Shown piece by piece: positions 1 through 64,000 of a stretch of DNA of 64,000 nt (its first letter is position 1; each line of letters begins with the position of its first letter). The translations under genes and the position numbers were made by a program. This DNA comes from Candidatus Magasanikbacteria bacterium RIFOXYC2_FULL_42_28 (lineage in GTDB: Bacteria > Patescibacteriota > Patescibacteriia > Magasanikbacterales > GWA2-37-8): assembly GCA_001784435.1 (NCBI GenBank), contig MFQZ01000001.1, positions 156,205 to 220,204 on the forward strand, given 5' to 3'. Below the pieces are notes generated by a model. It worked only from the letters and a program-made list of their open reading frames with translations, was not told the DNA's origin and did not search any database.

Positions 1-1208
1 TGGCCGCCTCAATATTTTCTTGGATATCAAAACGATTCTCAAATCTTTTGTCATATTTTTTATTGACCTCGACAATCGCACTGGACATTAACTGAAATAT
101 TCCCTGTGCCCCACTAGCGGAGACGGCGTAAGGAAATAATCGCGACTCGCGCTCGGCTATGGCCAACATCAGACAGGTATCAGCATTTAACGCGACGGAC
201 CGGAGCTGTATTAAATCTTTAATTTCTATTTGGCTTTCGCCCTTGATTTCAACCGCTTCGCTATAAATATACCCAATTTTGTCGCCAAAACGCGCTTTGT
301 GCCATCGGTCGGAATTAAGCGGCACGCTAAAATTATTTTTCGGACGCGCGCCGGATACAGCTTTTGCAATAACATAAACAGTATCGCCTTCTTTGATATC
401 ATTAACTAATGCCAGTGAATTCTGATCAGGATCTTGCCTTAAAATTGTTGTAGACCACACAACTGTCGCCACCGTTCCCGAAGTATCAAACGGAAATGAA
501 AAAAATATTCCTTCAAGGCGCGGGCTGGCATCGGCGTATAGCGCTAAATAATGTTTTTCCGGAGAAACAAAGTTTAGCCGTCGAGTAAATTTTTTACTAC
601 TTCCTTTTAAAATTTTTCCACACCAAAACCAATCGCGATGAGATTTTTTTTCGTCATTTTTAATAATTTGCCCGTCAACCACCAACTTGATATCATCATC
701 TTCTCGGCTATTACCGTATTTTTTCGCCATTGCCACAATGGTAATTTCCGCTAAAGAAATGCCGGCAGAAACTACCGTGAGCCATTGCCGCCGATCACCG
801 ACAGTAGCCGGATTATCGATTAACGGTGTATAAACAAATTCCGATGACTTAATCTTAAAAATATTTATTTGCTCCAAACGGGGGTAACGACGAGTGGTAA
901 AATTGATTTTATGACTGCCACTTGATAAATTTACCAAAATCGCCACGGTCTTCAAATGCCCTTTTAAATTATTGCCGTTCCAAGCTGCCGGAGCTAAAAA
1001 GATTTTACCATCAGCGCCAGGAAAATTTATTCCATCAACGGTTATAGCCAAATGGTCGGCGAATAAAAATGAACGTAAATTTTGCCAACGACTTTTGGCA
1101 GAAGCAATCACTTCAAGTAAATATAAACCATTTTCAAAAACCTCAAAATTATAGGTAAAACCATTTTTTAACGTTTGTTTAATTTCGTTCTTTTTTAATG
1201 CCTCCATA
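1..1208 (-). CDS. SLT (lytic transglycosylase) domain protein, 3' end of gene outside window
   Basis: Hand reverse-translation from ATG (plus 'cat' at about 1205-1207) shows an open frame running to position 1: MEALKKNEIKQTLKNGFTYNFEVFENGLYLL...; near coordinates 60-200 the frame reads ...AIAERESRLFPYAVSASGAQGIFQLMSSAIV, which matches the SLT 'ES' and 'S.AGA.GLMQ' motifs. Not in ORF track because it runs off the window edge. Confidence 0.5.
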
Positions 1209-1283
1209 CACCTGAAAACTTTGGCAATGCTATACAAAAAAATAGCATTTTAACAATGCTATTATACCATAAAATTTAAAATA

Positions 1284-1301
1284 TGGGCAGTACAGGACTT
1301 G
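1284..1301 (-). repeat. 18-nt direct repeat of the 3' end of tRNA-Val (tgggcagtacaggacttg); att-like
   Basis: The same 18 nt occur at 1419-1436, which is the 3' end of the tRNA-Val gene on the minus strand. Confidence 0.6.
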
Positions 1302-1418
1302 GTCGCGACTAATTCCGCGTGGCGGAATTGTCTGACCATCGCCTCGTGTCCGCGCGAGCGGACATACTCCGGCGTTCAAGTCCTTAGCCGTAACCCAAAC
1401 TATTGGGTTACTCGTTTG

Positions 1419-1491
1419 TGGGCAGTACAGGACTTGAACCTGTGACATTTGCGATGTAAACGCAACGCTCTACCAACTGAGCTAACTGCCC
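1419..1491 (-). tRNA. tRNA-Val (anticodon TAC)
   Basis: Reverse complement gggcagttagctcagttggtagagcgttgcgtttacatcgcaaatgtcacaggttcaagtcctgtactgccca folds as a cloverleaf; anticodon loop tttacat. Confidence 0.85.
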
Positions 1492-1527
1492 TTAACGCGC
1501 TAATTATATTATAAATTCCGGCAAAAG

Positions 1528-2517
1528 TCAATCAGCGGGCGTGTTCTTATCCAAATTTTTAATATAATCCGGTATGTCGTTATTCCCCTGCCCCGCGAGC
1601 CAAGTCCACCATTCCGCTCCCCACAAATACGCGCGACTGACGCCGATTGCGCTGGCGTAATCAATATTTTTTTGTAAGCGCTCTAAATTCATGGACTTAT
1701 TTTGTTCTTCCAAACCAACGCTCGTAAAATTACCGGTCGGTATCCAGGGCTCGGCTTGTAATTCTGACACCATAAATTTATCCGCATTAACTCCGGTCAA
1801 AACCGTTTTCAAACGATAAAAACCGGCTGGCAACCAATCATAACTCCAATAGCCGGTTAGTTTGCTCCACACTACTCGATAAAGCGTGGTGCCAAACCAA
1901 TCCCCGGCTTTAGCGGTACGATGCCAGGTGGACAGTTCGCCGGAATCAGTTACTAACGTCGGCTTGCCGGTGGCGCGCGCCCGCTCAACTTCGTTGGCTA
2001 ATTGTTCGGCGGTCATTTTGCGACATTTTTCGCCAAAAGCCAAAAATGGCTCATTTTCTACTTGCCACATTTCTATGACCGAATTATTTTGATAACGTTC
2101 CAACACGATTTTAAGATAATTGTCCAGCGCCAAAGAATATTCCTGATCCGATAACCCGATCGCCCAGGCCGGCGCGTGACATTCGGGCCAACGTGGCGTT
2201 TTTTGCCCCATTGCCAAGATAACTTTCAAGTTATTTTTTTTTGCTTCATTTAAATAATAATCCAATTCCCCAAAATTATACTCATCCGAACTCGGCTCTA
2301 CCAAATCCCAATGCGCCGGCATTCGTAGATATTTGAAATTCCAATCTTTAATAATTTTATTAAAAACAATTTTATCGTCCAAACCCAAAAAACGCGCGTA
2401 AGTCGGGTCGAAAGAAACGCCAATGGTCATATTTTTGTTTGGTGTGATTGGCCAAAAAAATAAAACCAAATAAATTGCTAAAATTACGCCGAGGATAATA
2501 AATAATTTTTTGAGCAT
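1528..2517 (-). CDS. membrane-anchored glycoside hydrolase, clan GH-A (GH5/GH113-like TIM barrel)
   Basis: N-terminal TM helix, conserved QVENEP catalytic acid/base motif typical of clan GH-A, WPECHAPAW segment. Confidence 0.55.
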   Translation of the reverse strand: MLKKLFIILGVILAIYLVLFFWPITPNKNMTIGVSFDPTYARFLGLDDKIVFNKIIKDWNFKYLRMPAHWDLVEPSSDEYNFGELDYYLNEAKKNNLKVILAMGQKTPRWPECHAPAWAIGLSDQEYSLALDNYLKIVLERYQNNSVIEMWQVENEPFLAFGEKCRKMTAEQLANEVERARATGKPTLVTDSGELSTWHRTAKAGDWFGTTLYRVVWSKLTGYWSYDWLPAGFYRLKTVLTGVNADKFMVSELQAEPWIPTGNFTSVGLEEQNKSMNLERLQKNIDYASAIGVSRAYLWGAEWWTWLAGQGNNDIPDYIKNLDKNTPAD

Positions 2518-2531
2518 AGCAAGTAAATAAT

Positions 2532-2640
2532 TTCAAAATCCAAATTTCCAATTTCCAATCAAATCCAAAATCCCAATATCAAATTTGACATTTTGGCTTT
2601 GACATTGATTTGACATTGGATATTGGAAATTTGACATTTT
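2532..2640. repeat. family A palindromic intergenic element (TTGACAT / GGAAATTGGAAAT units)
   Basis: ccaaatttccaatttccaat...tttgacattggatattggaaatttgacat; inverted arms; four TTGACAT copies. Confidence 0.7.
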
Positions 2641-2644
2641 ACAT

Positions 2645-3550
2645 TCACACTATCATCGCTAACCCCAAACCAATCAACACAATCGCCCCCACCTCTTGGA
2701 TAATCTCAGATTTACTATATTCTTCTTTAAACAATTTCGGCCAAAAACGCGATAACAAAAATACCAAAATAATTAAGAGCGCGTATTGCACCCCGGCCAA
2801 AGCGTTGATAACAGTAACACTGCCCAGCGCGATGGCGTATTGGACCAACACCACGCCCACAATCGCCAAAATTTTATTAATGACAATAATTGGTAAACTA
2901 CGGGCGGGTATTTTTGTTTTCTTGGTTGGTGGCGTGCGTTTAAATAAATTTCGCCTTAAAACCGGCGACACCAAGAGCATCGCCCCAAATACCCCCATTA
3001 TCCCCCGCGTCCAAATAAAACCGGTCCAGAAATCATAACTGTTATACAAATACTTGGCTGACACGTGCGACACGGCAAACAGCGCGGCCGCGACTAGCCC
3101 CCAAAGCATCGCCGAGTTTAATTCGTAATGATTTTTTTTGTATTCAAACGCCACGGCCAAAGTCCCGACCGATAACAAAAACACACCAAAAAGTTGCGAG
3201 TTGGTTAAATATTCCGCCAAAAATAAAGAACTGAAAATTAAAACAAATAACGGAATTGATCCGCCCACCAGTGGCCCGATATGGCTCACTTCGCTTTTCA
3301 AAAACCCCCGATACATCGCCCATAAAGCCAAAGTAAATGAAACGCCGGAAACCGTGGCCACAAAAAAATCTTTGCCAAAATCAAACGGTTGGCCATAAAA
3401 CGGCAGTAAAAAAAATACGACCAAAACCGGAAAAGCGGAATAAAAAACAAAGGCAATCGGCCGAACTTTTTCCGATGTTAAAATATACTTATCGGAAATG
3501 GCGACAATGGCCAAGAAAAAATAACCGAGTAAGGCGATGGGGAGAAACAT
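2645..3550 (-). CDS. DMT-superfamily (EamA-like) permease
   Basis: 10-TM hydrophobic profile with two EamA-like halves; start moved to MFLPIALLGYFF because the upstream MTLEIGNLTFF in the track is a translation of the family A repeat. Confidence 0.6.
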   Translation of the reverse strand: MFLPIALLGYFFLAIVAISDKYILTSEKVRPIAFVFYSAFPVLVVFFLLPFYGQPFDFGKDFFVATVSGVSFTLALWAMYRGFLKSEVSHIGPLVGGSIPLFVLIFSSLFLAEYLTNSQLFGVFLLSVGTLAVAFEYKKNHYELNSAMLWGLVAAALFAVSHVSAKYLYNSYDFWTGFIWTRGIMGVFGAMLLVSPVLRRNLFKRTPPTKKTKIPARSLPIIVINKILAIVGVVLVQYAIALGSVTVINALAGVQYALLIILVFLLSRFWPKLFKEEYSKSEIIQEVGAIVLIGLGLAMIV

Positions 3551-3554
3551 AAAA

Positions 3555-3672
3555 AATGTCAAATTTCCAATTTCCAATGTCAAACAAAATCCAAAATCCC
3601 AATATCAAATTTGAAATTTTGGCTTTGACATTTGATATTGATTTGAAATTGGAAATTTTGATTTTGAAATTA
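3555..3672. repeat. family A palindromic element abutting start of DMT gene
   Basis: atgtcaaatttccaatttccaatgtcaaa...tttgaaattggaaattttgattttgaaatt. Confidence 0.7.
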
Positions 3673-3710
3673 CCACTATTATTTTACCATATTTTTGACT
3701 TTTAAACAAA

Positions 3711-3739
3711 AAACCATCCCGACTAAGTCGGGATGGTTT
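3711..3739 (-). terminator. intrinsic terminator hairpin aaaccatcccgactaagtcgggatggttt
   Basis: Perfect stem-loop followed by a T-run on the minus strand; the same hairpin type recurs at 6045-6077 and 52765-52798. Confidence 0.6.
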
Positions 3740-3878
3740 CAAATTACTCCTCGGCTCTCTAAAATATTCAACTAATTAAATATTTTAGAGATCGGAGCCG
3801 AGGAGGGAAAGTGTGGCGGCTCGACGATCTCGCGGAAGGGCGAGAGGTGGCCGCTGGGTGGGAGTGGGGAAAGGGGGT

Positions 3879-4262
3879 CTAGTCGTGGTGCCAGCCACCC
3901 TCCTGGAGGAGGGAGTGCCCGCCCTTGGGGACAAAGGTCGGGGCGGGCTCGCCGAGCGACACGCGGGTCGTGGTGAAGCAAGCGCGGTCGCCGTCCTTGA
4001 CCTCTTCCACGCGCAGAACGTCGCCATCGCGGAGACCGAGCGGGACGAACCCGACGACCCCGCGAACCTTCTCGCCGCGCATCATCAGGCGGTACTGACC
4101 GCCATCTTGGGTCAGACGAACAATCATGGGGTGAGTGAAGCGCACGCTGTCACGATCCTTCCGATCGCAGCTCGTGGACTTCTGGTAAACGCACCCGTCG
4201 CGAAAGACGAACGTCTGCCCGGCCAAAAGATTCATACACACTCCAGATACTTGTTTGTCCAC
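3879..4262 (-). CDS. hypothetical small protein encoded in GC-rich island 1
   Basis: Only long ORF in the island that is preceded by a TATAAT -10 (plus 4400-4405) and followed by two tandem hairpins (3748-3806 large inverted repeat, 3711-3739). Composition is strongly GC-rich compared with the flanks. Confidence 0.4.
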   Translation of the reverse strand: MDKQVSGVCMNLLAGQTFVFRDGCVYQKSTSCDRKDRDSVRFTHPMIVRLTQDGGQYRLMMRGEKVRGVVGFVPLGLRDGDVLRVEEVKDGDRACFTTTRVSLGEPAPTFVPKGGHSLLQEGGWHHD

Positions 4263-4804
4263 GCTCCCCGCGCGGACTTCTTGTCAAACCTGACTCACAC
4301 CGGACACACTCCGGTATGGTGAGTCATCCTGCACATCTACAACGCCCAAAGCACTGTTATGCTCTCGGCGTTGTAGACGCACACTTGTAAAGAACTATCA
4401 TTATACCCTGCACCAGTCCGCACCATAGGCGGACGATGCAGGGCTAAACAAAACACCCCGCAACATTCGTCGCGGGGTGTGTGTAATTTTTATTTAACTT
4501 TACTTTGTAAAATTATTACACATTACCCCACGTCCAAACGGCAATACCAAAAAGGACAAGACCTTGATGGCCCAGCGTACGCGATTAATAATGTGTAAAT
4601 TATTTTTCATATATATTATATACTCTCATATCTGGAAAATATGTCAATAAAGTTATCCACAGGGCTTCGCCTTCGGCTACGCCCTGTAAACTTGGTTTAC
4701 CCGGCGTAGCGTAGCAAAGCCGGGCCATGTAAACTGGTGATAATATCTTTAAAATCAACTTCTTTGTCTAAATTATTTTGGCTAATTTTAGCCACTTTTA
4801 CCCC

Positions 4805-4833
4805 TTGACAAACTAACCAAAATGTGATACAAT
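4805..4833 (+). promoter_or_regulatory. sigma70-like promoter TTGACA-17-TACAAT upstream of glycosyltransferase
   Basis: ttgacaaactaaccaaaatgtgatacaat. Confidence 0.55.
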
Positions 4834-4882
4834 AACCTGTTTTGATAAATACCCAAGTCGTGGGTAAAAAAGGTCAAAATTT

Positions 4883-6046
4883 ATGAAAATCTTAATGATT
4901 GGACAAAAAGGCATACCAGCTCGCTACGGGGGCGTTGAACGCCACGTGGAAGAGTTGTCTTATGAATTGGCCAAACTCGGTCATGAAATTTTTGTATACG
5001 CGCGTTCTTGGTATACTCCCAAAAATATTAAAAATTATCGCGGTATCAATATTATCCATACCCCTTCTATCCACACCAAACATTTGGACGCGATTACTCA
5101 CACTTTAACTTCAACTCTTCACGCTTTGTTTCAAAAACCGGACGTGATTCATTATCATGGCGTGGGTCCGGCGTTATTGTCGTGGATCCCACGCTTGTTT
5201 TTGCCAAACACAAAAGTGGTGGCCACCTTTCATTGTATTGATCGTTACCACCAAAAGTGGAATTTCTTGGCGCGGTTTGCTTTGCGCGTGGGCGAATGGT
5301 TTACTTGCCATATTCCGCACGCGACTATTGCCGTGTCCGAGTCCTTGCGCAATTATTGTCTAAATGAACATCTTTGCCACACCCGTTATATCCCGAACGG
5401 CGCGCGCCCAATCGTGGACAAATCCAGTGAACTTTTAAATCAATTTGGTTTAAAACCGGAAAAATATCTTTTGATGGTGGCGCGTCTTGTCCGTCATAAA
5501 GGAGCGCAGTATTTAATTTCCGCTTGGAAAAATGCCCGCGCGTTAGAGTCAGAACTTTTGGCTGATTACAAATTGGCCATTGTCGGCGACAGTGTCTTCA
5601 CTGATGATTATGTCAAAGAATTACATACGCTGGCCAATAATTATAAAAGCATCATATTCGCCGGTTGGGTGGATGGAAAAAATTTAGAAGCGCTCTTCGC
5701 TAATACCGCTTTACTCGTGCACCCTTCGGAAAACGAAGGCTTGCCTCTCACCGTGCTGTCCGCGATGGCTGCCGGCCGACCGGTGTTGGTCTCGGATATT
5801 GCCGAACATCTGGAATTAATTAAAGATAAAAATTTCTTGTTCGCCAATACCAATATTGATGAATTAACCGAAAGAATAATCGCGCTCATCAAAGCGCCGG
5901 AGCTTCGACGCGAACAGGGCGCCAAAAATGCCGAACGCGCCCAAGCACATTACGACTGGGCCAAAATCGCCCGCCAAACGGAAAATATTTATTTGGCAAA
6001 AAGTCATGCCCTTGCACCCGCAAGAATCTCCACGGCAAGCAAATAA
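4883..6046 (+). CDS. glycosyltransferase family 4 (GT-B fold)
   Basis: C-terminal EX7E-type motif HPSENEGLPLTVLSAMAAGRPVLVSD; N-terminal GT4 core. Confidence 0.8.
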   Translation: MKILMIGQKGIPARYGGVERHVEELSYELAKLGHEIFVYARSWYTPKNIKNYRGINIIHTPSIHTKHLDAITHTLTSTLHALFQKPDVIHYHGVGPALLSWIPRLFLPNTKVVATFHCIDRYHQKWNFLARFALRVGEWFTCHIPHATIAVSESLRNYCLNEHLCHTRYIPNGARPIVDKSSELLNQFGLKPEKYLLMVARLVRHKGAQYLISAWKNARALESELLADYKLAIVGDSVFTDDYVKELHTLANNYKSIIFAGWVDGKNLEALFANTALLVHPSENEGLPLTVLSAMAAGRPVLVSDIAEHLELIKDKNFLFANTNIDELTERIIALIKAPELRREQGAKNAERAQAHYDWAKIARQTENIYLAKSHALAPARISTASK

Positions 6047-6077
6047 AAACCATCCCGACTTAGTCGGGATGGTTTTT
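6045..6077. terminator. bidirectional intrinsic terminator between convergent GT genes
   Basis: aaaaaccatcccgacttagtcgggatggttttt, with an A-run before and a T-run after. Confidence 0.7.
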
Positions 6078-7292
6078 GTTAATCACTTCCTGATAAATTT
6101 TCTCCAGCGACTCAAAATATTTTCCTGGGTCATGATTGGTTTTTACCAAATTTCTGGCGGTTTGAATAATTTTGTCAATCGTTGGCTCGTTAGTATTCAT
6201 TGCCGTTTTAATCGCGCGAGCGAGCGACTCCGAATCATCCGGCTTAGCCAAAAATCCGGTAACACCATCTTTAACCAATTCCGGATTGCCACCGCGATCA
6301 GTCGCGACTACGAGCCGACCATAACTCAATGCTTCTAAAATCGCCAGCGAGCAATTTTCATAAAACAACGACGGAATTACCACCACTTTGGCTTGACGCA
6401 TCAGTTCTTGCCACCGATCTTTTTCCACCCAGCCGATTTTTTTAACATTGGTTAAACTATATTGTTGAATAAAATTACTCACAAACGCGTCTTCCGGACC
6501 ACTGCCGGCGACAATCGCTTCATACTGACGCAACCACGGTAATGCTTGCATCCAAGTTTTAATCCCCTTTTCTGAATGATATCGACCGAGATAAACAATC
6601 TTATCGCCGAGAGGCGGATAATTTTCCGGCACGACAAACGGATTACGAACCAATGTTAATTTACTTTTGGGAAATCCCCAGGCCGCCAACTTGTCGAGCC
6701 AAAACTCGGATGGGCAAATAAAAGTATCAACCATTTTCCAAATACCGCGTAACCAATAATAATAGGCCTCTAAACTGCCGGCCACGCTTGGTAAAAAAGC
6801 GTTATTCACGCATTTGTGAAAAGCACAGTGATAATATTTATGCTTAAAACCACGTTCACAAATTTTTCCTTGGCACAAAAAATTATGATTTGGTGTTAAT
6901 GGAAAAAAATCATGGACAGTTAAAACCATCGGCACGCCCATTTTTTTCAAAGTGGTAAAAGTGCTGGCGGATAAATGATGATACACGCCGTGCAAATGCG
7001 CGACATCGGGTTCGGTAGCCAAAATTAAAGCGCGTAAATTTTTTTCAACTTCTTCGGAACGCAAAAATTTTTTAAATATTTTTACTCCTTGCCAAAAAGA
7101 AAACTGACCGGACAATTCGCCGGGGTTGGTTGTAAAAAATTCGGCATAATCCGACGGTTCATTGCGAGAATCGCGCGTCGAAAACTCCGCCACCTCGTGG
7201 CCACGCGCTTTTAAACCGGCAATGGTATCAAACAAAACCGTTTCCACCCCGCCCCGACGATAAAAAAATTTATTGATTTGGAGGATACGCAT
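6060..7292 (-). CDS. glycosyltransferase family 4
   Basis: MRILQINKFFYRRGGVE... N-terminal GT4 domain, C-terminal GT1 domain (VVIPSLFYENCSLAILEALSYGRLVVATDRGG). Confidence 0.8.
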   Translation of the reverse strand: MRILQINKFFYRRGGVETVLFDTIAGLKARGHEVAEFSTRDSRNEPSDYAEFFTTNPGELSGQFSFWQGVKIFKKFLRSEEVEKNLRALILATEPDVAHLHGVYHHLSASTFTTLKKMGVPMVLTVHDFFPLTPNHNFLCQGKICERGFKHKYYHCAFHKCVNNAFLPSVAGSLEAYYYWLRGIWKMVDTFICPSEFWLDKLAAWGFPKSKLTLVRNPFVVPENYPPLGDKIVYLGRYHSEKGIKTWMQALPWLRQYEAIVAGSGPEDAFVSNFIQQYSLTNVKKIGWVEKDRWQELMRQAKVVVIPSLFYENCSLAILEALSYGRLVVATDRGGNPELVKDGVTGFLAKPDDSESLARAIKTAMNTNEPTIDKIIQTARNLVKTNHDPGKYFESLEKIYQEVINKNHPD

Positions 7293-7378
7293 AACTGGTG
7301 ATAATTGAAGATTAAAGAATAAAAATTATGCGAACGGATACCCGTCGTAATCTTTAATCTTCAATCTTTAACAATCGT

Positions 7379-8095
7379 TCACTTCGCCCCAACCGCCACC
7401 ATATTCCGCCCGCCCTTATCATCGGTCCAAGTGCCATTATTCATAAATTTAATTTTAATTTTTTTAAAACCGGCGCGCTTCATTAGGCCAACCAATTCTT
7501 CTTCGGTAAAATGGTGATAACAACGATCAACAATCTTTTCGCCTTGGGGATTTTTCCACGGAATTAAAAAATCATTGGGGGCGATTTCTTGCCAATTTTT
7601 ACTTTTTACTTTGGCCCAATCACTGCCTAAATTCCAAACCATTACGATCACTTTCGCGCCTGGTTTCATTTCATTGTAAAATTCTTGTAATTGCGCCAAA
7701 CGCGTTGCCTCGTCCGGTAAATGAAATAAAACCGCGATACAATAGACAATGTCAAAATAATCTTTAGGGAATTTTTTCGGCCGAGAGGCATTACTGAAAA
7801 ATTTTACTTTTTTTGTTTTAATTTCCGGCGCGAATCTTTGGCGCGCCAGTTTTAATAATTCCACGCTTTGATCTACCCCAAAATATTCAATCTTAAAATT
7901 TTTTAACATTGATAACAGCCGTCCATTGCCACAACCCCAATCCAAAACCTTATCGCCCACCTTCACATATTTTTTAAACCCCAAAAGTTCCGGCCAAAGC
8001 TCTTGACGCGTCGCCGAAAAATGTTTGGCAATGCGGTTGTAATCTTCCCGAGTTTTCGCTATAATATCCACAGTAGAATTTAGTTTAGTTGTCAT
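7379..8095 (-). CDS. class I SAM-dependent methyltransferase
   Basis: Motif I VLDWGCGNGR. Confidence 0.75.
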   Translation of the reverse strand: MTTKLNSTVDIIAKTREDYNRIAKHFSATRQELWPELLGFKKYVKVGDKVLDWGCGNGRLLSMLKNFKIEYFGVDQSVELLKLARQRFAPEIKTKKVKFFSNASRPKKFPKDYFDIVYCIAVLFHLPDEATRLAQLQEFYNEMKPGAKVIVMVWNLGSDWAKVKSKNWQEIAPNDFLIPWKNPQGEKIVDRCYHHFTEEELVGLMKRAGFKKIKIKFMNNGTWTDDKGGRNMVAVGAK

Positions 8096-8165
8096 TCCGA
8101 CGAAAGTCGGAATCTCTGTCGGTTGGTCAGTGGGCCAGAGATCCCGATTTTCATCGGGATGACAG
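8090..8165. repeat. family B structured element (tgtcattccgacGAAAgtcggaat...gatcccgattttcatcgggatgaca)
   Basis: Terminal inverted repeat TGTCATyCCGA / TCGGGATGACA with an internal GNRA hairpin; sits directly 5' of the Elp3 start. Confidence 0.6.
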
Positions 8166-8176
8166 TAAAAATTTGT

Positions 8177-9853
8177 ATGGCTAAAATTGAAGCGGAGATT
8201 ATCAAACAGGCAATTCTTTTGCCTAATCTAACTACCGACACGTTTTCTAACCTGAAACGTGATATTTTGCGTAAATTTAAAGCACCTACTAGCCCATCCA
8301 CAGCAGCGCTTCTGAAAGTTTACCACAAATTGACCCGTTTAGGCAAGATTAAGCGATCGGCAATTTTAGAAAAATTACTGGTGCGCCGAGGTGTGAGGAC
8401 TTTGTCGGGCGTGTCTATCGTCACTTCCCTCACTAAACCCTTCCCCTGCCCGGGCAAATGCACCTACTGCCCCAATGATGTCAAAATGCCCAAGAGTTAT
8501 ATTTCCGACGAACCGGCGGCCGCGCGCGCCTTAATGCTCCGCTTTGACCCGTATGACCAAATGGTGCGCCGATTGGAAGCCTTGGCCGATAATGGACACC
8601 CAACTGATAAAATTGAACTCATTATCAAAGGCGGAACTTGGAACTCATACCCGCTTGCTTATCAATATTGGTTTGTCGCCCGCAGTTTTGAAGGCGCCAA
8701 TGAATATTATAGTAAAAAATTAAAAAAGTTTAAAGTTCATAAAGCTGACAGTGAGAATGGTCTAACTGTAAAACAAATTTTAGACAAATTAGCCACTGCC
8801 CAAAAGAAAAATGAAAAAAGCCGTAATCGGATTATTGGCCTGACTTTGGAAACTAGGCCAGATCATGTTACCGAAGCGACAATAAATCAGATGCGTTTGC
8901 AAGGTGCGACGCGCATTGAGCTCGGCGTGCAAACCACCGATGATAAAATTCAAGAACGAACTAAACGCGGGCATAATGCCGAGCAGGCCAAAAACGCGAC
9001 TAAATTACTGCGCCACTATGGTTTTAAAGTGGATTTCCATTTGATGCCCCAACTGCCAGGCTCGACGCCAACGGGTGATTTAAAAATGTTAAAAGAAATT
9101 TTTGCTGACCCGGCATATCGCCCCGATATGGTTAAAATTTATCCCTGCACAGTCGTGGATAACACAGAATTATACGAAGAGGTAAAACGCGGGGAATTTA
9201 AACCCTACTCTGATAAAAAATTAATTGAAATTTTAAAAATTTTTAAAAGCGAAGTTGTCCCATACTATTGCCGGATCTCGCGCCTAATTCGCGATATCCC
9301 CTCTCAACACATTAAAGCCGGCAACACGATGACCAATTTGCGCCAAGTACTTCAAGCCGAATTAAAAGCCGAAGGCAAAAAATGTAAATGCCTACGCTGT
9401 CGCGAAATCGGCCACTCAACAAGTGGCGTGGCTGGTGTTTCCCCCCTCCTGCCCGAGGAGGGGGCGAGGGGGCGGTGGGAGCCAAAATTATTTATAGATA
9501 AATACGCGGCGAGTGGCGGACACGAATATTTTTTAAGTTGGGAAGATAAAAAACGCGAAGTCGTCTATGGCTTCTGTCGCTTACGTGTGGACAAAAACGG
9601 CATCTATCCTGCCTTTATTCGCGAATTGCATGTGTACGGCCAAATGGTAGAAGTAGGTGGACATGAAAAAAGCGCCAGCCAACATTTTGGCTTAGGAAAA
9701 AAATTAATGATTGCTGCGGAAAAAATCGCCAAAAAAGATAAGGCCGGCAAAATTGCGGTTATTGCCGGAATTGGTGTTCGGGAGTATTATAGGAAGACAG
9801 GATATGGGTTGGAGAGTACTTATATGGTTAAAACTCTAAATACTAAGTCCTAA
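8177..9853 (+). CDS. elp3: Elp3-type tRNA modification enzyme (radical SAM + GNAT acetyltransferase)
   Basis: Radical-SAM Cys cluster CPGKCTYCP; C-terminal GNAT Q/R-x-x-G-x-G/A-like segment HFGLGKKLMIAAEKIA. Start moved to MAKIEAEII; the upstream track residues are the family B repeat. Confidence 0.8.
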   Translation: MAKIEAEIIKQAILLPNLTTDTFSNLKRDILRKFKAPTSPSTAALLKVYHKLTRLGKIKRSAILEKLLVRRGVRTLSGVSIVTSLTKPFPCPGKCTYCPNDVKMPKSYISDEPAAARALMLRFDPYDQMVRRLEALADNGHPTDKIELIIKGGTWNSYPLAYQYWFVARSFEGANEYYSKKLKKFKVHKADSENGLTVKQILDKLATAQKKNEKSRNRIIGLTLETRPDHVTEATINQMRLQGATRIELGVQTTDDKIQERTKRGHNAEQAKNATKLLRHYGFKVDFHLMPQLPGSTPTGDLKMLKEIFADPAYRPDMVKIYPCTVVDNTELYEEVKRGEFKPYSDKKLIEILKIFKSEVVPYYCRISRLIRDIPSQHIKAGNTMTNLRQVLQAELKAEGKKCKCLRCREIGHSTSGVAGVSPLLPEEGARGRWEPKLFIDKYAASGGHEYFLSWEDKKREVVYGFCRLRVDKNGIYPAFIRELHVYGQMVEVGGHEKSASQHFGLGKKLMIAAEKIAKKDKAGKIAVIAGIGVREYYRKTGYGLESTYMVKTLNTKS

Positions 9854-9957
9854 ACCCTAAACAAATCCTAATGTTCAAAATCTAAACTATCAATTTTGAA
9901 CATTTGAATTTGAAATTTTGAACTTGTTTAGAATTTAGGGTTTAGTATTTAGAATTT
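9846..9957. repeat. family C palindromic element (arms tctaaa(c/t)tctaaa... / tagaatttagggtttagtatttagaat)
   Basis: cctaaaccctaaacaaatcctaatgttcaaaatctaaac...ttgtttagaatttagggtttagtatttagaattt. Confidence 0.6.
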
Positions 9958-9967
9958 AAATAAAAAT

Positions 9968-10363
9968 ATGTATCTGCCTCCCAATTCCATCATCGCCTCC
10001 GGACCGGTTATAATTGAAAACGGAAAAGTTTTATTAGACCGCGAAAACAAAAACGGAAAAATTACCGACTGGTTTTTCCCGGGTGGCGGAGTTGAGGATT
10101 TTGATATTTCTTTAGAAGAAACTTGCCGACGCGAAGTAAGAGAAGAAATGGGAATTGAAATTGAGATAATTAGACCGCTTGACACTTTATTAACAAAAGA
10201 AGACGGGCACACTGCTATTTTAGTCCATTATTTAGCCAAGCGAATTGGTGAGATAAAACCCGGGGCTGACATCGCCGACTGGGCTTGGCATGATATAAAA
10301 AATTTACCAGATAATTGCGCACCTAATGTATATGAAATAGTAAATAAAATAATCAATATCTAA
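9968..10363 (+). CDS. NUDIX hydrolase
   Basis: Nudix box GGGVEDFDISLEETCRREVREEMGIE. Confidence 0.8.
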   Translation: MYLPPNSIIASGPVIIENGKVLLDRENKNGKITDWFFPGGGVEDFDISLEETCRREVREEMGIEIEIIRPLDTLLTKEDGHTAILVHYLAKRIGEIKPGADIADWAWHDIKNLPDNCAPNVYEIVNKIINI

Positions 10364-10364
10364 T

Positions 10365-10949
10365 ATGCCTGGTGAAAAAAGACCAACCCCTAACCCCCCA
10401 GAAGCAAAATATTTAATCAGAAACCTGGAAAGAAGGCGGAGACTTCTCGCGCGTTTCTCCGAAAAAAAGAGTGGGGAAATTCCGGAATTGGTAATAAAGG
10501 ACACGTTATTAAAATTTTTGGATAAGAGTTACAACGGCAAAACTAGCGAAGAAATTGTCGACTTTAACAAAAGGATATACATGCTTTTAAATCGCTCCGC
10601 CTCATTACCGGTCAGAAAACAAGACACGGCGCCAGTAACCAGTATGTATGCTTACCAACAAAAAGGTGCGCGACGAATAAACGAACAAACATACAAAAAA
10701 TTTTTGAGTGAAGTTAAAAAAATAATAGAACTTTGCCAAGAACATGGTATTTCTTTAAAATCAATTACTGGTATGCAAAATGGACTTGGAGTGCCGGATA
10801 CTGGTGTTCTAGATAAACTGCTACAATGGTGCGCAGATAAGAAGGTTGATCTTAAATCAATTACGGGTATGCAAATGGGAATACCAACTGTTGAGGTACT
10901 AAGCGCATTGTTGGGCGAAGGAAAATTAGAAACAATCCAAAAAATATAA
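10365..10949 (+). CDS. hypothetical protein with internal KSITGMQ duplication
   Basis: ORF follows the NUDIX stop directly; two copies of LKSITGMQxG. Confidence 0.45.
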   Translation: MPGEKRPTPNPPEAKYLIRNLERRRRLLARFSEKKSGEIPELVIKDTLLKFLDKSYNGKTSEEIVDFNKRIYMLLNRSASLPVRKQDTAPVTSMYAYQQKGARRINEQTYKKFLSEVKKIIELCQEHGISLKSITGMQNGLGVPDTGVLDKLLQWCADKKVDLKSITGMQMGIPTVEVLSALLGEGKLETIQKI

Positions 10950-10997
10950 TCACTCATCCAAATACCAAATGTTTATGAAATAATAAAAACCCTTTAA

Positions 10998-11066
10998 TTG
11001 TCATCCTGAACTTGTTTCAGGATCTCATCGCATAACACGGGATGCTGAAACAAGTTCAGCATGACA
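10998..11066. repeat. family B element upstream of glyA
   Basis: tgtcatcctgaacttgtttcaggatctcatcgcataacacgggatgctgaaacaagttcagcatgaca. Confidence 0.55.
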
Positions 11067-11131
11067 AAAAATTTTGATTTTTTCACCCTACGGGTGACCA
11101 CCCGAAGGGTGGAAATTTTAAATTTACTATT

Positions 11132-12379
11132 ATGAACCACCAAAAACTCGCCCAATTCGACCCCATAGTCGCCGCTTCCATTAAACACGAACTTAACCGC
11201 CAAGAAACCGGACTGGAAATGATCCCTTCGGAAAATTTTGTTTCCGTTGCGGTATTGGAAGCGCTCGGCTCGGTTTTAACCAATAAATATTCGGAAGGGT
11301 ACCCGGGCAAACGCTATTACGGCGGTTGTGAATTTATTGATGAGGTAGAACAATTGGCCATTGATCGCGCCAAGCAACTTTTTGGCGCCGAGCATGTTAA
11401 CGTTCAACCATTATCCGGCGCGCCCGCCAATATCGCTGTGTATTTCGCGCTTTTAAAACCCGGCGATACAATTTTGGGGATGGATTTGTCGCACGGTGGG
11501 CATTTGACGCACGGGCATCCGGTTACCCACATGGCGAAAATTTTTAATTTTATTCGTTATAAAACCAATGCCGAAGGTAAAATTGATTTGGATAATTTAC
11601 GCGCGATGGCGTTAGAGCACAAACCCAAAATGATTTTGGTGGGCTACTCGGCGTATTCGCGCGAAATTGAATATGAAAAAATTAAAGCAATCGCGGACGA
11701 AGTAGGCGCGCTCACCATGGCGGATATAGCGCACATTGCCGGACTGATTGCCGGTGGACAAATGAATAATCCCGTGCCAATTTTTGATGTGGTAACTACT
11801 ACCACGCACAAAACTTTACGCGGTCCGCGCGGAGCGATAATTATGTGCAAAGAAAAAATCGCTAAAGAAATTGACAAATCTGTTTTCCCCGGCTTTCAAG
11901 GTGGCCCACACGAAAATAATATTGCCGCCAAAGCGATTGCGTTTAAGGAGGCCTTGGAACCGGCCTACAAAGAATACGCCCGCCAAATTAAAGTCAACGC
12001 CAAAGTGTTAGAAAAGAAATTTAACGATTTTGGTTACAAATTAATGTTTGGTGGCACGGATAATCATTTATTGTTAATTGATGTTACGCCGAAAGGATTG
12101 TCAGGCAAAGAAGCACAGATCGCGTTAGACAAAGCCGGAATTACGGTAAATAAAAATATGATTCCGGATGATCCACGCTCGCCAATGGATCCGTCCGGAA
12201 TTCGGCTCGGCACGCCAGCGTTAACCACTCGCGGATTTAAAGAAGCGGAAATGGAATTGGTAGGAAATTGGATTAATGAAGCGATTGAAAATTGGAAGGA
12301 TGACGGTAAACTAGCTGAAATTAAAAACAAGGTGTTAGAATTAACTAAAAAATTCCCGCTTTATCCGGAGCTACAGTAA
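11132..12379 (+). CDS. glyA: serine hydroxymethyltransferase
   Basis: SHMT signature HLTHGHPV and PLP-lysine region [14 protein letters not shown]. Confidence 0.95.
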
Positions 12380-12387
12380 ATTACCAT

Positions 12388-12530
12388 TGTCATTCCGACG
12401 ACGAAGGAGGAATCTCTATCCCGTTGGCCATTGTAGACCGAATGGAGATCCCTCGTCGGATGCGAATCCTCGCTCGGGATGACAAAGAGGCAACGACGGA
12501 CAGAGATCCCGACTTTCGTCGGGATGACAA
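12388..12530. repeat. two tandem family B elements in the helicase 5' UTR
   Basis: tgtcattccgacgacgaaggaggaatctc...cgctcgggatgaca, then cagagatcccgactttcgtcgggatgaca. Confidence 0.55.
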
Positions 12531-12540
12531 TAAAAAAATC

Positions 12541-13980
12541 ATGTTACAAATACAAGCGCTTGAAATATTAAAAACCGGCGCCAATGTTTTTTTAACCGGC
12601 GAACCGGGTGCAGGTAAAACGCATACCATCAACGAGTATGCGCAGTATTTGCGCGCGCATGAAATTGAACCGGCGATTACCGCGGCAACTGGAATTGCGG
12701 CCACGCATTTGGGCGGAGTTACTATTCATTCGTGGAGTGGGATTGGCATTAAATCCGAATTAACCAAATTGGATTTGAACTATATCAACTCCAATAAATA
12801 TGTGACCAAACGAATTAAGCCGGCGAAAGTTTTGGTTATTGACGAAGTGTCAATGCTTTCGCCCAGCACTTTGGCGATGGTGGACGCGGTCTGTCGGCGC
12901 GTAAAACAAAACATTGCGCCGTTTGGTGGAATGCAAATAATTTTGGTAGGTGATTTTTTTCAGCTACCACCAATTGTAAAAAATAATTACGACAAAACAC
13001 CCACACTGCTGAACGAAACTGTACCTCGCTTCGCCTACGACTCCCCCGCTTGGGAGCGCGCGAATTTTATCACCTGTTATTTAACCGAACAATATCGCCA
13101 AGATGATGCCAACTTTTTGGATATTTTGACAGCGATTAGACGCAACAATTTTACCAATGATCATTTGGGCTGTATCAAAACCCGCAAAATTGAACTGCGC
13201 CAAATACCGGAAGACATTACTAAACTTTACACGCACAATGTTGACGTGGACACGGTAAATTCAAAAAAATTAGCCCTACTGCCAAACGAACCGTGCGAAT
13301 ATTTGATGAACGAACACGGTCATAGTTTTTTGACAGCCACCTTAAAAAAGGGCTGTCTGTCGCCCGAAGTGCTCCATCTAAAAATCGGCGCATCCGTAAT
13401 GTTTACCAAAAATAATTCGCGCGAAGGTTATGTGAATGGTACGCTCGGAACCGTCATCGGCTTTGAACCAGCGACCAGCTGGCCGGTAGTCAAAACCAAA
13501 AACGGCCAAAGAATTGAGGTAACGCCGGTGGATTGGACCATTGAAGAAGATGGCAAAGTCCGCGCCAAAATCACCCAGTTGCCCCTACGTTTGGCCTGGG
13601 CGATTACCGTGCACAAAAGCCAAGGGATGAGCTTGGACGAGGCCACGATGGATTTATCGCAGGTGTTTGAATATGGCCAAGGGTATGTGGCGCTCTCGCG
13701 CGTACGGCGCTTGTCGGGCTTACATCTGTTGGGTTGGAATGAACGCTCATTTCAAGTGCACCCGGAAGTTTTAGCCAAAGATGAATCATTTCGGACAGCG
13801 TCAAAAACAGCCGAAAAGGAATTTATAAAATTCACTCCCAAAGATTTAAAACAACAACACTTAAATTTTGTGGCCAGATGCGCCGGCCGGTTTATCGTGC
13901 CCGGTTCGGAAAAAAAGATTCTGGTCGCAAGCAAAGTATTTAAAAAGAAGAAAAAGAAGAAAACAATTGGTAAATTTTGA
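12541..13980 (+). CDS. RecD/Pif1-family ATP-dependent DNA helicase
   Basis: Walker A GEPGAGKTHT, VLVIDEVSML, QLPPI, ITVHKSQGMSLD; poly-Lys C-terminal tail. Start moved to MLQIQALEIL; the upstream track residues translate the B repeats. Confidence 0.8.
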   Translation: MLQIQALEILKTGANVFLTGEPGAGKTHTINEYAQYLRAHEIEPAITAATGIAATHLGGVTIHSWSGIGIKSELTKLDLNYINSNKYVTKRIKPAKVLVIDEVSMLSPSTLAMVDAVCRRVKQNIAPFGGMQIILVGDFFQLPPIVKNNYDKTPTLLNETVPRFAYDSPAWERANFITCYLTEQYRQDDANFLDILTAIRRNNFTNDHLGCIKTRKIELRQIPEDITKLYTHNVDVDTVNSKKLALLPNEPCEYLMNEHGHSFLTATLKKGCLSPEVLHLKIGASVMFTKNNSREGYVNGTLGTVIGFEPATSWPVVKTKNGQRIEVTPVDWTIEEDGKVRAKITQLPLRLAWAITVHKSQGMSLDEATMDLSQVFEYGQGYVALSRVRRLSGLHLLGWNERSFQVHPEVLAKDESFRTASKTAEKEFIKFTPKDLKQQHLNFVARCAGRFIVPGSEKKILVASKVFKKKKKKKTIGKF

Positions 13981-14026
13981 ATTTTACATTGTCACTTTCC
14001 CGCCATAGGCGGGTCCGCCTATGGCG

Positions 14027-14080
14027 GAAATATTGGACATTTTTTTGGAAATTGGAAATTGGAAATTTGACATTATCAAA
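14027..14080. repeat. partial family A element between convergent helicase and pyk
   Basis: ggacatttttttggaaattggaaattggaaatttgacatt. Confidence 0.5.
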
Positions 14081-15509
14081 TCACTTCCCGCACCTCCACC
14101 AAATTCACATGCCCGGCTTCCCCTACCGGCTCACCGGCCACAACAATCATCTTGTCCCCTTTATTAGCAAACTTTTCTTTTTTAATGTAAACCATTGATT
14201 TTTTTATCAACTCTTCAATCGTTTTGCAGACCGGCAAAATAAACGGCTTAACGCCCCATGATAAATTTAATTGTCGCTGGACGCGCGCGTCATGCGTGGC
14301 CACGAGCACCGGAATTTCACTACGAAGGTGGCTAATCATCCGGCCAGTCTCGCCGGTTAAAGACGCGGCTAAAATTAATTTAGCGCCCACATTCTCTGCT
14401 AATAACCGCGACAATTGCACAATTGATTCGTCTACTTGCGAACCTTTTTTGCGTATCACCGCCCCGGGCAAGTCATCATAAGTGGACGCCTCCGTAACCA
14501 TCACGATTTCGGCCATAGTCCGCACGGACAGCGCCGGAAATTTGCCAACCGCGGTTTCATTAGATAACATCACCGCATCGGTGTGATCAATAACGGCATT
14601 AGCGATATCGGACACTTCAGCACGCGTCGGACGGATATGCTCTTGCATGGAATCTAACATTTGCGTCGCCACAATTACGGGCTTCGCGGCCGCGTTGCAT
14701 AAATCAATTAAACGTTTTTGCACCAAAGGCACTTGCGCGGCCGGCAATTCTACCCCCATATCGCCACGCGCCACCATAATACCATCAGCGACCGCGATAA
14801 TTTTTTCCATATTGGCCACGGCCGATTGATTTTCAATTTTAGCAATAATTTTTGTCGGACTACCCGAATTTATTTTATGAGTTTTTTCAATTTTGGTAAT
14901 TAAAGCGCGCGCCTGTTTAATATCGTCAGCCGAATGCACAAACGACAGCGCGACCGCGTCGACGCCCAATTTAATACAAAATTCCAAATCCGCTTTATCT
15001 TTGTCTGTTAAAGACAGCATATCCAATTTGCTATCCGGCAAATTAACGCCTTTGCGCGCGCTGACGAGTCCACCTTCGGCTACCGTCGCGAAAATCTTAT
15101 CTTTGGAAACGCGGGTGATTTTTAAAGCGATTTTACCATCATCAATTAATACCCGCTCTCCCGCGCGCAAACATTTTTGCAGACCAAAAAAATCTACCGG
15201 TATTACTCCGGCTTCATTGGTTTTGCTTTCCGGCGCTAAAACCACTTTTTGATTAATTTTTAAAACGACCGGGACGCGTAAATTTCCCAAACGAAATTTG
15301 GGGCCACGCATATCGGCCATTATCAAAACCGGCTCGTGATATTTTTTCCCGGCAACGCGAATGGCGCGATACAACCGGCGATGTTCATTATGCGAACCGT
15401 GCGAAAAATTAAGCCGAGCGCAATTTAAGCCGGCGCGAACCATTTGAGAAATAATTTTGCCACTGGCCGAGGCCGGGCCGATGGTGGCGACAATTTTAGT
15501 GCGTTTCAT
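14076..15509 (-). CDS. pyk: pyruvate kinase
   Basis: MKRTKIVATIGPAS..., MVARGDMGVE motif. Confidence 0.9.
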   Translation of the reverse strand: MKRTKIVATIGPASASGKIISQMVRAGLNCARLNFSHGSHNEHRRLYRAIRVAGKKYHEPVLIMADMRGPKFRLGNLRVPVVLKINQKVVLAPESKTNEAGVIPVDFFGLQKCLRAGERVLIDDGKIALKITRVSKDKIFATVAEGGLVSARKGVNLPDSKLDMLSLTDKDKADLEFCIKLGVDAVALSFVHSADDIKQARALITKIEKTHKINSGSPTKIIAKIENQSAVANMEKIIAVADGIMVARGDMGVELPAAQVPLVQKRLIDLCNAAAKPVIVATQMLDSMQEHIRPTRAEVSDIANAVIDHTDAVMLSNETAVGKFPALSVRTMAEIVMVTEASTYDDLPGAVIRKKGSQVDESIVQLSRLLAENVGAKLILAASLTGETGRMISHLRSEIPVLVATHDARVQRQLNLSWGVKPFILPVCKTIEELIKKSMVYIKKEKFANKGDKMIVVAGEPVGEAGHVNLVEVREVI

Positions 15510-15967
15510 TTTAGCAATGTTTTTAGTTGCTCTTTTTCCGCTTCGCCAATCGGCAATAACTGCATCAATTGTTCCAAAGAGTAGTTAGGCTTATCACCGC
15601 TCACATTGGCACCGGTGATATTTTCAAACACCTCTTTAAACTGACCAAGATACGGCGGTAAAAACCACAGCGCCAAAATAATCGGAACAACAATGAGCGC
15701 GAGCCGCAACCACCCGGCCACGGCCGACCAGCGCAATTTACGATTAATTTTACGATTCTGCTCGTAAATAATTTGCGACCATTTTAAATTTTTCTCTATC
15801 AACTCGCGCAAGTCCGCTTCGGAAGCGGGTGGTTTTTTGTCATTCTGAGGAAGCGTAGCGACCGAAGAATCCCTTACAGTTTGCGTTAAGGGATCCTTCG
15901 TTTCACTCAGGATGACAGGTGCGGATGTTGCCACCGTTTTTTCAACAGTATTTTTATGTTTAAACAT
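15506..15967 (-). CDS. hypothetical membrane protein; 5' part overlaps a family B element
   Basis: A C-terminal TM helix; residues VILSETKDPLTQTVRDSSVATLPQNDKKP are the in-frame translation of the B element at 15836-15917, so the true start is uncertain. Confidence 0.35.
   Translation of the reverse strand: MFKHKNTVEKTVATSAPVILSETKDPLTQTVRDSSVATLPQNDKKPPASEADLRELIEKNLKWSQIIYEQNRKINRKLRWSAVAGWLRLALIVVPIILALWFLPPYLGQFKEVFENITGANVSGDKPNYSLEQLMQLLPIGEAEKEQLKTLLK
15836..15917. repeat. family B element (close relative of copy at 61728-61800)
   Basis: tgtcattctgaggaagcgtagcgaccgaagaatcccttacagtttgcgttaagggatccttcgtttcactcaggatgaca. Confidence 0.55.
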
Positions 15968-15971
15968 ACAA

Positions 15972-16430
15972 TCATGATTTATTTGGTTTCAGTTTTTTCA
16001 ATTCTTTTTCAAAAGCCGACGCGTCTTTAAAATCACGATACACGCTCGCGAAACGGATATAGGCCACCTTATCAAAAGTGCGCAAATGTTTCATCACTAA
16101 TTCGCCAATTTCTTTACCGGAAATTTCCCGTTTCTTTTTCTTTTGAATATCACGCTCAACGGCGTGGATTAAACGATGAAATTTTTCGTGCGTATAGGGA
16201 CGTTTAGTTAAAGACCGACGGATACCATTTTCCACTTTTTCCCGAATATATCCTTCGCGGTTGCCGTCGCCTTTAATTACCACAATATCCAATAACTCTA
16301 TTTCTTCAATAGTTGAAAATCGATAACGGCATTTTTCACACTCACGCCGACGACGCACCGCCAAATCATTAACGGTCGCGCGCGTATCCACCACGCTCGT
16401 GTCGGCAAAATTACAGACGGGACAACGCAT
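15972..16430 (-). CDS. nrdR: transcriptional repressor NrdR
   Basis: N-terminal zinc ribbon CPVC...CEKC plus ATP-cone. Confidence 0.9.
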   Translation of the reverse strand: MRCPVCNFADTSVVDTRATVNDLAVRRRRECEKCRYRFSTIEEIELLDIVVIKGDGNREGYIREKVENGIRRSLTKRPYTHEKFHRLIHAVERDIQKKKKREISGKEIGELVMKHLRTFDKVAYIRFASVYRDFKDASAFEKELKKLKPNKS

Positions 16431-16439
16431 ATTAAATTA

Positions 16440-16476
16440 AAAAAACATACCTACATTATACCACAATATTTGAAAT
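16440..16476 (-). promoter_or_regulatory. promoter with extended -10 (ttgtggtataat) for nrdR
   Basis: Minus strand: atattgtggtataatgtagg, followed about 25 nt later by the ATG. Confidence 0.5.
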
Positions 16477-16504
16477 ATAAAAAATTATGCGCAACTTCGG
16501 CATT

Positions 16505-16612
16505 TTAATGTCAAATTTCCAATGTCAAATGTCAAATCAAATCCAAAACCAAAATATCAAATAACGATTGTGGTGAATTGGAAATTGGAAATTTGGATTT
16601 TGACATTATCAC
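16505..16612. repeat. family A palindromic element immediately after ftsZ stop
   Basis: atgtcaaatttccaatgtcaaatgtcaaatcaaatccaaaacc...ggaaattggaaatttggattttgacatt. Confidence 0.7.
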
Positions 16613-16613
16613 T

Positions 16614-17834
16614 CTATATTCCCATTTTCTTCCGAATAAACGCCGGGATTTCCAAATCATCATCGGCCTTAGAGGCGGCCGTAACCACATCGTGGCGCTT
16701 GGCCAAATCGTGCGCCGGCGTATCCGTGTCAGTGATATTTTTTTGAGTGAACTGTTTGAATTTTTTTTCTTCTTCGGCCTCTTCTTTTTGAGTGCGACGC
16801 AAGAAATTGCTGGGCGCGTATTTAGCCGCGGAAAAAAACGAGGTCGCATTTTCTTCGGCTGTCAAAACCGGTGTTGGACGATGGCTATCAAAACCGGTGG
16901 CGATTACGTTAATGCGTAAATTATCTTCCATACTTTCGTCTACTGCCATACCCCAGATAACCTTGGCATCATCGGCCGCGCTACTCGTAATAATTTTGGC
17001 CGCCTCATCCACTTCGCTCATAGTAATACCGGAGCTACCGGTAATAGTGAATAAAATACCATGCGCGCCGTCAATGGACAATTCCAAAAGCGGACTGGAG
17101 ATCGCCGCTTGGGCCGCGGTTACGGCGCGATTTTCGCCTTTACCCATACCAATACCCATTAAAGCCGAACCGGTATTGCGCATAATCGTGCGCACGTCCG
17201 CGAAATCAACATTGACCATGCCTGGGACGGTAATTAATTCGGAAATACCTTGAACGCCCTGGCGCAAAATATCATCAATAGTTTGAAAGGCCGTCAGCAA
17301 AGAGGTTTTTTTGTCAATCACCTGCAAGACGCGATCGTTCGGGATGGTAATAATGGTATCCACATTGCGCGCCAATTCTTCCCAAGCATTTTCGGCAATA
17401 TCACGTCGTTGCGGACCTTCAAATGAAAACGGTTTGGTGACAACCGCGACCGTGAGCGCCCCCAAATCGCGCGCCACTTCCGCCACGACCGGAGACGCGC
17501 CTGAACCGGTGCCACCACCCAAACCACAAGTAATAAAAACCATGTCAGTATCTTTTAACAAATCGCGAATTTCATTTTGTGATTCTTCGGCCGCCTTACG
17601 CCCCACTTCCGGATCCATCCCCGCGCCGAGCCCGCGCGTAATCCCTTTGCCAATATGTAATTTATTGGGCGCGCTACTATGATGTAAGGCCTGAACATCG
17701 GTATTCATCACCACAAACTCCACGCCCCGAATTTTAGCGGAAAGCATGCGATTGACAGCCGCGCCACCCGAACCGCCGATACCAACTACTTTAATTTTGG
17801 CAAATGTTTCCATTTCCGGTTTTACTTGAGGCAT
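16614..17834 (-). CDS. ftsZ: cell division GTPase FtsZ
   Basis: Tubulin signature GGGTGSGASPVVA. Confidence 0.95.
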   Translation of the reverse strand: MPQVKPEMETFAKIKVVGIGGSGGAAVNRMLSAKIRGVEFVVMNTDVQALHHSSAPNKLHIGKGITRGLGAGMDPEVGRKAAEESQNEIRDLLKDTDMVFITCGLGGGTGSGASPVVAEVARDLGALTVAVVTKPFSFEGPQRRDIAENAWEELARNVDTIITIPNDRVLQVIDKKTSLLTAFQTIDDILRQGVQGISELITVPGMVNVDFADVRTIMRNTGSALMGIGMGKGENRAVTAAQAAISSPLLELSIDGAHGILFTITGSSGITMSEVDEAAKIITSSAADDAKVIWGMAVDESMEDNLRINVIATGFDSHRPTPVLTAEENATSFFSAAKYAPSNFLRRTQKEEAEEEKKFKQFTQKNITDTDTPAHDLAKRHDVVTAASKADDDLEIPAFIRKKMGI

Positions 17835-17945
17835 ACAATTGATTGTTAAAAATTTTTGCTTGAATACAAATTGTATTCAAGCCCTTAAATAAAAATAGCG
17901 AAGGAGTGCCTTCGCTATATAGTGTATAATTTTAACAAAGTTATG

Positions 17946-19196
17946 TCAAGGTAGCAAATTCTTAATCCACCCTTTTATTGAATTTAACCCCGAAAAATGA
18001 TCCTTAATAACTGTCGTCCGCCCGCCCATCATCGTGCCCCATTTAACCAATCCTACCGCCGTCACAAAACCTAAATCATTAACTTTGTCGGTAACGCTCG
18101 CGATATCAGACGAAAAACCCAAAGTGGCCGGTAAGCGTAAATTTTTCTTAGCGCATTCGATTAGCCCGGGCAATTTAGCGCCCCCGCCGGCAAACACAGC
18201 TCCGGCCGGCAATAAACCGGAACGCTGAACTTTGCGCAACTCTTCGCCGATTTTAAACATTATCTCTTCGGCCCGCGCTTCAATAATTTCACTCACGTAT
18301 TTTTTCTTCACCATTTCGTGGTCAGACGCGCCCACTTCAAATAAATCTATTTCATCGCGTTTGGATACCGGCTCGGAAAAACAATCACCATATTTTGTCT
18401 TTACCCGCCCCGCAATATCCACACTCGTCCGCAAACCAATCGCCAAATCATTGGTAATATGTTCCGAACCAACCGGCAACACCGCGCTGTGAATCATATC
18501 CCCTTCTTCAAATACGGCCAAATTAGTGGTGGAACCGCCCAGATCGATCATCACCACTCCTAACTCTTTTTGGCGTTCGGTCAAAGCCGCTTCCGAGGTG
18601 GCTAAAATTGATAAAATTAAATCATTAATTTCCAAACCGGAACGGTAAACCGCTTTAGTCAAATTTTTAATTTGCGCGGACGCTCCCAAAATTATTTGCG
18701 CGTCCACTTCCAGGCGCATGCCGGTCATGCCCACCGGATCGCGAATGCCAGTTTGGCCATCCACTCCAAAACTCTTTGGTAAAACATGCAGGACTTCATA
18801 ATTTAAAGGCGTCGAAATCGCCCGAGCGGACTCTAACACCCGCGTAACGTCTTCCTCGCCCACCTCGCTGTTGGCTTTAGAAACCGCCACCACGCCCTTG
18901 CTGGCTTGCGCTAAAATATGCATGCCGGAAACACCAAGCCAAACGCTTCCGACTGGAATACCGACAATGCGTTCGGTTTTTTCCAGACAAGCGGAAATAG
19001 AAGATACCACATCTTCAATGCTCGAAATAACGCCTTTATTCATGCCGGCCGAAAATACTTCGGACGCGCCCAAAATTTGCAGTTCATTTTGACCGTTTTC
19101 TTCATCGCGCACGGCCAATTGTCCGACCGCCAAACGAACAGCGGTACTGCCAATATCCAGACCGGCAATTAATTTTCTTTGATTTGATTTAGACAT
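17946..19196 (-). CDS. ftsA: cell division protein FtsA
   Basis: Actin-like ATPase; LIAGLDIGSTAVRLAVG N-terminus. Confidence 0.9.
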   Translation of the reverse strand: MSKSNQRKLIAGLDIGSTAVRLAVGQLAVRDEENGQNELQILGASEVFSAGMNKGVISSIEDVVSSISACLEKTERIVGIPVGSVWLGVSGMHILAQASKGVVAVSKANSEVGEEDVTRVLESARAISTPLNYEVLHVLPKSFGVDGQTGIRDPVGMTGMRLEVDAQIILGASAQIKNLTKAVYRSGLEINDLILSILATSEAALTERQKELGVVMIDLGGSTTNLAVFEEGDMIHSAVLPVGSEHITNDLAIGLRTSVDIAGRVKTKYGDCFSEPVSKRDEIDLFEVGASDHEMVKKKYVSEIIEARAEEIMFKIGEELRKVQRSGLLPAGAVFAGGGAKLPGLIECAKKNLRLPATLGFSSDIASVTDKVNDLGFVTAVGLVKWGTMMGGRTTVIKDHFSGLNSIKGWIKNLLP

Positions 19197-19200
19197 ACCC

Positions 19201-19557
19201 CTATTTTATCAGATACGGTAAAAATATCAACAGGCCGATAACCACGGCCCCCACGGATGCCACGAGCACCCCGCCGGCCATAATATCTTTAACCGCTTCA
19301 ACATAATGGTGTAAACGCGGTTTTAATAAATCAGTAAAATATTCAAAAACGGTATTCACAATTTCCGCGAGCAATACCAAAATTACCATTAAAATCACTA
19401 AAATCAATTCCCAAATTTTAAGCGGTAAATAAAGCGCCAGTGCTAACGCCACCACGCCCGCCAACACCTGAAAACGAAAATTACGCTCGGACCTAAAAAC
19501 CGATTGCAAACCACGGCAAGCGTGATAAAAACTTTCAGTTATTTTTTTGGTTGACAT
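19201..19557 (-). CDS. dgkA: diacylglycerol/undecaprenol kinase family (DgkA)
   Basis: Three TM helices, EIVNTVFEYFTD motif. Confidence 0.7.
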   Translation of the reverse strand: MSTKKITESFYHACRGLQSVFRSERNFRFQVLAGVVALALALYLPLKIWELILVILMVILVLLAEIVNTVFEYFTDLLKPRLHHYVEAVKDIMAGGVLVASVGAVVIGLLIFLPYLIK

Positions 19558-19973
19558 ACTGCTAAAATTTTTTCCTGTAGACCAAACATCTTTTTGGCCT
19601 CGGCCGGACGACCGTGATCATGACCGACCAAATGCAACAAACCGTGAATCAACATTCGCGCCATTTCTTCTTTTTCAGGGACAACAAATTCCTTGGCTTG
19701 ACGTTTAACGCGAGCGTAACACAAATATATTTCACCTAACATTGACGAATTGACAATTTTATCATCTTGCCACGGAAAAGACAAAACATCGGTATCGCTA
19801 TTTTTACCGCGATAAACACGATTCAATTTTTTCATGGCCACGCTACCGATAATATTTATTTCTACCACTCCTTTCACTCGACTTTCATAGCGCGCCGTCG
19901 CCCTACTGATATTGACAAAAAAACTTTGGCTGTAAGGCGCGACTACAGCGTTGTTCAATACTACCTTAATCAT
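19539..19973 (-). CDS. ybeY: rRNA maturation endoribonuclease YbeY
   Basis: HGLLHLVGHDH zinc-binding motif. Confidence 0.85.
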   Translation of the reverse strand: MIKVVLNNAVVAPYSQSFFVNISRATARYESRVKGVVEINIIGSVAMKKLNRVYRGKNSDTDVLSFPWQDDKIVNSSMLGEIYLCYARVKRQAKEFVVPEKEEMARMLIHGLLHLVGHDHGRPAEAKKMFGLQEKILAVCQPKK

Positions 19974-21175
19974 AAACTGGATTCTTCGGGCGGCAATACT
20001 TCATCACTGCCCAGTGGCGCCGGCGCTACTGACGGCTCGGTCAAACCGGCGGTTACTTCGTCTTCCACCGGCAAAGTCATCAAAACATCCTCTTTGACAG
20101 TGCCCAATTGAAAACTGCGCGCCATCATTTTGGCCACGATGCGATAATTAACCGTATTGGAATCGGTGGTATGATAAACTAAAACATACAACCGCGGTCC
20201 ATCGGCAAAATAATAAACCAAGTAATCGCTCCGTTGTTTGCCATTTAATTTAAAAGCGGTGGTAAAATCAGTTAAATTATCTAAACGTTCACTCGGCGCG
20301 TTGACCGCCATCCAATCAGACAGAGTCTGGCCACTTGCCAAATCAAACACTCGCACTTCAATATTTTCGCCGGTTAAAGTGCTAAATAAGACATCGCGAT
20401 GATTGCTATCAATACTGGCCACAGCCCAATTTTTGGGGTAATACAATTTATAACCAAATACCGGGTTAGCGTATTCGGTTACGAGACCGGAGTCAATTAT
20501 CCGCACCGGCGCTTTGCCGGACGGATTATATAAATGATAGATTTCATGACCATCGGGGTACTTATCATTGTCTGAATCCGATACACCCACGTCAGTTAAA
20601 AACAGCTCTTCGGCCGCGTCCGTGATATCATCATTATCATAATCCGCGCTGTCCGCTAATAACACCGACGGAAATTCCATGGCCACCTCGGTTAATACCG
20701 GGGCCGGTTCCGGTTCGGGCATCGGCGCCACCACTACCGGTAGGGGTTCAACCACTACCGGTAGTGGTTCAGGCGCGGTAACGACTGGCGCCGGCACGAC
20801 CGCGACTACCGGTGGTTTACTAAAATAAGGTATCAAATAATAAGCAGACGCGCCCGCGGCAAATACCACCAATAACACTCCGAGGCCGACAAAAATAAAT
20901 TTGCGACTGGTTAACAAATTTGCCAAATGACGTTTACCCCCCGCTCCCACCGTAGTAGTCGCGTCTAAAGCGCGTTTTTCCGGCACGCTCAAAACAGGCG
21001 CCACCGCTCTTTCTACTGTCTTCGGCACATCTTTGTATTGCACCACCGGATTAGCGCCACCCAAAAATTCCAAGGGGATTGTTTCCACGGGCACATTTAT
21101 TTCCGGTTCGGTAATTTTATTTTTTTTACCAAAAAACAACATAATGATATTATTTGGCGGTGGTAGTAGGCACAT
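19970..21175 (-). CDS. membrane-anchored Pro-rich protein with acidic D-x-D repeats and C-terminal beta-rich domain
   Basis: TM helix, PVVAVVPAPVVTAPEPLPVVVEPLPVVVAPMPEPEP, DYDNDDITD and SDSDNDKYPDGHE. Confidence 0.45.
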   Translation of the reverse strand: MCLLPPPNNIIMLFFGKKNKITEPEINVPVETIPLEFLGGANPVVQYKDVPKTVERAVAPVLSVPEKRALDATTTVGAGGKRHLANLLTSRKFIFVGLGVLLVVFAAGASAYYLIPYFSKPPVVAVVPAPVVTAPEPLPVVVEPLPVVVAPMPEPEPAPVLTEVAMEFPSVLLADSADYDNDDITDAAEELFLTDVGVSDSDNDKYPDGHEIYHLYNPSGKAPVRIIDSGLVTEYANPVFGYKLYYPKNWAVASIDSNHRDVLFSTLTGENIEVRVFDLASGQTLSDWMAVNAPSERLDNLTDFTTAFKLNGKQRSDYLVYYFADGPRLYVLVYHTTDSNTVNYRIVAKMMARSFQLGTVKEDVLMTLPVEDEVTAGLTEPSVAPAPLGSDEVLPPEESSL

Positions 21176-21902
21176 TAAACAATTTTCCCGGGCCTAACGG
21201 GTTATAGCCATTTTTGACTTCCTGGCCATCAGAAAAAGTATCACCGTCCGTATCTTTTTTAAGCGGATCGGTTTTCCAAATTATCACTTCGTCGCCGTCG
21301 CTTAACTCATCGCTGTCGCTGTCAGTTTGAGTGGGGTTAGTGCCAATTTCGGCCTCACGCACATCATCCAAACCATCTTTGTCGCTATCCACGCCTTGGC
21401 CAAATAAAATTTCATCGCTGGCCATATTTACTCCGGCTTGGGCGGTAGTAGTAGGGAGTGGCTCGGGCGCGACCACCGGCGCAACTGGTTCCGGTGCCAC
21501 CGGTTCAATTATCGGTGGCGCGATCGGACCCTCTTCTACCGCAGGAGTGGGCAAGGGTGAGGTGGGAGTAGCTGAAAAAAATCCGCTCGCATACAAACGA
21601 TAACCAAAATATCCGGCGCCACCCAATACCGCGAGCAAAACTAAAAGCAAAATTACTTTACCAACTATCGGCTCTTTAACCGCATACATTGTTGGCATCG
21701 CCTCAATTGAACCGGTGCTATTGGTTGGCGTCGGCATCACCGCGTCGTTATTTTTTGGTTTTAACACTCCCGCTTGGATAGCATTCGGCGCGGACGGGGC
21801 CACTGGCCCGGCCGGCATTTTGTCTACAGTGGCAAACATATCATCGGCTTCGGTTGGTAAATTCGCCGGTGGGGTAGAACTAATTGGTTGGTCGTCAAAC
21901 AT
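21150..21902 (-). CDS. thrombospondin type-3-like Ca-binding repeat protein, TM-anchored
   Basis: DSDKDGLDD..., TDSDSDELSDGDE..., KDTDGDTFSDGQEVKNGYNPLG. Confidence 0.55.
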   Translation of the reverse strand: MFDDQPISSTPPANLPTEADDMFATVDKMPAGPVAPSAPNAIQAGVLKPKNNDAVMPTPTNSTGSIEAMPTMYAVKEPIVGKVILLLVLLAVLGGAGYFGYRLYASGFFSATPTSPLPTPAVEEGPIAPPIIEPVAPEPVAPVVAPEPLPTTTAQAGVNMASDEILFGQGVDSDKDGLDDVREAEIGTNPTQTDSDSDELSDGDEVIIWKTDPLKKDTDGDTFSDGQEVKNGYNPLGPGKLFNVPTTTAK

Positions 21903-21920
21903 AAAATTTTATATTATTGG

Positions 21921-22376
21921 TTAATTTCCTTTTTTTAGAGGATTGTAATTGCGCTTAACTTCATACCCGTCTTTATAACCATCGCCATCAGTATCGGCAT
22001 TAAGCGGATCGGTTTTCCATACTTCTATTTCAGTTTTGTCCAAAATGCCATCGCCATCAGTATCGGATTTTTTCGGGTCAGTGCCAGATTGTTTTTCTTG
22101 ATCAGCCGTAAGACCGTCTAAATCTTCGTCCGTAATACGAATGTTATCTAATGCTTTATTCAACGCTACCAACTCTTCTTTTCTTTTTTGTTCCGAAGCG
22201 GTTTGACTTAAAGCGCCACCGGTTAATTTTTTACGCAGTGCCAATACTCCAAACACTAATCCGACCACCAACAACAAAACCACAATAACCGCGATAATTA
22301 TATTTAAAATTTTACCAAAAGAACGCGGTGGCGTATTATTGGTTGATGGTATTAAAGTGTCATTCATATACTTCAA
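21921..22376 (-). CDS. thrombospondin type-3-like repeat protein, TM-anchored
   Basis: DTDGDGILDKTEIEVWKTDPLNADTDGDGYKDGYEVKRNYNPL. Confidence 0.55.
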   Translation of the reverse strand: MKYMNDTLIPSTNNTPPRSFGKILNIIIAVIVVLLLVVGLVFGVLALRKKLTGGALSQTASEQKRKEELVALNKALDNIRITDEDLDGLTADQEKQSGTDPKKSDTDGDGILDKTEIEVWKTDPLNADTDGDGYKDGYEVKRNYNPLKKGN

Positions 22377-25300
22377 TAACTAAATCGTAAATAATTGCGC
22401 GAGCTACGAATATAATTAAGATTTTCTTCTAAACTTACCTCGGCTGAAGCTACCGGGTTAGGATACAAACTCTTAATATTAAACACATGCCAAGCACTGG
22501 CGTTAGGATTATCGTCAATGGCCGGATCATAATCTAAATCAAGAGCGGACAATTGGCGCGCGTCTTTTAACTCAAAAGTCCTGACCGGGAAAGAAAATCT
22601 GGAATCGGACGCATAGTCAATATTGGTGTCAAAATCCGGTTCATATACTTCCACTTTAACACCACCGTTATTGCGATAATAATTAATGGCCGAATCGTCG
22701 TCAGTGCGGACATAGAAAATAAAGGGATTCGCGCCCATAGCGTTCGTGTTGATTGTAAAGGACTCCATATTCAAACCGGATGCGGTGGTAGTGATGCCGT
22801 GGTACCAGATGCCCTGCTTCAAAAAGTTACTACCTGTCTCAGTAAAATAGCTCCTGCCAATAGCTGAGTTAAAATCTGTCCCCTCTTTGGCAACTACTGT
22901 ATTACCACCATTAATCGCCGTCACAAACCCGGCTGATAACTGCTTTGACGCATCGCCAACCCAACTCAAAACTACACGGATATGCCCTTTCTGTTGGGTA
23001 GAAGAAGCATTGATTCGGGGCGACAACAGTAAATCAAAATCAGCGGGTGTAGAATCGGCGCGAACCGGGAAAAATTTACGGCGAATAGGGGCGTTCGGGG
23101 TGTTAGTCACGAACGCGCGATAACCATTGACAGTTAAATAATAGGCGGCTAAATTATCATCTTTAATCGAACATCTGAGGTCAGAATTTACCTTAACCGA
23201 GCCAATACCATTGCCACCTTCTCTAAGCGCGTAACTGCTGGCGGTGGGCGAATCAATGCCAACCCGCAACATCTGCGCTAGGGAAATCGTTGATGACTGG
23301 GAATAATTTACTGTTGGTTTAGAATAAAATAATTCTAAAAGACCAGAGTGACTCGTGCCGGCATATAAATAATCATAAATTGGGTCAATGGAACTGGGCT
23401 CGATAACATTAATAATATTGCCACTAACCGCAACACCGTTGGTGTTGTCTTTGCCACAGGCCACGCAATTATCTTGGATCTCCGAGCAACTGCTGTTACA
23501 TTTTCTATCGCCTATTTGGCGAGGGGTATATTGTTCTAAATTAGTTTGGTATATCAAATTAGCCCAGTATGAAGTGCTGACATTAAGTGGTGCCACCAAT
23601 TGATCGCAACGGTAGACGTGATAACCGTTTACATCGTCAGTGATAGTACCGTAAATATTAGTGCCGGTTACAGAAGAATAAGTATTAATTCCGACATTTT
23701 CACATCGTTCCGGACTACTAGTATTTATCACGCCATCCCCGCACCAGCCGCTCGCCTCTTTACGAATCACATTGCGACAATCGGCCGAACAATAGGTGCA
23801 AGGGCGGTTATAGCCAGGCCTACAGGTTTGGCCGTTATTATTATAAATCAAGGCGCCGGTAACCGCGTTTACTTGGCTGTTGTCGCAGGCCTCGGTTTCC
23901 GATTCAACATGGCCGTTGCCACAGCCGGTGGGGGCAACCGGACCGCTATTGGGAGTGGTGCTGGCCGTGCACATCCAACCGCCCAAATCACGATAACTGT
24001 CAAACAAATCTTTTACTTCGGGCGTTGATAAAGCGCGATCAAAATATTTTAATTCGTCCATTTTGCCATAGTAAAAATACCAATCCTGTTTGGGTATCAT
24101 CCAATCTCCCTCAATTGCGCCGGAAGAGGTAAGACAACCGCTACCACTAGCGGTGGAACCGGAATAGGGATGGGTATGATCGCTATGTGTATAACCTCCG
24201 ACAATATTTACATAATTAATCGCGCTACCATACCAATTATCAGCGCCAAAACTGTAATTGCCACAATCTGTTAAATTGTTTAAAGGTTTTGAAGTGGTAA
24301 TTTTTAATACACCATTAACATAAACACGAGCGGAAGCGGAATTATTTACTACAACCAAATGCGTCCAAGTGTTAGGTGGCGCCGCTCCACTAATAGTGAG
24401 CGGATCAGGACTACCCGCAAATCTCGCACCGCCACCCGGTTGTCTTTCGTAATTATCTGCAACGCTACAACGAGCTGAATAGGTGGATGATATCGCCCCC
24501 ATGGCGTAAAATAATAGATCATTATTGCTAATATCGCGACGCAAAGTAAAACCACAATTATTGGTATCCATCCCGCCTTTTTCAATAATAGTATTAAATC
24601 GATGCACATTAACGGAATCCCATGGATGATCGTCCGGATTTATCCATAAAGAAATTGAGCTGGTGCCGGTAATTTCAAATCCGGAATAATTTGGCAAGGT
24701 TGAACTGGTGTATAAAAACAATCTTTTATTATAAGAGTTTTTGAATGCCCCACCAATTTTACCATCGCTTACCACCTGGGGGTATTGCGGAAAATCACCG
24801 GTCGCTGTTGAAGAAACGTTGATAACTGAAAATATTTTGTGTAAATTAAATTTATCACCACTGAAAGGATAAACATATCTTATGGCGCCACCCGAAGCCG
24901 GACGAGATCCTGGCGACAAACCCGCCAAATTATCCATCCCCCATTCGGCCAAAGCGCTAACTTTACGACAGCTCAAACAATTTCTCACGCCACTACTCCC
25001 ACCCACACTGCAAACCGGCTCGCCATCGCACTCTTCTCCTTGGCTGGCATCAATAACACCATCACCACAATACGAACCGAAACCGGAACAATCAGATTTA
25101 CAAGAATAACTATTGCTCATGGCATAAACCGAACAGGCGTATGGACTAGGGGTAGAGACACCCGCACCAGTGGCATAAGCGCATTTGCTAGAAACGGTAT
25201 CACAAAACTCATACGGTTCGTCCAGCGCGCCATTGCCACAGTACAGAGTGCTCGTGGCCTCACAAGTGTTGTTACATTTACCGTATCGTCCGTTTAGCAC

Positions 25301-28300
25301 GCCATCATCGCAACTTTCACCCAAATCCAATTTACCATTACCGCATTTTGTTCTGTCCAAACAATCAACTCCACCTTCGGTTTCTTCCCATTTACAATTA
25401 GCCGAACAAGTTTTTAGTGTTCGTGTGCCACCGGTACAAACATTACCATATTCCAACGCCTGTGGCGGGTCGCAATCCTCGCCTAAATTCAAATTTAATT
25501 TCCCGTCTCCGCAAAATCCGGACTGCATGGTGGAAATTTCTTCAGACGCCAGACAAATTCCGGTCGGATCAGATACAAAACGCGAGGTGGTAACAATGAA
25601 TTTAGGAATAAGTGCGTTAAAAGCATAAGACAAACTGTATTCTTTTGGCTCCAACAAATACCTTACCATATAATTGGGCGAGCTGGTAGACACAATATAC
25701 CGGTAAGCCAATGAAGTCGGATCGCAAGCAAAACTAAACCGACGGTCAGCAGTAGAGGTGCCGGTGGTCAGCCAATTGGTGGTGGCATCGTGCAGCAGAC
25801 ATTTGTTGTCGGTAATAGTTGAGTCGCAATCAGTATCAACATGGCAAAATTTGGCGATATTATCGGCCGTATAAGCGCAACTGCCGGCCGGGGCCAAACG
25901 ATTAATCGGGTCGGTCGGCAAACTGCGTCCGGTGGCAGTTCCTAAAACACTCCACGACGGCCAGGTGCTCACAGTTTGGCCGGATAAATATGTGCCTTGG
26001 GGCAATGGCGGATATTTACCGGCATTGGCATCAGCGTAATTGGCCAATGATTTTTCAATCGCGCCCAAACCGCGCAAACGATTATAATTGCGTTTTAGTT
26101 TATCAATTTGGTTGGCGCATTTTTGTTCCGAATGACCGGCGGACGCGCAATCTATATCGGTTCGGCAGGGCACGGAGTCGGGCGATAATACCGGTGGGTC
26201 AACCTCTAAACTATCAACACAATAATTAGTATTGGTTAAGTTGGTATTGAGCGTCAAATTATTCATAAACTGCTCAAACACGTTTTTCATGGTCGCGCCG
26301 GAATTTTTGTTTAAACTGAATAAATAGATATTTGATTTAAGATTCGCGCTTCCGCCCGCAGAATAATTCAGCGCTTCCACATAAACATTGTTGCCATCAG
26401 ACACGGCGTCATAACCGCCAACTTTTAGATCGCGGAAATTATTGACGTTAAAATCCTTACCGCCGCTTTGTTTGTTACCGGCGAGCCAGTCGCGCGGGCT
26501 TAAGAAATATTGATTGGAGAATACCGAAATACCAACGGCGTCTGATACACCGCGAGAGTTGGTGTCGGTAAAAATAAAGCGTTTGAGAAGTTGGGGTTGA
26601 GCGATACAGACTGGATCTTCAAAATTTAACGATGGGTAAATTAAATTGGAACATATCGTACTATCGTAATCACTCGGGATTGTATCCTTCCAAACTTTAA
26701 AACCGTCGTCGTCATCACAACTATCCTGATTGGTGCACGATAAAGGAGAATTATTTTTATCTAAATAATATAAGGCGGCAGAATCATACGCCGGCGCTTT
26801 GGCAACCCGACATATTTTAGTGGAATATTTTGAGTAGAAAACACTGCGAGTGGTAGTAACAGTAAATTTAGCGTTACACTGCTCATCTGCCGCTACACCC
26901 AAATCACATTCCTCGCCCGTAAAACTACACGCCCCTTTTGCCACTTCCAACTGCGCCGTGCTCGTCTGCACTGCCGCGCGCAAATACGGCAAATCATCAC
27001 CTCTGCCGGAGACACCGGAATCAGCGCAATAGTAAGTGCGGAAATTATAATAACCGCTGGTGTTAGTTTCTTCTACAGTCGACGGGTCAATAGACGAACC
27101 ATCAAACGCGTCGGTCGCCAAATTAAAGCCATCGTCATTATTTAATTTATCTTCATACGGGAAAATCCGCGCGCCATTTGAAGGCAAATCTTTGGGTGGC
27201 CAAGGATTTTCGCACAAAAATACAATCGCGTGCGCTTGGCCGGTCGCCACCGGACCCCTGCGGGCGGTATATTGATTAGCAACGACATTGGCCGTGGCAT
27301 AAACATCAATTTCGCCATTTTTATTCAAGGCCTTTAAAATATTGTCGCCGTTAGCAACAGACGCCGAAGTGGTTGCCGGGGCAAACTCAACAAACGGATT
27401 GGACACGCTCGGAGCCGGCCCCCAGATATAATCCCAAGCGTAAAAATTAGCAATGGGCGCAATAATTTGATTGCCGCGCGAAGCGTCGGTGCGAGCGGTA
27501 ACGTGCATCGTGGTAGTGGCGTTGGCGCGCGCAAAATACACTTCCGTGGGTGACAAAGAGATGTTTTCCACCTCACATATTTCATTTCCGGTTTCAAAAC
27601 TCCACCTGATAACCGCGCCAATACTGACTCCACGCGTGTCTTTAAGGCCATTTTTTAAAATTATGGTATAATCGGCGTCAGCGGAAAGAGGCCGATTTAA
27701 ATTCACTTTCAAAGTAGAAGTGGAAAATAGTTTGGTGTCAGGATCAAATTCATTATTTACTTCAACCGCGCCGGTATCACCACCCACGCACCAAACATCA
27801 GCCGAAGCGGTTTGACGACCAAACAAATTATTGAACCAAGCCAAAGCGCGTTTTAATAATCGTTTGGGCCAAGATAGTTGTTGATTTTCAAACGCTACCA
27901 CTAGTTCGGTTACATCTTCACCGCCGGTGTAACAGGTGCTGGTAGCCAAAAGTTGACGCGCGATTAAGAAATTACCGGTAATGCTATTTTTGTCAATTGG
28001 GTGGTCAAAGCTGGCGGAAATGGAAGTGTTTAAACAGACATCGTCGGCATCATCAAGCGGATAGTTAGCGGTTTTTTGTGGTCGGGCGTAGCAACAAGAA
28101 TTATTGCCCACGCCATAAGTGTTATCATTCGGCAAACCAGCGACACTCACGCACTCATCATCATTTTGATAACCGCATTTGATTTCAAATCTACCACTAT
28201 CGGTTTTGGCTGTGCCACTGCCACCAGCGGTATTTTGGTTAGTAGTAGCGCTAATAAGAGCCACTTGCGCCACGCCAGCACCCACCGCGTTAGTGCCGGT

Positions 28301-31300
28301 CGCGCCCATACCCACGCCTTTGGCTAAAACCCACGGATCAAAACGATATAAACCGGTGGTAGTAGCCGCGCGACTGTATTTTATAAAATCAGTACTGGTG
28401 GTACTTTCACAATAATCCACTTCGCCCGTGCCGGTTATACCGTCGCCACACACTGATGGATTGGAATATGACAAAGACGAGCCCAAAGGACGGTAATCGC
28501 TGATATTACAACCTTCTTCCCCGAAAACACACGCGCCTGCATATAATGGTTTAGTAGCAAAATCCCAGCCATCGGTAGAATAAAGCGAAACTTTGTAATC
28601 TACCATTTGACAATATTTATTACACGGCTTGGGATAAACATCTTCATCAAGAAAAGACGCCTCGCACTCCGGATCTTCATCCGCGCTCGTCACCCCATCG
28701 CCACATTGGCTATAAGACACATTTTTATAAAAATCATAAGTGGTGGTGGCGAATCCGGCCGGACGCTCGTTGCCCGGTTGTTGGAACCAGTAATTGGTCA
28801 TGCGCGTACCGGTGTGGAGACATTGAGCCGAGCAGTTGCGACTACTTGTGGTCATCAAAATATCATCAGGTGGTATCGCTACATCGCACTCCTCGCCCAC
28901 CGTCACTTTACGGTCTCCACAAACCGACGCGTTAACATTGTTGGCTTTGGGCTCGGCCGTGGAACCGGTCCACAAACAGTTGAACGCGTTACAATTTACT
29001 CTTTTGGTAATATCAGCACTCCCCGGGTCGCATTCTTCGCCTTTGGTTGATGAAACAAAACTATCACCACACAAACCAATATCAACAGTGCTGGTTGTAT
29101 TCGTGGTATTAGTATTCCCACTATACAAACAAGTCAAAGTACACCCGCCCGTCGCGCTCGGTAGATCGCAATCTTCACCCGCTTCTACTGTGCCATTACC
29201 ACAAGCAATAAACCGGTCTACCGCCCCACTTGTTGTCGTGGCAAACGGCACATCACTTCCCTTGCGCACACAGCGATCGGTACAATTTTTGTTTTGGCCC
29301 AAAGTGCGAAATGGCGTAACTGTCGCCACATCAGTATCCGATGATTGCCAATTCCAACCGACATCATAGGCGTTCAAACGCTGGCCTTGGGCGCTACAAG
29401 CGTCCGGCGCTGAATAGGGCGTGGCAAAATAAAACGATTTGTCGGTTATGCGGCGCGTGCTAAATACTTCAGGCGCGACATCTACCCGATCAATTAAACA
29501 GGCCTGGTCTTTGGTGCGGAATTTCCAAGTTAAATTTTTGTTAAACGGTTTGCTGTAAGAGCTCGGACTAAAAATATTACCCAGCGACCATAAAACATCC
29601 GGCGCTGTGGCAGGAGAAGATAATTCACCCGGGTATTCATTGGAAATGGAAACGACATAATACTTGGACTGTTCTAAATCTGTTTCCGGCGTTAAAATTA
29701 TCAATGACTTATCCGGCTGATTTTTAACATCCGCCAATGTTACCGGTTCGGTAGTAAAACAATTAACATCATTGCATTTATCCAAACGCACCGCCCCGTT
29801 CTCCTTATCCAAATTGGCCGTGCTCATACTGATATTAAATTTCACGCCAATTTCCGCGCTCGGACAGGCCTCAAAACACTGCGGCCAATAATCAACCACT
29901 TTCGGATCGGATAGATCAATCGTGAGTGTGCTCGTGCCGGTTTTGGTTTTGGTAACACTGGCGGTATTAGTGGTAGCATCGGCAAAAATATTCACGGCAT
30001 TAAGCGGGTTGGTCAAATTCACGCCCACGGTATTTTGCAAAGCGGACACTTGTGCCTTATCCATCGTGGTCGTACCGACGATATTGGAATACGCGATATT
30101 ACCTGACCGCCAATTCCAGCCGTAGCCGGAAACATCCATCATAATACAACGGTCTGTGCTCAAACCATTACCGCGATAAAATAAATCGTATTCACGACCA
30201 GAAGCTGTGCGGCCGATTAACAATTCTTCCAAATGGTTGGTCCAATATTCGTACGGCGTTACGATCACTTTTTCTAATTCGCACTGTCTACCGGTTGGGT
30301 CAGTGTGGAACGCAAAACAATAAGCCGTGCCGTCGCCACAAGGTCGGTCGGCAATTATTGGAGTGGAACTTGCCCCCGTGCCATTGGCGCGAATATTGTT
30401 ATATAATTTTACTTGATACCAGGTATTAGGTATCCAATGGCCGGTGTTGTGGTTGTAGGTACTTGTTGGTCTTAAAGATAGGTAGGCGTGCTGGGAATTA
30501 GCACCACTCTGACTTGATACACCGGGCAAAAGCACGCCTCGGCTATCACCGGTATTAACAACCGATACCTTGGTCGGCGCCACTCCGGTTGTTAAACAAT
30601 TTTGTTGAACAGCATCAATACCGCCCGTACATTCCAAAACAACAAGCGCGTTCAGGTCGGTTCCGGGCACGTTAGTATTTATTAAATTAATATCAGCGCG
30701 CGAAAATTCAATGGAGATTAAAGCCCCACGACAAACATTTTCTTGCGGATCACCGCCACCTTGGCGCCATAGCAAACTGGGCGAGGGCGATGGCAATGCC
30801 AAACCGGCCATAACACTCGCGTCACACCGCTCCACTACGCGCAATGGCTCGGGAATACCGGCGGTGGAAAATCGCCACATATAACCGGTGGAAAGAGTGT
30901 CATTTTTGCATCGAAGATTGCCGGCAATACAAACCCCGGGCTGACCGGTATCGCGACCACAACATTGTTCGGTATCTTTATTACAAGCATTGGTATTTTC
31001 TAAACAATTTTGGACGGTAAAATCAACCTGATTACTTACTTTATTATCAGACGCGCGCCTCACTTCTATCGCCCCGGAAACAGTGCCTTCAACTGGCGAC
31101 ACCTTTATTTCATTATCGGTAATAGCTAATTTTTCCGCCACCTTGTTTCTGGAAAAAAATATTGTAGTTGAAATACCGACTGTGTCATCATCAGACAAAA
31201 AATGATCACCGAAAATTTTCAAACCGTCTTCGTCCGGATAAGGAATGGGACCGGAATAATTACTTAAAGCGCAAATACCGGGCGCCGGTTCACCGCCAAC

Positions 31301-34084
31301 AAATTCAAAATAATCATTATTTAAATCAATACTGGAAACATTACGGTTATTTGGTTTAACTTGCACGGAATATTTTTGATTGAGAGACAGACCGGAGGGA
31401 ATTTTTATCAATATTTTTTCATTAGTCCAAGTATCACCGCAATTATCACCAATATAAACCTGGCCATTTGCCACCACCGCGCCGTCGCCATCTTTTCTAA
31501 ACCAAACAACGCCCGGGCTTTCGCCAAAATTCCGACCGGTGATAAATACATATTCATTGGTAGCGCCTGCGCGCGGAGAAATGCCGGTAATTACCACATC
31601 GCTGTTTTCACTTTCTGGCACCTCGGAGCCGGATTTTACAGTGAAACGAATACTATTGCTCTCGGCATTGTCAAGATGGCGTTTTATTTTTACGCCAACC
31701 GCGCCACTGCCCAATTGTGGTACTACGGCCCATAAATTATCCGCAAACCAATTAGTGCCTGATTTCATCGCCGCCACTGTTTCGCCAAAATATATTTCAC
31801 CACCATTAACACCAAAATGATTACCCTCTAAATAAACATCACTTCCCGGAGTGGAACTGCTGGGAGCAATTCTACACAAACCCGGCCGTGAACTGGTATT
31901 AACAATAAAATCCAAATCCAATCCCCAATTGTCTTTAATTAAATCAAGATTATTATCGGTAATATCGGTTCTGCTACTACCGGCGCGACCGTCAACAGCC
32001 GCCTCTACTTTAATTGGGCCACTTTGCGCGTCTGTTGGGACTTGGGCAATGATTTGATTGTCCGTCCAAGTGCGTTTGGGATCGCAGGGTAATTGGGCTT
32101 CTTGCCAGACAATCGGTCCCCCACCAATTTTTTGCATGTTAAAATCATCCAAATAAACGGTGGCGGTGCGAACGGACGCGTATTGATCCAATCCCCACTT
32201 AAAATATAGTTTATTAGTATCATTTTGGCCATGATTTTTTAAAACGTATTCATACTTACGCCAACCACTACTCAAAGGAAAACCGAGCACGCAATCGCTG
32301 TTGCGACTGCCGACACATTCCCCAGTGTTCGCCACTCTTTGTTCGGTAAAATTATAAATTTTGCCACCGTCAAAAGAAATTGTTAAAAACAACTGTGCTC
32401 CAACCGTTGGACTGTACGCGTATACTGAACCAAGATAACTTTCACTTGATTTAATATTTTCAATTGGCGCGGACCACAAATACACCCAGCCATCTGAAAC
32501 GTTTTTATCAATTTTAATCATTTTTTCACCGGTATGAGCCAAGGACGAATTGAGATTTGTTCTGGTGGCTTTCCCAGCTGAAAAAGCTTGGCTGACTGAA
32601 AAACTATTATTTAAAGGACCATCCGCGTACAAACTGGGATTACCATTTATATTACTGACAAAATAAACCTTCCCCGGCTCGCTCCCAAAATATCGCCCAT
32701 TAATGGAAACATAATTCCCCGGCGCGCCGTTGTTAGGATCAAGTCCGCGAATTTCCAAACGTCTTTCGCACACACCGGAACCACTGACGGAAACAGCGCA
32801 AAAACCGGTACAGCAATCAGAATTTTTGGAACAACTATTGCCGGCGACGCACTGCGCTTCTTCCAAACGCAAATCTATCTGCCTACTCACTTCCGCGGTA
32901 AAAGCGGCCCAATCCGTGCCCAAAACACGCAAGTTATAATTGCCAACACGCCAGCCGGATGTCTTCCAAGTAAGGGTAAAAGAGTCCGTTTTTTTACACT
33001 CGGTAAAAGTTTCGTCGTCTTGCGAATACCGGCTATCGCCAACATATAACAACGCGTTTTGCAAACCAAAATCATCATTATAAGTTACGTTTACGGAAAC
33101 ATCCTCACCCCGAAACGCCGAATCCGGCGCGGATATGGTTATGGTTGGCGCTGTTCTATCCACACCCGAACCGGCGGTGAAATCCACCGGCCCACACCCC
33201 TCACCATCGCTACAACTTAAATTTTTGGCTTCATTTTGAGTCGGGTAACCGGCGCGCGTCTTGATACCGTCCGACCGACCACCCGGCAACATCAATTCAT
33301 ATTTACCACCGGCGTCAAAACAGTCGTCCGCCCCGGCATCGCCACAATCACCATTAGGCGTAAACTTAACGGCGGTATCGTTGGTGTCGGCAACATAACT
33401 CCAAACTCCCTCTACCTTTTCCGATGTTGAAACAACATATACAATCCTAAAGGAGCTATTATTTAAAGAATCCAAATTAGGCGGTTCGGAAAATACCACC
33501 ACCGGGTGATAGTTACGGATACAAACATCTCCATTTGGCGGTAATAGTTCAACTTGAAATTCCCGTTTAGGATCGCAACCGGCCGGATTGGGACAGCCAT
33601 TTGGGCCGTCTTCGCCACATTCGCCACCGCGGTCTACCGGACCTTCCCCTTCACGAAATTCACCCGATTCCGGTTCTCGCACGCCATTATAACAATGCGC
33701 TGGCAAAAATCCGGTCGCTCTTGCTAAACTTTTAATAACAAAACTGGTAATGGCAAAAGCGGACAAAATTATTACCAGACCAATTAAGGAATTTTTAATC
33801 AATGTTTTGGCTTCGGTAACTTTTTCTTCGTTCCCGCCGGCCGTCATCCAAATAAACCCGGCGTATAACATCAAACATAAAACTATTATCCCCAAAAACC
33901 CAAGCACGGCGCGAATAATTTTGGCAATCACCAATCGGATATCCGTGCTACCCAAACCAATGGTCTCCCCTATTTCGGCAATCCCCAAATCCTGCGCCCA
34001 CACAGTGGAAGCAAAAAATAAACCGCCAAACAAAAGCGTTAGGACAAATGATGCGATGAATAATTTTTTGGGATTCCTCGGCAT
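22373..34084 (-). CDS. giant (3903 aa) secreted/surface protein: VirB2/TrbC-pilin-like N-terminal module + Ig-like/LamG-like domains + many Cys-rich CGDG...EECD repeats
   Basis: Single uninterrupted ORF. N-terminus has a signal peptide and two hydrophobic helices joined by TAGGNEEKV. The CxxCGDGxxxxGEECD class (myxo-type disulfide repeat) occurs at least 10 times. A LamG/concanavalin-like segment lies near the middle. Confidence 0.85.
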   Translation of the reverse strand: MPRNPKKLFIASFVLTLLFGGLFFASTVWAQDLGIAEIGETIGLGSTDIRLVIAKIIRAVLGFLGIIVLCLMLYAGFIWMTAGGNEEKVTEAKTLIKNSLIGLVIILSAFAITSFVIKSLARATGFLPAHCYNGVREPESGEFREGEGPVDRGGECGEDGPNGCPNPAGCDPKREFQVELLPPNGDVCIRNYHPVVVFSEPPNLDSLNNSSFRIVYVVSTSEKVEGVWSYVADTNDTAVKFTPNGDCGDAGADDCFDAGGKYELMLPGGRSDGIKTRAGYPTQNEAKNLSCSDGEGCGPVDFTAGSGVDRTAPTITISAPDSAFRGEDVSVNVTYNDDFGLQNALLYVGDSRYSQDDETFTECKKTDSFTLTWKTSGWRVGNYNLRVLGTDWAAFTAEVSRQIDLRLEEAQCVAGNSCSKNSDCCTGFCAVSVSGSGVCERRLEIRGLDPNNGAPGNYVSINGRYFGSEPGKVYFVSNINGNPSLYADGPLNNSFSVSQAFSAGKATRTNLNSSLAHTGEKMIKIDKNVSDGWVYLWSAPIENIKSSESYLGSVYAYSPTVGAQLFLTISFDGGKIYNFTEQRVANTGECVGSRNSDCVLGFPLSSGWRKYEYVLKNHGQNDTNKLYFKWGLDQYASVRTATVYLDDFNMQKIGGGPIVWQEAQLPCDPKRTWTDNQIIAQVPTDAQSGPIKVEAAVDGRAGSSRTDITDNNLDLIKDNWGLDLDFIVNTSSRPGLCRIAPSSSTPGSDVYLEGNHFGVNGGEIYFGETVAAMKSGTNWFADNLWAVVPQLGSGAVGVKIKRHLDNAESNSIRFTVKSGSEVPESENSDVVITGISPRAGATNEYVFITGRNFGESPGVVWFRKDGDGAVVANGQVYIGDNCGDTWTNEKILIKIPSGLSLNQKYSVQVKPNNRNVSSIDLNNDYFEFVGGEPAPGICALSNYSGPIPYPDEDGLKIFGDHFLSDDDTVGISTTIFFSRNKVAEKLAITDNEIKVSPVEGTVSGAIEVRRASDNKVSNQVDFTVQNCLENTNACNKDTEQCCGRDTGQPGVCIAGNLRCKNDTLSTGYMWRFSTAGIPEPLRVVERCDASVMAGLALPSPSPSLLWRQGGGDPQENVCRGALISIEFSRADINLINTNVPGTDLNALVVLECTGGIDAVQQNCLTTGVAPTKVSVVNTGDSRGVLLPGVSSQSGANSQHAYLSLRPTSTYNHNTGHWIPNTWYQVKLYNNIRANGTGASSTPIIADRPCGDGTAYCFAFHTDPTGRQCELEKVIVTPYEYWTNHLEELLIGRTASGREYDLFYRGNGLSTDRCIMMDVSGYGWNWRSGNIAYSNIVGTTTMDKAQVSALQNTVGVNLTNPLNAVNIFADATTNTASVTKTKTGTSTLTIDLSDPKVVDYWPQCFEACPSAEIGVKFNISMSTANLDKENGAVRLDKCNDVNCFTTEPVTLADVKNQPDKSLIILTPETDLEQSKYYVVSISNEYPGELSSPATAPDVLWSLGNIFSPSSYSKPFNKNLTWKFRTKDQACLIDRVDVAPEVFSTRRITDKSFYFATPYSAPDACSAQGQRLNAYDVGWNWQSSDTDVATVTPFRTLGQNKNCTDRCVRKGSDVPFATTTSGAVDRFIACGNGTVEAGEDCDLPSATGGCTLTCLYSGNTNTTNTTSTVDIGLCGDSFVSSTKGEECDPGSADITKRVNCNAFNCLWTGSTAEPKANNVNASVCGDRKVTVGEECDVAIPPDDILMTTSSRNCSAQCLHTGTRMTNYWFQQPGNERPAGFATTTYDFYKNVSYSQCGDGVTSADEDPECEASFLDEDVYPKPCNKYCQMVDYKVSLYSTDGWDFATKPLYAGACVFGEEGCNISDYRPLGSSLSYSNPSVCGDGITGTGEVDYCESTTSTDFIKYSRAATTTGLYRFDPWVLAKGVGMGATGTNAVGAGVAQVALISATTNQNTAGGSGTAKTDSGRFEIKCGYQNDDECVSVAGLPNDNTYGVGNNSCCYARPQKTANYPLDDADDVCLNTSISASFDHPIDKNSITGNFLIARQLLATSTCYTGGEDVTELVVAFENQQLSWPKRLLKRALAWFNNLFGRQTASADVWCVGGDTGAVEVNNEFDPDTKLFSTSTLKVNLNRPLSADADYTIILKNGLKDTRGVSIGAVIRWSFETGNEICEVENISLSPTEVYFARANATTTMHVTARTDASRGNQIIAPIANFYAWDYIWGPAPSVSNPFVEFAPATTSASVANGDNILKALNKNGEIDVYATANVVANQYTARRGPVATGQAHAIVFLCENPWPPKDLPSNGARIFPYEDKLNNDDGFNLATDAFDGSSIDPSTVEETNTSGYYNFRTYYCADSGVSGRGDDLPYLRAAVQTSTAQLEVAKGACSFTGEECDLGVAADEQCNAKFTVTTTRSVFYSKYSTKICRVAKAPAYDSAALYYLDKNNSPLSCTNQDSCDDDDGFKVWKDTIPSDYDSTICSNLIYPSLNFEDPVCIAQPQLLKRFIFTDTNSRGVSDAVGISVFSNQYFLSPRDWLAGNKQSGGKDFNVNNFRDLKVGGYDAVSDGNNVYVEALNYSAGGSANLKSNIYLFSLNKNSGATMKNVFEQFMNNLTLNTNLTNTNYCVDSLEVDPPVLSPDSVPCRTDIDCASAGHSEQKCANQIDKLKRNYNRLRGLGAIEKSLANYADANAGKYPPLPQGTYLSGQTVSTWPSWSVLGTATGRSLPTDPINRLAPAGSCAYTADNIAKFCHVDTDCDSTITDNKCLLHDATTNWLTTGTSTADRRFSFACDPTSLAYRYIVSTSSPNYMVRYLLEPKEYSLSYAFNALIPKFIVTTSRFVSDPTGICLASEEISTMQSGFCGDGKLNLNLGEDCDPPQALEYGNVCTGGTRTLKTCSANCKWEETEGGVDCLDRTKCGNGKLDLGESCDDGVLNGRYGKCNNTCEATSTLYCGNGALDEPYEFCDTVSSKCAYATGAGVSTPSPYACSVYAMSNSYSCKSDCSGFGSYCGDGVIDASQGEECDGEPVCSVGGSSGVRNCLSCRKVSALAEWGMDNLAGLSPGSRPASGGAIRYVYPFSGDKFNLHKIFSVINVSSTATGDFPQYPQVVSDGKIGGAFKNSYNKRLFLYTSSTLPNYSGFEITGTSSISLWINPDDHPWDSVNVHRFNTIIEKGGMDTNNCGFTLRRDISNNDLLFYAMGAISSTYSARCSVADNYERQPGGGARFAGSPDPLTISGAAPPNTWTHLVVVNNSASARVYVNGVLKITTSKPLNNLTDCGNYSFGADNWYGSAINYVNIVGGYTHSDHTHPYSGSTASGSGCLTSSGAIEGDWMIPKQDWYFYYGKMDELKYFDRALSTPEVKDLFDSYRDLGGWMCTASTTPNSGPVAPTGCGNGHVESETEACDNSQVNAVTGALIYNNNGQTCRPGYNRPCTYCSADCRNVIRKEASGWCGDGVINTSSPERCENVGINTYSSVTGTNIYGTITDDVNGYHVYRCDQLVAPLNVSTSYWANLIYQTNLEQYTPRQIGDRKCNSSCSEIQDNCVACGKDNTNGVAVSGNIINVIEPSSIDPIYDYLYAGTSHSGLLELFYSKPTVNYSQSSTISLAQMLRVGIDSPTASSYALREGGNGIGSVKVNSDLRCSIKDDNLAAYYLTVNGYRAFVTNTPNAPIRRKFFPVRADSTPADFDLLLSPRINASSTQQKGHIRVVLSWVGDASKQLSAGFVTAINGGNTVVAKEGTDFNSAIGRSYFTETGSNFLKQGIWYHGITTTASGLNMESFTINTNAMGANPFIFYVRTDDDSAINYYRNNGGVKVEVYEPDFDTNIDYASDSRFSFPVRTFELKDARQLSALDLDYDPAIDDNPNASAWHVFNIKSLYPNPVASAEVSLEENLNYIRSSRNYLRFSY

Positions 34085-34106
34085 GTTAATAAAACTTTAT
34101 TATTTT

Positions 34107-36221
34107 TTACGGTTCGTTAATACAATTTTCAATACTGCTCCCGATGCTTGGTCGCGCTCCGCCTTTACAACAAAACGAATTGTTAATATTGTCAGTCACC
34201 GCGCAACAATTAGTGCTATTCCCGTCGCTATCCACCACACAGTCCGCTGAATCCAAATCACCACCGGCCGATTCGTTTGGACCCTTGCCCGGATAAAAAC
34301 AATTAAAATTCACATCTACTACAACTGAAGTTACCACCGGTAAATAATCCTGACGCAAACCATCCGATCGCAAGCCATCCAAAAATGGACCGTGTCGCAT
34401 ATTTACTGTGGTTTGACCGCCGGATGATGACGCGCGCGGAACTTTGGAAAGCCGAGGATATTGCGGTGGATTTTCTCTTATTTCAATATCATACAACGGA
34501 TCCATCCGCATTAATTTGCTAAATAACATTGTTAATGGCTCGCGCGGCGGCACATAACCGGCGTCTAAACCCGGGTGAACATTGATTAAATAGGGCGGCT
34601 CTAAATCCATTTCATCTTCTATCGTAAATTTCCACCAATCATTGTCCGGTTTTTCCCATTGGCTTTCCGCTCCGGCTGACAAAAATACCGCGCCGATATT
34701 AGGCGCCACATCTACCACTTCGTCCTTATTGCCATTCAAAGCGTTGCCCACCATATCCATCACACCGGAAAAAGGCAAAGCTTCAAAGGTGGACGAATTA
34801 ATTGTTTGGCCGGCTTTTAATAACAATTCATACCCATCAGGTGGCAAACAATAAATCGGCATACCACAAGTATTCACGCCACACTGCGTTGTGGGCGTAA
34901 ATTCTAAGGTGCGATAACCGTTGGTTAAAACAAAATTACCGGCCGGCCTAACGCCAGTATCGGTTTTTAAAAATATATTATCGCCAGCCAAAGCAAAATA
35001 TCCGCTCGTAGCGGTAAACTCGCCTTGCACGCCGGACGGATCAATGGCTTCATTAAAATCAATTTGAATAACGGAATTTTTGGGCGCGGAATCATTGTTG
35101 CGAGCCGGGTAAACCCGCTCTACTATCGGTGGAGTTAAATCCAATTCAGTATTAACGGTAAATTGCCATAAATAATAATTATCCCCGGCGCCGTACCTGA
35201 TATCGGCGGTAGACGCGGTAATGGCTCGCGGATTATCGTTAAGCGAATCATCTAAGCGAATATCTTTTCCCAAACGCACGCTATAGACGGTATCTTCCAA
35301 AGTATTGCCTAAATAACCGCCACCAGTAGCGCGATCTGCCAAATTGGTGATGGGTTTTAAAACTATTGTATACACGCCGCCGGGCAAACCCGCTGTTGAG
35401 GTAATATATGCTCCGGTAATTACCGCGTCGGCAATGGACTCGCCGGTGGCGATATTTTTGATATCAATTAAATTATCGCTTAACTTACCATCCATTTTTT
35501 TCAGTCGATCACAATGATCTAACCAATTAAATGACGAGGTAGTAATACAATTCCCTAAAATACCATCCCCCACACCAAGCACTCCGTCAACGGTGCGCCC
35601 AGTGTCAGTCCGTCCATCATCACTAACATCATCCACCAAATCCTCCAATCGAATCGGTTTTCTAAAAGTAATCGCGATTTTGGTATTGCGCGCGACATCA
35701 ATTTGATCACGCTCGGGGTAATGATCTTTAATTATTCTCCCCAAAGCACCCGAACCGACAAAATTAGTCGTGCCCGGCGGATTTAAACCACCACTACCAT
35801 CATTAAAACTAACACCCAGCATTTTCATAATAAACAACACAATGCTGTAAGAGGCCAAAATAATCGCGAGACCAATGGCCGCGTTTTTCAAAATCGCTTT
35901 GGCTTTACCAATCTGTTCGTCATTGCCACCGGCCGTCATGTACAAATAACCGCCGTAAATAATTAAGACCAACAAAATAATACCAATAAACCCGAGCACG
36001 GCGCGAATAATCCGCGCGATAATTACCCGAATATCCAAAGATGGCAAACCGGCCGCCTCGCCGGTAATTTGAGTGCTTTCGGTAATAATATCGGTTGGCG
36101 CCACTTGCGCGAAAACCGGAAAAGCCGGAGAAATCAATAACAAAACCGCCGCTAATAATACCCCCAAGAGCGCGGCGGTTTTGAAAAATTTAAAATAAGT
36201 TTTTCTAATCCATTGAAGCAT
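34107..36221 (-). CDS. 704-aa paralog sharing the pilin-like N-terminal module of the giant protein
   Basis: DIRVIIARIIRAVLGFIGIILLVLIIYGGYLYMTAGGNDEQIGKAKAILKNAAIGLAIILASYSIVLFIMK versus giant DIRLVIAKIIRAVLGFLGIIVLCLMLYAGFIWMTAGGNEEKVTEAKTLIKNSLIGLVIILSAFAITSFVIK. Start moved to MLQWIRKTYFKFF (signal peptide). Confidence 0.75.
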   Translation of the reverse strand: MLQWIRKTYFKFFKTAALLGVLLAAVLLLISPAFPVFAQVAPTDIITESTQITGEAAGLPSLDIRVIIARIIRAVLGFIGIILLVLIIYGGYLYMTAGGNDEQIGKAKAILKNAAIGLAIILASYSIVLFIMKMLGVSFNDGSGGLNPPGTTNFVGSGALGRIIKDHYPERDQIDVARNTKIAITFRKPIRLEDLVDDVSDDGRTDTGRTVDGVLGVGDGILGNCITTSSFNWLDHCDRLKKMDGKLSDNLIDIKNIATGESIADAVITGAYITSTAGLPGGVYTIVLKPITNLADRATGGGYLGNTLEDTVYSVRLGKDIRLDDSLNDNPRAITASTADIRYGAGDNYYLWQFTVNTELDLTPPIVERVYPARNNDSAPKNSVIQIDFNEAIDPSGVQGEFTATSGYFALAGDNIFLKTDTGVRPAGNFVLTNGYRTLEFTPTTQCGVNTCGMPIYCLPPDGYELLLKAGQTINSSTFEALPFSGVMDMVGNALNGNKDEVVDVAPNIGAVFLSAGAESQWEKPDNDWWKFTIEDEMDLEPPYLINVHPGLDAGYVPPREPLTMLFSKLMRMDPLYDIEIRENPPQYPRLSKVPRASSSGGQTTVNMRHGPFLDGLRSDGLRQDYLPVVTSVVVDVNFNCFYPGKGPNESAGGDLDSADCVVDSDGNSTNCCAVTDNINNSFCCKGGARPSIGSSIENCINEP

Positions 36222-36264
36222 GAGCAACGGATTAAATGAATATATTCCGACTGAAACGTCGGGA

Positions 36265-36501
36265 TTAGCGTCTACGAGTTTGTACTTCGGGCAAACGACC
36301 AATTTTTTTCAGATATTCCATTTTGGACGATACCGTTAAGCGATGAATAGCACTACGCTTGCGCGCGGTTTTGCTTTTATCGCGATCGTGGAATCTGATT
36401 TTTTTGGCCTGCAGGATTTTGCCTGACTGTTGCCAGCGCTTTTTTACGCGCCGCATATACGCCTCAAAGGACTCACTCCGCTTGCGTTTTATTTCTGACA
36501 C
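36265..36501 (-). CDS. rpsU: 30S ribosomal protein S21
   Basis: Basic 78-aa protein, ...YMRRVKKRWQQSGKILQAKKIRFHDRDKSKTARKRSA...; GTG start with upstream GGAGGTG RBS and a TTGACT-17-TATACT promoter. Confidence 0.75.
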   Translation of the reverse strand: MSEIKRKRSESFEAYMRRVKKRWQQSGKILQAKKIRFHDRDKSKTARKRSAIHRLTVSSKMEYLKKIGRLPEVQTRRR

Positions 36502-36614
36502 AAAATTTCACCTCCATTAAAAATAAATACTATTAACCTTCTATTAGTATAGACCAAAAACACCCAGAAGTCAAACTTAAGTTTTCCCCAACGCTCAGCG
36601 TTGGTTAAGGCGCG

Positions 36615-38006
36615 CTAAGCGCGCCCCAATTTACGTTTGACCAGCCCTTCTACCTTTTTCACATCCGCCACCTCTTGAATGCCTGATTCCATATCGCGGA
36701 TAATCACAGTTTTGTCCTGCACTTCTTTTTGACCGATAATTAAAACAAACTGTACTTTGGCGCTATCAGCTAACTCCATTTGCGCTTTCAGCGAACTTTT
36801 GGAAAAATTAAAACCAACTTTAATCCCGCTCGCGCGCAAATCATTTAACAACCGCAAACTTACCCGTCGCCCCTCTTCGCCCAGTTGCGCCAGATAAATA
36901 TCTAATTTCTCCCGAGGCACTTCGGAATTGGTCTTGGTTAAATTTTCGCGCCAAGCGCTGACGATTCGGTCTAACCCCAAAGAAAATCCGCAAGCCGGAG
37001 TTGGTTTACCGCCCAATTGTTCCGCCAATAAATCATAACGTCCGCCCCCGCCCAAAGCGCTTTGCGCGCCCCCCTCGATATCAGTAACATAAAATTCAAA
37101 AACCGTGTGCGTATAATAATCTAATCCGCGCACGAGGGCGTGGTCTAATTGATAAGGAATCTCCACGGCATCCAAATACTCCAATACCTTCATCAAATGA
37201 TTTTTGGATTCCGAACCAAGATAATCAATAATCTGGGGAGCGTTATCTTTGGTTTCACGACACTCTTCGGCCTTACAATCCAACAAACGTAGCGGGTTAC
37301 GATTCAAACGATTTTTACAATCACCACAAATATAACTGCGCTTGGAGCGGTAATAAGAAACCAATTCGTTGCGATAACGTTCGCGCTCCTCCGGTATGCC
37401 CAAACTATTTAAACGCACGGTAACCGACAATCCTAAATCCTTATACAAATCATACGCAATTAGTATGAGTTCCGCGTCGACGGACGGATCCGAGCTACCA
37501 AGCGATTCAAAACCGACCTGCCAAAATTGACGATAACGGCCGGCCTGGGGACGATCGTGGCGAAACATCGGCCCATAATACCATAATTTTACCGGCTGGG
37601 ATTGATTCCAAAGCCCATTGCCAATATAGGCGCGCACGACCGAGGCGGTATTTTCGGGACGCAAGCACACTTTGGTGCCGTCTTTATCTTCAAAAAGATA
37701 CATTTCTTTATCCACCACGTCTGTCCCTTTACCAACACTTCGGACAAATAAACTGGCTTCTTCTAAAAGCGGGGTCTCAATCCGGCCATATTGAAAATAT
37801 TGCCCCAAATCTTCGATGCTGTGATACAATTTTTTCCAATAACGTTCTTCTTTCGGCAAAATATCGCGCATCCCGCGCAAAACCGAATAGGTCTTGGCGA
37901 TTTTTTCGCCTTTGGATTTAACTGACTTGGACGCTGATTTTTTCCCGCCCGAAGCGGACCAGCCTTTGGCGGATTTTTCTTTAGATTTTTTTACAGACAT
38001 ACCCAT
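36615..38006 (-). CDS. hisS: histidine--tRNA ligase
   Basis: Class II motifs; RGMRD histidine-binding motif; Lys/Ser-rich N-terminal extension. Confidence 0.9.
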   Translation of the reverse strand: MGMSVKKSKEKSAKGWSASGGKKSASKSVKSKGEKIAKTYSVLRGMRDILPKEERYWKKLYHSIEDLGQYFQYGRIETPLLEEASLFVRSVGKGTDVVDKEMYLFEDKDGTKVCLRPENTASVVRAYIGNGLWNQSQPVKLWYYGPMFRHDRPQAGRYRQFWQVGFESLGSSDPSVDAELILIAYDLYKDLGLSVTVRLNSLGIPEERERYRNELVSYYRSKRSYICGDCKNRLNRNPLRLLDCKAEECRETKDNAPQIIDYLGSESKNHLMKVLEYLDAVEIPYQLDHALVRGLDYYTHTVFEFYVTDIEGGAQSALGGGGRYDLLAEQLGGKPTPACGFSLGLDRIVSAWRENLTKTNSEVPREKLDIYLAQLGEEGRRVSLRLLNDLRASGIKVGFNFSKSSLKAQMELADSAKVQFVLIIGQKEVQDKTVIIRDMESGIQEVADVKKVEGLVKRKLGRA

Positions 38007-38015
38007 AAATATTTT

Positions 38016-38612
38016 TTATAAATCAAATTCCGGTGTTTTAAAAATTTGTACGCGCGAAAACGGCCAACCGCGAAACCAAGCGCGCCCGACAATTAAATTT
38101 CGATCTACCGGTCCAAACCGACGCGAATCATAACTGTTGGCGCGATTATCACCCAAGACAAAAAACTGATCCGGCCCCAAAGTAACCAACCGCTCGCCAT
38201 CAGTGAGAAGATTGACTGGCAAATAATCTTCTTTGACCATTGCCCCCTCGGGATGTTCTTGATTATAAACCAACACTTGGCCACCGGTAACTTTTACCCG
38301 TTCGCCCGGCAATCCGATAATTCTTTTTAAAAAATATTCTTTCGGGTTATCAGGGTATTTAAAAACAATAACATCGCCCCGTTTAGGTTCATTAAGGCGG
38401 TAAGTAATTTCGTCGATTATCAAATATTCGTGATCATAAAAAGTCGGCTCCATCGAAGCGCCTTTGACATAAAACGGCTTAAACAAATAATAGCGCACGA
38501 GGGCGATAGTGAGGCCGGCCAAAATGGCGATTTTTAAAAATTCCAAAATAAACAAACCGGCGCCGGCCAGATATTTTTTCGCGCCTTGTCCCAGGGATTG
38601 TTCGTCAGTCAT
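38016..38612 (-). CDS. lepB: signal peptidase I
   Basis: GASMEPTF (box B), LKRIIGLPGERV, GDNRANSYDSR (box E). Confidence 0.9.
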   Translation of the reverse strand: MTDEQSLGQGAKKYLAGAGLFILEFLKIAILAGLTIALVRYYLFKPFYVKGASMEPTFYDHEYLIIDEITYRLNEPKRGDVIVFKYPDNPKEYFLKRIIGLPGERVKVTGGQVLVYNQEHPEGAMVKEDYLPVNLLTDGERLVTLGPDQFFVLGDNRANSYDSRRFGPVDRNLIVGRAWFRGWPFSRVQIFKTPEFDL

Positions 38613-38672
38613 AGTGGAGATATAGTAGCAGAAAAAAACAAAAAAAGCAAGTTTGCTTTTTTAATTAATTAG

Positions 38673-38746
38673 TGGGCAATTCAGGAATCGAACCTGAGAC
38701 CTCGTCATTATCAGTGACGCGCTCTAACCATCTGAGCTAATTGCCC
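38673..38746 (-). tRNA. tRNA-Ile (anticodon GAT)
   Basis: Reverse complement gggcaattagctcagatggttagagcgcgtcactgataatgacgaggtctcaggttcgattcctgaattgccca. Confidence 0.85.
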
Positions 38747-38762
38747 GTTTTAAATACCTTGG

Positions 38763-38836
38763 TGGGCGACACAGGAGTTGAACCTGTGACCTTTACAATG
38801 TCAATGTAACGCTCTAACCAACTGAGCTAGTCGCCC
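38763..38836 (-). tRNA. tRNA-Val (anticodon GAC)
   Basis: Reverse complement gggcgactagctcagttggttagagcgttacattgacattgtaaaggtcacaggttcaactcctgtgtcgccca; anticodon loop ttgacat. Confidence 0.8.
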
Positions 38837-39057
38837 ATAATTTACAAACACTATACCAAATTAAAAGAAAAAAATCAAGCCCCCCTAAACCAGATGCTTC
38901 GCATCGGTTCAGGGCTACGCCATAAAAACAAAAACACCCCCGATAACGAGGGTGCTTAACAACACAAACGTGACAAAAACCCTCGTCTATAACTCCTCCC
39001 CCGACTGAGTCGGGGTTCGACTGGATACCGTTCGGCTTTCGCCAAACGAGTTCTCCG

Positions 39058-40657
<1,600 letters not shown>

Positions 40658-41164
40658 AAAAAAAGTTCAATTAAGAACTATCAGAGAAGAGTGAAAAAAA
40701 TTCACTCTGCTAGATTTGAATCTCTTTTGACTGCTAAAGCCAAAAAGAGTTCTGGATTTATTCTGTATGTACGTCTTTCATTGTTTGTACTCAACAAACA
40801 ACTAAGACAATGTTTAGAGAAATAGATTTTGTGATTTTTGTCACGATTTGTATTGTCAACGAACACTGCTTCGCTACGCTACGCAGTGCAAGCATCTACT
40901 TGGACACGTTGCGCAGTGTAAACTTTCTTTCTTTTTACAGAAAGAAAAAAGAGGAACCAAAAATTTCAGTTACTCTTTTTTCTTTCCAGTATCCTATCTA
41001 CCTAACATTCCAAACAACAGCTTTTGGACTTAGAAGAAATCAATTGTTATAAAGTACTTGGTTGCCTTGATTTGTATTAAGCAAACGCAGTTTAACATAT
41101 TGTCAGAAACCTGTCAAGGGGTGGTTTGGGGTAAGGTGGGGATAAAAAAACCTTGATGTGTAGA

Positions 41165-41194
41165 TTGACACCTTATCATAATTTACTGTAATAT
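41165..41194 (+). promoter_or_regulatory. sigma70-like promoter TTGACA-18-TAATAT for the island 2 ORF
   Basis: ttgacaccttatcataatttactgtaatat, then RBS ggagagaaaaATG. Confidence 0.5.
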
Positions 41195-41234
41195 TATAAG
41201 TAACAGGTGGCAAAAAGTCGCCGAGGAGAGAAAA

Positions 41235-41528
41235 ATGGTCGCAGTCAGTATTACGATCATTGTCAACGACAAATGGAAATGGGAAGTTCGCAAACTGTTT
41301 GCGAAGAAAGGCGCAAACGGAGCAGGTGGGCACACGAGTGTCACCCGCAACGACAAACGAGAATTTGAAGTTCGTGTCGTAGGGGCGTACGATCAATCGC
41401 TGGGCACTTGCCCGGTGACCGAAACAACGGCCCCAACCCTCGCTCTGGCCCTGCGCCAGGTTCCACCTGATTTCCGGCGGGAAATAAAATCCCATCTGGC
41501 GCGCGTTCGTTGCGCCATGAAGAAGTGA
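41235..41528 (+). CDS. hypothetical 97-aa protein in GC-rich island 2
   Basis: ATG with a good RBS, own promoter, terminator hairpin at 41641-41672; the 3' two-thirds of the ORF and the downstream 100 bp are strongly GC-rich. Confidence 0.4.
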   Translation: MVAVSITIIVNDKWKWEVRKLFAKKGANGAGGHTSVTRNDKREFEVRVVGAYDQSLGTCPVTETTAPTLALALRQVPPDFRREIKSHLARVRCAMKK

Positions 41529-41640
41529 CCACCCGTCCCGCCCCCACCGCCCTCGAGCAACCCGCCCACCTCCGCCCCGGGTCTGCTCACAATGTTCAGA
41601 AATATTTTTGTGAATATTGTGAGACCCAGGTGCGAGTATT

Positions 41641-41672
41641 ACTAAAAAAGTTCTCTATCCAGAGAACTTTTT
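41641..41672. terminator. bidirectional terminator aaaaaagttctctatccagagaacttttttg
   Basis: Perfect hairpin flanked by an A-run and a T-run. Confidence 0.65.
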
Positions 41673-41677
41673 TGATT

Positions 41678-42373
41678 TCATTTTTTTCGCCACTCCGCTA
41701 TTTTTTTATGGTCGCCAGACAGCAGCACTTTTGGTACTTTTAATCCTAAAAAATTATCCGGGCGAGTATAAAGAATTTCAGATTTTTGAAATTTTGATTT
41801 TGGATTTGATTTGACATTGGAAATTGGAAATTTGTCATTAAACGTCTCATTACTTAACGACTCCTGATTCCCCAACACCCCCGGTATTAATCGGGAAGTC
41901 GCCTCCACCACTGCCAACGCTGGCAATTCCCCACCTGATAAAACATAATCCCCGACTGAAACTTTTTCATCTACAAATTTATACACACGCTCGTCAAATC
42001 CTTGGTAGCGCCCGGAAATTAAAATTAGACGGTCTAGTTTAGAAAATTTCTTGGCCATGGTTTGGTCGAATTTTTTTCCTGCAGGATCTAGTGCGATAAT
42101 TTTCAATTTACAATTTTCAATTTTCAATTTCTTGCCACCACGCGCTAACCCCAAACTCTCCAAACAATAATAAATTGGATCCACTTTCAAAACCATTCCT
42201 GCTCCCCCGCCATATTGCGTGTCATCCACCGGCTGGTGTTTTCCAACCGCAAACTCGCGCCAATTATGAGCGATGATTTTTATTAAATTTTTCTTTTGGG
42301 CGATGCCTAAGATACTATCATTGGAGTAGTGATAGATTAGGTCGGGGAAAATTGTAAGGATATCAAATTGCAT
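41678..42373 (-). CDS. trmD: tRNA (guanine37-N1)-methyltransferase
   Basis: ...LISGRYQGFDERV..., SVGDYVLSGGELPALAVVEA. Start moved to MQFDILTIFP; MEIGYLDFEI in the track is repeat A. Confidence 0.9.
   Translation of the reverse strand: MQFDILTIFPDLIYHYSNDSILGIAQKKNLIKIIAHNWREFAVGKHQPVDDTQYGGGAGMVLKVDPIYYCLESLGLARGGKKLKIENCKLKIIALDPAGKKFDQTMAKKFSKLDRLILISGRYQGFDERVYKFVDEKVSVGDYVLSGGELPALAVVEATSRLIPGVLGNQESLSNETFNDKFPISNVKSNPKSKFQKSEILYTRPDNFLGLKVPKVLLSGDHKKIAEWRKK
41778..41840. repeat. family A element (partial) downstream of trmD
   Basis: tttgaaattttgattttggatttgatttgacattggaaattggaaatttgtcatt. Confidence 0.55.
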
Positions 42374-42394
42374 AATCGCACGAACAAAATTTTT

Positions 42395-42512
42395 AATTTC
42401 AAAATCCAAATATCCAATTTCCAATCAAATCCAAATTTCAGATGTTAAATGTCAAATTTGATATTTTTATTTTGACATTGATTTGACATTGGAAATTGGA
42501 AATTTGACATTA
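42395..42512. repeat. family A element abutting trmD start
   Basis: aatccaaatatccaatttccaatcaaatccaaatttcag...ttttgacattgatttgacattggaaattggaaatttgacatt. Confidence 0.7.
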
Positions 42513-42588
42513 CCAAATATTAATACAAAACCACTCCGCAATAATATATCACGGAGTGGTTTAAATGTCTAATCAGAATATCTGATTA

Positions 42589-42936
42589 CTAGATGCCTAA
42601 ATCGTCAATCGCACTGGTGTCAACCGGCGCGGAGACGACAACTGGCGTGGCTTGCGCCATACCCATGCCACCCATACGCGGACCGCGGCCACCTTCCGGC
42701 TCATTGATTTTCAAGTTGACGCGAGCATTATTTTTCGCGCCGACAATCTTCAATAAAGTGCGGATGGAACGAGCGGTTTGACCAGAACGGCCGATAACAT
42801 AACCCATGTCGGACGGATCAACGTCCAAGGAAATCAAGACACCACGTTCATCGATGATCCGAGAGGTCTTAACTTTGTCCGGGTTGTTAACGATCGCTTT
42901 GACGAGCATCTCAACAAACAGTTGGTCAGCTTCCAT
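42589..42936 (-). CDS. KH-domain RNA-binding protein (YlqC-like) of the rpsP-trmD operon
   Basis: GYVIGRSGQTARSIRTLLK KH motif; conserved operon position. Confidence 0.75.
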   Translation of the reverse strand: MEADQLFVEMLVKAIVNNPDKVKTSRIIDERGVLISLDVDPSDMGYVIGRSGQTARSIRTLLKIVGAKNNARVNLKINEPEGGRGPRMGGMGMAQATPVVVSAPVDTSAIDDLGI

Positions 42937-43016
42937 AGTTCAATCATTAAAAAATCTTTTTCAATTGCAGTTCTGTCGACAGTGTGGAGTTTGTCCACCA
43001 GTTCTGCGTGTATACA

Positions 43017-43544
43017 TTATACCGTTTCGGTCGGGGCGGTGTCAACAGCCGGAGTTTCGGTTTTCACTTCTTCTGCCTTCACTTCCTCAGCTGGCTTTTC
43101 AGCCGCGGCTTTTTCTTCCGCCGCTTTTGCCTCTGCTTCCGCTTTGGCCGCTTCTTTCGCCGCCGCCTTGGCTTCTGCTTCCGCTACTACTTTTGCTTCG
43201 GCGTCAGCTTTCGCTTTTGCGTCGGCTTCTTGCTTGGCCTTATCTTTCGCGCCTAATTTTACTTTTCTTTCTTTGGATAAAAATACCACTTTCTTTTTCG
43301 CGCCACTGACCAAACCGGTTTTCACAAATAAATTGTGGAGTGTGGCCGAGGCCTGCGCGCCTTTGCCTAACCAATATTTCACCCGTTCCGCGTCAACAAG
43401 CAAGCCATTTTCTTTAGCGTGCGGATTGAATGTGCCTAATTTTTCCAAATAAGTACCTTTGGTGTCGCGCGCTTTTTCGGAAATAATCACGCGGTAAGTC
43501 GGCGCTTTGGTTTTGCCGACGCGTTGTAAACGAATCATTAACAT
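43017..43544 (-). CDS. rpsP: 30S ribosomal protein S16 with long Lys/Ala/Glu-rich C-terminal extension
   Basis: MLMIRLQRVGKTKAPTYRVII...; the C-terminal 80 aa are low-complexity KAEA repeats. Confidence 0.9.
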   Translation of the reverse strand: MLMIRLQRVGKTKAPTYRVIISEKARDTKGTYLEKLGTFNPHAKENGLLVDAERVKYWLGKGAQASATLHNLFVKTGLVSGAKKKVVFLSKERKVKLGAKDKAKQEADAKAKADAEAKVVAEAEAKAAAKEAAKAEAEAKAAEEKAAAEKPAEEVKAEEVKTETPAVDTAPTETV

Positions 43545-43628
43545 AACAAAAATTCAAATATATAAAATGACGATTTTGAGAGCGCGGTTATTATAAACAA
43601 AAACTGTGGATTTGTCAAGGGTTAAAGT

Positions 43629-43660
43629 CTTGACAGCCTGCGCAAACGCTGTATAATTAA
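43629..43660 (+). promoter_or_regulatory. consensus sigma70 promoter TTGACA-16/17-TATAAT driving the leader and tRNA-Arg
   Basis: cttgacagcctgcgcaaacgctgtataatt. Confidence 0.6.
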
Positions 43661-43767
43661 ATCGAATTAATTTTGTATGAAACGGCTTTAGGGCAACTGA
43701 CTGTAAAAAGTCAGTCGGTAGAAAGTATTTCTACTCGTTTCATCGAATTTGTTCGGTGTTTGGTTTC

Positions 43768-43846
43768 GCGCCTATAGCTCAATTGGATAGAGCGCCGGCC
43801 TACGGAGTCGGTGACGATAAGGGTTCGAATCCCCTTAGGCGCGCCA
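43768..43846 (+). tRNA. tRNA-Arg (anticodon ACG), CCA encoded
   Basis: gcgcctatagctcaattggatagagcgccggcctacggagtcggtgacgataagggttcgaatccccttaggcgcgcca; anticodon loop ctacgga. Confidence 0.8.
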
Positions 43847-43906
43847 GCACGAAAAAGCTCGACGGTCATCACGACGTCGAGCTTCTTCATTTTTATATAG
43901 TTTTTT

Positions 43907-44047
43907 TGTCATTCCCTACTAGATCCCGGCTTTCGCTGGGACGAATCCAGTCGCAATTTGTCATTTTGATTTTGAAATTTGAATTTGATTTGAAATTGGA
44001 AATTTGACATTCGTAAAGGGATTCCTCCACTGCGGTCGGAATGACAA
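43907..44047. repeat. family B element carrying a nested family A element (43958-44015)
   Basis: tttgtcattccctactagatcccggctttcgctgggacgaatccagtcgcaa[tttgtcattttgattttgaaatttgaatttgatttgaaattggaaatttgacatt]cgtaaagggattcctccactgcggtcggaatgacaaa. Confidence 0.6.
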
Positions 44048-44051
44048 AAAC

Positions 44052-47000
44052 TTAGGCCGGCACCCTCACATCCTCCAACTTCACACTCAACAACTTTGAC
44101 ACACCTTCGCCACCCATAGTAACACCGTACAAAACATCCGCGCCGTGCATCGTAACACGATTATGCGTAATCACGATAAATTGTGATTGGCGCGAAAGTT
44201 CGCTCATGATATTGGCAAAGCGCAAAGTGTTGGCTTCGTCTAACGCGGCTTCTACTTCGTCCATTACAACGAACGGCGCTGGGTTGCAGGACAAAATCGC
44301 ACAGACGAGCGCGATCGATGTAAGTGTGCGTTCACCGCCGGATAACGCGCTTAGATTTTTTATTTTTTTACCGGGTGGGCAGGCGGTAATATCAATCCCA
44401 GTTAACGTAGTAATTTTTTTACGTTTAGATTCGTCAGCCAAACCGTCCGCTCCCACCCCCTCTGCTTCTCCCCCTCGGGCAGGGGGAGACATGCCAATGC
44501 CCGCCACCGCACCCTCCAACTCTGCGTCCTCATCAAGCACCTCACCATAAATTTCTTCCAAAGCCGCGCTCCCACCATTAAATAAAATTTTGAAATAACG
44601 ATCAAATTCTTTGCGAATTTTTTTGAAAGATGCTTCGCGTTTCTTCTTCATTACTTCAGTTAATTCTTCAATCATTTTTTCTAAATCTGCTGTTGCTTTA
44701 TCTAAATCTGATAATTGCGCGGACAAGAAATCAAATTTTTCTTTGGTCGTAGCGTGTTCTTCAACCACACCTTCTTCAATACCACCAATTAAACTTAATT
44801 GATATTTTAATTTCTGAATTTCATCGGCGGTCACGGCCAACCCAGCACTATCCAACGCCTCAACAATCCGCTCCGACAAAGTCGCAGGTGAAGCGGAAAT
44901 TTCATTGCCCGCCTCGGCCATTAAGTCCTCGCGCTTGGTTTCTAATTTCGCCAATTGAATTTTCAAATCATTGCGCGAATTGATAATTGTGTTCACCGCT
45001 ACCTGCGCTTTCTGCATTTCATCTTGCAGATGAAACACGCGTTGTTTTTTCTCTTCTTCTTTATTATTAAAATCTTGAATTTCGCGGGAGGCACTCACAA
45101 CTAATTTTTCCGCGTCCGCAATATTTTTTTCAATCAAACTTTTTTCTTTACCCAAACCACCCAAATATTTACTATGCTCTTCCGGACTCATCTGGATAAA
45201 ATTTCTTTCTTTTTCCAAATCTGTTAATTCCAATAATTTCTGACGCACTTGCGTGCCCACAACCGCACTTTCAGCTTTGTATTTTTCCATTTCCGCGCGG
45301 CTAAACAAAATTTCACCGCGTTTTTCTTCTAACCGTTTTTCCACAATTCGCAAATCTTCGCGTAATCTTTCAACAACTTTTTGCGGATCATCACCACCCG
45401 CTTCCGGCGCTAACCATTTACCCGAAAATCCCGGGCCCCGACGATTACCTTTGCGATAACCACCACGCATCACGCCTTTACGCTCAATCACATCGCCGTC
45501 CAAAGTAACCATCCGAAATCGCCCAATTCCAATTCTCTGCGCTGTTTCCAAATTTTCTACCAACAAATTATCTCCCAAAACAAAGGAAAAAATTTCACGA
45601 AAACGATTATCGAATTTAATTAAATCAATTGCCCAACCGATTACACCCGCCTGCCCCAAAACATCATCTGTTTCTTGCCCCAACTCGCGCCCGCGGATTT
45701 TATTCATTGGCAAAAATGTCGCCACACCCATTCGCTCAGCGCGCAAAAATTGAATTGCGTTTTTTGCAGTCTCATCATCGCCTACAACAAGCGAAGACAA
45801 ATGTGAACCAGCTGCGACTTCCAAAGCCAAACGATATTCTTCATTCACCTCGCCCAATTCCGACAACATTCCATATACCTTGCCCAATCGCGAGCGATTA
45901 TCCAACACTGCCTTCACCGCCGACAACCCGCTCATTTCAAAATATTGACGTTCGGATTGCGCTTGATAGGTTTGGTGTTCAGCTTGTGATAATTTGACCG
46001 TTAATTCCGTGCGTTCAATTGATAAATTCTCTACTTCCCGATCTTTTTCCGCGATTATTCCATTCAATCGCGTCAACGCTAAATCCGCTTGCGCCTGACC
46101 AGTCTCCAAAACCGAACTTTCATTTTTTAAATCTAAAATCTTTTTTTCCAACCAGCCCAAATTTTGTTTACCGGCATCTGAATACGCGGTCTGTAATTTC
46201 CCAGACAAAATCGCCAACGATCTTTCAAAATCATTTTTTACTGCCATCGCTTGCTGATGTTTTTGTTGTAATTCCGCAAACACTTCCGCGCGCGTTGCCA
46301 ATTGCGCTATCTGCGATAACTCATTTTGAATATTCGTTAAATTTTCAAACGCGGTGCGATATTCTTTTTCAATTTTATTTAATTGCGTGTCCAATAAATC
46401 TGTTTCTTTTTTATTGATCAAATACAACGATCCATAATATTTTTCTTGACACTCACGCAAAGCCAATTCCACTTCCTGACGTTTTTCTAATTTTTTAACT
46501 TGACGCGATAATAATTTTAAACGCGGTTCAATTTCGGCGAGTAGTCGTGTCGCCTGTTCAGAATTTTCACGCGTGCGCGCCAATTTCAAAGACGCTTGGT
46601 GTTCTTTAATTTGAAATTCTTTAATTCCCGATGCTTCGTCTAAAAAATCTTTACGTTCGGATGGTGTCACCACCAAAAGCCGATCAATCGTGCCCTGCGA
46701 AATAATACTATATGAATGTTGCCCAAATTGGGCGCGCGCCAAAAGCAAATGAATGTCAAGCAAACGCACCGGACTATTATTTATCAAATATTCACCTTCG
46801 CCCGAGCGATACAACCGACGCGTGATAACAATCTCCGGATAATCAATGCCAAACCCACTGCCGGTATTATCCAAAACCATCGTCACCGAACATGCCGACA
46901 ACGCCCCTTTGTCAACCGAGCCATTAAAAATTACATCTTCACTTTTTTTCCCGCGCAATTGTTTCAGCGAGGTCTCACCCATCACCCACCGAATCGCGTC

Positions 47001-47141
47001 CACAACATTGGACTTGCCCGAACCATTCGGCCCCACGACCGCGGTAATACTAAAACGACCGTCCTTGGGCGGTATAAATTCCAAAATGGTCTGACGGGCA
47101 AATGATTTAAAGCCGTCAATTTCTAAGCGTTTGAGATACAT
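44052..47141 (-). CDS. smc: chromosome segregation protein SMC
   Basis: Walker A GPNGSGKSN, long coiled coils, hinge, C-terminal LSGGE signature and Walker B VMDEVEAALD. Contains a GC-rich in-frame insertion at about 44447-44530. Confidence 0.9.
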   Translation of the reverse strand: MYLKRLEIDGFKSFARQTILEFIPPKDGRFSITAVVGPNGSGKSNVVDAIRWVMGETSLKQLRGKKSEDVIFNGSVDKGALSACSVTMVLDNTGSGFGIDYPEIVITRRLYRSGEGEYLINNSPVRLLDIHLLLARAQFGQHSYSIISQGTIDRLLVVTPSERKDFLDEASGIKEFQIKEHQASLKLARTRENSEQATRLLAEIEPRLKLLSRQVKKLEKRQEVELALRECQEKYYGSLYLINKKETDLLDTQLNKIEKEYRTAFENLTNIQNELSQIAQLATRAEVFAELQQKHQQAMAVKNDFERSLAILSGKLQTAYSDAGKQNLGWLEKKILDLKNESSVLETGQAQADLALTRLNGIIAEKDREVENLSIERTELTVKLSQAEHQTYQAQSERQYFEMSGLSAVKAVLDNRSRLGKVYGMLSELGEVNEEYRLALEVAAGSHLSSLVVGDDETAKNAIQFLRAERMGVATFLPMNKIRGRELGQETDDVLGQAGVIGWAIDLIKFDNRFREIFSFVLGDNLLVENLETAQRIGIGRFRMVTLDGDVIERKGVMRGGYRKGNRRGPGFSGKWLAPEAGGDDPQKVVERLREDLRIVEKRLEEKRGEILFSRAEMEKYKAESAVVGTQVRQKLLELTDLEKERNFIQMSPEEHSKYLGGLGKEKSLIEKNIADAEKLVVSASREIQDFNNKEEEKKQRVFHLQDEMQKAQVAVNTIINSRNDLKIQLAKLETKREDLMAEAGNEISASPATLSERIVEALDSAGLAVTADEIQKLKYQLSLIGGIEEGVVEEHATTKEKFDFLSAQLSDLDKATADLEKMIEELTEVMKKKREASFKKIRKEFDRYFKILFNGGSAALEEIYGEVLDEDAELEGAVAGIGMSPPARGGEAEGVGADGLADESKRKKITTLTGIDITACPPGKKIKNLSALSGGERTLTSIALVCAILSCNPAPFVVMDEVEAALDEANTLRFANIMSELSRQSQFIVITHNRVTMHGADVLYGVTMGGEGVSKLLSVKLEDVRVPA

Positions 47142-47215
47142 ATGTCATTGCGAGCGAAGCGAAGCAATCTCTACGTCAATAATTATATCACAATTTAAAA
47201 ACTCAATCAAATAAA
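47141..47215 (-). promoter_or_regulatory. SMC promoter (TTGATT-17-TATAAT with ttgtg extended -10) plus family B leader abutting the ATG
   Basis: Minus strand: ttgattgagtttttaaattgtgatataattattgacgtagagattgcttcgcttcgctcgcaatgacatATG. Confidence 0.5.
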
Positions 47216-47278
47216 AACACCTCGCGCAATAAAAAACGATACTGTTAATAAGTTTATTGACAAAAATCAATCAAATCT

Positions 47279-47340
47279 GCTATAATAATTTTGTAGCGTA
47301 AGCTATCCTGCCCGCGGATGCGGGTCCGAGATCTAAATCT
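47279..47340 (+). ncRNA. candidate small RNA (about 60-75 nt) with own promoter and intrinsic terminator
   Basis: TTGACA-18-TATAAT at 47250-47278 (ttgacaaaaatcaatcaaatctgctataat), then gtagcgtaagctatcctgcccgcggatgcgggtccgagatctaaatctcgccttcacaggcgaggttttattttttt; no ORF. Confidence 0.35.
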
Positions 47341-47345
47341 CGCCT

Positions 47346-47990
47346 TCACAGGCGAGGTTTTATTTTTTTGAAAGTTATCTGCTTTTTGATGGCTTGGCCG
47401 TTAATATTCAAATCAACTTTATCTTTTAACCAATACGAGACATAACCGGAACTAAATAAAATTACTTTTTTATTTTTCGCCCTTTTTAGATAATCGGTCA
47501 ATGAAGCGAAATCAGAGTCACTGGAAAATAAACAAAAAGTATCATAATTATCCGCCAACCGAATAGCGTCCACGCACATTTCCACGTCAAAATTACACTT
47601 CGGTAAATAAATATATTGGCCACGCGCGTCGCTGTTTCTTTCCCAACCAACTTTCACGTTTTCTCCGTCGGACAGATAGTGTTTTATTTTCTGAATCGGT
47701 TTAGTAACTGTCTTACTAAAAAATTTTCTCGCTTTAGCAATAATAGCGATTGATTTATTCTGCTTGGGGTCAAGTCCAAAATAAAAACGTGAGTGGACGG
47801 AAAATGTCTTAACATAAGTGGCCAACTGCTCTATGCCGATAACCAATTTTTCCCCCTTAAACAATTCCCGACCATTGCCGTCACGTTCGTCACGTTCATA
47901 CCAATAATTAACATTGCCAAAATCAATAAAAGTAAAAATTCGGCCATACTGCAACCAATCGCCAGGCAAATTTGATTTTGTGTTATCCAT
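47346..47990 (-). CDS. NYN/LabA-like (PIN-fold) nuclease domain protein
   Basis: IDFGNVNYW..., FDVEMCVDAIRLADNYDTFCLFSSDSDFASL..., KKVILFSSGYVS. Confidence 0.6.
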   Translation of the reverse strand: MDNTKSNLPGDWLQYGRIFTFIDFGNVNYWYERDERDGNGRELFKGEKLVIGIEQLATYVKTFSVHSRFYFGLDPKQNKSIAIIAKARKFFSKTVTKPIQKIKHYLSDGENVKVGWERNSDARGQYIYLPKCNFDVEMCVDAIRLADNYDTFCLFSSDSDFASLTDYLKRAKNKKVILFSSGYVSYWLKDKVDLNINGQAIKKQITFKKIKPRL

Positions 47991-48606
47991 TTTAATAAAT
48001 CGTTTGACTGGTGAATATTTAAAACTGTCGTATTATACCACAATCTAAAAATACTGGCAAAAATTCGCTTGAAGGACATTTTTCACATATCAACGAAATT
48101 ATTGCTGTGCATAGAGGACTATCTCGCCCTCAAAAACAAAAAGTTCTAAATACAATTTTCCTAGCGTCATCGATCGCCCCAACCAAAGGCAAACTTAGGC
48201 ATATTCTGTGAAATTAGGTACCCGTTTATGTACCTTATGCCGAAATATGCGTTGCGTCTTCCAGAACACCACCCGTTGAATACTCTTCGGGTTGAATAGA
48301 ATTTGAAGAAGTTATCTCCCTAACACCACGCACCGAGTATCTTCATTTTTAGTCACTTTATTTTTACTCTGCGACAAGCAGTAGCCGGTCACACTTTGAA
48401 AAATAAAATGGCGAGATTTTACACGCCCAAACCTTGGCCGGAGCGTTTTGGTAAAATCTAAATTTAGTATACCAAAATATTTATTAAAACAGAAGACCCC
48501 CGCTCGGACATCCACCTATTTAAGGGTGAACGCCGAGCGAGGGTCACGAGGGACCAAGTAGCCGAGCACTTGCCAAAAGAGCCAAGTGCCCGAGCGTCCA
48601 AGCCCC

Positions 48607-49191
48607 TTACTCGCGACAGGCGAACCGAGCGCCGCCGCGCCAGTCGCAGCCGAGCCAGCTGAAACGGAGCACCCAGCGGTCGCCGTGCCAGCGGAGGCAG
48701 GCCACGCGCCGGAGGCCGTCGGAATCGCACAGAACCGTGCCAGCGAGGGGGATGTAGAATCCCCGGAACTCGGCCGACAACTTGTCCTGCTCGGCCAGGA
48801 TCCGCTGGCCGTCGGCGAGGCCGAGATTGGCCCCCATGCTCACCGCGCGGCGACGCATCTCGTCGCCGGCGATGCCCGACTCCCCAGCCTTGAGGAAGGC
48901 GCGGGGACGGAGCGACGCCACGTCGAACTGCGACGCGACGACGTCCTCCACCACCGTCCAGTCGGTGGGGACGAGGCCGGTGGCGAGGGCCGGAGACTTC
49001 ACGCCGACGACCAGCGTCTTGACGCCGGCCCAGAACTCCTTGGAAGTAAGGACGTTCTGCACGTCCTCAATGTTGAACTCGAGCGACTTGAACAAGCCGC
49101 CCATCAACTTCGCAAATTCGCGAAGCTGGCCAGACGTGAACCGTTTCGCGGCCATCGTCTTGCTCCTTGCCATGCAGTTTGCCTTTGCCAA
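48607..49191 (-). CDS. hypothetical protein in GC-rich island 3 (Cys/Trp-rich C-terminus)
   Basis: Own promoter on the minus strand, TTGACA-18-TTATAT (plus about 49230-49259). Strongly GC-rich; the plus-strand ORF 48586..49251 is the alternative frame. Confidence 0.4.
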   Translation of the reverse strand: MAKANCMARSKTMAAKRFTSGQLREFAKLMGGLFKSLEFNIEDVQNVLTSKEFWAGVKTLVVGVKSPALATGLVPTDWTVVEDVVASQFDVASLRPRAFLKAGESGIAGDEMRRRAVSMGANLGLADGQRILAEQDKLSAEFRGFYIPLAGTVLCDSDGLRRVACLRWHGDRWVLRFSWLGCDWRGGARFACRE

Positions 49192-49314
49192 GCGATATGC
49201 TCGGTTGGGGTTTACCGCGAACTATGTGTATATAAGCATAAATTTAGGTAAATGTCAATATTAAAAAATAAAAACACCGCGCGAATATGGCGAAGCGTTT
49301 AAAAATGATTACCC

Positions 49315-50139
49315 TTAATTTTTAATTTTCAAAAAATTCTTGCCCGACACAATCGGCCGGCCAATCTTTCTTTCAATTTGTTTTCTGGTCGTCCCCGCGA
49401 TTTGCCCGCCCACCCGCGCGTCATCTTTTAATCTTGGCACACCCTTCGTATCTTTGGTGCGATGAATTTCGGTCGTGGTCCTTTCTCCCAACATCGTCAA
49501 AATCAATTCAAAATCATCCATGTGATCGCGCAAATTGTGTTTTTTTAACCCTTTTAATTTTTTATATTCCGCCGGCGTTACGCCAAAAGTCGCCTTAGAA
49601 ATTTCCGCTGTTAAAATTTCATAATCTTTTTCTTCTTGCGCCCCGCGCTTTTGCCATTCGTCGGTTAATTCTTCGCGCACGGCAATCCCACGCATCCTTT
49701 TTTCTATCCAATCTTCCGGATAGCCCTTTAATTTGTACAATAATTTTGTGCGCTTAGTCGCCAACTCCGGATTTTCAATTTCTTGGACGCGTTCGTAACC
49801 AACTTTGGCGAGCCAACGCTTAAACGGTTCGGCTTTGGGCGAGGGAATGGATTGGATAATACGAAAAATTCCTTCAGTATCAGCGCAGTCGGTTTCGTAC
49901 TTTTTACCATCACTGGCCTCTAATTTCAGTTGTAGACAAATTGTCGACAACTCAACTTTTTCCTCATCTTTAAGACGAATTTTCATTTTATACCAATAAT
50001 CGCGAGGATTAACACTGTCCGTTAATGCCTCAACAACATCAATAACCGAAAACCACCATTCTTTATTAAACAATGTTCTCCGTATCATTTTGCCCTTAAA
50101 CAAAGCAATACCATTATTTTGGCTTGAAATATCCCCCAT
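49315..50139 (-). CDS. BRO-N domain protein (DinD / phage antirepressor-like)
   Basis: N-terminal IALFKGKMIRRTLFNKEWWFSVIDVVEALT matches the BRO-N pattern; 274 aa; promoter ttgattgagtttttagattgtggtataat upstream. Confidence 0.5.
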   Translation of the reverse strand: MGDISSQNNGIALFKGKMIRRTLFNKEWWFSVIDVVEALTDSVNPRDYWYKMKIRLKDEEKVELSTICLQLKLEASDGKKYETDCADTEGIFRIIQSIPSPKAEPFKRWLAKVGYERVQEIENPELATKRTKLLYKLKGYPEDWIEKRMRGIAVREELTDEWQKRGAQEEKDYEILTAEISKATFGVTPAEYKKLKGLKKHNLRDHMDDFELILTMLGERTTTEIHRTKDTKGVPRLKDDARVGGQIAGTTRKQIERKIGRPIVSGKNFLKIKN

Positions 50140-50267
50140 ATTTCTATAATTAAAAATAAAGTGCTATAATTATACCACAATCTAAAAACTCAATCAAATA
50201 AAAACGCCTCGCAAATGGCGCGAAGCGTTGATTGTGACGCGGACAATCCACTGCTATGCGATGTAAT

Positions 50268-50564
50268 TCATTTAGTTTTTTTGAAGAATCTAAACTCCGG
50301 CAATTCTACGGGCTCTTCTCCCAATTCTTTTTTTCCACCCAGCTCTCGTCGGAGTGCGAAAATTATAGATGCTTTAATTCCTTCGGTAACTTTTACGTTT
50401 GCTCCAGTTTCTGCGTCCACGCACTCTGTGATTTCATCGACCTCTATGTCGTGGGTTGGCCCCGATGCCTCAGGATCTCTATTTAATTGATCTTCGGAGT
50501 AGTCCCAATCTACATACGCAGTTAGCTCCCGCCCGTCATGCTCGAAGTTTATTTTGTGGCTCAT
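50268..50564 (-). CDS. hypothetical acidic 98-aa protein
   Basis: ORF with an extended -10 promoter (tggtataat) upstream and a hairpin terminator downstream. Confidence 0.4.
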   Translation of the reverse strand: MSHKINFEHDGRELTAYVDWDYSEDQLNRDPEASGPTHDIEVDEITECVDAETGANVKVTEGIKASIIFALRRELGGKKELGEEPVELPEFRFFKKTK

Positions 50565-50682
50565 AAATTTTACGTTAAAAAAAATAAATGAATTATATTT
50601 TTTACCCTGATATTATACCACCAAATATCTACCAAGGGAATAGCCGATTATAAAGTAAACCTGCGATAATGTCAAGATGCTT

Positions 50683-50711
50683 GACAACCGCCGACAATAG
50701 GTATATAATCA
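50683..50711 (+). promoter_or_regulatory. sigma70 promoter TTGACA-17-TATAAT for nrnA-like gene (about 130-nt AT-rich leader)
   Basis: cttgacaaccgccgacaataggtatataat. Confidence 0.55.
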
Positions 50712-50842
50712 CCTGTTATATAAATATCAAAATGAAAATATCAAAAATCAAAATTTTAGTGTCGCTTCGCGACCGATTACACTAATTTTACATTTTACAC
50801 TGTCATTTTCCATTTTGATTTTTACATTTTAAATTCACTACC

Positions 50843-51799
50843 GTGCAAACAATCGCCAAACAAATATACAGCCGGCTCCTGTCGGCCAATAAAATCCTCA
50901 TCGTCTCGCACCAAAATCCGGACGGCGATACTTTGGGCGCGGGCACCGGACTTTTGGAAACTTTAAAAAACGCGGGCAAATCGGCGCGCCTTTTTTGCGC
51001 CACGCCCGCGCCGGCCAAATTTAATTATCTTCCCCATCACGACACTATCACTTCCGACCCGAGTGTATTTACCGACACAGACGTGGATACGGTCGTTGTG
51101 CTGGACTCCGGCGACTTGCGCTATGCCGGCGTGCATCATCATTTATATAACCACCGCGCTGAAATTATCAATATTGACCACCACCCGACCAACGAAAACT
51201 ACGGCGCGTATAATTTAGTGCGCACGGACTATTCATCCACTTCGGAAATTATTTTCCATTTTTTGCGTTTCAATGGCGCGCGCTTAAATCATTTATCCGC
51301 CACCGCCCTACTCACTGGCATTATCACCGACACCGATAATTTCACCAACGCCGCAACCAGTGCCCGCGCTATGGCCGTTGCTTCGGAATTAATCGCCACC
51401 GGCGCCAATTTAAATTTAATTAACGCCCGCACAGTCCAAAACAAAACCGTCGGCAGTTTGCGTTTGTGGGGATTGGTGTTGTCACGCTTGGTCAAACACT
51501 CCGATGACCTGGCCTCTACTTATGTCAAGAATGAAGATTGGAAAAATCACGATGTGCCCGAAAGTGAAGCCGAAGGCATTGCGAATTTTTTAAATAATTT
51601 AGACAGCGCCAAGGCCGCCTTAATTTTAAAAGAAACCCCCGACGGCAAAATCAAAGGCAGTTTTCGCACCACCCGCGATGATACCGATGTGGCGGCGATG
51701 GCCAAACGTTTGGGTGGTGGTGGGCATAAAAAAGCGGCGGGGTTTACAGTAGAGGGGACGGTTGAGAGTGTGTTAGCGCGAATTTTGACAAATACATAA
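50843..51799 (+). CDS. nrnA: DHH/DHHA1 phosphoesterase (NrnA-like oligoribonuclease / pAp phosphatase)
   Basis: HQNPDGDTLGAG, DHH at INIDHHPTN, GGGHKKAAGF; GTG start. Confidence 0.8.
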   Translation: MQTIAKQIYSRLLSANKILIVSHQNPDGDTLGAGTGLLETLKNAGKSARLFCATPAPAKFNYLPHHDTITSDPSVFTDTDVDTVVVLDSGDLRYAGVHHHLYNHRAEIINIDHHPTNENYGAYNLVRTDYSSTSEIIFHFLRFNGARLNHLSATALLTGIITDTDNFTNAATSARAMAVASELIATGANLNLINARTVQNKTVGSLRLWGLVLSRLVKHSDDLASTYVKNEDWKNHDVPESEAEGIANFLNNLDSAKAALILKETPDGKIKGSFRTTRDDTDVAAMAKRLGGGGHKKAAGFTVEGTVESVLARILTNT

Positions 51800-51823
51800 A
51801 TAGTTGATAAAATATACTTAATA

Positions 51824-51935
51824 AATGTCAAAATCCAAATTTCCAATTTCCAATCAAATCCTAATATCAAATGTCAAAATTTGAACTTTGGACTTTGAAA
51901 TTGATTTGACATTGGAAATTTGACATTTGAAATTA
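51824..51935. repeat. family A element abutting clpP start
   Basis: atgtcaaaatccaaatttccaatttccaatcaaatcc...ttgatttgacattggaaatttgacatttgaaatt. Confidence 0.7.
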
Positions 51936-51940
51936 ACATT

Positions 51941-52525
51941 ATGAACTCCCAAATCCTCATCCCCACCGTCATCGAAAAATCCTCTATGGGCGAACGCGCC
52001 TATGACATTTATTCGCGTCTACTTTTGGATCGCATAATTTTCTTAGGCCAAGCCATTGACGACCATGTCGCCAACATCGTCATCGCCCAACTATTATTTT
52101 TAGAAAACCAATCGCCGGAAAAAGATATTAAATTATATATCAATTCCCCGGGCGGATCCGTTACGGCCGGCCTCGCGATTTACGACACCATGCAATATAT
52201 CAAACCAGATGTGTCTACCATTTGCGTGGGTATGGCGGCGTCAATGGGCGCGGTCTTACTTGCCGCCGGCGCCAAAGGCAAACGATTGGCTCTCCCCAAT
52301 TCCGAAATTATGATTCACCAAGTAATGGGCGGAATGGAAGGCCAGGCCTCGGACATCAAAATCCACGCCGAAAGAATTTTAAAAACCAAAGACAGTTTAA
52401 ATAAAATTTTAGTCAAACACACGGGCAAAGACTTGGCGACAGTGGAAAATGACACCGACCGTGATCACTTTTTGAGCGCTTTGGAAGCAAAAAATTACGG
52501 TTTAATTGATAAGGTGATTGAATAA
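51941..52525 (+). CDS. clpP: ATP-dependent Clp protease proteolytic subunit
   Basis: [11 protein letters not shown] active-site Ser, MIHQ His. Start moved to [12 protein letters not shown]; the upstream track residues translate repeat A. Confidence 0.9.
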
Positions 52526-52531
52526 AATTAT

Positions 52532-52756
52532 ATGTCCGGAAAAAATAACCTTGGACGTCTATCTGAATTGGCTGAAGAATTAAGGCGACCACCCAGCGAG
52601 CAAGCCGGTGACACTTGGGAGGACGGCACAAACATAGATTGGGGTGAATTAACAGCTGAAAACGACAAGTTAATGGCAAGTTTAAGAAAACGAGCGGAAA
52701 ATGGCGACGAAGAAGCACGGCAGACATTGGAAGATTTTTATAAGAACCTACCATAA
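52532..52756 (+). CDS. hypothetical small acidic protein
   Basis: 74-aa ORF directly after clpP; hairpin terminator at 52765-52798. Confidence 0.35.
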   Translation: MSGKNNLGRLSELAEELRRPPSEQAGDTWEDGTNIDWGELTAENDKLMASLRKRAENGDEEARQTLEDFYKNLP

Positions 52757-52880
52757 GCATAGCAATCATTCCGACTAAGTTGGGATGATTTTTATTTTCG
52801 CTTATTTTAGCCAAAAAAAGGCAATTATCCACCTTGTCAAGGGTGCAGGTCTTGACAAAACCTTAAAAATGTGCTATACT

Positions 52881-53180
52881 ATGTAGTTGCTGATAACAGT
52901 GCCGTATTTGAATAAACGGAAGAACTGATAGCAAGAAGTATCCCATTAAATAACATTAACGGCAAGAACTGGATATAGGCGTTTATTCTTTTGAAAAAGA
53001 GCTTAAACGCCCGTATCCACGACAAGCATGGGGATGTGTTGGCGGATAGTACAGGCGCAAGCTCGTCTTCTCCATTAACACATCTTCTTGGATGCGGACT
53101 ATTCCCACTGACTTTGTCGGCGGGAGCAAAAAAAACACCACGAACCCAATCAGGTTCGTGGTTTTATATTATTTTTTTAA
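52881..53180 (+). ncRNA. candidate about 300-nt structured non-coding RNA of unknown class
   Basis: TTGACA-17-TATACT promoter at 52847-52875; intrinsic terminator ccacgaacccaatcaggttcgtgg plus a T-run at about 53140-53180; extensive internal complementarity; no credible ORF. Confidence 0.4.
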
Positions 53181-53300
53181 ACACTAAATACTAAACCCTA
53201 AATTCTAAACAAATTCAAAATCCAAATGTCCAAAAGTAATTGATTTGAATTTTTAAAATTTGAATTTGTTTAGAATTTAGTATTTAGAGTTTAGAATTTT
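53181..53300. repeat. family C palindromic element
   Basis: aaacactaaatactaaaccctaaattctaaac...gtttagaatttagtatttagagtttagaatttt. Confidence 0.6.
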
Positions 53301-55258
53301 TACTCTACGGCCGGCTCCGTGCTCAAAACAGTAGCCGGCGAACTACCACCACTAACTCCAATTGTTGTGCTACTTGTCGCCCCCACCAAACATATCTGAG
53401 GTAAAGCTCGATAAAAACTTTCAAACACGCGATCAATTTTTTCGCCTGCCGGGGTAATGCGACTATATTCAAAACTCGCGACCGCGCCTTTATACGCGCC
53501 TTGGCAGGTCTCCACGCCCGGTTTTAAATTTTCCGTATAAGTGATTTGTTTTGCTCCCGGCGAAATCCATTTGCTTACGATTGGATGCGTGTACCAACCT
53601 TTGCGTCCGTCTAATTTTCCCCATAACGTAAAAACCAATTCCATTTTTTTATAATCCGCTTCCGCTTGTAAAAGCAAATATCCACCCGTATCATTTAAAA
53701 ATTTCAAATCCAAAGACGGCTCATACAAAGTGGCGTCTGTTCCCGGATTGCCATTGACCGGATCGGCGTAATAACTGACGACCAAAGAATGATTGCGCCG
53801 TTGGGTGATATCCATTCCCGAATTCATCGCCATCCGAAACATCGTCGTGCCGATTTGACACATCCCCCCACCCACCTCCGCTTTTATTTCATTGCCTTTG
53901 ATAACCAATTCCGGCAGGTAGCCATTTTCTTCAGTATAAGGACTGGAATATTTATTGGTAGAAAAATCTTCACCCGGTTTTATCAAAATCCCATTTAATA
54001 ATTTGACGGCATTGGCAATATTTTTAATCCGATTGGTATGACTGCCGACAAACGATGACACGCCCACGCCAATCACCCCTTCAATTCCCAAATCATTTAA
54101 GCTGGCCATCTGCACTTTTGGTTCCGCCACGGCAACGGTTAGGCCCACGGTTTTACTCAAACTGGCCGGATGATAATTACGCTCCTCAAACGCCTTGGCC
54201 AAATCCGTATAAGTTTTTTCTAAATCAATTCGCAATCCGACCGCGCTGGCCTGGAATTCTTTTACTTTATCATTTTCCATCACAAACTTGGCATCACGCG
54301 CCGGCACGTCCACGTCTTGGCGCTGTTGTTCCAAATATTCACCCATTTTTCCGCTATCCAAAGAAAAAATAATCACACCACTCGCGTCTTTTTTCAAGCG
54401 CAACCATTCCCCCATTTGCGTGGCAGTAATTACCCACTCTCGGCGCGCTTTGGTCTGCGGGGCAATATAATTTAACGATAGATTACCGTAATTCAAAATT
54501 TCCGAAACGCGGGGCGCGACCGCTTGCGCGTCTTTTAAAGTAATTGCCGGGTCAAAATATTTCGCTTCCAATTTAATCGTGTTAAAACGCAATTGTCCTA
54601 AATCAGTTTTTATTTGGTTGATTATCACCGGAATATCAAAATTTTGTCCGGCCATTTCCGGAATTATTTCCATCTGTCCCGTCGGCCAATCGTGAAACAC
54701 CACACCGGCATCGCGCGGATCATCGGATAATTTTTTTAAATTGTCGCGCAAAATTTCCGTAGCGGACAAATCATTGATAACCACGGGCGCGACCAATACC
54801 ACTTTTTTAAAACGTAAAAATAACGGGTAAAATAATTTTTCATACCACGCCCCGGCGCGACCGACACCCAAAGATAAATCAACCAAACTGTCGCCGTCAA
54901 ACGCCAATATTTCCGCGACCGTATCGCTGTCTGAAACCGTGTTGATTTTAAAAGACATATCGGCGCGCGCGGTGTGAGCGTCAAACGCCACCCCCTCTTT
55001 GGCCAAGCGATCATTCAAATCTTCAATAAATTTTTTAACTTCCGCACCGGTGCTTCCACCCAAATGGTACGATCCGACCGAAACCCCCGGATAAACTTCG
55101 TCTTGATAAATTGAGACATACGCGGCGCTCGCGCCAAACACAACAGCAATAAACACCGCGACAATTAACAAAAAAACACCGGCGAATTTAAAAATTCTCC
55201 GACCACGCGTGGGTGGTGTTGATAACAAAGGAGTTAAATTTTCTAGAATATCTGACAT
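53300..55258 (-). CDS. VanW-family protein with N-terminal TM anchor
   Basis: C-terminal VanW core GGGMCQIGTTMFRMAMNSGMDITQRRNHS. Confidence 0.7.
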   Translation of the reverse strand: MSDILENLTPLLSTPPTRGRRIFKFAGVFLLIVAVFIAVVFGASAAYVSIYQDEVYPGVSVGSYHLGGSTGAEVKKFIEDLNDRLAKEGVAFDAHTARADMSFKINTVSDSDTVAEILAFDGDSLVDLSLGVGRAGAWYEKLFYPLFLRFKKVVLVAPVVINDLSATEILRDNLKKLSDDPRDAGVVFHDWPTGQMEIIPEMAGQNFDIPVIINQIKTDLGQLRFNTIKLEAKYFDPAITLKDAQAVAPRVSEILNYGNLSLNYIAPQTKARREWVITATQMGEWLRLKKDASGVIIFSLDSGKMGEYLEQQRQDVDVPARDAKFVMENDKVKEFQASAVGLRIDLEKTYTDLAKAFEERNYHPASLSKTVGLTVAVAEPKVQMASLNDLGIEGVIGVGVSSFVGSHTNRIKNIANAVKLLNGILIKPGEDFSTNKYSSPYTEENGYLPELVIKGNEIKAEVGGGMCQIGTTMFRMAMNSGMDITQRRNHSLVVSYYADPVNGNPGTDATLYEPSLDLKFLNDTGGYLLLQAEADYKKMELVFTLWGKLDGRKGWYTHPIVSKWISPGAKQITYTENLKPGVETCQGAYKGAVASFEYSRITPAGEKIDRVFESFYRALPQICLVGATSSTTIGVSGGSSPATVLSTEPAVE

Positions 55259-55263
55259 AAAAA

Positions 55264-55695
55264 TTATTCTTCCACCACAAAAATTGGTATCTTATTATCC
55301 GCTTGTTTTTTTGGTAAACGCACTGTTAATACACCGTTACGATATTCGGCTTTGGCAAATTCCGGCGCGACATCGGTCGGCAACACAATCGTGCGAGAAA
55401 ATTTTCCCCAATAACATTCTTCATAAAAATGTTCCGCGCCATTTGGAATTGGCGTGGCACGTTCACCTCGAATTGTTAAAACATCGTTATGTAAATGCAA
55501 TTCTACTTTATCGGGAGTGGCACCCGCCATCGTAGCAACAATGATTAACTCTTCGGCGGTTTGCGCCACATCAATTGATAATTGCCCTTCAGATTCATGG
55601 CGTGCGCCCGACGGCGCGAGTTGCGCTGCTAATTCAATCCCCTCCTCCATTGGCACATTATCTGATAAAAATACCGATTGATTGTTAGTGAACAT
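55264..55695 (-). CDS. Hsp20/alpha-crystallin small heat-shock protein
   Basis: Alpha-crystallin domain ending GVLTVRLPKK. Confidence 0.85.
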   Translation of the reverse strand: MFTNNQSVFLSDNVPMEEGIELAAQLAPSGARHESEGQLSIDVAQTAEELIIVATMAGATPDKVELHLHNDVLTIRGERATPIPNGAEHFYEECYWGKFSRTIVLPTDVAPEFAKAEYRNGVLTVRLPKKQADNKIPIFVVEE

Positions 55696-55703
55696 ATAAT
55701 TAA

Positions 55704-56393
55704 TTATTCTACGATTGTCCCTTTAAATTTTTCATTTTTAATCGCTTGGCGCGCGCTGGCTAAATCCGTGCCTTTGACAAATTTCAAAGTAATCCCTAAA
55801 CGTGTTCCTAATTTGGTCGCGATCGGATCAAACGGCACGTGCGCGCCCGGCGACCAGGTGGTGCCGACAATTTTTTGCAAATCTTTCCAATTCATTGTTT
55901 CAATTTTTTTTGCGCCCGGCAATTCTGGGTCGCGATCATAAACATAATCAACATTGGATAAATTAATTACTGTGTCCGCGCCAAAATTTTCGGCCAAGCG
56001 GACCGCGTCATCATCGGTTGATCGCCCCGGCTTCCAACCACCGGCCATTAAAATCGGTTTGTTCCATTTTATTTTTTTAGTGGGATCAACAATGATTTCC
56101 GGATAGGCCAAACTGCCAAAAATCACTTTCATAAAATTAGCATTGAGCCAGGTGGCATAAATTCCAACCCAATCCATTGCCGTACCCGATAATCCGACCG
56201 CTCTCTGCCCCGCGTTTTGATACGCGCGCGCGGTTGTGCCCCCACCGCAAACAATAATAAACCGATAGCCATTTTTAATTAATTTAAAAATCATGCCCAG
56301 AAATTTTTTAATAAAAATAGCATCCACTCCGCCGGCTGGCGCGATTAAAGATCCGCCCAATGATAAAACAACTATCTCACTTTTGCTTGCCAT
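55704..56393 (-). CDS. pyrH: amino-acid-kinase-family protein, archaeal-type UMP kinase-like
   Basis: VVLSLGGSL N-terminus, IIVCGGGTTAR; 229 aa. Confidence 0.55.
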   Translation of the reverse strand: MASKSEIVVLSLGGSLIAPAGGVDAIFIKKFLGMIFKLIKNGYRFIIVCGGGTTARAYQNAGQRAVGLSGTAMDWVGIYATWLNANFMKVIFGSLAYPEIIVDPTKKIKWNKPILMAGGWKPGRSTDDDAVRLAENFGADTVINLSNVDYVYDRDPELPGAKKIETMNWKDLQKIVGTTWSPGAHVPFDPIATKLGTRLGITLKFVKGTDLASARQAIKNEKFKGTIVE

Positions 56394-56533
56394 ATTTTAA
56401 ACTATTTTCAAAATTTATATTTTGTTTAACCGGCTTTTCAAACGGGCGCAACGCCAGACGTCGACTCGGAGTGCGATAAGCGGTCTTGCCTTTTTGCGCG
56501 CGATTGGATGAATAATTTTTCACACTGGTTAAA

Positions 56534-56875
56534 TTAATCTTTTTTTAACAACTCACCAACCAACCAACTTACCACTACCATAATCAAAGCTCCCCAAAAC
56601 GCCGGTCCAAATCCAGCCACTTCAAAACCTTTTACAATCGAAGACGCCAACCAAAACATCAGGGCGTTGATTACCAAAGTAAATAATCCTAATGTCAAAA
56701 TATTTATCGGCAACGTCAGCACCACTAAAATCGGACGAATAAGCGCATTAACCAATCCTAACACCAGCGCGGCGATAAGCGCGGAATAAAAACCAGACAC
56801 GGCTATACCCGGTAAATAATACGCGATTGCCATGAGCGCGCCGGCATTGATTAACCAACGTAAAATAAGTCTCAT
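56534..56875 (-). CDS. 4-TM membrane protein (DUF360 / phage-holin-4_2-like)
   Basis: Four hydrophobic helices, 113 aa. Confidence 0.45.
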   Translation of the reverse strand: MRLILRWLINAGALMAIAYYLPGIAVSGFYSALIAALVLGLVNALIRPILVVLTLPINILTLGLFTLVINALMFWLASSIVKGFEVAGFGPAFWGALIMVVVSWLVGELLKKD

Positions 56876-56883
56876 AGAAAAAT

Positions 56884-57486
56884 TTAATTTAACAATAAAT
56901 TAAATAACCAATTAATAATCGGGGAAATTAAATTAGATAAGAAAAAAATAAAAACCATCAACAGCATGAATCCATAGCGATCCAAAAATATTTTTATATG
57001 CTGCATTGAATCAGGTAAAATTGCGTATAAAATTTTGGAACCATCCAGTGGCGGGATCGGGACTAAATTAAATACCATCAAAACTAAATTGGCCTGAACA
57101 ACGACCGCGAGTAATTGTGAGAAATTCGTTACCGGTAAAACGCGAATTAGCAACGCAAATACTAACGCTAACATAAAATTGGCCAATGGCCCCGCTATTC
57201 CAACCATGGCCGGTCCCCACTTATGATAACGCAAATTATACGGATTAAACGGCACCGGTTTGGCATAAGCAAACAAAAACCGGCCACCAGACAATAGTCC
57301 CAGCACGAGTGGCATCGCAATCGTGCCAATCGGATCAATATGCACCCGCGGGTCAATGGTTAAACGCCCGGCCAAACGCGCCGTTGGATCACCCAAACGA
57401 TCGGCCATCCAACCATGGGCATATTCGTGAATAATAGCGGAGGGAATGATGACTAAAAAGTAAAAAACCAAAGAAATGATACCCAT
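56884..57486 (-). CDS. site-2 protease family (peptidase M50) membrane metalloprotease
   Basis: HEYAH zinc motif inside a TM helix, multi-pass. Confidence 0.7.
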   Translation of the reverse strand: MGIISLVFYFLVIIPSAIIHEYAHGWMADRLGDPTARLAGRLTIDPRVHIDPIGTIAMPLVLGLLSGGRFLFAYAKPVPFNPYNLRYHKWGPAMVGIAGPLANFMLALVFALLIRVLPVTNFSQLLAVVVQANLVLMVFNLVPIPPLDGSKILYAILPDSMQHIKIFLDRYGFMLLMVFIFFLSNLISPIINWLFNLLLN

Positions 57487-57561
57487 ATTGACAAAAACGA
57501 TTAAATCCTATATACTTACCCACATATTATACCTTTAAAAATATAAATAAGCAACAATTAT

Positions 57562-57738
57562 ATGAGTAGATCCTGTGACTTGTGCGGCAAAAAATCTGTC
57601 CGCGCCAATTCAGTTAGTCATTCCAAACGCAAAGTGCCTCGTCGCCAGCACCCTAATTTACAGGCATTGACCATAAATGGAGTTACCAGCAAAGCGTGCT
57701 CCACTTGCCGTCGAACTTCGGCCAAAGGAAAAAAATAA
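57562..57738 (+). CDS. rpmB: 50S ribosomal protein L28
   Basis: MSRSCDLCGKKSVRANSVSHSKRKVPRRQHPNLQ...; missed by the track because it is under 60 aa. Promoter TTGACA-17-TATACT at 57488-57516; terminator at 57751-57784. Confidence 0.75.
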   Translation: MSRSCDLCGKKSVRANSVSHSKRKVPRRQHPNLQALTINGVTSKACSTCRRTSAKGKK

Positions 57739-57829
57739 CTATATATTAAAAATCCGTCCCGACTTAACCGGGACGGATTTTTGTTTCATCATTTTTGCCT
57801 TGTCCTGCGTAGCCAAAGGCGAAGCGGGA

Positions 57830-58402
57830 TTAGTTGCGTTCGTAAGGGAAAATCACTTGGCGATCTCCAAACCAATGTTTAATTTCATGCTCGGCTTCAG
57901 CGGCGGTTTCCGAAGCGTGCACCAAATTCATTACCGCGCGATGTTCGGCGTTAGCCACAGCCGGAGAATCAACCGAATAATCACCACGAATCGTTCCCAT
58001 GTCAGCCATGTTTGGCAAAGTCGCACCGGCAATTTTTCGCACCATATCCACTGCGTGGACACCTTCCACCACCATCCGCACCAAAGGCGCGGAGATCATA
58101 TAGCCAACAAGCCAACTACGAACCATTTTGCCAATTTCCAAATCATTGTCTGTGCCTAAATCTTTAATCGGATCAATGCCGTATTTGGCATAAGTACCTA
58201 AAGATTTCTGACCCAAACGAGCGATCCAGGTTTCGTCTTTCGGATAATGATTATCAATTTGCTCTTCGGTCGGTTGAAACATTTCCAAAGCCACCACTTT
58301 CAAATCGCGTTGCTCAAATCGGCGAATAATTTCGCCAATTAAGCCCTTTTTCACGCCATCCGGTTTAATCATCACATAAGTGCGTTCGGTCTTAAAATTC
58401 AT
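57830..58402 (-). CDS. ndk: nucleoside diphosphate kinase
   Basis: ERTYVMIKPDGV, GTIRGD, NLVHASE. Start moved to MNFKTERTY. Confidence 0.85.
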   Translation of the reverse strand: MNFKTERTYVMIKPDGVKKGLIGEIIRRFEQRDLKVVALEMFQPTEEQIDNHYPKDETWIARLGQKSLGTYAKYGIDPIKDLGTDNDLEIGKMVRSWLVGYMISAPLVRMVVEGVHAVDMVRKIAGATLPNMADMGTIRGDYSVDSPAVANAEHRAVMNLVHASETAAEAEHEIKHWFGDRQVIFPYERN

Positions 58403-58457
58403 ATTGATTTTATTAATAATTAATTTGGTTAAATTATATCCGCTTTTCACAAAAAAG

Positions 58458-58814
58458 TCAACCCTTGGGCACTAAACGCAATTTGGCCGTGCCTTTTGAC
58501 TTATCCACCGCGATAATTAACGCTGCTAATATTATTCCACCAACAACTCCATGCTTCCAGCAATACCGCCCAACAGTCTTTTCTAGCCGTCGCCATTTTT
58601 CACGTGTTATCGCCAAATCATTCGCCATCTCGCCGACTCGACGCGTCTTAACTTCTACAAAATAAAAATCATCGCCAAATTTAGCGATGATGTCAATTTC
58701 TCCAACGGTGGTATAAAAATTCCGCTCAATAATTTTAAAACCTTTTCGTTCCAACCATACGCACGCCAAATCTTCACCCCACTGCCCCATTTTTTTCTTT
58801 CCCCCCTTTGGCAT
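58458..58814 (-). CDS. yraN: YraN-family (UPF0102) endonuclease
   Basis: GEIDIIA...VEVKTR motif. Confidence 0.7.
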   Translation of the reverse strand: MPKGGKKKMGQWGEDLACVWLERKGFKIIERNFYTTVGEIDIIAKFGDDFYFVEVKTRRVGEMANDLAITREKWRRLEKTVGRYCWKHGVVGGIILAALIIAVDKSKGTAKLRLVPKG

Positions 58815-58817
58815 ATC

Positions 58818-59213
58818 TTATGGCAAATATTTTCCCTGCGCCACACGGTTTTGACTTTCAGTTTTAATTTTTGGAACGCGCACAATCGCATACCAAATAA
58901 TTTTATAACCCCAAAAAATAACACCAATAATCCAAAATAACAACCAAAAACGCCACGACAAAAATGTCACTCGTTCTTGACGAAAGAAAAACCAGATCAA
59001 ACCAAGCACGCCCATCGTCAATCCAAAATTCCCAATTCTACGCAAAATTTCATTCAGCCATTTTTCACTTTTATAAGCGCGCCCAATTTTGGCAGACAAT
59101 CCTAACAAAACAAAAAATAAAAATAATACTACTAAAACCGTAAATGCTACACCGCGTGCGGTAAACGGCTGGGTAAACCAATATGACCAAGTTAAAAGAT
59201 TTGTGAATGACAT
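58818..59213 (-). CDS. hypothetical membrane protein
   Basis: Three predicted TM helices. Confidence 0.4.
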   Translation of the reverse strand: MSFTNLLTWSYWFTQPFTARGVAFTVLVVLFLFFVLLGLSAKIGRAYKSEKWLNEILRRIGNFGLTMGVLGLIWFFFRQERVTFLSWRFWLLFWIIGVIFWGYKIIWYAIVRVPKIKTESQNRVAQGKYLP

Positions 59214-59216
59214 AAA

Positions 59217-59774
59217 TTATAATTTCTTAAACACGACGCAGTAATGATAACTGCCCGCGGCAAAATTGTCAACTGCGGTAAAACCCGCCCCCAACGCTAA
59301 ATCCAAAGCGCTGTCAAAAGATACCAATCCGCCTTTTTCCGGCCCAAGCGCACCCAAATTGCGCGTCCAATCAACTATAACGAGCCGTCCGCCACTTTTA
59401 AGCAAGCGCGCGGCTTCGCGCAAAGCGCCATTTTTATTTTTTAACATATAAAGAACATTGACCAAAAAACAAACATCCAAACTTTCGGCCGGAATTGGTG
59501 TTTTGCCCGGAACCTCAATGTCCGACCAAACCAACTGGATATTATCATAACCACCCGAACGCACTCGGCTACGCACATTATCTAAAACTTCTTTCAAAAT
59601 ATCTACCGCGTAAACCAACCCAACATCTTCCACCATTTTCGCCGCCGGAAAAATAAAATGACCGGTGCGACCGCAACCAAAATCAACCAACCGCATTCCG
59701 CGCGCCAGTCCTACACGCTGTAAAATTTTGCGCGAATCAATCAAGGCCTTACCGGCCGATTGGGCTTCGGTCAT
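59217..59774 (-). CDS. class I SAM-dependent methyltransferase
   Basis: Motif I LVDFGCGRTGH. Confidence 0.7.
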   Translation of the reverse strand: MTEAQSAGKALIDSRKILQRVGLARGMRLVDFGCGRTGHFIFPAAKMVEDVGLVYAVDILKEVLDNVRSRVRSGGYDNIQLVWSDIEVPGKTPIPAESLDVCFLVNVLYMLKNKNGALREAARLLKSGGRLVIVDWTRNLGALGPEKGGLVSFDSALDLALGAGFTAVDNFAAGSYHYCVVFKKL

Positions 59775-59775
59775 A

Positions 59776-60021
59776 TTAACGCACTAACCACGAACCAACT
59801 GTGGCATTTAAAAATTGGGTGTGCAAATTGGTAATCGCTAAAAATCCGATAAAAATTCCGGCCAACCCCAAAAATTTTACCATAAGACGCGTGCCACCGC
59901 TCGTGCCCAGTTTGGCTTCGGCCCAAGCATTCGTCCCAAAATTTTCCACCACCCATTCGGTTTTAATGATTAAGCCGGAACTGATGGCAACGATTAGAAG
60001 ACCGATTAAAATGCGAGACAT
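59776..60021 (-). CDS. small 2-TM membrane protein
   Basis: 81-aa hydrophobic ORF. Confidence 0.35.
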   Translation of the reverse strand: MSRILIGLLIVAISSGLIIKTEWVVENFGTNAWAEAKLGTSGGTRLMVKFLGLAGIFIGFLAITNLHTQFLNATVGSWLVR

Positions 60022-60035
60022 AAATTTGATAATAA

Positions 60036-60773
60036 TTATTGTAATTTTTTCTTACCATCGCCGCGTACTAATTTAGCAAGCGCGCCGACCGCGTCGCCTT
60101 CCGAATCCAGATCTAACAATCTCTTGGCGGCAAATTCCATGACCTTTGCCCATTTGACTCGACCGGACCCGTGAAAACGATCAACTAATTTATCATGATG
60201 CTTAGAACGCGCGCGCATTATTTCTTCAGAAGAAAAACACTCGGCTTTAATCCCCTTGCTTTTAAATATCCTATCGGCACGCGACAAATGAAACCCAACG
60301 GTTAGCAAAGCAACATTATCTAATCCGTGACTTTGTAGTAAAGACGACACCCCCTCAGCATTAGCAAAAGTATCAATTGATTCTGATTCTATCTCAATCG
60401 CACCCTCCGGTATTTCCGGAAATTTCTTTTTTAAATAATCACGCATCGCTTCGGCTTCAGACGCCCTATCGCCCCCGGCCGTGCGACCACCGGTAAAAAT
60501 TAATCTTGTTGTTTTGCCGTCACGATACATTTGACCGGCCGCGAGCGCTGACATCTCGGATTCAATGCTCAAACGCGGTTTCCAATCCGGGGTAGCATCT
60601 TTAGGCGGACGTTCACGCCAATTTTTACCTAAAACAATCACCGCTTGAAAATTTTGCGGACGAGCTTCGGGATTAGCCGACTGTTCTAATCTTGGCGACA
60701 TTTCATCTCCAATTTCAGATTGAAACCGAAAATTTGGAGCTCCCGGCGGGACATTACCATTTTCTACTCCCAT
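60036..60773 (-). CDS. DUF218 (YdcF/ElyC/SanA-like) protein
   Basis: LIFTGGRTAGGDRASEAEAMRDYL...ESESIDTFANA. Confidence 0.6.
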   Translation of the reverse strand: MGVENGNVPPGAPNFRFQSEIGDEMSPRLEQSANPEARPQNFQAVIVLGKNWRERPPKDATPDWKPRLSIESEMSALAAGQMYRDGKTTRLIFTGGRTAGGDRASEAEAMRDYLKKKFPEIPEGAIEIESESIDTFANAEGVSSLLQSHGLDNVALLTVGFHLSRADRIFKSKGIKAECFSSEEIMRARSKHHDKLVDRFHGSGRVKWAKVMEFAAKRLLDLDSEGDAVGALAKLVRGDGKKKLQ

Positions 60774-60813
60774 ATATTTATTGCTTATGCGTTCTTAAAC
60801 TATTGAGTCGTCG

Positions 60814-60897
60814 TGCGCGGGAGAGGACTCGAACCTCCATGCCCTTGCGAGCGTTACCACCTCAAGGTAGTGCGTCTACCAGTTTCGCCACCCGCGC
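60814..60897 (-). tRNA. tRNA-Leu (anticodon GAG), long variable arm
   Basis: Reverse complement gcgcgggtggcgaaactggtagacgcactaccttgaggtggtaacgctcgcaagggcatggaggttcgagtcctctcccgcgca; 7-bp acceptor stem, 3-bp D stem. Confidence 0.8.
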
Positions 60898-60925
60898 TTC
60901 TTGCCATGAACATTTAGGTTTATGG

Positions 60926-61699
60926 CTAAAACTTTCGATCCCTCCCTACCACCATGTCAATTTTGCCATGCGCTAATTTTATTTTTACTTTTATTTCTTT
61001 GGACGTTTTACCATCGGCTTCCACGGCAAAAGCGCTATCGCCCACAATTTCCATTTCTTCAAACGGAAACACGCTCGGACTCTCATAGTTATAGCCCCAG
61101 AAGCGCTTCTTTGTCAAGGGGCGAATAAACGCTTCTAATTTGCCGTCCTGGGGGTGGACTTCCTGTTGATTAGAATCTTTCTTGGTGCTTTTGTAATAAA
61201 ATGGCTGTAAATTACAAACCACCACTTCCATTAAATCATTGGCCGACACGGTAAATTTACCATCATAAATAACTTTCACTTTTGCCGGCGGAACTTGCAG
61301 GCGCGACACAAAATACCGATTATTCATCCAACCAATATCTAATTTTTCCCGACGACGTTTGGCCAAAGTATCACACGCGCCCACTCCGACCGGAATTCCC
61401 AAGACCTTGGCAATGGTATTATCCGGTCCAATCGGCAAAAAACCAAAAACGCACTCACAGGTAGCGGCGCGCGATAAGACATGTCCAAAAGTATGATCGT
61501 TTCCAACTATTACCACCGTCTTCGCGCCTCGCTTAATTTCATCGTCAATAATCTGTTTCGCGTCAATGTAATTAGTTAAGCGCAAAATTTTTCCGGCAAT
61601 ACCATAATCGGTAAGACGCACCTCCATTGCTCTAATTTCCGAATCATACTTTTTCTGGCGTAAAAAATTGTCGTAAAGATAAATATACATAGTCACCAA
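60926..61699 (-). CDS. DAGK_cat-family lipid kinase (YegS/BmrU-like)
   Basis: VVIVGNDHTFGHV, FLPIGPDNTIAKVLG. Confidence 0.7.
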   Translation of the reverse strand: MVTMYIYLYDNFLRQKKYDSEIRAMEVRLTDYGIAGKILRLTNYIDAKQIIDDEIKRGAKTVVIVGNDHTFGHVLSRAATCECVFGFLPIGPDNTIAKVLGIPVGVGACDTLAKRRREKLDIGWMNNRYFVSRLQVPPAKVKVIYDGKFTVSANDLMEVVVCNLQPFYYKSTKKDSNQQEVHPQDGKLEAFIRPLTKKRFWGYNYESPSVFPFEEMEIVGDSAFAVEADGKTSKEIKVKIKLAHGKIDMVVGRDRKF

Positions 61700-61727
61700 T
61701 CAAACCAGACAACGCCATTTGTCATCC

Positions 61728-61800
61728 TGAGAGAGCAACGCGACCGAAGGATCCCTTGGAGATTGTGTTAAGGGATTCTTCGTCTTACTCAGAATGACAA
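61728..61800. repeat. family B element
   Basis: tgtcatcctgagagagcaacgcgaccgaaggatcccttggagattgtgttaagggattcttcgtcttactcagaatgaca. Confidence 0.55.
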
Positions 61801-61809
61801 CCGCAAACA

Positions 61810-62295
61810 TCATCCTTCTAAATCCAAAATCTGGGCTTCGGCTCTTTTTCCGCCCACCCGGCCACGCGCGGCGCTTCTATTTTCAGAGACCGTCTGCTGT
61901 AAACCCGGCATCGAAACTTTGCCAAACAAAAGCGCGCCGGAATCAATTTTCAACACGGCCGCTTCAATATCGCCCACTACTTTAGCGGTGGACGCTAATT
62001 CTAAAGTATCTTTGACTTTAATATTTCCCCGCACATCACCGGCAATCGCCGCGCTTCCCGCTCGCACATTGGCCATAATTTTTGCGCCCGGTTCAACTGA
62101 TAGATGACGGCTGGTGTGAACCGAACCGGCGACAGAACCTTTGACAATAATATTTCCTTCGGATGCAAAATCACCCTCAACATTCACCGATGGACCAACG
62201 ACAGTTTCAATATCATCCGATGGGGGCGCGTAAACCGACGAATCGGACGGTTCATTTTCTAAAGCAACATTGGCTGAAGGTTTGGAAAAAAGCAT
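61810..62295 (-). CDS. bactofilin
   Basis: Beta-helical repeats (G)xVxGxV..., SVAGSVHTSRHLSVEPGAKIMANVRAGSAAIAGDVRGNIKV. Confidence 0.8.
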   Translation of the reverse strand: MLFSKPSANVALENEPSDSSVYAPPSDDIETVVGPSVNVEGDFASEGNIIVKGSVAGSVHTSRHLSVEPGAKIMANVRAGSAAIAGDVRGNIKVKDTLELASTAKVVGDIEAAVLKIDSGALLFGKVSMPGLQQTVSENRSAARGRVGGKRAEAQILDLEG

Positions 62296-62358
62296 ATTTA
62301 ATAAATAATTATGATAACAATAGTATTATACACTATTTTTTAAAAACCGAAAAGTGGA

Positions 62359-63756
62359 CTACTTTTGTTTGGTCGGAATCCAAAACCCAAACTCACTCCC
62401 CTGGCCAATACCGGCTGATTTGGCCCATACTTCGCCTTTGTGCTCTTCGATAAAGTGGCGGCAAACAAACAAGCCAATACCGGTACCAGTAACATTAACT
62501 CCTTTGACATTGTCGCCACGAAAAAATTTCTGGAAAAAACGCGACTGGTCAACTTTTTCAAAACCCAAACCCTCGTCGGTAACGCGCACCTCCCATTTTT
62601 TATCATCTTTTTCCAAAGTTACTGTTATCAGTCCTTTTTCACTGTATTTAATGGCATTGTCCACAAAGTTAAATACCACGTGACGAATTTTATCTTTATC
62701 CACACTAACAAGTGCTTTCAATTTCTTAACCGGATTCCAAACTAAATTTAAACCTTTGTCTAACGCGCGCGGCTTTAATTCGTCAATCACGCTCGTGATA
62801 ATTTCCACTAAATTTTCCGGTTTGAAATCAAATTTCGTGCGCCCCTGTTCAATGCGCGTAATATTCAAAAAACTATCTACCATGTCAATTAATCTCTGGT
62901 TGGCCATATCCATATTGGCAAAAATTGGAAGCATCTCCGGGTCGGGCTTGCCATAACCGCCATCTTCTAATAACTCCAAGTAGCCCTTGGAAATTGACAA
63001 TGGGGTACGCAACTGATGGGTGGCAATTGATAAAAAGTCGGTTTTCTGTTCGTCTAGTTCTTTCAAACGAGCGTTAGCTTGTTTTAGTTTGGCATAAGCC
63101 GCGGTTTTATCAATGGCCACTGCCACCACATTAACCGCGCTCCCAATACTTTCACGCTCAAAAACACTTAATTTCGACGGGGCACGATTAAGCCCAATAA
63201 TAAGCAACCCCATCGGACCGCGCTCAGTGGAAAGTGGATAAATAAATGTGCCAACTACGCCGATTTCTTGTAAATATTTTTTACGATTCTGCCTGGGGAA
63301 AAATGCGCCGGTAATGGATCCTGTCGGCACCACCACTAACGGCTCGCTATTACGCAACGCCTTAAACCCGGGGTAATTTTCATCGGTAACGCGAACACCG
63401 CGCGCGAACGATACTGAACCAGCTTGCTTTTCGGCATAACCAACCAAAGATAAACTCTTTTCGGTGATTTTATTTTTTATTTCCACTTCATCATAAAAAA
63501 CAATCGCGATGTAGGCCGCTTCAAAAGTACCAACAATCTCCCGCGCCAATTGTTGCGCGGTTTTCTCCACCTCGTCACCATGAGTGGCAATAGTGTAAAG
63601 CCGATCAAGCAATGACAAAGTTTTATTGCGCGCCGCAAGTTCCGCTCCTTGCTTATAAAGCGCCTCATTGGCATGCTTTAATTGTTCAGAATCCAAAAGC
63701 ACCCCGTTAACCGGGGCACTTTGGGTTTTGGTATTTTTAAAAAATCCTTCGAACAT
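62359..63756 (-). CDS. sensor histidine kinase with GAF-like N-terminal domain
   Basis: H-box ATHQLRTPLSISKGY, N box, G2 box GTGIGLFVCRHFIEEHKG. Confidence 0.85.
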   Translation of the reverse strand: MFEGFFKNTKTQSAPVNGVLLDSEQLKHANEALYKQGAELAARNKTLSLLDRLYTIATHGDEVEKTAQQLAREIVGTFEAAYIAIVFYDEVEIKNKITEKSLSLVGYAEKQAGSVSFARGVRVTDENYPGFKALRNSEPLVVVPTGSITGAFFPRQNRKKYLQEIGVVGTFIYPLSTERGPMGLLIIGLNRAPSKLSVFERESIGSAVNVVAVAIDKTAAYAKLKQANARLKELDEQKTDFLSIATHQLRTPLSISKGYLELLEDGGYGKPDPEMLPIFANMDMANQRLIDMVDSFLNITRIEQGRTKFDFKPENLVEIITSVIDELKPRALDKGLNLVWNPVKKLKALVSVDKDKIRHVVFNFVDNAIKYSEKGLITVTLEKDDKKWEVRVTDEGLGFEKVDQSRFFQKFFRGDNVKGVNVTGTGIGLFVCRHFIEEHKGEVWAKSAGIGQGSEFGFWIPTKQK

Positions 63757-63777
63757 ACACTAATATGTATGACAAAA

Positions 63778-64000
63778 TTATTTCAGAGAGTCGGGGGTCT
63801 CACCGGTTTTGAGCGATGGCAGGAACGACGCGGCGGCGTCTTTGCACACCTGCACTGATGCTTGGCCGAAAAGACGTTCGTAGCGCGCGACCAGTTGATC
63901 GATAGCCGCTTTTTTATTATCGCCAGTCATAAGCACGGTCCCATTGTCGCGAACAACAATATTACTAACCCGGGCCGCTTCTTCACGCGCCAAAGGGCCG
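63778..64000 (-). CDS. hypothetical protein, possibly continuing beyond window end
   Basis: The frame stays open upstream of the TTG/M at 63993, to the window edge. Confidence 0.35.
   Translation of the reverse strand, partial: GPLAREEAARVSNIVVRDNGTVLMTGDNKKAAIDQLVARYERLFGQASVQVCKDAAASFLPSLKTGETPDSLK

Follow-up and report, generated by a model that had tools for sequence, protein, structure and literature searches.

Does the DNA between clpP and the convergent vanW gene encode an RNA and, if so, of what kind? The window, that is, the whole 64-kb stretch of DNA analysed here, had been read by eye before, and the original prediction described a non-coding unit of about 300 nt downstream of clpP with a strong promoter and terminator, proposing a novel or lineage-specific structured RNA. 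We followed this up by collecting homologous loci and comparing their sequence, predicted folds and gene order. Comparative conservation and covariation are the decisive evidence that the locus is more than a chance arrangement, and we judge, with a probability of about 0.9, that it holds a genuine, previously undescribed family of structured non-coding RNA.

The transcription unit

The unit, its promoter and its terminator all lie where the original prediction had placed them (Table 1). The candidate RNA gene occupies 52885-53170 of the plus strand, about 285 nt, and forms a stand-alone unit between clpP and vanW. Transcription probably starts at AGUUGC, as judged from the position of the promoter.

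Table 1. Features of the clpP-vanW region, in window coordinates
Feature	Position	Strand	Remarks
DHH/DHHA1 phosphoesterase gene	50843-51799	+	upstream of clpP
clpP	51941-52525	+	5' neighbour of the RNA locus
Orphan 74-aa acidic ORF	52532-52756	+	between clpP and the RNA
Terminator after the 74-aa ORF	52764-52790		separate terminator on the clpP side
Upstream promoter elements	52807-52833	+	TTAGCCAAAAAA and TTATCCACC
Promoter, sigma-70 type	52852-52880	+	TTGACA (52852-52857), 17 nt, TG-n-TATACT (TATACT at 52875-52880)
Variable 5' domain	52885-52970	+	second GUAUCC copy at 52937-52942; alignments A1, A2
A:B hairpin	52971-53018	+	A GGAUAUAGGCGUUU (52971-52984), variable apex, B AAACGCCCGUAUCC (53005-53018); MFE fold
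Conserved core	53011-53097	+	P1, J1/2, P2 and UU linker, ~95 nt; RNAalifold consensus
P1	53011-53018 with 53090-53097	+	CCGUAUCC (strand B) with GGAUGCGG (strand C)
Loop J1/2	53019-53029	+	ACGACAAGCAU, 11 nt
P2	53030-53087	+	long irregular hairpin, ~30 pairs, fixed mismatches
UU linker	53088-53089	+	between P2 and strand C
P3	53104-53124	+	G+C-rich hairpin, CCCACUGAC-UUU-GUCGGCGGG, sequence variable
A-rich linker and intrinsic terminator	53125-53179	+	stem ACCACGAACC-CAATCA-GGTTCGTGGT (53137-53162), then T-run (U-tract)
VanW/PG_binding_4 gene	53300-55258	-	convergent with the RNA
hsp20	55264-55695	-	beyond vanW

The promoter has an extended -10 element and agrees with the consensus at 11 of 12 positions. 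Only one other match of this 11/12 type lies between 51700 and 53500, a stretch that holds 8 promoter-like sites in all, with 4.8 ± 1.9 expected. A promoter of the same form precedes the RNA in 47 of the 48 homologues with enough upstream sequence. Upstream of it, TTAGCCAAAAAA is the 3' half of a GGCTAA-NN-TTAGCC palindrome and TTATCCACC lies 18 nt upstream of the -35 element. Elements of the TTAGCC type (a GGCUAA-NN-UUAGCC-type palindrome followed by A-runs) stand at a fixed distance in 34 of 45 homologous promoters, and TTATCCMC is found in 29 of the 45, at -17/-18 or -27/-28 from the -35 element. The palindrome followed by ACCCC-TTGACA also occurs at 4770-4830, and TTATCCCCA-N19-TTGACA occurs upstream of the 16S gene at about 41137 (minus strand), where a DnaA-box-like copy stands 19 nt before a TTGACA promoter 454 nt upstream of the gene. 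DnaA-box-like TTATCCACA 9-mers, with at most one mismatch, number 37 in the window (15.6 expected) and lie mostly on the plus strand, with copies at, for example, 4653, 41137 (minus), 52825 and 62696. Since these upstream elements recur at other promoters of the window, they are to be regarded as general promoter elements and not as specific to the RNA. The architecture common to the RNA promoter and the presumed rRNA promoter suggests expression of the stable-RNA type, the likeness being to one promoter, that 454 nt upstream of the 16S gene.

The fuller form of the palindrome, TTGGCTAA-TT-TTAGCCA followed by ACCCC-TTGACA, was seen at 4770-4830 and at 52795-52857 of the window, at many related loci and at unrelated promoters, and may serve a global regulator as its operator or else be a promoter element peculiar to the lineage. 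The 16S rRNA gene itself is followed by tRNA-Val(GAC) and tRNA-Ile(GAU) at 38672-40663 (minus), and its helix 45 has an unusual sequence (GCAUGUGUAGC-GGAA-GCUGCGCAUG). No 23S or 5S rRNA was detected anywhere in the 64 kb, and the rRNA genes are apparently unlinked.

At the other end of the unit, the terminator is a G+C-rich hairpin of 10-11 bp that was called on both strands. The A-rich linker before it is explained by this bidirectionality, its A-run serving on the minus strand as the U-tract for the convergent vanW gene. Under strict criteria, a terminator-like hairpin with a T-run follows the RNA in 41 of 47 homologues; the sequence of the stem varies among them and its pairing is kept.

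As to the surroundings, the 74-aa ORF has no homologue but itself among 5.8 billion proteins, and in the homologous locus L005 an unrelated 92-aa ORF takes its place; it is probably not a conserved gene. The clpP-RNA unit is flanked by two related AT-rich long inverted repeats (51824-51934 and 53179-53299), with arms of 55-56 nt that are 75-79% complementary and with the direct-repeat families D1 and D2 in common. These repeats, which produce spurious microRNA matches in Rfam, look like a dispersed palindromic intergenic element.

Homologues and genomic context

Contigs encoding VanW homologues of 49-75% identity were fetched, a route to relatives that does not depend on any RNA pattern. The RNA was present in the clpP-vanW gap of all eight loci obtained in this way, as detected by nhmmer or a covariance model, and the order hsp20 - vanW - gap - clpP - DHH was the same in every one. 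Between genomes whose VanW proteins are 57-75% identical the RNA is 79-91% identical, and between those with about 50% VanW identity the RNA core is still 80-100% identical. Degenerate core patterns derived from the first alignment were also scanned over genome contigs and metagenomes. The genome contigs yielded 12 GTDB species representatives with the RNA: six named Magasanikbacteria, one "Patescibacteria group" and five TPA assemblies labelled "uncultured Gammaproteobacteria". The last label is doubtful, since the DHH-clpP-RNA-vanW-hsp20 locus of CPR type is present in all five (L015, L018, L019, L020 and L024), and their ClpP is 80-84% identical to the window's. From the metagenomes 63 stretches were recovered, of which 44 proved true by nhmmer and later by covariance model; the other 19 are roughly as many as chance alone would be expected to give. 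Altogether 51 distinct homologous cores were obtained, one of them on a 33-kb phage contig. With model R1, 53 loci score 77-128 bits and the 19 chance pattern matches do not score at all; in the 64-kb window the model detects one copy only. The predicted RNAs range from about 200 to 320 nt.

In nearly all loci that extend far enough, DHH, clpP and the RNA run in one direction and are met by vanW and hsp20 running in the other, the exceptions being L032, L034 and L056. These aside, the RNA is kept beside clpP in every Magasanikbacteria genome examined. As far as the scanned contigs and metagenomes reach, the family is confined to Magasanikbacteria-type CPR bacteria, plus one phage, and has a fixed core-genome position downstream of clpP.

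Two loci deserve separate mention. L056 lacks clpP and vanW and has unrelated neighbours around the RNA; directly 3' of the RNA, at 596-975, lies a tRNA gene (anticodon region CUGUUAA), probably for Asn, into which a group I intron (Rfam, 110 bits) is inserted. In L010 (GW2011_GWA2_37_8) the P3 and terminator of the RNA are replaced by unrelated sequence at 5381-5480, whereas L009, an ENA contig with an identical VanW protein, has the complete RNA, a difference that reflects either an assembly artefact or a strain-level rearrangement.

Conserved structure of the RNA

The 287-nt stretch folds with a minimum free energy (MFE) of -98.4 kcal/mol, against -66.0 ± 4.8 kcal/mol for shuffled sequences (z = -6.7; none of 200 shuffles as good). 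Two complementarities pointed out from the sequence at the start belong to this fold, gatgtgtt/aacacatc as the base of helix P2 and ggcgttt...aaacgcc as the inner part of the A:B hairpin. The 5' part is loosely constrained: among homologues the 5' domain measures 40-155 nt, and L013, L018, L019, L037 and L075 have a very short one. A 5' hairpin reads GUUGCU/AGCAAG in the window and, with covarying pairs, GUUACU/AGUAAC in L005. Some 120 nt at the 5' end of the window RNA are variable, and shorter family members lack them. Judged by conservation, then, the functional part is only the 3' ~120 nt, which refines the earlier picture of a 300-nt RNA. A conserved stem closing the 5' and 3' ends was found in the short variants L018, L019 and L075, but it is not general among homologues.

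Within the core, the J1/2 loop is shortened to GCAAGCAU in one subgroup, and the pairs just above it are kept, with A-U alternating with G-U. The apex of P2 reads ACAGGC-loop-GCUCGU throughout the family, and the loop between these strands varies freely: 23 of 51 sequences have UUCG, 4 have UCAG and 2 have GCAA, with 18 loops besides UUCG; in the window the cap is GGC-GCAA-GCU (53054-53063). A short U-rich spacer separates strand C from P3. In all 48 of 48 sequences CAAGCAUGG, GGC, GCUCGU and UCUUCUU are invariant. Constancy of CAAGCAUGG, of ACAGGC...GCUCGU and of UCUUCUU shows a constraint on the core sequence well above what base pairing would need.

Compensatory changes were found in P1, P2 and P3. 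For P1 and P2, counted on the MAFFT alignment, 96.2% of the cells of the consensus are standard pairs and 13 of the 28 pairs are changed on both sides; none of 500 shuffles matches any of five covariation measures, and registers slid out of place are only 41-54% paired. For P3, assessed on the model-fitted alignment A4, all four modelled pairs are changed on both sides. The RNA is placed on the plus strand because the invariant G-U pairs fit only that strand and because model R1 scores 116.9 bits on the plus strand versus 27.6 on the minus strand.

Could the locus instead be a gene for a small protein, or an element acting as DNA, such as an origin or a recombination site? Short ORFs are present on both strands and DnaA-box-like TTATCCAC motifs lie upstream. 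However, the plus-strand ORFs 52991-53194 and 53092-53187 both run through the terminator, in line with the earlier observation that no internal ORF stops before it. Of six frames across the conserved core none is stop-free in all 48 homologues, the best being open in 36, and the indels of the core alignment are not multiples of three. The compensatory substitutions and G-U pairs fitting the plus strand only also speak against this explanation, which we consider hardly credible. An origin of replication in particular, suggested by DnaA-box-like motifs and AT-rich palindromes, was rejected: GC skew keeps one sign across the window, and the TTATCCAC-like motif is enriched window-wide and not clustered at the locus.

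Searches for known RNA families

At the gathering score, Rfam 15 reported only the 16S rRNA and tRNAs over the whole window and no family at the RNA. Lowering the threshold to E ≤ 10 for 52700-53320 produced matches only to microRNA and sRNA models, on the AT-rich palindrome 53179-53299 or on the terminator (the artefacts being models of the MIR series, MicC and trpB), and among 14 homologous loci no match recurred over the RNA at the same threshold. ARAGORN found no tmRNA in the window and nothing at the RNA locus. These searches agree with the failure to see RNase P, tmRNA or SRP motifs by eye, and, together with the covariation in 51 homologues and the lack of a coding frame, they bear out the proposal of a novel, lineage-specific structured RNA. 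We found no description of such an RNA from CPR bacteria in the literature. Elsewhere in the window, at 60813-60897 (minus), Rfam reports an 85-nt tRNA (47 bits) that ARAGORN lists as tRNA-??? with a 'tg' anticodon.

Individual candidates were rejected on further grounds. For 6S RNA, the Rfam models matched neither the window region nor any of the 14 homologous loci, whether at the gathering score or at E ≤ 10, and the consensus loop, with 11 nt on the 5' strand versus 2 nt on the 3' strand, is not a two-sided bubble of the open-promoter type. SRP RNA would call for a conserved GNRA loop and the AGCA/GG symmetric-loop motif, neither of which is present, and Rfam gave no match. In the case of tmRNA, there is no ARAGORN match in the window and no conserved reading frame; a sub-threshold tmRNA match in L056 is the T-arm of the intron-containing tRNA downstream of the RNA. 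RNase P RNA gave no match even at E ≤ 10, and the conserved core is a single 95-nt hairpin module. By criteria that can be tested on sequence, the RNA is not 6S, SRP, tmRNA or RNase P RNA. A likeness by eye to the 3' end of 16S rRNA (h44/h45 linker, anti-SD) was rejected too, since local alignment of the RNA to the 16S of the window, in sense and antisense, was no better than for shuffles.

A competing helix and the phage copy

Strand B (CYGUAUCC) has two potential partners: segment A (GGAUAYRG) upstream and strand C (GGAURCRG) downstream compete for it. In single-sequence MFE folds B usually pairs with A and not with C, giving the long A:B hairpin, and the contested stretch is the outer 8 nt of B, the same 8 nt that form P1. 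Where position -7 of B has changed from C to U, strand C shows the corresponding change from G to A in 7 of 7 cases, and the partner in segment A is A (4) or G (3); at position -8 the partner in A follows B (UA in 6) and that in C does not (UU); at position -4 a GC replaces an AU pair in A:B. From -8 to -12 only A:B covaries, and its inner pairs (-9 to -12) show 4-5 pair types per position, the partners in A having been read from single-sequence MFE folds, which inflates the apparent pairing. This distribution of pairs argues that the inner A:B stem is a constant hairpin and that the outer part of B is contested by two near-identical segments, both under selection. For 38 homologues, whose total fold energies are -55 to -105 kcal/mol, the predicted difference between forcing P1 and forbidding the pairing of C averages +1.1 kcal/mol (median 0.95, range -7 to +6); so small a difference suggests that the family is near-bistable. 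The RNA has two mutually exclusive covarying helices of similar predicted energy. Covariation of A:B would be seen just as well with a conserved helix that forms only transiently during folding, without any regulated switch.

A natural variant bears on the choice between the two folds. L034, the family member that has diverged most, and the 33-kb viral genome L100 of IMG/VR (UViG_3300009149_000152) are one and the same contig; the copy, at 3443-3645 of L100 (L034 113-236), was found by nhmmer with E = 1e-6 before its inclusion in any model. Next to it lie genes for a DNA methyltransferase, for the large subunit of a terminase (PHROG 38, E = 4e-101; Pfam Terminase_6N) and for a portal of the SU10 type, and the contig has no clpP or vanW. 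The copy has its own terminator and its own promoter, TTGACC-17-TATACT, preceded by TTATCCACA and TTGTCCACA. It retains CAAGCAUGG, ACAGGC-UCAG-GCUCGU and UCUUCUUGGAU, with compensatory changes in the P2 stem, and has neither segment A nor P3. According to fold prediction, the flanks of B and C pair with each other, so that the RNA forms one rod with a P1 of roughly 20 bp. A rod without A suggests that the RNA works in its P1-closed form and that the A segment of the host was added for regulation or folding, this being drawn from a single example, the one phage copy among IMG/VR genomes scanned with two patterns (the second viral pattern scan gave one chance match only).

The mutually exclusive helices, which covary and are close in energy, are typical of attenuators, and the RNA keeps its place between clpP and the convergent vanW; both could point to a cis element, either a riboswitch or attenuator on read-through transcripts antisense to vanW-hsp20 or an element of the clpP 3'-UTR. 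Such a role is nevertheless very unlikely, since the RNA has its own promoter in 47 of 48 homologues, clpP has its separate terminator, the switching helices do not overlap the terminator of the RNA (P3 and the terminator fold independently in every homologue), and the phage copy and L056 have entirely different neighbours. No co-directional gene follows the RNA. A riboswitch or leader in a 5'-UTR was rejected for the same region, a terminator and a convergent gene following the RNA in more than 40 loci.

Possible function

From these observations we tentatively propose, at somewhat less than even odds, that the RNA is a gated module that binds a protein or ligand and acts in trans. The active form would be the P1-closed rod, in which P1, J1/2 and P2 together would make a putative binding site for a protein, possibly for a small ligand. 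The rod would act in trans as a stable RNP, a decoy or a scaffold. In the host RNA the A:B helix would gate this candidate site, either as a bistable switch or as a transient helix of co-transcriptional folding, and the phage copy would be a constitutively active version that taps the same host factor.

A different way of acting in trans is by base pairing. Here the J1/2 loop ACGACAAGCAU, or the freed strand C with UCUUCUU, would be the seed of a small RNA, and the A:B / B:C switch would set its exposure. A stand-alone gene with an intrinsic terminator suits such an sRNA, as does an invariant unpaired stretch of 9-11 nt in a conserved scaffold, loop conservation being expected of a seed too, and one GGAUAYRG copy is unpaired in either fold. 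Yet no complementary site was found in the 64-kb window except the antisense of the RNA itself, nor in 414 kb of related loci, and duplexes with the start regions of DHH, clpP, vanW and hsp20 were no better than those of shuffles (mean z -0.6 to +0.1). Most of the conserved positions are in helices, an unusual arrangement for sRNAs of the seed type. We regard base pairing as unlikely and favour the binding module over it because of the invariance inside helices and in a one-sided loop, a pattern shown by sites that bind proteins or ligands or make tertiary contacts.

Equally unlikely in our estimate is a CPR-specific housekeeping RNP or regulatory RNA that would serve as a switchable decoy for RNA polymerase, the ribosome or an RNase. 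It would be made from an rRNA-like promoter, and the phage would have captured and simplified it in a constitutively folded form to manipulate the same host target.

The RNA might also be a functional analogue of 6S, a rod-like decoy for RNA polymerase holoenzyme that mimics an open promoter, J1/2 being its template strand; synthesis of a product RNA into B would then open P1, and A:B would lock the released form. An abundant-RNA-type promoter resembling that of rRNA, presence across the lineage in single copy, the rod shape of the phage copy, a loop with G-C pairs on either side and the conservation of an alternative fold, a hallmark of 6S release, are all consistent with this. On the other hand, 6S models found no match even at E ≤ 10, the bubble of 11 nt versus 2 nt (UU) offers no non-template -10 mimic, P1 is only 8 bp in host copies, and the 5' and 3' ends lack a conserved closing stem. 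We think a 6S analogue improbable, more so than a base-pairing sRNA. The gated binding module therefore stays our preferred, if tentative, reading.

Significance and comparison with known systems

A large part of bacterial diversity belongs to the CPR/Patescibacteria, nearly all of them uncultured and all with very small genomes; to our knowledge, almost nothing is known of regulatory RNAs in this group. The preservation of an RNA at one locus throughout an order makes it a strong candidate for a core role overlooked by protein-centred annotation. The RNA described here is more conserved than the flanking proteins, has an rRNA-like promoter and was copied by a phage. The competing helices and the natural "switch-less" phage variant make a directly testable structure-function hypothesis, and the alignment and model R1 would let the family be annotated in metagenomes. 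What is new is the family; lineage-specific structured non-coding RNA as a kind is already known.

Among known RNAs, 6S RNA (SsrS) is similar in size class, in a strong housekeeping-type promoter and single copy, and in a rod-like core whose internal loop is flanked by G-C pairs and which has a conserved alternative fold. The clpP-linked RNA differs from it in a one-sided loop (11 nt versus 2 nt), in having no 5'/3' closing stem and in giving no covariance-model match. Like bacterial SRP (4.5S) RNA, it comes from a gene of the stable-RNA type and has a long irregular hairpin in which conserved internal mismatches lie close to a tetraloop, but its apical loop is not a conserved GNRA, and the strands adjacent to the loop are ACAGGC and GCUCGU. 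Riboswitch and attenuator RNAs resemble it in two exclusive covarying helices on one strand, a P1-closed module and an invariant internal loop; in contrast to riboswitches, it has no downstream gene or expression platform, its competitor lies upstream of the module, and its terminator is constitutive. The phage copy, as a diverged and simplified version with its own promoter and terminator, is comparable to phage mimics of host RNAs (tRNAs, tmRNA, RNA anti-CRISPR repeats).

The orphan non-coding RNAs raiA, OLE, GOLLD, ROOL and HEARO are likewise known from a covariation-supported structure with strongly conserved nucleotides, are the leader of no gene and belong to one lineage; GOLLD and ROOL also occur on phage genomes, as the clpP-linked RNA does. 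None of the five resembles it in sequence or by model (Rfam 15), and the clpP-linked RNA is much smaller than OLE, GOLLD and ROOL. What sets it apart from these orphan RNAs is that it is specific to CPR bacteria and carries a built-in competing helix.
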